Positions 1 to 28,508 of a stretch of 28,508 nucleotides of DNA are shown piece after piece. This DNA is from a virus. Taxonomy: Duplodnaviria; Caudoviricetes. The position numbers and the translations under genes are program-made. Positions within the stretch are counted from its first letter, which is position 1. Every line of letters starts with the position of its first letter. Where the stretch lies: positions 1 through 28,508 of the IMG/VR virus record IMGVR_UViG_3300032314_000061; one strand, written 5' to 3'. The notes under the pieces were generated by a model that ran no database searches, was not told where the DNA came from, and saw nothing but the letters and a program-made list of their open reading frames with translations.

Positions 1-1470
1 GGCACTAACAATGACGGAGTATCAGTTAACAAGGTTGCACCGCTATTTAATTTTGTTGAAGGCACACATCAGAGTTTATCTTCAAGAAAAATTACCTTAG
101 AAAGCTGTCAAAAGTGGAATTACACTGTTGGAACTTACGGTTCTGAAGTTGTCCAAATTGCAAATTACTATAATAAAAATAAGCAAAGATGTTTTCAAAA
201 AATTAGATTTAAAAATAAAGATTTTAAAACTATCGGAGAAATTGGAGATGCTACGCTGTATGGTCAAAACTTATGGCAACCAAAGGGTAAGATTATTTGT
301 ATAACCGAAGGTGAGATTGATGCAATTTCATTATCTCAAATATTTAATCATAAATACCCATGTGTATCTATTCCAAACGGAACAGCAGGTTCAGTTAAAT
401 CTATAAAAAAGAATTTAGAATGGTTAGAAAGTTTTGAATCAATCATATTATTTTTTGATCAAGACCAACAAGGTCAACAAGCAGCTAAAGACTGTGCTGA
501 ATTATTTACAGTAGGAAAATGTAAAATAGCATCTTTTGAATTAAAAGATGTAAACGAGATGTTAGTTGCTGGTAAGACAGCAGAAGTTGTTAAAGCGATG
601 TGGCAGTCTAAGTTATATAGACCAGACGGTATTATTGCTGGAACTGAACTTTGGGATTTAATTAAAAAACCTAACCCAACTGCAACGGCTTCTTACCCCT
701 ATGACGGTCTTAATAAAAAATTATTTGGTTTAAGAAAAAGAGAAATAGTTACTATTTGTGGTGGTTCAGGAATAGGTAAAACTTTAGTCACAAAAGAGTT
801 GGCACTACATTTAATAAACAGTAATCACAAAGTCGGTATTATCTCTTTAGAAGAAAGTTTAAAAAGAACTTGCGAAGGAATTATTGGTCTACACCTAAAT
901 AAACCAATTCATATAAACAGAGATAATTTATCAGAAGAAGAATTACAGAGAGGTTATAAAGAAACTATCGGTAACGGTAATGTATTTTTGTATGACCACT
1001 GGGGAAGTATCGAAGAAGATACAATCTTAAGTAAGATAAAGTTTTTTGCAACAGGATTAGATTGTGAATTTTTAATTATAGATCACATTAGTATTATTGT
1101 AAGCGGACTAGAAGTTTACGATGAGAGAAAAACAATTGATATGCTAATGACTAAAATTAGAAAATTAGCTGAACAATTAAACATAGGAATAATTTTAGTT
1201 AGCCACTTAAAAAGACCTGAGGGAAATAAAGATCACACTGATGGTTTAAAAACTTCTTTAGGTCATTTAAGAGGTTCAGCAAGTATCAGTCAATTATCTG
1301 ATGTTGTGCTAGGAGTTGAGAGATCAACTTCAGATGAGTCTCAAAAGAATTTAGCATTTATTAGAATTTTAAAAAATAGATTTTCAGGTCTAACAGGAAA
1401 AGGTTGCACACTGAAATATGAATCCATGAAAGGAAGATTAGTTGAGCATGAAGCAGACATTAATTTTTGA
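1..1470 (+). CDS. gp4: T7 gp4-like DNA primase-helicase (5' end outside window)
   Basis: Frame 1 is open from base 1, so the ORF track start at 559 is internal. Upstream part has TOPRIM motifs ITEGEIDA and FFDQD. Downstream SF4/DnaB helicase motifs: Walker A GGSGIGKT, SLEE, IIDHISI, VSHLKR, LRGSASISQLSD, KNRFSG. Confidence 0.95.
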   Translation, partial: GTNNDGVSVNKVAPLFNFVEGTHQSLSSRKITLESCQKWNYTVGTYGSEVVQIANYYNKNKQRCFQKIRFKNKDFKTIGEIGDATLYGQNLWQPKGKIICITEGEIDAISLSQIFNHKYPCVSIPNGTAGSVKSIKKNLEWLESFESIILFFDQDQQGQQAAKDCAELFTVGKCKIASFELKDVNEMLVAGKTAEVVKAMWQSKLYRPDGIIAGTELWDLIKKPNPTATASYPYDGLNKKLFGLRKREIVTICGGSGIGKTLVTKELALHLINSNHKVGIISLEESLKRTCEGIIGLHLNKPIHINRDNLSEEELQRGYKETIGNGNVFLYDHWGSIEEDTILSKIKFFATGLDCEFLIIDHISIIVSGLEVYDERKTIDMLMTKIRKLAEQLNIGIILVSHLKRPEGNKDHTDGLKTSLGHLRGSASISQLSDVVLGVERSTSDESQKNLAFIRILKNRFSGLTGKGCTLKYESMKGRLVEHEADINF

Positions 1471-3199
1471 TATTGAAACAGATGGGTTTAATCCCTCTGT
1501 TGTCCATTGTTTAGTTATAAATAATGGTAAAGAAACACTTTCATTTGTAGGTAACGAAATTCCAAAAGGAATAGAACTTCTTGCTGATAACTTAATCGTT
1601 GGACACAACGTTATTGGGTACGACCTCCCCGTTCTTAATAAGTTGTACAACTACTCTCATAAAAAAGAGTTAGTTCACGATACGCTTTGCCTTAGTCGCC
1701 TTATCTACCCAGATATAGCAAATAGCGTGGACGTTAAGTTGTTAGCAAGAGGTGTTATAGATCAGTCAGTTTCTGGTAAGCATAATTTAAAAGCTTGGGG
1801 AAAACGTTTAGGTTTTCCTAAAATGGATTTTGATGTTTCTAATTTTTCAAAATTTACCCCAGAGATGTTGGAGTATTGTATTAGAGATGTAGAGCTTACT
1901 AAAAAACTATACGAGAAATTTAAATCAAAAGATTTTAGTTTAGAGTCTATAGAGTTAGAACACGACATTACTTATATAACTAAAGAACAAGAGAAAAAGG
2001 GTTTAGGTTTTGATGTTGTTAGAGCACAAAACTTACACGCTGACTTATTAACTAAGACAAATTTATTAAAATTAAAACTAGACGAAACATTTAAAGATTG
2101 GGTTGAAGATTTAGGAACGTTTGTACCTAAAGTTAATTCTAAAAAGTTTGGCTATGTAAAAGGTGTACCAGTTAAGAAAACTAAAGTTGTAAAGTTTAAT
2201 CCGTCATCCCGACAACACATAGCTAATAGATTAAAAGAATTACATAATTGGAAACCAAAAGAATTTACAGAAACTGGTCAGCCAATTGTAGATGAAAAAG
2301 TTTTATCTAGTTTAAATTATCCAGAAGCAAAACTATTAAATGAATATTTAACATTAGAGAAAAGATTAGGAATGTTAAGTGATGGTGCTAACGCTTGGCT
2401 TAAATTAGCTAAGAACGGAAGAATACATACTTCATACGTAACAAACATTGTTACTGGCAGAATGTCGTCACTTAAACCAAACCTAATGCAAGTTCCGAAT
2501 ATTTTTTCTATATACGGAAAAGAGTGTAGAGAATTATTTATTCCAACTAAAGGTTATGTATTAGTTGGTGTTGACGCAAATTCTTTAGAAGCACTTTGTT
2601 TAGCCCATTACATTATTAATTATACTGGCGGGAAAGCTTATGTTGATTTAATTCTTCAAGGAGATTTTCACACATACAATCAAAAAGCAGCTGGTCTTAG
2701 TTCTAGGGATTTAGCTAAAACAATGTTTTACGCTTTACTTTATGGCTGTTCGTATAAAAGATTATCAGAAATACTTTCATGCACACTACCAGAAGCTAAA
2801 GTAATTTTAGATAAATTTTATAAAGCACTACCGTTCTTAAAAGAAATTAAACAAGATATTTATGAAAAGGTTGAAGCAACTGGAATTCTTAGAGGAATTG
2901 ATAAAAGAATCTTAACAGTAAGATCAAGCCACGCACAACTTAACCTTTTGATTCAAAGTTGCGGTGCAATCCTAATGAAAAAGGCTTTAGTTATTTTATG
3001 GAATAAACTGAAGCCTTTAGATGCTTTTGTAGTCGCTACAATTCATGATGAATTTCAAATCGAAGCTAAACCAGAGATAGCTGAGCAAGTGGGCAAACTT
3101 GCAGTTGAAAGCATCAAAGAAGCAGGGGAGTATTTTAAACTTAGAGTTCCTCTAAGTGCTGCCTACAAAATTGGAAACAATTGGGCAGAAACTCACTAA
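1448..3199 (+). CDS. gp5: Family A DNA polymerase (T7 gp5-like) with 3'-5' exonuclease domain
   Basis: ExoI FDIETDG, ExoII GHNVIGYD, ExoIII YCIRDV; TGRMSS..PNLMQVP, motif A DANSLE, motif B AKTMFYALLYG, motif C HDEFQ. Start is ATG 1448 or TTG 1442 (AGGA at 1431). Confidence 0.96.
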   Translation: MKQTLIFDIETDGFNPSVVHCLVINNGKETLSFVGNEIPKGIELLADNLIVGHNVIGYDLPVLNKLYNYSHKKELVHDTLCLSRLIYPDIANSVDVKLLARGVIDQSVSGKHNLKAWGKRLGFPKMDFDVSNFSKFTPEMLEYCIRDVELTKKLYEKFKSKDFSLESIELEHDITYITKEQEKKGLGFDVVRAQNLHADLLTKTNLLKLKLDETFKDWVEDLGTFVPKVNSKKFGYVKGVPVKKTKVVKFNPSSRQHIANRLKELHNWKPKEFTETGQPIVDEKVLSSLNYPEAKLLNEYLTLEKRLGMLSDGANAWLKLAKNGRIHTSYVTNIVTGRMSSLKPNLMQVPNIFSIYGKECRELFIPTKGYVLVGVDANSLEALCLAHYIINYTGGKAYVDLILQGDFHTYNQKAAGLSSRDLAKTMFYALLYGCSYKRLSEILSCTLPEAKVILDKFYKALPFLKEIKQDIYEKVEATGILRGIDKRILTVRSSHAQLNLLIQSCGAILMKKALVILWNKLKPLDAFVVATIHDEFQIEAKPEIAEQVGKLAVESIKEAGEYFKLRVPLSAAYKIGNNWAETH

Positions 3200-3217
3200 C
3201 CAAACAACAGTATAAAC

Positions 3218-3520
3218 ATGCAATTAATATTTGTCTTAACCGACTTAGGAGAAGAACGACTTACGTACACAGTGTACGAAAAGAAACTACCATCAGATAC
3301 TATTCACAGTATAGCCATTAGTCCAGCAATCCAGATCGGTGCTGCTTTTAGTTCTTTTTTAAAAACTTTAGATGATCATTACACAGCGATCAGTGAAATA
3401 GCTATTGATGAAGAAAGACGCACAGTATTCACCAAAGAAGATTTTAGACACGACTTAGAGAAAGACCCAAAAATTATAAGATTAGATTTAAAAAGAATAA
3501 AACCGAAAGGAAACGCTTAA
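3218..3520 (+). CDS. Hypothetical phage protein
   Basis: 100-aa ORF filling the gap between polymerase and exonuclease; stop overlaps the next start (TAATG). Confidence 0.7.
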   Translation: MQLIFVLTDLGEERLTYTVYEKKLPSDTIHSIAISPAIQIGAAFSSFLKTLDDHYTAISEIAIDEERRTVFTKEDFRHDLEKDPKIIRLDLKRIKPKGNA

Positions 3521-4341
3521 TGAGTATATTGTTAGTTGATGCAGATATTGTTGCTTATAAAATTTCAGCTGTATCTGAAACCCCTATCAAGTGGGATAAT
3601 GATGTATGGACACTACACTCAGATGAAAAAGAGTGTGAAAAATTAATAGTAGATTACTTTGATAGACTTAAAGTTGATACTCAATGTACTAAAATAATTT
3701 CAGCATTTTCTGATAAAGAAAACTATAGAAATAAACTATTACCAGATTACAAAGCTAATAGAAAATCTCAAAGAAAACCCTTAACATTATCTTTTTGTAA
3801 GAAATTTATTTTTGATAATTATAATGGTTACTCAAAACCTAAATTAGAAGCCGATGATATACTAGGAATACTAGCCACTTCTAAAATATTAGAGGGTAAT
3901 AAAATAATATGTTCAGAAGATAAAGACTTAAATCAAATTGAAGGATTACACTTTAATCCATCATCAAAAGAGTTTTATAAAGTTAGCAAACAACAGGCTG
4001 AATTTAATTTTTACTTACAGATATTAGTAGGAGATCAATCAGATAATTATAAAGGTTGTCCAACTTATGGAATTGTTAAAGCAACAAAAGTATTATCGGA
4101 CAGTAAAGATTACTGGCAAACAGTAGTTAAATGTTATGTAGGTCAGGGATTAACAGAAGCTGATGCGTTAGTTCAGGCTAGAGTAGCTAAGATCTTAAAA
4201 GGTTCTGATTATAATACACAAACAAAATCACACATACTTTGGAATCCTAAAACTCTAGATAAAAAATTAAAAGGTGTAAAACTTTCTTACATCGCTTCTG
4301 AACCTGAAAAAGAAACAACTGTATTCGGAACTAAAATATGA
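3520..4341 (+). CDS. gp6: 5'-3' exonuclease (T7 gp6-like)
   Basis: LLVDADIVAY, FSD..NYR....PDYKANRK, LEADDILGI, SEDKDLNQI and GDQSDNYKGCP motifs of the FEN/gp6 family; syntenic position. Confidence 0.93.
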   Translation: MSILLVDADIVAYKISAVSETPIKWDNDVWTLHSDEKECEKLIVDYFDRLKVDTQCTKIISAFSDKENYRNKLLPDYKANRKSQRKPLTLSFCKKFIFDNYNGYSKPKLEADDILGILATSKILEGNKIICSEDKDLNQIEGLHFNPSSKEFYKVSKQQAEFNFYLQILVGDQSDNYKGCPTYGIVKATKVLSDSKDYWQTVVKCYVGQGLTEADALVQARVAKILKGSDYNTQTKSHILWNPKTLDKKLKGVKLSYIASEPEKETTVFGTKI

Positions 4342-4685
4342 AGCCAATACTAAAATACAACGATTTAAAACTTAGAAAGAAACCATCTTTAAAGGGAATA
4401 TTAGCTGAGTTAGCCGTTGCTCACGACTGTTTAAAACAGGGTTATTTTGTTTCTAAGTCTTTAGACCCAGCGTGTCCATTTGATCTTGTGCTTACTGATG
4501 ACAGTGGCACTTCATATTTAATAGATGTCAAAAGTGTTTCACGAAGAAAGAAAAACAATTCAATTATTTCTAGGTCGTTAAGCAGTATTCAAAAACAAAT
4601 GAAAGTTAAATTTTATTTTTCAAACATAAACGGAGAACCCAAACCAAATGAAAACACCACTAGAAAAAGAAGCAGAAAAATATAA
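4338..4685 (+). CDS. PD-(D/E)xK family endonuclease
   Basis: KG..AE.......L..GY.V......PFDLV........IDVKS pattern (E...PD...D-x-K), as in small Holliday-junction-resolvase-like nucleases. Confidence 0.7.
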   Translation: MKPILKYNDLKLRKKPSLKGILAELAVAHDCLKQGYFVSKSLDPACPFDLVLTDDSGTSYLIDVKSVSRRKKNNSIISRSLSSIQKQMKVKFYFSNINGEPKPNENTTRKRSRKI

Positions 4686-4797
4686 AAAATTAAGCGAGGA
4701 AGAAGGTTATTCTGAAGATCTAAAATCTTTTTTTTATTCGCTATACCTAGAATGTATTTTTAAATCAGACAAATATGAGGAAATAAAAAATGACTAG
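4648..4797 (+). CDS. Small hypothetical protein (49 aa, not in ORF track)
   Basis: ATG at 4648 with GGAGA upstream; MKTPLEKEAEKYKKLSEEEGYSEDLKSFFYSLYLECIFKSDKYEEIKND*; fills the gap and overlaps both neighbours. Confidence 0.55.
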   Translation: MKTPLEKEAEKYKKLSEEEGYSEDLKSFFYSLYLECIFKSDKYEEIKND

Positions 4798-5047
4798 TTC
4801 AGTATTTTTTAAGCAGATAGGGGGGTCTCACTATAAAAAGTTTGCCATACAGCCTTCTAAATTTATTAATGATAATAATTTATTATTCGCTGAAGGTAAT
4901 GCAATTAAATATATTTGCCGTCACAGAGATAAAGGTGGCAAACAAGATTTAGAAAAAGCTATTCATTATATAGAAATGATTATTGAAAGAGATTACGAAA
5001 ATAAAAAAGAAACAACACAAGCAAAACCTTTTGTTACTAAATATTAA
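4790..5047 (+). CDS. DUF3310 family protein (related to T7 gp1.7-type nucleotide kinase domain)
   Basis: QIGGSHYK, F.EGNAIKYICR, K.G.QDLEKA.HY signature. Confidence 0.85.
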   Translation: MTSSVFFKQIGGSHYKKFAIQPSKFINDNNLLFAEGNAIKYICRHRDKGGKQDLEKAIHYIEMIIERDYENKKETTQAKPFVTKY

Positions 5048-5289
5048 TGTCTATAGATTTACAAAAGATCAGACACTGGAAAGTATTAACATATCTAACT
5101 GTTGAAATTTTAATTGAAGATAAGTTTTATGCCAAGACCCCAGAACTTGGAGATATAAGAACATTCCCACCATCGAGTCTTTCTAAATTTAAACTTTTAC
5201 ACATACTTAAAGAAAGAAACACAATAGAGGAAATAGATGAAGAATCTCCTAAAGAAAATACTGAACTTCCTAAAAAAGAAGAAGTTTAG
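5047..5289 (+). CDS. Hypothetical phage protein
   Basis: 80-aa ORF translationally coupled (TAATG) to the upstream gene. Confidence 0.6.
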   Translation: MSIDLQKIRHWKVLTYLTVEILIEDKFYAKTPELGDIRTFPPSSLSKFKLLHILKERNTIEEIDEESPKENTELPKKEEV

Positions 5290-5557
5290 TTACCCATTAG
5301 TATTTGTATTATGGGAAGATGCCCAATCAAGTACAACTTGGGAAAACATTGAAGAAACTAAAAAACAAACACACGCTGTCTGCTGTAGCGTTGGATATCT
5401 AATATCAAGAAACAAAGAAAGTACGGTTTTAACGTCTGATTTTGGATTTACAGAATTTGACGGTGGAATTATTTTAGAGGATTGCGGTAATGCAATCATA
5501 ATACCTAGCCACAATATTTTAAAGATTAGTTATATTAAGTATGACTATAACCTTTAA
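5237..5557 (+). CDS. Conserved-looking hypothetical phage protein
   Basis: V.WEDA....W ... CCSVGYL ... IIIP...I pattern typical of a small beta-rich phage family; function unknown. Confidence 0.7.
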   Translation: MKNLLKKILNFLKKKKFSYPLVFVLWEDAQSSTTWENIEETKKQTHAVCCSVGYLISRNKESTVLTSDFGFTEFDGGIILEDCGNAIIIPSHNILKISYIKYDYNL

Positions 5558-5590
5558 AACCCACCATTAGGTTGCTCTCTTGGACAAACC

Positions 5591-5779
5591 ATGCTGATAA
5601 ACCAAGAATTAATCAATTATTTAGAGCAACAATTTCCAAATAAGTCTCCAGATTTAAACGATAATGAACGATTAATATGGTTTAAAGCGGGTCAATCAAG
5701 CGTTGTTGCACATCTTAAACAGTTAAAAGATGACCAAAATGACAACTTATTAAAAATTCAAACATTAGGAAAAGATTAA
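5591..5779 (+). CDS. T7 gp6.5-like small protein
   Basis: L..YLE..FP...P......IWFKAGQ.SVV..LK pattern and position just before the portal module. Confidence 0.6.
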   Translation: MLINQELINYLEQQFPNKSPDLNDNERLIWFKAGQSSVVAHLKQLKDDQNDNLLKIQTLGKD

Positions 5780-5781
5780 AT

Positions 5782-6015
5782 ATGTGCCTACCATCATCTC
5801 CAAAGATGCCGCCACCACCTCCAGTACCAGCCCCTCCTGCTACAGAAGTTAATGCAAGTGCTACTGCGTTAAGAGAAAAAGCACCAACAACACCTCAAAC
5901 AGCTTCTGGAACACCTTTAAGTGTTGCCAAAAGAAAAGGTAAGAGTGCTTTAAGAGTTGAATTAGATCAATCTAATCTTCAGGGCGGACAATCTGGAATC
6001 AACATCCCACTATAA
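5782..6015 (+). CDS. Small virion protein (gp6.7/gp7.3-like)
   Basis: MC start, Pro-rich N-terminus, KRKGKSALRV..; directly upstream of portal as in T7-like phages. Confidence 0.65.
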   Translation: MCLPSSPKMPPPPPVPAPPATEVNASATALREKAPTTPQTASGTPLSVAKRKGKSALRVELDQSNLQGGQSGINIPL

Positions 6016-6021
6016 TAAAAC

Positions 6022-7590
6022 ATGGAAGAACAACCGATAACGGCTAAATCTCGTTATTCTAAATTAGAATCAATTAGATTACCTTATTTAGACAGAGCAA
6101 GAGATGCTTCTGAATTTACAATACCAAGCTTAGTAACTAGAGCTGGGTATAATGGTTCAACAAAGTTATACACCCCGTTTCAAGGTATCGGTGCAAGAGG
6201 TACAAATAATTTAGCAAGTAAATTACTTTTAGCACTCCTTCCACCAAATCAATCATTTTTTAGATTAACACTAGACGAATTCACAATAGCTAAACTTTCT
6301 GGACAAAAAGGTCAGCAAGGAGAGTTTGAAAAAGCTATGGGGTCTATTGAACGAGTTATAATGAATGAGATGGAAGTTAATAATTTCAGAACAGCATTAT
6401 ATGAAGCACTACGTCATTTAATAGTTGCTGGTAACGTTCTTGTTTATATCACTCCAGATTTAACAATGAAAGTTTATCACATAGATCAATATGTTATTAA
6501 AAGAGATACATTAGGAAATGTTTTAGAAATTATTACTAAAGATGTTGCTAGTCCTTCTTCTGTATCTGAAGAAATTAAACAACTTTGTTTTGATGGCAAA
6601 GAGCCAAATTCTGTTCAATCTAATAAACAAGTAGAAATTTATACAAGAGTAATTCGTTCAGAAAATAAAAGGTGGCTTGTCCAACAAGAGGTCAACGACA
6701 AAGTCGTACCAAGTTCTATAGGAAATTATCCATTGGACAAGTCTCCTTTTATACCTCTTAGATACACAACAACTTCTGAAGATTGGGGTAGAAGTTTTAT
6801 AGAAGAATATCAAGGCGATCTAAGATCGTTGGAAGCATTATATAAAGCTGTTGTTGAAGGTAGTGCAGCTGCTTCTAAAGTTTTATTTTTAGTAAGACCA
6901 AATGGAACAACAAGACTTAAAACATTATCTGAAAGTCCTAACGGTGCAATTAGAGAAGGTGATGCTAATGATGTAACAACATTACAAATGCAAAAGTCAG
7001 CAGATTTCCAAGTTGCATTTCAAACAATGAAATTAATTGAATCAAGACTTGAAATGGCTTTCATGCTTGTACAGTCTGTTCAAAGACAAGCTGACAGAGT
7101 TACAGCAACTGAAATAAGACTATTAGCAGAAAATTTAAATGAAAGCGTTTCAGGCTTATACTCATTATTGTCTCAAGAACTTCAATTACCTTTAATAAAC
7201 CGTTTGATGTATCAAATGGAAAAAGCAAAAAGATTACCAACGCTTCCTAAAGATACAATTAAAGTAAAAATAGTAACTGGTCTTGAAGCATTGGGAAGAT
7301 CAAGCGATTTACAAAGATTAAATACTTTTGTTCAACAACTTATGCCATTTCAAAATGAACTTATGTCTTACATAAATTTAGATGAATACGTAAAAAGAGT
7401 TGGCACAAGTCTAGGCATTGATATGGAAGGTTTAATAAAATCTCCTGAACAAATGCAAATGGAACAGCAACAGGCTCAACAACAAGCCATGATACAACAA
7501 AATTCACCAGAGGTAGTTAAACAAGGAATGGGAATGATACGAGATGCTGCGGCTCGTAGTGGAGAACAAATACCGCCACAACAACAATAA
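6022..7590 (+). CDS. gp8: Head-tail connector (portal) protein
   Basis: QGIGARGTNNLASKLLLALLPPN, LIVAGN, WGRSFIEEY.GDL.SLE, RVTATEIR, TGLEALGR; 522 aa. Confidence 0.96.
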   Translation: MEEQPITAKSRYSKLESIRLPYLDRARDASEFTIPSLVTRAGYNGSTKLYTPFQGIGARGTNNLASKLLLALLPPNQSFFRLTLDEFTIAKLSGQKGQQGEFEKAMGSIERVIMNEMEVNNFRTALYEALRHLIVAGNVLVYITPDLTMKVYHIDQYVIKRDTLGNVLEIITKDVASPSSVSEEIKQLCFDGKEPNSVQSNKQVEIYTRVIRSENKRWLVQQEVNDKVVPSSIGNYPLDKSPFIPLRYTTTSEDWGRSFIEEYQGDLRSLEALYKAVVEGSAAASKVLFLVRPNGTTRLKTLSESPNGAIREGDANDVTTLQMQKSADFQVAFQTMKLIESRLEMAFMLVQSVQRQADRVTATEIRLLAENLNESVSGLYSLLSQELQLPLINRLMYQMEKAKRLPTLPKDTIKVKIVTGLEALGRSSDLQRLNTFVQQLMPFQNELMSYINLDEYVKRVGTSLGIDMEGLIKSPEQMQMEQQQAQQQAMIQQNSPEVVKQGMGMIRDAAARSGEQIPPQQQ

Positions 7591-7614
7591 CAATAGAAAG
7601 AGAGCAAGATAATT

Positions 7615-8403
7615 ATGGGTGAAACCGTAACCTTAAATACTCACGAAAATGCACAACCTGTTGAATCAAAAGAGTACCAACAGCAAATGCTTGATAAAGC
7701 TACTCAAGCTTCAAACCCAACTGTAGATACAAAAACAGATACTCCAATAGCTACAGAACAAAAACCTCAAGAAAAGATATTAGGTAAATTTAATTCTCAA
7801 GATGATTTAATTAAATCTTATCAAGAACTTGAAAAGAAACTTGGAGAAAAATCTAAGCCAACTGATACAAAACAAAATAATCTTCAAGCTGATAAACCAG
7901 CTGCAGTTCAATCATTATTTAATTTTGATCAAGCTGAAAAAGAATTTAATGAAACTGGTAACGTTTCAGAAGAAACTTTGTCTGCTTTAGAAAAAGTTGG
8001 ATTATCTAAAAATTATATTAACAATTACATCTCAGGATTAAAAGCGTTAGCAACTCAATTTGAAGCTAAAGCTTATGACACAACTGGTGGTCAAGAAAAT
8101 TATACTAAGATGACTGCTTGGGTTGCTAGTAATTTATCAGCAGCTGAAGTTGAAAGATTTAATTCTGGTGTAGCTTCTGATGATGAAACAGCTCTATATA
8201 CTATTAAAGGTATGTATGCTCGTTACAATTTAGAAACTAAAGAACCAAATTTACGAATGGGTGAAACAGGAACTCAATCGGCTGGAGAAGCATATGAAAG
8301 TGTTGCTCAAATGAAAGTTGATATGAAAAATCCTAAATACAATTCAGACCCAGCATTTCGTAAAATGGTTGAAAACAAATTATCGAGATCAAAAATATTC
8401 TAA
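7615..8403 (+). CDS. gp9: Capsid assembly scaffolding protein
   Basis: GKF....DL..SY.ELEKKLG, GGQENY..M..W, M..P.Y..DPAFR..VE.KL..S; lies between portal and capsid. Confidence 0.92.
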   Translation: MGETVTLNTHENAQPVESKEYQQQMLDKATQASNPTVDTKTDTPIATEQKPQEKILGKFNSQDDLIKSYQELEKKLGEKSKPTDTKQNNLQADKPAAVQSLFNFDQAEKEFNETGNVSEETLSALEKVGLSKNYINNYISGLKALATQFEAKAYDTTGGQENYTKMTAWVASNLSAAEVERFNSGVASDDETALYTIKGMYARYNLETKEPNLRMGETGTQSAGEAYESVAQMKVDMKNPKYNSDPAFRKMVENKLSRSKIF

Positions 8404-8471
8404 TAGGATAACGTAGTTAGTCCTATATGAACAAGGCAACAAAGTAAGACTTTACCCTCTGAGGAGGACAA
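8403..8471 (+). promoter_or_regulatory. Structured leader upstream of the major capsid gene (two hairpins)
   Basis: ATAGGA-TAAC-gta-GTTA-g-TCCTAT (8403-8426) and CCTC-tgag-GAGG followed by ACAA (8456-8471), within a 135-nt intergenic gap. Confidence 0.4.
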
Positions 8472-8538
8472 TTTAGAAACTGAAATTAGCTTTTTTAATT
8501 TAACTACAGTTTAACTTAAAAAAGAAAGGATACATAAA

Positions 8539-9498
8539 ATGTCAAATTTTACAGTATCAAATTTAGGTCAAGCTGCTGGTGCTGGTTCTACAAATGCTTT
8601 ATTTTTGCAACTTTTTAGTGGCGAAATTTTAACTGCATTTGAAAGAGCCAATACTGCACTTGATAAGACTATGGTTAGAACGATTGCTAATGGAAAATCA
8701 GCATCGTTTCCAATCTTAGGAAAAACAACTGCTGAATATCATACAGCGGGAACAGAACTTAGCGGCGTTGCTATTAAACATAACGAAAGAGTAATCACTA
8801 TACAAGATTTATTAGTGTCTCACACTTTCATTGCTAATATCGATGAAGCTAAAAATCACTTCGAAGTTAGAAGTCTCTACGCAACTGAAATGGGTAATGC
8901 TTTGGCACTTCAAATGGATAAACATTTGTACCAAACTATCTATAACGCATCTAAAGCAGGTGCACTTGATCCGCAATCAGCTGGTCAATCAGTTACAGCA
9001 GCTAACTTTTTAACAAGCGGAAAAACAGCAGCAGAAGCTATTTACTCAGCGGCACAAATTCTTGATGAGAATGATGTACCTGCTGAAGATAGATATGCGG
9101 CTGTATCACCAGCTGTTTACTACAGCTTAATTACTGACACAACTGCAGCAGTTATCAATAGAGATTTCGGCGGTGGTAACGGTACTTATGCTGACGGTAA
9201 AGTATTTAAAGTTGCTGGTATCGAAATCGTTAAAACTAATAACCTTCCATCTGGTACAATTTCATCAGGTGTTGGCGTTGGTTCTATCGTTGGTTCTGGC
9301 GGTGGTTTAGGTGGAACTTACACAAATGACAAAGCCGTAGTATGGCATAAGTCAGCTGTAGGAACTCTTAAACTTTTAGATCTATCGACTGAAATGGAAT
9401 ACTCAGCAAGACATCAAGGAACTTTGATGGTTGCTAAGTACGCTGTTGGTCATGGAATTTTAAGACCGACTGCTTCAGTTTTAATCAAAACTGCTTAA
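8539..9498 (+). CDS. gp10: Major capsid protein
   Basis: ALFLQLFSGEILTAF, RTIANGKSASFP..G, ERVITI.DLL, GN.LA...D, AKYAVGHGILRP; AAGGA ribosome-binding site at 8526-8530. Confidence 0.97.
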   Translation: MSNFTVSNLGQAAGAGSTNALFLQLFSGEILTAFERANTALDKTMVRTIANGKSASFPILGKTTAEYHTAGTELSGVAIKHNERVITIQDLLVSHTFIANIDEAKNHFEVRSLYATEMGNALALQMDKHLYQTIYNASKAGALDPQSAGQSVTAANFLTSGKTAAEAIYSAAQILDENDVPAEDRYAAVSPAVYYSLITDTTAAVINRDFGGGNGTYADGKVFKVAGIEIVKTNNLPSGTISSGVGVGSIVGSGGGLGGTYTNDKAVVWHKSAVGTLKLLDLSTEMEYSARHQGTLMVAKYAVGHGILRPTASVLIKTA

Positions 9499-9521
9499 TT
9501 AACCTAGTAATGTAAATTAAG

Positions 9522-9554
9522 GGGGAGGGGAGAAATCCCCTCTCTACTAATTTT
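9522..9554 (+). terminator. Hairpin terminator after capsid gene (T-phi-like position)
   Basis: GGGGAGGGGA-GAAA-TCCCCTCTCT stem with GNRA loop, followed by ACTAATTTT; the U tail is weak. Confidence 0.65.
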
Positions 9555-9565
9555 AAAAATAAATA

Positions 9566-10180
9566 ATGCCATTAACAGCAACATCAAAACTAGAATCCGT
9601 TAACACTATGTTAACAGCTATCGGGGAAATACCCGTATCTAGCATTACATCTGCAACAACAAATGATGTTTCAATAGCCATAAGTATTTTAGAGTCTACT
9701 TCAAGAGAAGTACAATCTCGAGGATGGTTTTTTAATACAGATTTAAATTATAGTTTAGTACCTAATAATAATAACGAAATAGAATTACCAGCTAACACAC
9801 TTAGAGTTGAACTAGAAGGTTCATCAAGAAGTAAAAATTACGTTGAAAGAAATCGAAAACTTTACGACAGATATAATAATACTTTTACAATTTCTGATTC
9901 AGTAAAAGTAACAATAGTTTTTTATTTAGAATTTGAAAATATCCCAGAAGTAGCACGTCAATATATTACAATAAGAGCAGCAAGAATATTTCAAGACAGA
10001 ATGTTAGTTTCTTCTGAACTACATAAATTTCATGAAATTGATGAGTTACAAGCTTACATGGCTCTTAAAGAAGCAGAAGGTGATATTGGTCGCCACAATA
10101 TTTTAACAGGCAACTACGATGTCTACAGAATTTTGGACAGAGCAAATTATCAACCTAATAAAAACGAATATAATGAATAA
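9566..10180 (+). CDS. gp11: Tail tubular protein A
   Basis: LESVNTML.AIGE.PV, SREVQS.GW.FN, F..IPE.AR.YI..RAAR.FQ. Confidence 0.93.
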   Translation: MPLTATSKLESVNTMLTAIGEIPVSSITSATTNDVSIAISILESTSREVQSRGWFFNTDLNYSLVPNNNNEIELPANTLRVELEGSSRSKNYVERNRKLYDRYNNTFTISDSVKVTIVFYLEFENIPEVARQYITIRAARIFQDRMLVSSELHKFHEIDELQAYMALKEAEGDIGRHNILTGNYDVYRILDRANYQPNKNEYNE

Positions 10181-12573
10181 TGGCTTCACGATTAATCTCA
10201 TCTTCAATACCAAATTTATTAAATGGGGTTTCTCAACAAGCTGATACAGTAAGGCTTCCTAATCAATTTGAAATTCAAGAAAACGCATTATCTGATGTTG
10301 TTTTTGGTTTAGGTAAAAGACCTCCAACAGAACACATTTCTAAATTAAGTAACGCTACTAACACTAATAGCAAAATACACATTATAAATAGAGATTCAGA
10401 AGAACAGTATGTTGTTATTATTACTAACGGTGGAATTAAAGTTTACGATTTAGAAGGTGTAGAAAAAACAGTTGTTGCACCATCTTTATCTTATTTAAAT
10501 TCAACAAGTCCAATTTTAGATATTAATTGTGTTACTGTTGCTGATTATACTTTTATAGTTAATAAAGAAGTAGTTGTAACAAAATCTGGCTCATTAACAG
10601 CAACAAGACCAGCAGAAGCTTTATTCTATATAAAGAATGGTCAATATAAAACTACTTACGAAATTAAAATAGATGGAAGTACAGTAGCTAGTTATCAAAC
10701 CTTAGATAATTCAAATTCTTCAAACTCATCATCAATAACTACTGATAACATAACTACAGAGTTATATAACGATTTAGTGTCTGCATTTCCAAGTGGCTAC
10801 ACAATAGTTAAAGACGGTTCAATAATATATTTTTCTAAAAACACAGGAACATTTACAGCGTCAGTTAGTGATGGTCTTGGTGGTGATGGTTTAATTTTAG
10901 TTAAAGATAAAACAAATAGTTTTACAGATTTACCATACAAAGGTTATCAAGATTTTACAGTTGAAATAACTGGAGATAATGGCACTCAATACGATAATTA
11001 TTTTGTTAAATGGAGTGGAACAGCGTGGGTTGAAACTGTTAAAGGTGGTTTAGATAATTCACTTAATCCAGCAACACTACCTCACTTATTAATTAGAACT
11101 TCAGATGGTAACTTTAGATTTACTAAAGCCGATGGTTCAAGCTATACGGTTGGTGCTAACACATCAACAGTACCAACTTATAATCCTAGAACTTGCGGTG
11201 ATAGTGACACTGCCCCTGACCCAAGTTTTGTTGGTAGTGCTATAGCTGATGTTTTCTTTTATAGAAATAGACTTGGAATTTTATCTAATGAAAATGTTGT
11301 ATTTTCAAAAGCTGGAGAATTTTTTACTTTCTACCCAGAAACAGTAACTACAGTTTTAGACGATGACGCTATTGATATTTCTGTTTCTCACAACAGAGTT
11401 TCAAATTTAAAATATGCAGTAGCTTTAAATGAAGAATTATTATTATTTTCAGATCAAACACAATTTTTATTAAAACCAGAAGAAACATTAACAGCTAAAA
11501 CAGTTTCTATTAACCAAGCAACAGAATATGAAATTGACCCTAACTGTCAGCCAATACCAATTGGTCAAAATGTTTATTTCTCATTTAAACGAGGAAACTT
11601 TGCTGGTGTTAAAGAGTATTTTTTATCGGCTGATTTACAAACAAAAGAAGCTTTAGATACAACAATAAATATCCCTAGATATATGAAGGGTCAGTTGTAT
11701 GCTTTAAGAGGTTCTACTACTGAAAATACGATATTTGCTTTTGGTAGTGGAGAAAGAAATGCAATTTATGTTTATAAATTCTATTTTGATAATCAGAATA
11801 AAGCACTACAAAGAAGTTGGTCTAAATATACGTTTCCAACTGGTACAGTAATTTTAGATGGTGCTGCAATAGAGAATTATTTTTATATAGTTATTAAAAG
11901 AGCAGACGGAACATATTTAGAAAAGATAAATTTAAAAACTAATGAAGTTGATACTAACTTAAATTTTCCAGTATTATTAGACAGAAAAACTTTAGTAACT
12001 GGAGTTTATAACTCAAGTACAAATATTACTACTTGGACGCTTCCTTATCCAGATACAAATACTAAATCTATTGTTCTAAGTGGAGATTGGAATTCTACAA
12101 TGAGAGGTAGAAATATTGCTGTATCATCATCAACGTCTACTACAGTAACTGCACTTGGAGATTTTTCTACAGCACCTGCTTTTATAGGTTTAAATTATAA
12201 TATGAAATTTAAATTCTCTACTCTTTATTTAAGAGAGCAGAAATCAACTGGAACTACAGCAACTATTAGTACAGGTAGATTACAACTTAAAAAGATAAAT
12301 TTAATTTATGCTGATACTGGATATTTTAAAGTAACTTTAAGTCCTAGAGCAAGGACAGATTCTGTATTTGCATTTACAGGTCAAATATTAGGTTCTGCAG
12401 CATTTATATTAGGTCAACCTATTCTTGAAAGCGGAGAATTTAAATGTCCAATTCAATGTAGAAATACAGATGTAGAAATACAAATAGATAGCGATAGCTA
12501 TTTACCGTGTAATTTTTTATCAGCAGAGTGGGAAGCTTTGTATTCAACAATCTCTCAAAGATCACCTGCGTAA
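10180..12573 (+). CDS. gp12: Tail tubular protein B (nozzle)
   Basis: SIPNLLNGVSQQ, GLGKRPP, TVADYTFIVN, PSFVG..I.DVFFYRNRLG, GRLQL; 797 aa. Confidence 0.95.
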   Translation: MASRLISSSIPNLLNGVSQQADTVRLPNQFEIQENALSDVVFGLGKRPPTEHISKLSNATNTNSKIHIINRDSEEQYVVIITNGGIKVYDLEGVEKTVVAPSLSYLNSTSPILDINCVTVADYTFIVNKEVVVTKSGSLTATRPAEALFYIKNGQYKTTYEIKIDGSTVASYQTLDNSNSSNSSSITTDNITTELYNDLVSAFPSGYTIVKDGSIIYFSKNTGTFTASVSDGLGGDGLILVKDKTNSFTDLPYKGYQDFTVEITGDNGTQYDNYFVKWSGTAWVETVKGGLDNSLNPATLPHLLIRTSDGNFRFTKADGSSYTVGANTSTVPTYNPRTCGDSDTAPDPSFVGSAIADVFFYRNRLGILSNENVVFSKAGEFFTFYPETVTTVLDDDAIDISVSHNRVSNLKYAVALNEELLLFSDQTQFLLKPEETLTAKTVSINQATEYEIDPNCQPIPIGQNVYFSFKRGNFAGVKEYFLSADLQTKEALDTTINIPRYMKGQLYALRGSTTENTIFAFGSGERNAIYVYKFYFDNQNKALQRSWSKYTFPTGTVILDGAAIENYFYIVIKRADGTYLEKINLKTNEVDTNLNFPVLLDRKTLVTGVYNSSTNITTWTLPYPDTNTKSIVLSGDWNSTMRGRNIAVSSSTSTTVTALGDFSTAPAFIGLNYNMKFKFSTLYLREQKSTGTTATISTGRLQLKKINLIYADTGYFKVTLSPRARTDSVFAFTGQILGSAAFILGQPILESGEFKCPIQCRNTDVEIQIDSDSYLPCNFLSAEWEALYSTISQRSPA

Positions 12574-13040
12574 TGATTGTTGAAAGAGTTACGGAAGAAA
12601 AAGATATTTTAGATTTAGTTAAAAATATAAGAAAACCAGATTATGAAGAAGTTAAAACAATAAGTAATTCTGAAAACATTTTAAACCCAATCATGGAAGG
12701 TTGGAAAAAAGCATCTTATTCAAAAACTTTTTTAGTAAATGATAAAGTTGCTGGAGTTTATGGAGTTGTTGGCTCTATTGATAATAAACAAGCTGGTTCT
12801 CCTTATTTATTATGTACTAACGAGTTATACAAAATTAAAAAAACATTCATTAAGAATTGTAAAGATAGAGTTGAGGAAATGCTGTTTAGATTTCCAATAC
12901 TTTTTAATTACATAGATAGTAGAAATGCCGTCCACTTACAGTGGATTAAATATTGTGGATTTCAATTAGTTCACGACAAAATAATTAACAAAATCAAATT
13001 TCACGGATTTTTAAAAAAGAGAGAGGAAAATTATAATTAA
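12573..13040 (+). CDS. Internal virion protein A-like (gp13; GNAT-like fold)
   Basis: Likely start is ATG 12573 (TAATG overlap), not 12528; L.NYID.RN..H..W.K.CGF motif; syntenic with T7 gp13. Confidence 0.75.
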   Translation: MIVERVTEEKDILDLVKNIRKPDYEEVKTISNSENILNPIMEGWKKASYSKTFLVNDKVAGVYGVVGSIDNKQAGSPYLLCTNELYKIKKTFIKNCKDRVEEMLFRFPILFNYIDSRNAVHLQWIKYCGFQLVHDKIINKIKFHGFLKKREENYN

Positions 13041-13628
13041 ATGTGTGGTTACGCAGAAGCAGCATATGCTGCATTTCAATTTGTAAAGGCTAACGCTGAT
13101 TATAACACAGCAAAAAGTTCGGCTGACTATACAAATCAAACAGCAGTCTCTACAGCTGAAAAAATTAGAAACGAAGCTATCTATTCAGATAACGAGCAAA
13201 TTCGTAAAAAAGATACTGATGTTAAATCATTAGCACTTAAAAAATTACAAGTACAAACAGCTGAAAAGCAAAAAGAAGCTACAGCTAAAGTAGGATTTGG
13301 AGAAAAAGGAATTGGTGGAAATTCAGTAGATTTAGTTCTTGGGGATGTTTCAAGACAAGCTGGAAATATCTACAACACACTAGATTTAAATTATATGTCT
13401 ACAATCCAAGCTAACGATGCACAAAGAAATTCTGATAATCGTAAATATCAAAACCAAGTATTAGCTTTACCTAGAGCATACCAACCTAATGCTATGAGTT
13501 ATTATAGTGGTGCAGCGTTAAGTTCAGCACTGTTTGCATTTCAAGCTTCAGCACCAAATTCAGGTGCTCAACAGTTAAATACTAAGATTGATAATTTCTT
13601 ATACCCGCCAAACCCTAATATGTCATAA
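13041..13628 (+). CDS. Internal virion protein B-like (gp14)
   Basis: MC start, Ala/Gln-rich helical protein with G..GNSV motif, ~195 aa, syntenic. Confidence 0.7.
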   Translation: MCGYAEAAYAAFQFVKANADYNTAKSSADYTNQTAVSTAEKIRNEAIYSDNEQIRKKDTDVKSLALKKLQVQTAEKQKEATAKVGFGEKGIGGNSVDLVLGDVSRQAGNIYNTLDLNYMSTIQANDAQRNSDNRKYQNQVLALPRAYQPNAMSYYSGAALSSALFAFQASAPNSGAQQLNTKIDNFLYPPNPNMS

Positions 13629-15718
13629 TGCCAAAAATACCAATTAATACAAATTTAGGAATAGATGTTTCTTTAACATCTCCCGCAGCAGTAACTGGAA
13701 TTTCAGTTTCAACGCCGTCTGAGCCAAAAGGCAAAGATGAGTTTGCTGTATTGTCAGACATTTTAAAAGAAATTAATCCAGCAGTAAAATCTTCAGCAGC
13801 GATGGCTGCAGATCGACAAGCTAAGGATGATATTGCAATAGGGGTTAATAAAATTAATTCCATGACTCGTGAAGAAGCAATGGCAGCTCACGAAAAAGGA
13901 TTTCCAGATGTTTATAACGGATGGGTTAGATATGGAATGTACGCACAACAAGCTGAAAATTCAGCTGAGATGTTCCACGACTCTTTTAGACTTCAGTCTA
14001 TGCAGCAGAGAGCAACAAATCCTAACTATAACTGGGAACAGGATTACGCAGAACAATCTAAAATTTATTTACAAGGAAAAGAAAACGACCCGTTTTGGAA
14101 TAAAGCTTTTGCAAAATCTAGTGAAGAAAACAGAAAAGTAATTTTAGCAAATGAATTTGCTTATCAAAGCGATCAAATTAAATCTATGGTTGCCGCTGGT
14201 ACTGTTCAGATGCTTAGATCAGTTCCAGATAAAATCACAGCTAAGATGGAAGCTGATTTCTTTCAACAAAACCCAGTTACAACTGGAGATGATACATATA
14301 ATCAAAGAAAATCTAAATTCTTTACTGATAATTATTTTAAATATTTTTATGATGAAGTAGAAAAAATTAAAGCTGAAAGAAATGTTGGTATTACTAAAAC
14401 AGATTTTGATTCTTTAATAATTGCAGCTGCAGAAGCCCATACTTTAGAAGGCGGTAAATACTCTCAATTATGGGGTAATTATTTAAGAAGTGCAAGACCA
14501 GATGGAACTCCTGCAATATCTGATAATCCAAAATATATTGATAAAATAGGAAGAATTTTAGGAGATTTAAATAAAATTTCAGAAGCTGCTGCCTTTGGTA
14601 ATGATTTAAGAAAGGCGAGTACAAATAAATACAGTGATGCAGATTACAAAAAGTATTCTAATGAATATTTCAATAATGCAGTTGTACAGGCACAAACTTT
14701 AGGAAATTTAAAATTTGCAGATGCAACACTAGCTGTTGTTCAACAACATAAAAATGAAATAGCAAACAATAGACCAATTCCAATGCTTGTCGATATGTTA
14801 GACAGAGCTGTTGGTCAGGGTGGAGATACTGAAGATAACAAATTAAGTTTAGCTATTGCTAAAGAATTACATAACAGCGGTTCTTTATCTAGGTATTTAC
14901 CCGCAGAATCTAAAAATGCTCTTAAGTGGAACATGGCTGTGATTATGCTTCAAAAAGGAGAGCCAACCCAGAAGATATTTTCTGAATTAGCAAGAATTGA
15001 ACAAAGTTCTGTTTTTGTAAATTTAGATTCTAATGAAAAGAAATCTTTATTAAATATTTCTGGAAACCTACCAGCTAACATAGAATTATTTAACACAGTT
15101 GCTCAATACTACAAAAATGCTGGTGTTACTAATATAAATGATTTTACTAAAAAGTATGTTGAGCAAACATATTGGAAAGATGATGTAGGAAAATGGATTC
15201 CAAAATCTCATCTTATAGACTTTGGTGTTTCTAAAGAAAATTATCGTACGTACGAACAAACAGCATTTAAGATGTTACAAGAAACGTATAACGACCCTAC
15301 TAGAAATACACCTAATATTGGTGAAGATGCTGTTGATACGAGTATTCCTCAAACAATACCAAATTCTAACAACTATAAATTTACTATTAATAGTGAAGGT
15401 GGTTATGGCTACTTCACTAATGAAAGTGCATTAGGAGTTATAAGTCCAGTAATGGTTACTCAGTATGTATACGATAACACTGGTCGTAAAGTTTTATCTG
15501 AAGATGGTAAATCATATAAGCGAACTGAAATTATGCTTCAGATACCTTTGGATGCAATTAAGAAAAGAGTTGAAAAAGATGGTCAAGATAAAGCAATTCA
15601 AGATCGTATAAACGCTGCAAAACTAGATAAGCTACAAGAAGAAAAAAGAAAAGCACTTAAACTTTACCTTCAATCACAAGGTAGAGATGAAGAAACAATA
15701 TCTAAATATAAGTTTTAA
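13628..15718 (+). CDS. Internal virion protein C-like (gp15)
   Basis: 696-aa helical protein between gp14-like and gp16-like genes; called from synteny and size only. Confidence 0.65.
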   Translation: MPKIPINTNLGIDVSLTSPAAVTGISVSTPSEPKGKDEFAVLSDILKEINPAVKSSAAMAADRQAKDDIAIGVNKINSMTREEAMAAHEKGFPDVYNGWVRYGMYAQQAENSAEMFHDSFRLQSMQQRATNPNYNWEQDYAEQSKIYLQGKENDPFWNKAFAKSSEENRKVILANEFAYQSDQIKSMVAAGTVQMLRSVPDKITAKMEADFFQQNPVTTGDDTYNQRKSKFFTDNYFKYFYDEVEKIKAERNVGITKTDFDSLIIAAAEAHTLEGGKYSQLWGNYLRSARPDGTPAISDNPKYIDKIGRILGDLNKISEAAAFGNDLRKASTNKYSDADYKKYSNEYFNNAVVQAQTLGNLKFADATLAVVQQHKNEIANNRPIPMLVDMLDRAVGQGGDTEDNKLSLAIAKELHNSGSLSRYLPAESKNALKWNMAVIMLQKGEPTQKIFSELARIEQSSVFVNLDSNEKKSLLNISGNLPANIELFNTVAQYYKNAGVTNINDFTKKYVEQTYWKDDVGKWIPKSHLIDFGVSKENYRTYEQTAFKMLQETYNDPTRNTPNIGEDAVDTSIPQTIPNSNNYKFTINSEGGYGYFTNESALGVISPVMVTQYVYDNTGRKVLSEDGKSYKRTEIMLQIPLDAIKKRVEKDGQDKAIQDRINAAKLDKLQEEKRKALKLYLQSQGRDEETISKYKF

Positions 15719-18700
15719 ATGGCAAATATTAATTGGAGTTTTGTAGACCAACAAGAAGGGTCTGGAGTTACTATTGGTTATGTTCCAAAAACTGACAACG
15801 ATAAATCAGGAGTAACTATTGGAAGTGGTTTTGATTTAGGAAGCAAAACCGAAGAAACATTATCAAGATTAAATTTAAGTCCTGATATAATTAATGAATT
15901 AAAACCATACTTAGGATTACAAGGACAATCAGCTAGAGATGTAGCTGGAAATTTAAGATTAGAAAAAGAACAAGTATCGCAAATTGATTCAGCTTGGAAA
16001 GCTTCATTTACTAATGATTTATCTAGCTATTTCCAAAGAAATTCAGGAAAGCGATTTGACGATTTAGACCCATCTTTACAAACTATCGCAGCCTCTGTTG
16101 GTACTCAATATGGAGTAGATTTAAAAAATAGAACTCCTAAATTCTGGGAACATCTTGTTAATAATAATTTTGACGGTGTTATTGGTGAATTAAAAAACTT
16201 TAGAGATGACTTCCCAACTCGCAGAAATGCAGAGGCAAGTTATTTACTTACAGAGTTTAAAAAAAAAATACCTGATTACCAATTTGTAGATGCTTGGGCA
16301 AAACCCCAAGAACTTGGTGGAGAATTATATTTAGATAAAGCTTTAAAAACTTATCAAGCACAAGCCAATATTATTAATAATCAAAGAGAGATTGGTAACT
16401 TTGAAGCACTTGGTGCAGCAATGTCTAAAAACCAAATGCTACCACTTCTATACAGAACAATGGTTGCTGAAAGTTTTGAACCAGAAGAAAATTTCTCAAT
16501 GGCAAACAATAAAGAGTTTTTTGATTCTTTATTTAAAGAAAATAATATTAATAGTTCTTTTTATGATTACTTTGCTGGTGCTGTAAGCAAAGATCACGCT
16601 GTGGCTTTAGCACAGAGAGTTAAACAGGAACAAAAGAATATTGAAATTTTACAACAAGCAGGATTTAGAGGTTCAGTAATAGATTTTGCATCTTGGATGC
16701 TAGACCCAGTAACAATGGGAACAGGAATTGGTGTAACTTCAAAATTGGTAAAAGCATCAACTTTTATTCCTAATTTAAGTAGAACTCAAAATTTTCTAAG
16801 ATCAGGACTTCTTATTGGTGCTGAACAAGGTGTATTTACTTCTGCCTTAGCAGCGGAATCTCCTTCAATAAATGCCTTTGATGTCTTAACAGCAGCAGCT
16901 TTAGGGAGTGCTCTTGGAGGCGGTATCAATGTCTTATTACACGGTAAGATACAAAAAGTAGCTCAAGAAGCGTTTGATAACTCCATTAAAGAAACAAAAT
17001 TAACTAAAACTCCTAAAGGGGAATTAGAACTACCAACTTACAAAGACGACCCCGAATTTATAAAAACATTTAATGATGTTCATTTTGGAATTAATGAAAT
17101 TTCAAATACTGAAAGTGTTGGTAAAGGTAAAAACGTAATTACTTTAGGAATAATTCCAGCAACAAGACACGCTTCTTTAGATGGTAGTCCATCACAAGCG
17201 GTTAGACAGGCTGGTGCATTATTAGTTGAGAACCCAACATTTTGGGCAACAAAAGGAGAAAGTTATTCTAATAATAGAGTTGTTTCTTCTCCAATCACTG
17301 CTGAAATAGTAAAGACTAGAATTTTACAAACTGCACAAGCAGCCGTAGCACCAGATATTAACTCAGCGTTTGTTGAGTGGATGAAAGTTAATGGAACTAC
17401 CAAATTTCAAAGAGGTATTGGCGGTCAGATGTTCAACATGTCTGCCAGAGAAGCCTTTGCACAAAAAGTATTTAGAGCAATAAACGCAACTGACCCTTCA
17501 AATAAAAATGCGGTTGATAAATTATTACTTAAAGATCCTCACATTAAAAAGGCAGCTGATGCCTACGCAAGAGGTTATAGGTATATTGGTCAAGAAATAA
17601 AAAATGCTGGAATAGAAGGTTCTGACAGAATTAAACTTGATAACATAAGTAAGAACGCTGACGGAACTGATAATGTTCAACCAATAACTTGGTATCAACC
17701 TCAAGTATGGTCTTTTGATAATTTTATTAATATTCATAAAATGGTTGGTGCTGATGGTAAACCCATTGGTTCTCAAGGAATACTTGAATTAATAAAAGGT
17801 GCAATTTTAAGTAAGCAACCTTATTTAGCTAAACAAAGCGACCTAGCAACTTTAATAGGTCAAAAAGATGTTAAACCAAATTTTGTTGAGTTAAATAAAG
17901 TTAACCAAGTTGTTAAACTAGAAGAAATTAAAACTCTTAAAGAAAAATTAAAACTTGAAAAAGAGTTTTTAAAGAAAGAAAAAGAAAATCTTGTAGTTGA
18001 TACTAATGGTAATGTTGTTCAAGATCGTTTGGCATCCAGAAAAGAAAACATTAAACAGATTCAAGAACAGATTAAAAAATTAGATACTGAAGTTAAAGAC
18101 GCACAGGTTAAATTAGAAAAAGATTTTATAGCTAAGGGCGAAAAAGAAGTTATAGCAGATATAACTCCAGAACGTGCTACAGCAATGGCTTCTGCTATTG
18201 TTAAATTCTTAGAGCATAGTCATACAAAAGCTAACGGATTTGATCTTAAGCAACTTTTAAAGATGAAAGATGTAAGTGAACTTAGAGTTTACTTAGATAC
18301 TGAATTTAAAAGTATGTCAGCGACTACTAAAGAAAAGCTTATAGCTGACTTAGGTAATTCAATGGACTTCATTACTTCTGGAAGATTAGAAGAAAGAATT
18401 AAATTAAATTCAAATTACGAAGCAGTTATTAATGGCGTTAAATTAAGATTAGACGACTTATTAAATCGTAACTCTGACGGCTTATGGAATAATTACGTAA
18501 GCGAAATGAGTGGTCATATAGGGCTAGGTAAAGTTTTAGGATTAAAAAGTAAAAACGACTGGTACAGATACTTAGACAGTCTTAAGTCCGATATAGAATT
18601 ATCTTACAGAGCAAAAGAAACTGAAGGTCTTAAAGGCTGGAGAAATAAAATATTTAAAGACGAAGAATTAAAAACATTAGATAGCATTTACGAACATCTA

Positions 18701-20044
18701 ATGGGTAGATCTGGAGAAGAAGATTTGTCTGGTGGTTTTTCTACAGCGTTGAGAAATTTAAGATCATTCAACTTTATGCGAGTTCTAGGTCAAGTAGGAT
18801 TAAGTTCACTTCCTGACTTAGGTTCTTTAGTTGCCACAAACGGATTAAAAGCATTTGCTCAAGCGATACCTGAATTCAAAAATTTAGCTAGTGAAGTAAG
18901 AGCTGGTAAAGGAATATCTAATAATGCTCTTAGAGATTTAGCTGTTATTGGAAACAGTAACGGAGATGAGTGGGCTTGGAGATTGACAGGCGGTCAAGAA
19001 ATGCTTGATACAAACACAGCACTTACTCAAGTAGCTTCTGGTGGTTCATTTAGAAAAATTGGAGAAAAAGTTACAGCAGTAGCTTCATTACAAATTCCTA
19101 TCGATTCTTATTTAAGAAAAATGGCAATGAGAACTTATATAGATAAGTTTGCCACGGATATGGTTGCAGTTAAAAATGCAAATTTTGATTTAAGTGTTCT
19201 TGGAAAAGGCGATTTAAATAGATACAAAGTTTTAGGATTAACAGATAAGCAACTAAAAGATTTAGCTAAAGAATTTACATCACCAGCAGTAACTACAGAA
19301 GTTACATCAGTTGGTGGAATTAAAGTTAATAGATTTAACTGGGCAGAATTTAAAGATAAAGATTTATTAAATTCATTTTCTTATGCAGTAGATAGAAATG
19401 TAAAAAGAGCTGTTCAATACAATTTTATTGGAGACAGTAATCGTTTCTTTTCTGACACAGCTATAGGTAAAACTATAGGTCAATTTAGATCATTCATGAT
19501 GGTAGCTTGGAATAAACAGCTACTTTACAATTTACACATGGGAGACTTTAAAGCCTATTCCATATTTGGATTAGGAACTTTAGTCGCTGGTATGACTTAC
19601 ATGGGTCAAACACATCTAAACTCAATAGGTATGGATGATGAAACTAAACGTAAATATTTTGAAAAACGCTTTGGAGATTCTGATGAAGCTTTCTGGAGAA
19701 AAGTAGGAATGGCTGCTTTTCAAAGAGCAGGATTTTCTTCAGCAGTACCAGCTTTCGCTGATATGATTTTAGGAGTAACTGCACCAGATTATAGATTTAA
19801 TTCAAGAACAAGTGGTCTTGAAGTTAATTTAATTACTGGAAACCCAACTTATAACTTTTTGTCAGACGCATTTGGAGTTGGCGGTTCATTACTAAAAGCT
19901 ATGGCTAGAGATGATTATGATTGGTCTCAAGTAGATGCAAGACGATTGGTAGGATTACCAATGTTTAAAAATCTATATGGAATTCAAAACATGACTAACT
20001 GGTTAATAGGTCAATCAGGGTTGCCAGAAACTGGCGGTAGATAA
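15719..20044 (+). CDS. gp16: Internal virion protein D-like (gp16) with N-terminal pesticin/lysozyme-type muramidase domain
   Basis: 1441 aa, immediately before tail fibre; N-terminus F...QEG....GYVP.....SGVTIGSGFDLG ... L.PYLGL.G ... RR..EA.YL. Confidence 0.8.
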   Translation: MANINWSFVDQQEGSGVTIGYVPKTDNDKSGVTIGSGFDLGSKTEETLSRLNLSPDIINELKPYLGLQGQSARDVAGNLRLEKEQVSQIDSAWKASFTNDLSSYFQRNSGKRFDDLDPSLQTIAASVGTQYGVDLKNRTPKFWEHLVNNNFDGVIGELKNFRDDFPTRRNAEASYLLTEFKKKIPDYQFVDAWAKPQELGGELYLDKALKTYQAQANIINNQREIGNFEALGAAMSKNQMLPLLYRTMVAESFEPEENFSMANNKEFFDSLFKENNINSSFYDYFAGAVSKDHAVALAQRVKQEQKNIEILQQAGFRGSVIDFASWMLDPVTMGTGIGVTSKLVKASTFIPNLSRTQNFLRSGLLIGAEQGVFTSALAAESPSINAFDVLTAAALGSALGGGINVLLHGKIQKVAQEAFDNSIKETKLTKTPKGELELPTYKDDPEFIKTFNDVHFGINEISNTESVGKGKNVITLGIIPATRHASLDGSPSQAVRQAGALLVENPTFWATKGESYSNNRVVSSPITAEIVKTRILQTAQAAVAPDINSAFVEWMKVNGTTKFQRGIGGQMFNMSAREAFAQKVFRAINATDPSNKNAVDKLLLKDPHIKKAADAYARGYRYIGQEIKNAGIEGSDRIKLDNISKNADGTDNVQPITWYQPQVWSFDNFINIHKMVGADGKPIGSQGILELIKGAILSKQPYLAKQSDLATLIGQKDVKPNFVELNKVNQVVKLEEIKTLKEKLKLEKEFLKKEKENLVVDTNGNVVQDRLASRKENIKQIQEQIKKLDTEVKDAQVKLEKDFIAKGEKEVIADITPERATAMASAIVKFLEHSHTKANGFDLKQLLKMKDVSELRVYLDTEFKSMSATTKEKLIADLGNSMDFITSGRLEERIKLNSNYEAVINGVKLRLDDLLNRNSDGLWNNYVSEMSGHIGLGKVLGLKSKNDWYRYLDSLKSDIELSYRAKETEGLKGWRNKIFKDEELKTLDSIYEHLMGRSGEEDLSGGFSTALRNLRSFNFMRVLGQVGLSSLPDLGSLVATNGLKAFAQAIPEFKNLASEVRAGKGISNNALRDLAVIGNSNGDEWAWRLTGGQEMLDTNTALTQVASGGSFRKIGEKVTAVASLQIPIDSYLRKMAMRTYIDKFATDMVAVKNANFDLSVLGKGDLNRYKVLGLTDKQLKDLAKEFTSPAVTTEVTSVGGIKVNRFNWAEFKDKDLLNSFSYAVDRNVKRAVQYNFIGDSNRFFSDTAIGKTIGQFRSFMMVAWNKQLLYNLHMGDFKAYSIFGLGTLVAGMTYMGQTHLNSIGMDDETKRKYFEKRFGDSDEAFWRKVGMAAFQRAGFSSAVPAFADMILGVTAPDYRFNSRTSGLEVNLITGNPTYNFLSDAFGVGGSLLKAMARDDYDWSQVDARRLVGLPMFKNLYGIQNMTNWLIGQSGLPETGGR

Positions 20045-20072
20045 AATTAAAAATAACAAAAATAAAATATAA

Positions 20073-22886
20073 ATGTCATTTGCAATTAATAATTATACAG
20101 GAAATGGGAGTACAACTACATTTTCAGTTACGTTTCCGTACATAACTCAAAGCCATGTACAAGTACGACTTGATAACGTATTAAAAACTTTAGGTGTTCA
20201 CTATACATTTCCAACATCTTCAACTATTCAATTTACAACTGCACCAGCAAACGGTGTAAACATAAATTTTAAAAGATCATCTAATCAATCTGCTAGATTA
20301 GTAGACTTCCAAGACGGTTCTACAATTACTGAGTCAATTTTAGATCAAGACAGTAATCAAATGTTTTACATGTCTCAGGAAGCTATTGACTCTACAGCTG
20401 GGGTTATGGCTCTTGATGGAGATAATAAGTGGGACGCTACATCAAAAGTAATTAAAAACTTAGCATCACCAGTAAATGACAACGATGCAGTTAATAAAGC
20501 ATTTATAACTACAAATTTACCAGCAATTAATACTGTAAATTCAAACATAGCTAGTGTTGCTTCAGTAGCTACTAATATTGCGACTATTAATTCTGTAAAT
20601 TCTAATAGTACAAATATAAATTCAGTAGCTTCTAATTCTGCTAATATTAATTCAGCAGTTTCAAATGCTACAAATATTAATTCAGTAGTTGCTAACTCGG
20701 CAAACATAAATACTACCGCAGGTGCAAATGCAAACATTACTGCTGTAGCTTCGCAAATTACCCCAACTAATAACATCGGAACACTTGCTGGATTAGCTAC
20801 ACAAATTACAGGTGTCTATAATATTAGAACTGATGTAAGTGCGGTAAACTCAAATAGTGCAAACATAAATTCAGTCGCTTCAAATATGGCGGCAGTAACA
20901 GCAGTAAATTCTAATAGTACAAATATTAATGCTGTTAATTCTAATAGTTCAAATATTAACACTATTGCTACAAACATCGGCAAAGTTAATACTTTATATA
21001 CAGAGATTGCAAAAGTTGTTGAAGTTGCTAATGACCTTCAAGAAGCGGTTAGTGAGATTGATACAGTAGCTAATAATATTACTAACGTAAATCTTGTTGG
21101 AAATAATATTGCAAATGTTAATGCGGTAAGTGCTAACAGTTCAAATATTAATGCTGTTAATTCTAATTCTACAAATATAAATACTGTAGCTACTAATAAT
21201 ACTAACATTACAGCTGTTGGTAATAATATTAATGCAGTTAATACAGTTTCAGGAAATTTAACTGGAATTAATAGTTTTAACGAAAGATACAGAATATCTG
21301 CAACAGCACCTACAACTTCATTAGATATTGGAGATTTATGGTACGACAGTGCTAATTCAAATTTAAGAGTTTATACTGCTAATGGTTGGCAAATAGCTTC
21401 AGATTATATTCAAAATTTAGTTAACGATTATAAGTATGACATTACTGGTTCTCCTTCTTATGTAGAAGGTGCATCTAATAATGCTAATGCCGCAGTATTT
21501 GATTATGCTGAAAACAGTTTAGTAAACGTATTTGTTAATGGTCTTAGAATTATTCCTACAGAAGATTATACTTTAAGTAAAAATAACAATGTAGCTAGAG
21601 TTACATTTGTTTCTCCTTTAATAAATGGAGATGTTGTTTACATACAAGTATTTAGAAAATTACAAACAGTAGAAGAACAAACACTTCAAGGTTATGTATC
21701 AACTACATTAGGTTATAAAAATACTACAGAAGGATTTAAAAATACTACTGAAGGTTATAAAAATTCAGCACAAACTTCAGCAACTAATAGTGCAAACTCT
21801 GCAACAGCAAGTGCTAACTCTGCAACTGCTTCTCAGAACTCTGCAACTGCCAGTGCTTCAAGTGCCGCTTCAAGTTTACAATCTTTAAATAGTTTTAATG
21901 CGGCTTATACTTATTCAACTACACCACCAAACAACCCTGCAAATGGTGCTATTTGGTTTGACACCGCAACTACAAGATTAAAAGTTTATGTTTCTCAAAA
22001 TAATACTGGTTGGGTAAACGTAGGGACTTATGTTGAAGGATTAATAACTAATTATACTTATACAGCTACACAGAATCAGTCAGTATTTAATGGTGCTGAT
22101 GTTGATGGTAAAACTTTAGCTTTTAACGCAACAGGAAACGTATTTGTATTTGTAAACGGAATTAGAATTACACCAACTGCTGACTATGTATTGTCTGCTG
22201 GAAATACTTGTACTTTAGGAGTAGCCGCTAACGCGGGTGATGTTATTTACATTGAAGTTATCCAAAAGATTTCTTTAACAGAAGAACAATTATTACAAAG
22301 TTATGTTGCTTCAGCTTTAGCAGATAAAAATACTGCAACTACTCAAGCTGGAATATCAACTACACAAGCTGGAATATCAACTACAAAAGCAGGTGAAGCA
22401 AGTGCAAGTGCCGCTTCAGCTTTAACTTCAAAAAATAATGCCGCAACTTCTGAAGCAAACGCATTAAGTTATAGAAATACTGCTGAAAACCATAAAAATG
22501 ATGCTCAGACTGCGAAGGTCGCCGCAGAAGCCGCCGCCGCATTAGCTACAGTTGGTGGTGGTGCGTTTAAAATAACTGCAAACGACACAACTGCAAACGT
22601 ATTTAATTTAAAAGTAAGTGTAGGAAACGGAATTACTAAGACGTTAAATAATGCTGGTGGAAATGAAAGTGTAACTCTTTCATTACCATTTACAGAAACA
22701 GTAATAACACCAACAAATGGTCAAACTGTATTTAACACAGCTTATGTAGTGAACTTTGTTCAGGTTTATGTGAACGGAGTTAAATTAATAAAGGGAGTAG
22801 ATTTTACCGCAACTAACGGAACAACAATAACATTAAATGATGCTCTGTTGTCTAATGACGTAGTTGAGATTGTTAAATTTGCTTAA
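20073..22886 (+). CDS. gp17: Tail fibre protein
   Basis: T7 gp17-type N-terminal anchor (YTGNGSTTTFSVTFPY...V.V, R..VDF.DGS...E..LD....Q..Y..QEA.D), then Asn-rich repeats and duplicated beta modules. Confidence 0.92.
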   Translation: MSFAINNYTGNGSTTTFSVTFPYITQSHVQVRLDNVLKTLGVHYTFPTSSTIQFTTAPANGVNINFKRSSNQSARLVDFQDGSTITESILDQDSNQMFYMSQEAIDSTAGVMALDGDNKWDATSKVIKNLASPVNDNDAVNKAFITTNLPAINTVNSNIASVASVATNIATINSVNSNSTNINSVASNSANINSAVSNATNINSVVANSANINTTAGANANITAVASQITPTNNIGTLAGLATQITGVYNIRTDVSAVNSNSANINSVASNMAAVTAVNSNSTNINAVNSNSSNINTIATNIGKVNTLYTEIAKVVEVANDLQEAVSEIDTVANNITNVNLVGNNIANVNAVSANSSNINAVNSNSTNINTVATNNTNITAVGNNINAVNTVSGNLTGINSFNERYRISATAPTTSLDIGDLWYDSANSNLRVYTANGWQIASDYIQNLVNDYKYDITGSPSYVEGASNNANAAVFDYAENSLVNVFVNGLRIIPTEDYTLSKNNNVARVTFVSPLINGDVVYIQVFRKLQTVEEQTLQGYVSTTLGYKNTTEGFKNTTEGYKNSAQTSATNSANSATASANSATASQNSATASASSAASSLQSLNSFNAAYTYSTTPPNNPANGAIWFDTATTRLKVYVSQNNTGWVNVGTYVEGLITNYTYTATQNQSVFNGADVDGKTLAFNATGNVFVFVNGIRITPTADYVLSAGNTCTLGVAANAGDVIYIEVIQKISLTEEQLLQSYVASALADKNTATTQAGISTTQAGISTTKAGEASASAASALTSKNNAATSEANALSYRNTAENHKNDAQTAKVAAEAAAALATVGGGAFKITANDTTANVFNLKVSVGNGITKTLNNAGGNESVTLSLPFTETVITPTNGQTVFNTAYVVNFVQVYVNGVKLIKGVDFTATNGTTITLNDALLSNDVVEIVKFA
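20523..21280 (+). repeat. Imperfect 10-residue (30-nt) repeats in tail fibre, consensus NIN(S/A/T)V(A/N)SNS(A/T)
   Basis: e.g. NINSVASNSA NINSAVSNAT NINSVVANSA, and NINAVNSNSS / NINAVNSNST; recurring DNA AATATTAATGCTGTTAATTCTAAT. Confidence 0.85.
21711..21764 (+). repeat. 21-nt tandem repeat (GYKNTTE/GFKNTTE)
   Basis: ggttataaaaatactacagaa ggatttaaaaatactactgaa ggttataaaaat. Confidence 0.8.
22336..22385 (+). repeat. 21-nt tandem repeat (TTQAGIS)
   Basis: caactactcaagctggaatat caactacacaagctggaatat caactaca. Confidence 0.85.
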
Positions 22887-22916
22887 TAACTAAAACAAAA
22901 AAGGAAAAATAAATAA

Positions 22917-23522
22917 ATGACAAAAGCAAGAAACCTATCAAAAATTATAGATGGTTCTGGCAATTTAGTTGTACCTAATGCTGGTAATAATGCTCGTAGT
23001 TTAGGTATGGTTAAAGCCGATGGAACTCCTATAGATGCTTTAGATAGAGCAACAACAAGTGCAACAATAATTAACACAGCGACACCTTATGCTGGTCTTC
23101 TATCTGCTGGTATTGCGGCAGGTGCTTCAAACGCATTAGATGTAGACCCAGTATATAATACTACTGCTGTGGCAGGACAGTACGAAGATGCTTCTGGTAC
23201 AGTAACTAATCAAGCGATTAATTTAAAAAAACCACGAAACGGCGAGTGGTGGAACTGGGCATCATATGGTTTCGCAGGAATACCAACTTCAAATTGTGCC
23301 AATAATGGTGCTTATGATGGTGCTGGTGGTAATACATCTACATTAACTGCAATAAGTGTTGATAATATATTTAGCGGTTGGTCATCAACTGATGAATTAG
23401 GCGGAACTTATCAATCAAGAACAGTTCAAAACTGTAATTGTGGAAGTTTCAACTGTAGAACAAACTGCAACTGTAACTGTGCGTGTGCGTGTGATTGTAA
23501 TTGTGCGTGTGGTAACGGATAA
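22917..23522 (+). CDS. Small tail-fibre-associated protein with Cys-rich (xC)n C-terminus; putative radical SAM substrate
   Basis: MTKARNLS N-terminus, Gly/Ala/Thr/Asn-rich body, C-terminal NCNCGSFNCRTNCNCNCACACDCNCACGNG (11 Cys in 30 aa); AGGA upstream. Confidence 0.75.
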   Translation: MTKARNLSKIIDGSGNLVVPNAGNNARSLGMVKADGTPIDALDRATTSATIINTATPYAGLLSAGIAAGASNALDVDPVYNTTAVAGQYEDASGTVTNQAINLKKPRNGEWWNWASYGFAGIPTSNCANNGAYDGAGGNTSTLTAISVDNIFSGWSSTDELGGTYQSRTVQNCNCGSFNCRTNCNCNCACACDCNCACGNG

Positions 23523-23535
23523 CTAGGAAAAAATA

Positions 23536-24276
23536 ATGAAAATAACATATACAATAGATAGCGAAGCAAAAGATATTTCCTTTATTAATAATAATGGAAG
23601 TGTATTTGCAAAGTGGGGTGATGAAATCTCTGAAAAATCGAGTATTGGTTTATTAGCAGAAGAAGTTAAAAAATATTTACAGTTTCCTTCAAGACTTATT
23701 TCGGAAGGAAATAATATTTATATAACTTTAGATTCTAACAATAATTTATCAAAACCTATTTTTAAGATGATTGAAACTAACCCAACTAAAATGGGTGGCA
23801 TGGAATTTATTAAATATAAAGTTAATGAAAAACATGTTGGTCAAATTTATGTACCATTTAAAGACAGTTCTGATGATGAATACGCAATAAGACTAAACAT
23901 TAAAGAAGAAGATGTTTCTAAATTATTAGAGTTAATTCCTGATGCTGTTGAAGTAGCAAATACTGAAGAAGCATTTAAAGAATTTTATTATGCTAATTCT
24001 CCAAGATTAAAAGTAGTTGATACTTCTGATGCTGGAGAGTGGACTAAAATTAAAGTTCAATTAACTTTAGCTGGAAACAACGTATCTAAAAGTGATGTAA
24101 GAGTATTTGCTAAATCAGCAAGTGGTTATATTGCTAATAGAGAAGTTTATACTGATGCTAATGGTATTGCTGAATTTAAAGTATTACCTTACGGACTGGA
24201 ACAGGGAGAAAGTATGAAAGCTGAATTTGGCTTTAAATATGTTTCTAACATTGTTTCAGCAGATGTTCAGGCATAA
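23536..24276 (+). CDS. Hypothetical protein with probable C-terminal Ig-like domain
   Basis: C-terminal beta-rich segment KIKVQLT....V....VRVF......G......VYTDANGIAEFKV resembles bacterial Ig-like (Big_1) repeats; AGGA upstream. Confidence 0.6.
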   Translation: MKITYTIDSEAKDISFINNNGSVFAKWGDEISEKSSIGLLAEEVKKYLQFPSRLISEGNNIYITLDSNNNLSKPIFKMIETNPTKMGGMEFIKYKVNEKHVGQIYVPFKDSSDDEYAIRLNIKEEDVSKLLELIPDAVEVANTEEAFKEFYYANSPRLKVVDTSDAGEWTKIKVQLTLAGNNVSKSDVRVFAKSASGYIANREVYTDANGIAEFKVLPYGLEQGESMKAEFGFKYVSNIVSADVQA

Positions 24277-25108
24277 AGACGTACCAAATAATCAGACATT
24301 TTATAATTACATAAAGTCTAAAACAGATTGGGGACAAGCTGTTAATTGTCTTAAAAGAGACAATGATAGTGATTTAGATTTAAGTATTAATCTTGAATTT
24401 GATGCTAATAAAGTTTTAGAAGAACTTTTAAGTTTATATAAATCTGTTGGTGCTGTTACTTGGCAATCCCAAAACAGTATTCAATTATACGGATTAAGTC
24501 TTACTTATAATCCCAATCATTCTAAAGATTTATGGAAAAGAGGTTCTTTTGGAGAACCTAGATATAAAGTTTATAATCCAAAAGATTATTATGATGCGGT
24601 GATGAATGATAAAGATAATCATTTAAAAGATGATTACTTAGACAGTCTTTCATTTAATACTTTGTTACCAGAAGTTAAAACAAAACCTAATCTTTATAAA
24701 TTATTAAATAGTTTTAATTTTCCAGTAATTAGAGTTACTGCAAGAACAATAAATGGATTATTAGTTTATCCAACTCAAGGAACAGATGGTGGATTTCATA
24801 CAGACGACTGTCCATTTGAAGTTTTGCGAATAAATGTTTCATTATCTAATAATGGAAATTTTGGTTTAGAATATAAAAATAAAAAAGTTATCTACACAAG
24901 TGGGGGAGATAATCTAGTAGTTAATACAGATAAATTACACAGAGCATACGTTAAAGATGCGTGTAATTTTCAAAGAACCAATTTAATTATTGGTTTAGCT
25001 ACTTGGTTAAATTACGATGCTGCGAATAATTCATATTCGTTAAATAATCATTATGGAAAAACACACCCATACGATTTAGCAAAACAAAATCTATTAAGTT
25101 TTAATTAA
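24263..25108 (+). CDS. Fe(II)/2-oxoglutarate oxygenase, aspartyl/asparaginyl beta-hydroxylase-like
   Basis: R.T.R.....P......FHTD.....LRINVSL.NN ... G....VNTDKLHRA.......R.NLI gives an HxD...H triad plus Arg in a cupin fold. Start is probably ATG 24263 (track gives 24227). Confidence 0.6.
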   Translation: MFRHKDVPNNQTFYNYIKSKTDWGQAVNCLKRDNDSDLDLSINLEFDANKVLEELLSLYKSVGAVTWQSQNSIQLYGLSLTYNPNHSKDLWKRGSFGEPRYKVYNPKDYYDAVMNDKDNHLKDDYLDSLSFNTLLPEVKTKPNLYKLLNSFNFPVIRVTARTINGLLVYPTQGTDGGFHTDDCPFEVLRINVSLSNNGNFGLEYKNKKVIYTSGGDNLVVNTDKLHRAYVKDACNFQRTNLIIGLATWLNYDAANNSYSLNNHYGKTHPYDLAKQNLLSFN

Positions 25109-25127
25109 CCCCTAACTAAAATAATAT

Positions 25128-26582
25128 ATGAGTAACTCGCAAGACTATAACTTTGCTTCTTGGAAGAAAAAAGAACCAGAGATAATTAAGACTTACGATA
25201 CAAGTAATCCACCAGAATACAAATTTCATCTTCAATACCCAAAGGGTTGGAGATACTTAATGTATAAACCTCATACCTCTGAACTTACAGAGAATGGATT
25301 ACCTATATCGTTAGAGAGTATAAATATGGATTATACTAAGGGTCATTTTCACGAATGGACACCTAACTCTCCAAGTAACCCTGCAAAGAAATCTGATAAG
25401 CCAACTAATGTAAAAATTCAGATGGGTTTAAAATGTAATTATGCTTGTAGTTATTGTAATCAAGCGACACAAGTACCAAACTCATTTCAAGGTAATCCTC
25501 AAGAAGCACAGAAATTTTTAGATGAATTAGATACTTGGTTCAAAGGAGACGGAAATAAAACGAGATGGGAATTTTGGGGTGGAGAACCATTAGTTTATAT
25601 AAAAGTTTTAAAAGTATTAGCTGAAGGATTAAGAAAAAAATATCCTACAGCAGAATTTAATATTATTACTAACGCATCAATGCTCACTCCTGAGATTGTT
25701 GATTGGTTAGATAGTTTAGATTTTCAAGTTGGTATTTCTCACGATGGTGCTGTTTACAGAGACCAAAGGGGAGAAGATATACTTACTGTACCTAAAACTT
25801 TAGAAGCAGTTAAATATGCTTACAAAATTTTATTTCCTAAAGGTAGAATAGGTTTTAACTGTGTTCTTACAGTTAAGAATTATTCATTACATAAAGTTAG
25901 AGAATACATTGCAGAGAAGATGGGACTAACACCATTTGAAATTCCTCTTACAACAGAGGAAATAATGCTTCCTTATGATGCTGGTGGAATGATGTTATCG
26001 CCAACATTACCTGAAGAACAAAAGGAAATGAGAGAAGTTTTATTTGAAGAAGCGGCTTTTGGTTCTACTTTAAGTGTATCTACAGTTTTTCAAAAAATTG
26101 ATGATTTCTTTAATTCTATAAAAACACAAAGACCATTTACTGTATTTGGTCAAAAGTGTGGAATGGATAGTCCTGATATTCTTGCTGTTGATTTAAAAGG
26201 CAATGCAATGACTTGTCAAAATACAAACGCAAATCTTCCAAAGCATAACATAGGTAAGACAGAAAATATTAAAGCTATGGAAATGACTTTAGTTCACCAC
26301 TTCAGAACTAGAAGCGAGTGTGTAAGATGTCCAGTAGTTCAACTTTGTAAAGGTGCATGTTTATTTTTAGAGAATGAATTTTGGACTAAAGCATGTGATG
26401 TTTCTTATAACTACAACGTAGCAATGTTAGCTTCTGCTTTATACAGACTTACTGGTGGAATTTTACGTTACATAGAAGGAACACCTAGACGAGATAATAT
26501 GCACGATAAGTTTGAAGTTATATCTCAAGATTATATAGATAAATTAATAGTGCCAACAAAACAAGAAATTCGTATTGGATGA
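25128..26582 (+). CDS. Radical SAM/SPASM domain enzyme (peptide/protein-modifying maturase type)
   Basis: CNYACSYC (CxxxCxxC), WGGEPL, ITNA, GISHDG; SPASM C-x13-G-x4-C ... C-x2-C-x5-C-x3-C-x11-C. Confidence 0.93.
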   Translation: MSNSQDYNFASWKKKEPEIIKTYDTSNPPEYKFHLQYPKGWRYLMYKPHTSELTENGLPISLESINMDYTKGHFHEWTPNSPSNPAKKSDKPTNVKIQMGLKCNYACSYCNQATQVPNSFQGNPQEAQKFLDELDTWFKGDGNKTRWEFWGGEPLVYIKVLKVLAEGLRKKYPTAEFNIITNASMLTPEIVDWLDSLDFQVGISHDGAVYRDQRGEDILTVPKTLEAVKYAYKILFPKGRIGFNCVLTVKNYSLHKVREYIAEKMGLTPFEIPLTTEEIMLPYDAGGMMLSPTLPEEQKEMREVLFEEAAFGSTLSVSTVFQKIDDFFNSIKTQRPFTVFGQKCGMDSPDILAVDLKGNAMTCQNTNANLPKHNIGKTENIKAMEMTLVHHFRTRSECVRCPVVQLCKGACLFLENEFWTKACDVSYNYNVAMLASALYRLTGGILRYIEGTPRRDNMHDKFEVISQDYIDKLIVPTKQEIRIG

Positions 26583-27151
26583 CTACTTTAAATTTATTTA
26601 GCACACCAATTAAAATAGTTTCATTTTCAAATTTTGAAGAAATTAATAGAAAAATTGGCAAAGCAACATCTTTAGGTTTTAAAAAAAATTTTACTGATAA
26701 TTTACCAAAAGAAGAAGGTAAGGAATTACAAAAAATATTTATAGATGAAGCTGAATTATATTTAAAAGAAGTCTCAAATAAAAAAATAGATTTAGAGTTA
26801 ATTAAAAGTTGGACTACTTATACTAATAAATTTGGATTTAATACTCCACATTGTCACGCTGATAATACTGTTATTGGAGTTTATTACATAAAAACTTTTG
26901 ATAAGTGCGGAGATTTATTATTACACGACCCAAGAGGTTCTCATAGCTTTGTGCCTAAGTATGAAATTAATACTGCTGGTCACTCAGTTAGCGATAGAAC
27001 TTATCATAGAATAACACCTAGATGTGGTCAGTTAATTTTATGTCCAGCTTACGTTGTTCATTCAGTTGAACCTAATATGTCTGATGAGACAAGAATAAGT
27101 CTTGCAATGAATTTTAAATACAAAGATTACAACCAACTTAAACCAGAATAA
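26579..27151 (+). CDS. Putative 2OG-Fe(II) oxygenase (TIGR02466-like phage family)
   Basis: LFSTPI, SW......G.N.PH.H....GVYY, GDL...DPR, P..GQLIL.P.Y..HSVEPN.S...RISLAMN. Confidence 0.85.
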   Translation: MTTLNLFSTPIKIVSFSNFEEINRKIGKATSLGFKKNFTDNLPKEEGKELQKIFIDEAELYLKEVSNKKIDLELIKSWTTYTNKFGFNTPHCHADNTVIGVYYIKTFDKCGDLLLHDPRGSHSFVPKYEINTAGHSVSDRTYHRITPRCGQLILCPAYVVHSVEPNMSDETRISLAMNFKYKDYNQLKPE

Positions 27152-27154
27152 ATT

Positions 27155-27271
27155 ATGAAAAACAAAGACTGCAAATGCAAACCATGTACTTGCGGAAAAG
27201 AAGTTACCTGCAAGTGTGCTGAGAAAGTAACAAAGCTAAAAGAAAAACTAAAACAACTAACAAAAAAATAA
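27155..27271 (+). CDS. Cys-rich metallothionein-like peptide (38 aa, not in ORF track)
   Basis: MKNKDCKCKPCTCGKEVTCKCAEKVTKLKEKLKQLTKK*; three CxC motifs; starts 3 nt after the oxygenase stop. Confidence 0.6.
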   Translation: MKNKDCKCKPCTCGKEVTCKCAEKVTKLKEKLKQLTKK

Positions 27272-27272
27272 C

Positions 27273-27392
27273 ATGACAATACTATTAATGACACTAAGTT
27301 TTATCGTAGGAGCTTGGTTAGCATGGAGATATGAAAATATATTAGATGATTTCATAGAACACTTTAAAGCTATGAATAAAAAAGATTCTTAA
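27273..27392 (+). CDS. Small single-pass membrane protein (39 aa, not in ORF track)
   Basis: MTILLMTLSFIVGAWLAWRYENILDDFIEHFKAMNKKDS*; hydrophobic N-terminal helix; starts 1 nt after the previous stop. Confidence 0.55.
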   Translation: MTILLMTLSFIVGAWLAWRYENILDDFIEHFKAMNKKDS

Positions 27393-27450
27393 GAATTTTG
27401 GACGACAACTCCAGAATATAACCAACAATCAACAAAAGGCGACACAAGTA

Positions 27451-27624
27451 ATGGCAAAGAAAAAAGCTACGAAAACTGTTTCTGAAATGCTTGAAGAAGT
27501 ACAAGATCAACTTGCTGCTATTCAAGATAAAGTATCAGAAAATGAAAACGATTCATTAGAAGATGATCAAGATGATTTAGAAAATTTTGATTACGATGAC
27601 GATTTCGATACAGACGAAGATTAG
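27451..27624 (+). CDS. Small highly acidic protein (57 aa, not in ORF track)
   Basis: MAKKKATKTVSEMLEEVQDQLAAIQDKVSENENDSLEDDQDDLENFDYDDDFDTDED*; AAGG upstream. Confidence 0.65.
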   Translation: MAKKKATKTVSEMLEEVQDQLAAIQDKVSENENDSLEDDQDDLENFDYDDDFDTDED

Positions 27625-27636
27625 TAATTATACTTT

Positions 27637-27666
27637 GGATTGTCGGCTTTAAGTAGCCGACCTTCC
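27637..27666 (+). terminator. GC-rich intergenic hairpin (terminator or processing site)
   Basis: GTCGGCT-ttaagt-AGCCGAC perfect 7-bp stem (27642-27661), extendable by GGA/TCC; no clear U tract. Confidence 0.45.
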
Positions 27667-27672
27667 TAACAA

Positions 27673-27927
27673 ATGAAAAAAAGAAAAATAAGTCAAAAAA
27701 GACCACAATTACAACAGGTTACATATACTCTACTCGTTGAAATGTTAAGAGACATGAATAAGAAAATTCATGAACTACACAGAGACGTAGAACGTAATAG
27801 CGAAGAACTACATTTACTCAAAGAACAACTTGCAATGTCTAAAGGTGGACTAAGAGTAGTCCTTTGGATTTTTGCAACGCTAACAACAATTATAGGGGTT
27901 TACCAATATTTTAAAAATGGCAGCTAG
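27673..27927 (+). CDS. Coiled-coil protein with C-terminal transmembrane helix (XhlA/holin-like, lysis region)
   Basis: Heptad coiled coil then KGGLRVVLWIFATLTTIIGVYQYF hydrophobic segment. Confidence 0.6.
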   Translation: MKKRKISQKRPQLQQVTYTLLVEMLRDMNKKIHELHRDVERNSEELHLLKEQLAMSKGGLRVVLWIFATLTTIIGVYQYFKNGS

Positions 27928-28162
27928 AAGAAATTACAGAATGGAATACCAAAAGTATCAAGCTTCGACATCAGCTAAACTTGATAGAGCAGCCAGAAAC
28001 AGAGCAAGACGAGATTTAATGGCTAAAGGAATTGTACACAAAGGCGATGGCAAAGACGTAGATCACAAAAATAGTAATCCACGAGATAACAGTACGGATA
28101 ATTTAAGGGTTACATCCGCACACCTAAACAGAGGAAAGCTTCGAGTGAAGTTTAAACACTGA
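27917..28162 (+). CDS. HNH endonuclease-like protein
   Basis: R..RNRARR ... GDGKDVDHK..NP.DN...NLRV.S...NRG. Confidence 0.8.
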   Translation: MAARRNYRMEYQKYQASTSAKLDRAARNRARRDLMAKGIVHKGDGKDVDHKNSNPRDNSTDNLRVTSAHLNRGKLRVKFKH

Positions 28163-28508
28163 TGTGGGGAATTCTTTTAGGCTTTCTTAAAAATCCAGTT
28201 TTTAGTTTAATAGCTGATAAAACTATTGGTGTAATAAATCATCAATTAGAATTAACTAAACTACAAAGAATTACTGAATTAGAAGTAATGAAAGATGTTT
28301 CACTTGCTCAGATAGATGCTAGTGAACGTAGTCTTAAAGATGAGTGGCTAACTTTATTTATATCAGGAATTATCTTATGTTGTTTTATTCCTTCACTACA
28401 ACCATTTATGATTAAAGGTTTTGAAATTCTTAAGTCAGCACCCACTGAAATACTTTATGCAATATTGATTGTATTCATGGGAAGCTTTGGAGTTAATATT
28501 TTAGATAA
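28162..28508 (+). CDS. Putative holin (3-TM type), truncated at window end
   Basis: ATG overlaps the previous TGA; MWGILLGFLK...SLKDEWLTLFISGIILCCFIP...GF..L...P......ILIVFMGSFG; open to the window end. Confidence 0.65.
   Translation, partial: MWGILLGFLKNPVFSLIADKTIGVINHQLELTKLQRITELEVMKDVSLAQIDASERSLKDEWLTLFISGIILCCFIPSLQPFMIKGFEILKSAPTEILYAILIVFMGSFGVNILD

Follow-up and report, generated by a model that had tools for sequence, protein, structure and literature searches.

Some tail-fibre tips come as modules that include an assembly protein or adhesin of their own, as with gp37/gp38 of T-even phages and Stf/Tfa of lambda. The locus described here resembles these modules in its gene slot, in block exchange and in the partner gene that immediately follows the tip gene, and matches to self-removing C-terminal (Hint) domains, some of them weak, occur among its relatives. 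It also carries a modifying enzyme and an Asn-Cys ladder, neither of which is known from those modules.

The enzyme has described counterparts outside such modules. In Methanococcus voltae, CrpC puts ranthionine links into a protein, CrpA (PMC13692751). Like the enzyme described here, CrpC is a SPASM enzyme whose seven Cys are spaced almost identically, and it likewise has a protein substrate with C-terminal Cys repeats and a co-encoded possible chaperone, CrpB; however, it belongs to an archaeal chromosomal cluster, and its substrate has a C-x-x-Q/D motif in a 17-residue repeat. The main text and three supplementary files of that report do not mention phages or tails. CteB, PapB and QhpD share with the present enzyme a co-encoded Cys-rich substrate and a three-Cys AuxI with an open site, which is predicted here, but the substrate here is a predicted virion protein without a cleaved leader, and the RRE appears reduced to a sheet in the model. 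The streptococcal enzyme NxxcB makes a thioether link between Cys23 and the C-beta of Asn20 in NxxcA (PMC8326336). The same N-x-x-C register is included in the phage ladder, but NxxcA holds a single ring in a short peptide, whereas in the phage system Asn mostly stands directly before Cys. A report on the host recognition cluster of pelagimyophages (PMC7029224) also notes radical SAM genes among the tail-fibre genes of these SAR11 phages; the likeness is one of gene position, and the accessible text gives no substrate, motif or mechanism. A literature search that largely missed subscription journals found no description of the present system.

Gene layout and exchange of the cassette

The window (the whole 28,508-nucleotide stretch of viral DNA analysed) contains a block of six ORFs directly 3′ of a 937-aa T7-type fibre gene, all on the + strand. 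The fibre and Cys-protein genes are 30 nt apart; the junctions that follow are a gap of 13 nt, an overlap of 14 nt, a gap of 19 nt, an overlap of 4 nt and a gap of 3 nt. ORFs, gaps and profile matches bear out the earlier note, which had reported six co-oriented, closely spaced genes after the tail fibre and named most of them correctly. The features are as follows:

20073..22886, + strand: T7-type tail fibre (proximal), 937 aa; PF03906 at E 4e-37; lies outside the block delimited by the earlier note
22917..23522, + strand: predicted distal fibre/tip protein, 201 aa, inferred substrate; its tip domain is joined to fibre shafts in other phages
23430..23510, + strand: Asn-Cys region N172-C198 of the 201-aa protein, from the sequence
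23536..24276, + strand: partner protein, 246 aa, with a C-terminal invasin/intimin-type Ig domain, from AlphaFold and a fold match
24263..25108, + strand: AspH-like Fe/2-oxoglutarate oxygenase, optional accessory; invariant H179, D181, H226 and R238
25128..26582, + strand: radical SAM/SPASM enzyme, 484 aa; PF04055; nearest solved fold CteB
26579..27151, + strand: TIGR02466/PF13759 Fe/2-oxoglutarate oxygenase, optional accessory; passes both cut-offs
27155..27271, + strand: 38-aa Cys/Lys peptide, lineage backbone gene; kept in a phage with a different cassette

The core of the cassette consists of three genes, encoding the Asn-Cys ladder protein, the Ig-domain partner and the seven-Cys SPASM radical SAM enzyme, and the grouping of the genes far exceeds chance. 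The loci share kinship and are therefore not independent events. Among those whose upstream flank spans at least 3.2 kb, a same-strand ladder ORF precedes the enzyme gene in 61/63 viral and 53/57 genome cases (114/120 in total); downstream of the enzyme gene, the counts are 0/57 and 0/58. In the reverse test, a radical SAM gene is found near 44 of 46 ladder matches inside ORFs versus 0 of 18 matches in short frames. The six enzyme loci without a ladder gene include two chromosomal orphans, and searches of their genomes found neither ladder nor Ig partner. The earlier note had asked whether homologues of the enzyme sit beside (xC)n-tailed ORFs and among tail genes. The first holds for the 114 loci above, and the second is also the case, with the ladder often fused to a plain tail fibre; the central idea of a phage enzyme adjoining an (xC)n-tailed substrate at a tail-fibre locus thus passed both sequence tests. 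The same note framed the system for T7-like phages, where it is indeed present, but enzyme and ladder extend to podo-, sipho-, myo- and jumbo phages as well as to prophages. Achromobacter phage JWF is a cultured carrier; a look for virion proteomes of JWF and RSP15 turned up none. A search of plasmids for the enzyme gave no match at E 1e-30.

Phages that are 97% identical exchange the cassette as a whole, and the C-terminus of the fibre recombines along with the block. Specifically, two phages that are 96.9% identical over 9.4 kb hold enzymes that are 91% and 35% identical to the window enzyme. A phage with a different cassette keeps 93% DNA identity from window position 27154 onward, including the 38-aa peptide. 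This peptide, which the earlier note counted as a sixth cassette gene, is part of the phage backbone and is rejected both as a substrate and as a member of the exchanged module: it has no Asn-Cys, it is missing from four loci (L007, L009, L011 and L028), and it stays when the cassette is swapped. It is conserved in close relatives, and all 15 pattern matches lie within this phage clade. Searches for promoters and terminators found no excess.

An Ig-type partner is present in 94 of 116 loci; in other loci, ladder and enzyme are kept and unrelated proteins fill the slot. (The profile that pooled the non-Ig partners came to include Ig proteins as well, so its count of 24 and the pooled 111/116 were discarded.) The window partner was modelled by AlphaFold with a pLDDT of 93.3. 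Residues 156-246 match the Ig domain of intimin/invasin (Z 10.8, rmsd 2.2, 85 aligned), while the N-terminal 150 residues gave no fold match in a bare-minimum comparison. We infer that the Ig partner is a tip chaperone or adhesin.

The oxygenases do not belong to the core, as loci carry from zero to three of them and 35/116 carry none. The two in the window do not align with each other. The product of 24263-25108 has the HxD...H triad and distal Arg of an Fe/2-oxoglutarate oxygenase, and this set is invariant in 13/13 aligned rows, so that the Fe/2-oxoglutarate part of its previous AspH-like label stands at the level of sequence. Its kinship to AspH is an Atlas lead (0.96, with PF05118 on 16% of that cluster's members); Pfam gave no match at E 0.1, and neither did a profile/sequence search of the PDB with the oxygenase alignment. 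Homologue starts make ATG 24263 the more likely start than TTG 24227. This gene is present in 16/116 loci. The product of 26579-27151 scores 66.3 bits with TIGR02466 (cut-off 62.5) and also passes PF13759, and a 344-aa accessory of another locus (L005) had no match among PDB sequences. Hydroxylation by these enzymes had also been proposed; the oxygenases are there, but they are optional, which leaves ladder hydroxylation no more than a secondary guess.

The Asn-Cys ladder protein and its predicted place on the fibre

The 201-aa protein is composed of an N-terminal arm of the MxKAR type, a Trp-rich tip domain, the Asn-Cys sites and the C-terminal ladder. It contains 12 Cys, eight of which form the alternating ladder C184-C198, and its Asn-Cys region consists, in order, of two NC pairs, one isolated NC and the eight-Cys ladder. 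Residues N172, C173, N174, C175, N179, N183, C184 and C188 are invariant in a 32-row alignment, and two Asn-Cys sites kept by most relatives are absent from the window protein. The Cys period in the ladder is two, not every fourth residue as in the CXXX-repeat targets (TIGR04114/04115). The protein has no Pfam, PHROG or NCBIfam match, its Atlas leads are all below 0.8, and tblastn against 50,697 GenBank phage records gave no match. At E up to 1, NCBIfam had no family for it, and three other carriers likewise matched none.

Among 69 dereplicated carriers, Asn directly precedes 173 of 223 isolated Cys, against a background of 7%. The count is 126 of 171 for isolated Cys in loops distant from the ladder, 8 of 129 for Cys in enzyme-less relatives and 0 of 36 for Cys far up the fibre shaft. 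In other registers of the 223 isolated Cys, Asn is at −3 in 35, +3 is Asn in 78 and Asp in 19, and Cys is at +4 in 54. The enrichment therefore lies at −1 and not at −3 or +3, which is a poor fit to known i/i+3 links. What the enzyme recognises thus looks to be the dipeptide Asn-Cys, an observation that is new here.

Alternating Cys would also suit axial metal sites in a trimer, and HxH stands just before the ladder in some distant carriers (RP12 ORF, L195, L203). Furthermore, distal ladder positions tolerate Ala (94/436) and Asp (47/436). The ladder might accordingly stay unmodified and serve a trimeric fibre as a metal-binding needle, similar to an HxH tip, with the enzyme acting on some other target, for example the partner or a small molecule. 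We consider this distinctly unlikely: it leaves unexplained both the Asn before isolated Cys far from the ladder and the near one-to-one link of ladder and enzyme, and ladder and enzyme stay where unrelated proteins fill the partner slot.

In other phages, the tip domain and ladder are often the C-terminus of plain tail fibres. (A profile search at E 1e-10 gave 116 clusters, in which matches to the shaft and to the tip are mixed.) Furthermore, the C-terminal class of the fibre and the N-terminus of the protein encoded next vary together, with 34/40 pairs in four classes and no cross-pairing. The N-terminus of the 201-aa protein and the C-terminus of the fibre look like a plug and socket, again new here, and the last ~60 residues of the fibre at 20073..22886 are predicted to be the socket for the Cys protein. 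Together, the fusions and the docking co-variation suggest, indirectly, that the 201-aa protein likely forms the far end of the tail fibre.

The size of the ladder carriers ranges from 84 to 726 aa, and those of 92-126 aa could be taken as precursors of a released product, be it a RiPP, a host-directed metabolite or a DNA modification, with the position in the tail operon incidental. In line with this, Fe/2-oxoglutarate oxygenases are frequent cargo of the variable regions of marine phages, as given in the accessible parts of two reports (PMC2938197, PMC7029224). A released product nevertheless seems very improbable, as the ladder is fused in some carriers to 600-700-aa fibres with T7 N-terminal (adaptor) and collagen domains, 54 of 58 large genome loci adjoin phage structural or lysis genes, and the block recombines with the fibre end as described above. 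In addition, none of the cassette genes in the window matches a protease, transporter or exporter family in Pfam, PHROG or NCBIfam, and the carriers, often fibres, do not resemble a short leader-core RiPP precursor with a protease or exporter.

The radical SAM/SPASM enzyme and its candidate chemistry

The CxxxCxxC motif of the enzyme (C103/107/110) is invariant, and PF04055 scores above its cut-off. Seven further Cys are invariant in 47/47 aligned rows, with C344/363/411 predicted to hold AuxI and C398/401/407/423 predicted to hold AuxII; TIGR04085 (SPASM) scores 27.7 bits against a cut-off of 27. This barrel motif and the two predicted auxiliary clusters are those of a radical SAM/SPASM maturase. 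The top NCBIfam matches are the QhpD family and PapB. Identity to the CteB, PapB and QhpD ranthisynthases is about 18%, and ranthisynthase and maturase HMMs score far under their cut-offs (TIGR03906 66.6/453, NF047865 61.3/340, TIGR03974 25.1/425 and TIGR04463 29.1/525 bits). The phylogenetic tree was computed by a quick method with SH-aLRT and no bootstrap.

The structural model of the enzyme (pLDDT 89.8) matches CteB best among solved structures (Z 22.6, rmsd 3.8, 343 aligned), with lower scores for ChlB (Z 19.8), anSME (18.4), TigE (17.4) and EpeE (13.1). The CteB alignment starts at model residue 27 and CteB residue 1, in a range that gives first and last residue only. At the RRE position, the N-terminus is modelled as strands 31-37, 40-47 and 52-55 without following helices. 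The six catalytic-site residues of CteB are F112, F152, T186, S210, H363 and Q364 (PMC10288494). In a comparison with CteB and StsB mapped by hand from the alignment, the corresponding positions N111, W150, I180, S204, Q364 and N365 are identical to CteB in 1/6 and to StsB (Y/T/I/S/K/L) in 2/6.

An active-site profile unlike those of CteB and StsB, together with the strong preference for Asn at −1, would fit the same enzyme and fibre-tip substrate with another Asn-Cys chemistry, such as an adjacent-residue ring, PoyD-like epimerisation, anSME-like Cys oxidation or a backbone change. The fold neighbours ChlB, anSME and TigE perform C-C and other chemistry, and PoyD epimerises every second residue (PMC8326336), which equals the ladder period. 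However, radical SAM epimerases such as PoyD and EpeE need a conserved enzyme Cys as hydrogen donor (PMC8326336); no strictly conserved extra Cys is found among the 47 rows besides the motif and auxiliary Cys, the sole candidate, C245, being Cys in 35/47, and the fold match to EpeE has a Z of 13.1. Also against these chemistries, the enzyme has seven auxiliary Cys instead of the canonical eight, and a Gln after the AuxI Cys at the place where anSME has an Asp. Taken as a whole, these other chemistries appear rather unlikely. Thioether crosslinking, as the earlier note had it, is still the likely reaction, with an active-site profile that departs from CteB. A complex prediction for Cys protein, enzyme and Ig partner scored 0.00 with controls that were not folded, and is used neither way.

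A proposed route to a cross-linked fibre tip

We hold, with little more than even confidence, that the cassette is an exchangeable tip module whose enzyme likely joins the Asn-Cys sites of the predicted distal fibre subunit, the 201-aa protein, by thioether crosslinks. Because ladder and enzyme are found together in almost every related phage locus in the sample, the enzyme likely cross-links the virus's host-binding tip, which would be a form of virion maturation.

The ladder gene and the enzyme gene co-occur both ways and move as one block. In the proposed mechanism, the 201-aa protein would dock via its N-terminal arm onto the C-terminal domain of the main fibre, and in the infected cell the host would load the enzyme with three [4Fe-4S] clusters. 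A substrate Cys may then bind the open iron of AuxI, and the enzyme may abstract a hydrogen from a nearby Asn, or from Asp or Ala in the distal ladder. The product would be a Cys-S-C link, in its simplest form from sulfur to Asn C-beta as in NxxcA. The Ig partner may chaperone or cap the tip, and optional oxygenases and second enzymes may add variable decoration. The outcome would be a rigid, protease-resistant or metal-binding host-contact tip.

A bolder version, which we regard as doubtful, is that in phages numbering in the hundreds, of podo-, sipho-, myo- and jumbo type, the enzyme reads the Asn-Cys dipeptide and performs an undescribed reaction, either an adjacent-residue ring or inter-chain staples of the trimer, to give a rigid or metal-binding needle that is diversified by optional oxygenases and ligases. 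In that case, host range would depend on post-translational chemistry in addition to sequence.

Receptor-binding fibres are usually regarded as plain folded proteins. If the proposal is true, a widespread class of phages matures them by RiPP-type radical chemistry. Such fibres could not be expressed, modelled or swapped without their own enzyme, and enzymology would gain a maturase that works processively, reads a motif of two residues and has an unusual active site. It would also explain why host-recognition islands contain radical SAM and oxygenase genes, which are at present classed as auxiliary metabolism.

The cassette and its phage backbone

The window is linear, 28,508 nt long and about 69% complete, and carries a T7-like podovirus gene set comprising primase-helicase, polymerase A, portal, capsid, tail tube, nozzle, internal proteins and a 937-aa T7-type fibre. 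Pelagibacter phages account for 32 of the 55 GenBank records matching it, and the nearest relatives are distant, at about 65–71% identity over short pieces (best 15 of the 55 matching records). Six ORFs follow the fibre at successive gaps of 30, 13, −14, 19, −4 and 3 nt, with GC3 of 0.13–0.19, similar to that of core genes:

20073–22886 (+), T7-type tail fibre
22917–23522 (+), 201-aa Cys protein ending in an Asn-Cys ladder
23536–24276 (+), 246-aa Ig-domain partner
24263–25108 (+), AspH-like Fe/2OG oxygenase
25128–26582 (+), 484-aa radical SAM/SPASM enzyme
26579–27151 (+), TIGR02466/PF13759 Fe/2OG oxygenase
27155–27271 (+), CxC peptide

Elsewhere, a pesticin-type lysozyme domain (15719–16170; PF16754, E 7.5e-35) opens a 1441-aa internal virion protein that diverges strongly among close relatives (39–70% identity), and a 57-aa ORF (27451–27624), whose C-terminal half is very acidic, is kept in relatives.

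Two related loci, L309 and L316, share 96.9% identity across 9,431 nt that reach to the N-terminal part of the fibre, and 89% identity downstream. Despite this shared backbone, they differ in fibre ends, carriers (ladder-bearing proteins), partners and enzymes, the last sharing 91% and 35% identity, respectively, with the window's enzyme. As judged from these alignments, the cassette moves as a block. Between L316 and the window, similarity picks up again at 27154 (93.5% over 245 nt), where the CxC peptide begins; this puts the peptide outside the exchanged module and not, as the earlier note had it, within the cassette. The 38-aa Cys/Lys peptide is 78–100% conserved, occurs in this phage clade only and gave no family hit; its Cys pattern is reminiscent of metallothioneins.

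Association of ladder and enzyme

A profile scan for enzyme relatives yielded 602 viral sequences (48 of 64 IMG/VR parts) and a further 211 from GTDB genomes. From each group the top 80 were taken, a sample that leans to closer relatives and whose loci are not independent; with 7 duplicates and 1 fragment removed and 3 GenBank loci set aside, the set comprised 88 viral and 80 genome loci. Where at least 3.2 kb lay upstream, an ORF containing an alternating Asn/Ala/Asp-Cys run preceded the enzyme on its own strand in 61 of 63 viral and 53 of 57 genome loci of these best-80 samples, and phage structural or lysis genes adjoin 54 of 58 genome loci of at least 10 kb, confirming the neighbourhood of (xC)n-tailed ORFs and tail genes that the earlier note had proposed looking for. 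In the same samples, a ladder ORF lay downstream of the enzyme in 0/57 viral and 0/58 genome loci, and on the opposite strand in 7/88 and 2/80.

Among the misses, locus L077 is rearranged, the carrier of L176 is apparently broken, no carrier was seen at L173, and no ladder was found in L094, a myovirus fragment. Neither a ladder gene nor an Ig partner was found in the genomes of L159 and L172, whose chromosomal orphan enzymes (L159:7977–9341; L172:7995–9359) form their own clade in a quick tree and may represent a domesticated branch that acts on another substrate. The hosts are a Sulfuritalea MAG, where apparent type I secretion genes lie alongside, and a Gallionellaceae MAG.

In the reverse direction, a DNA pattern for the ladder retrieved 120 loci in 18 of 64 IMG/VR parts; 80 with flanks were analysed, 16 of them being excluded as cut or without room. 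When the match lay in a frame open for at least 50 codons and had 2 kb of sequence after it, a radical SAM gene was present in 44 of 46 cases (38 of the window enzyme's family), the run being internal to the protein in the two exceptions; for matches in short frames the count was 0/18. Cultured carriers include Achromobacter siphophage JWF, Ralstonia ackermannvirus RSP15 and jumbo phage RP12. RP12 at first seemed to lack a ladder gene; the gene is an unannotated 65-aa ORF (L003:3860–4058, between ORF74 and ORF75) encoding an HxH motif and then an Asn-Cys ladder, directly ahead of the partner gene and three radical SAM genes.

Accessory genes were counted at the 116 loci that have a carrier, an enzyme and enough room. 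An Ig-type partner is present in 94, at least one oxygenase in 81 (one in 43, two in 23, three in 15), an AspH-like oxygenase in 16 and a second radical SAM gene in 18, while accessory profiles match 0/18 enzyme-less T7-like relatives. Since 35 loci have no oxygenase, these enzymes accompany the module yet are dispensable to it. That an Asn/Asp β-hydroxylase-like enzyme adjoins an Asn/Asp-rich tip is suggestive only. At least three unrelated protein types occupy the partner slot, a pattern that would suit a slot for a chaperone or an adhesin. Extra cassette genes encode a 344-aa protein (L005:6947–7981; also L019), with motifs reminiscent of ATP-grasp ligases, and a 399-aa protein (L057:8362–9561); neither gave a Pfam or NCBIfam hit, nor the former a PDB hit. 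Some loci hold fatty-acid-desaturase-like genes and a CDP-alcohol phosphatidyltransferase gene between carrier and enzyme (L079:3368–4878, L129:6383–7126).

The Cys protein as a predicted fibre tip

Tail tip modules of T-even phages and lambda are known, as are HxH metal tips. Carriers range from 84 to 726 aa. Those of L048 and L069 are plain fibres that combine collagen repeats with a T7 fibre N-terminal domain, and those of L057 and L088 are plain fibres with collagen repeats. From about residue 23 on, the window's Cys protein is homologous to the end of the L048 carrier (E 6e-8), and this tip domain sits behind different shafts (32 aligned rows). In addition, 34 of 40 distinct pairs of fibre end and next-protein start fall into four classes, one end type always occurring with one start type; the window's class (15 pairs) joins a VEIVKF-type fibre end, or a T4-like variant, to an MxKAR-type start. 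We read this co-variation as a plug-and-socket code, and because of it 22917–23522 is likely a distal fibre subunit. Relatives that lack the enzyme carry different tip proteins in this slot, which have lectin or Ig hits but no ladder. A reading in which the cassette makes a released peptide or serves unrelated metabolism seems very improbable.

In JWF and several other carriers, a Hint domain begins at the last ladder Cys, some Pfam hits being weak; its self-cleavage would leave the ladder as the C-terminus. In L024:3333–4394 and L202, the Hint domain is replaced by an extension of ~160 aa that starts with KIICT and has no Pfam hit. L024, L091 and L093 each have three tandem carrier paralogues, perhaps forming a heterotrimeric tip. 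Carriers of L060, L116, L118 and L177 have Ser-Tyr-Cys triplet repeats ahead of a short ladder; at L060 there is also a second radical SAM gene.

Among 69 dereplicated carriers (of 137), Asn directly precedes 173 of 223 isolated Cys residues, defined as lacking a second Cys at a distance of two residues, against a background of 7%. The count is 126/171 for Cys more than 25 residues ahead of the ladder and 0/36 for Cys over 150 residues up the shaft; in relatives lacking the enzyme it is 8/129. Within ladders, the 436 spacers include 271 Asn, 94 Ala and 47 Asp. The window's protein has lost two Asn-Cys sites that most relatives retain. Asn-Cys dipeptides scattered through tip-domain loops are more readily explained by enzyme recognition than by a metal ladder with a structural role only; we regard an unmodified metal ladder as improbable. 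That the enzyme acts on the 201-aa protein at all is, in our estimate, quite probable.

The enzyme and its candidate chemistry

At E 1e-20, 1,250 relatives were found among 8,000 scored candidates. Ten Cys are invariant in 47 aligned rows: those of the SAM motif and seven more, at 344, 363, 398, 401, 407, 411 and 423. Their spacing runs parallel to that in CrpC (333, 352, 390, 393, 399, 403 and 422), where, according to PMC13692751, three Cys ligate AuxI and four AuxII, leaving one iron open for a substrate Cys. The closest fold to the structure model (pLDDT 89.8) is CteB (Z 22.6, rmsd 3.8, 343 aligned), followed by ChlB (Z 19.8), anSME (18.4), TigE (17.4) and EpeE (13.1). Six catalytic-site positions from PMC10288494, transferred by hand via the CteB alignment, correspond to N111/W150/I180/S204/Q364/N365; four are invariant (47/47 rows), whereas only one matches CteB. 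No named maturase family came near its HMM cut-off. Together with the single site match, this marks a distinct family with a thioether-synthase-like build and an active site of its own. A quick tree groups the window's enzyme with T4-like myovirus enzymes (SH-aLRT 100) and separates it from those of other T7-like carriers.

On our best reading, held at slightly better than even, the enzyme would staple the distal fibre subunit at its Asn-Cys sites through thioether links. The dipeptide pattern fits known i/i+3 thioethers less well than it fits enzyme recognition, since isolated Cys have Asn at −3 in 35, Asn or Asp at +3 in 97 and Cys at +4 in 54 of 223 cases; a different chemistry on the same enzyme-substrate pair is a less probable alternative to stapling.

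The cassette would resemble CrpC/CrpA, QhpD/QhpC and NxxcB/NxxcA in working principle, but the enzyme appears to fall outside the CrpC, QhpD and NxxcB families by HMM or active-site profile. Three supplementary files of PMC13692751, which perhaps do not include its data set 1, make no mention of phage, virus or tail. Passages of PMC7029224, noting that a host recognition cluster contains radical SAM cassettes, and of PMC2938197, proposing tail-collar proteins as oxygenase substrates, do not cover the ladder-enzyme system, and no description of it was found in the literature searched, mostly outside subscription journals. We conclude that the ladder-enzyme system is real and widespread, and probably represents a known kind of chemistry in a new form, on a new class of substrate.
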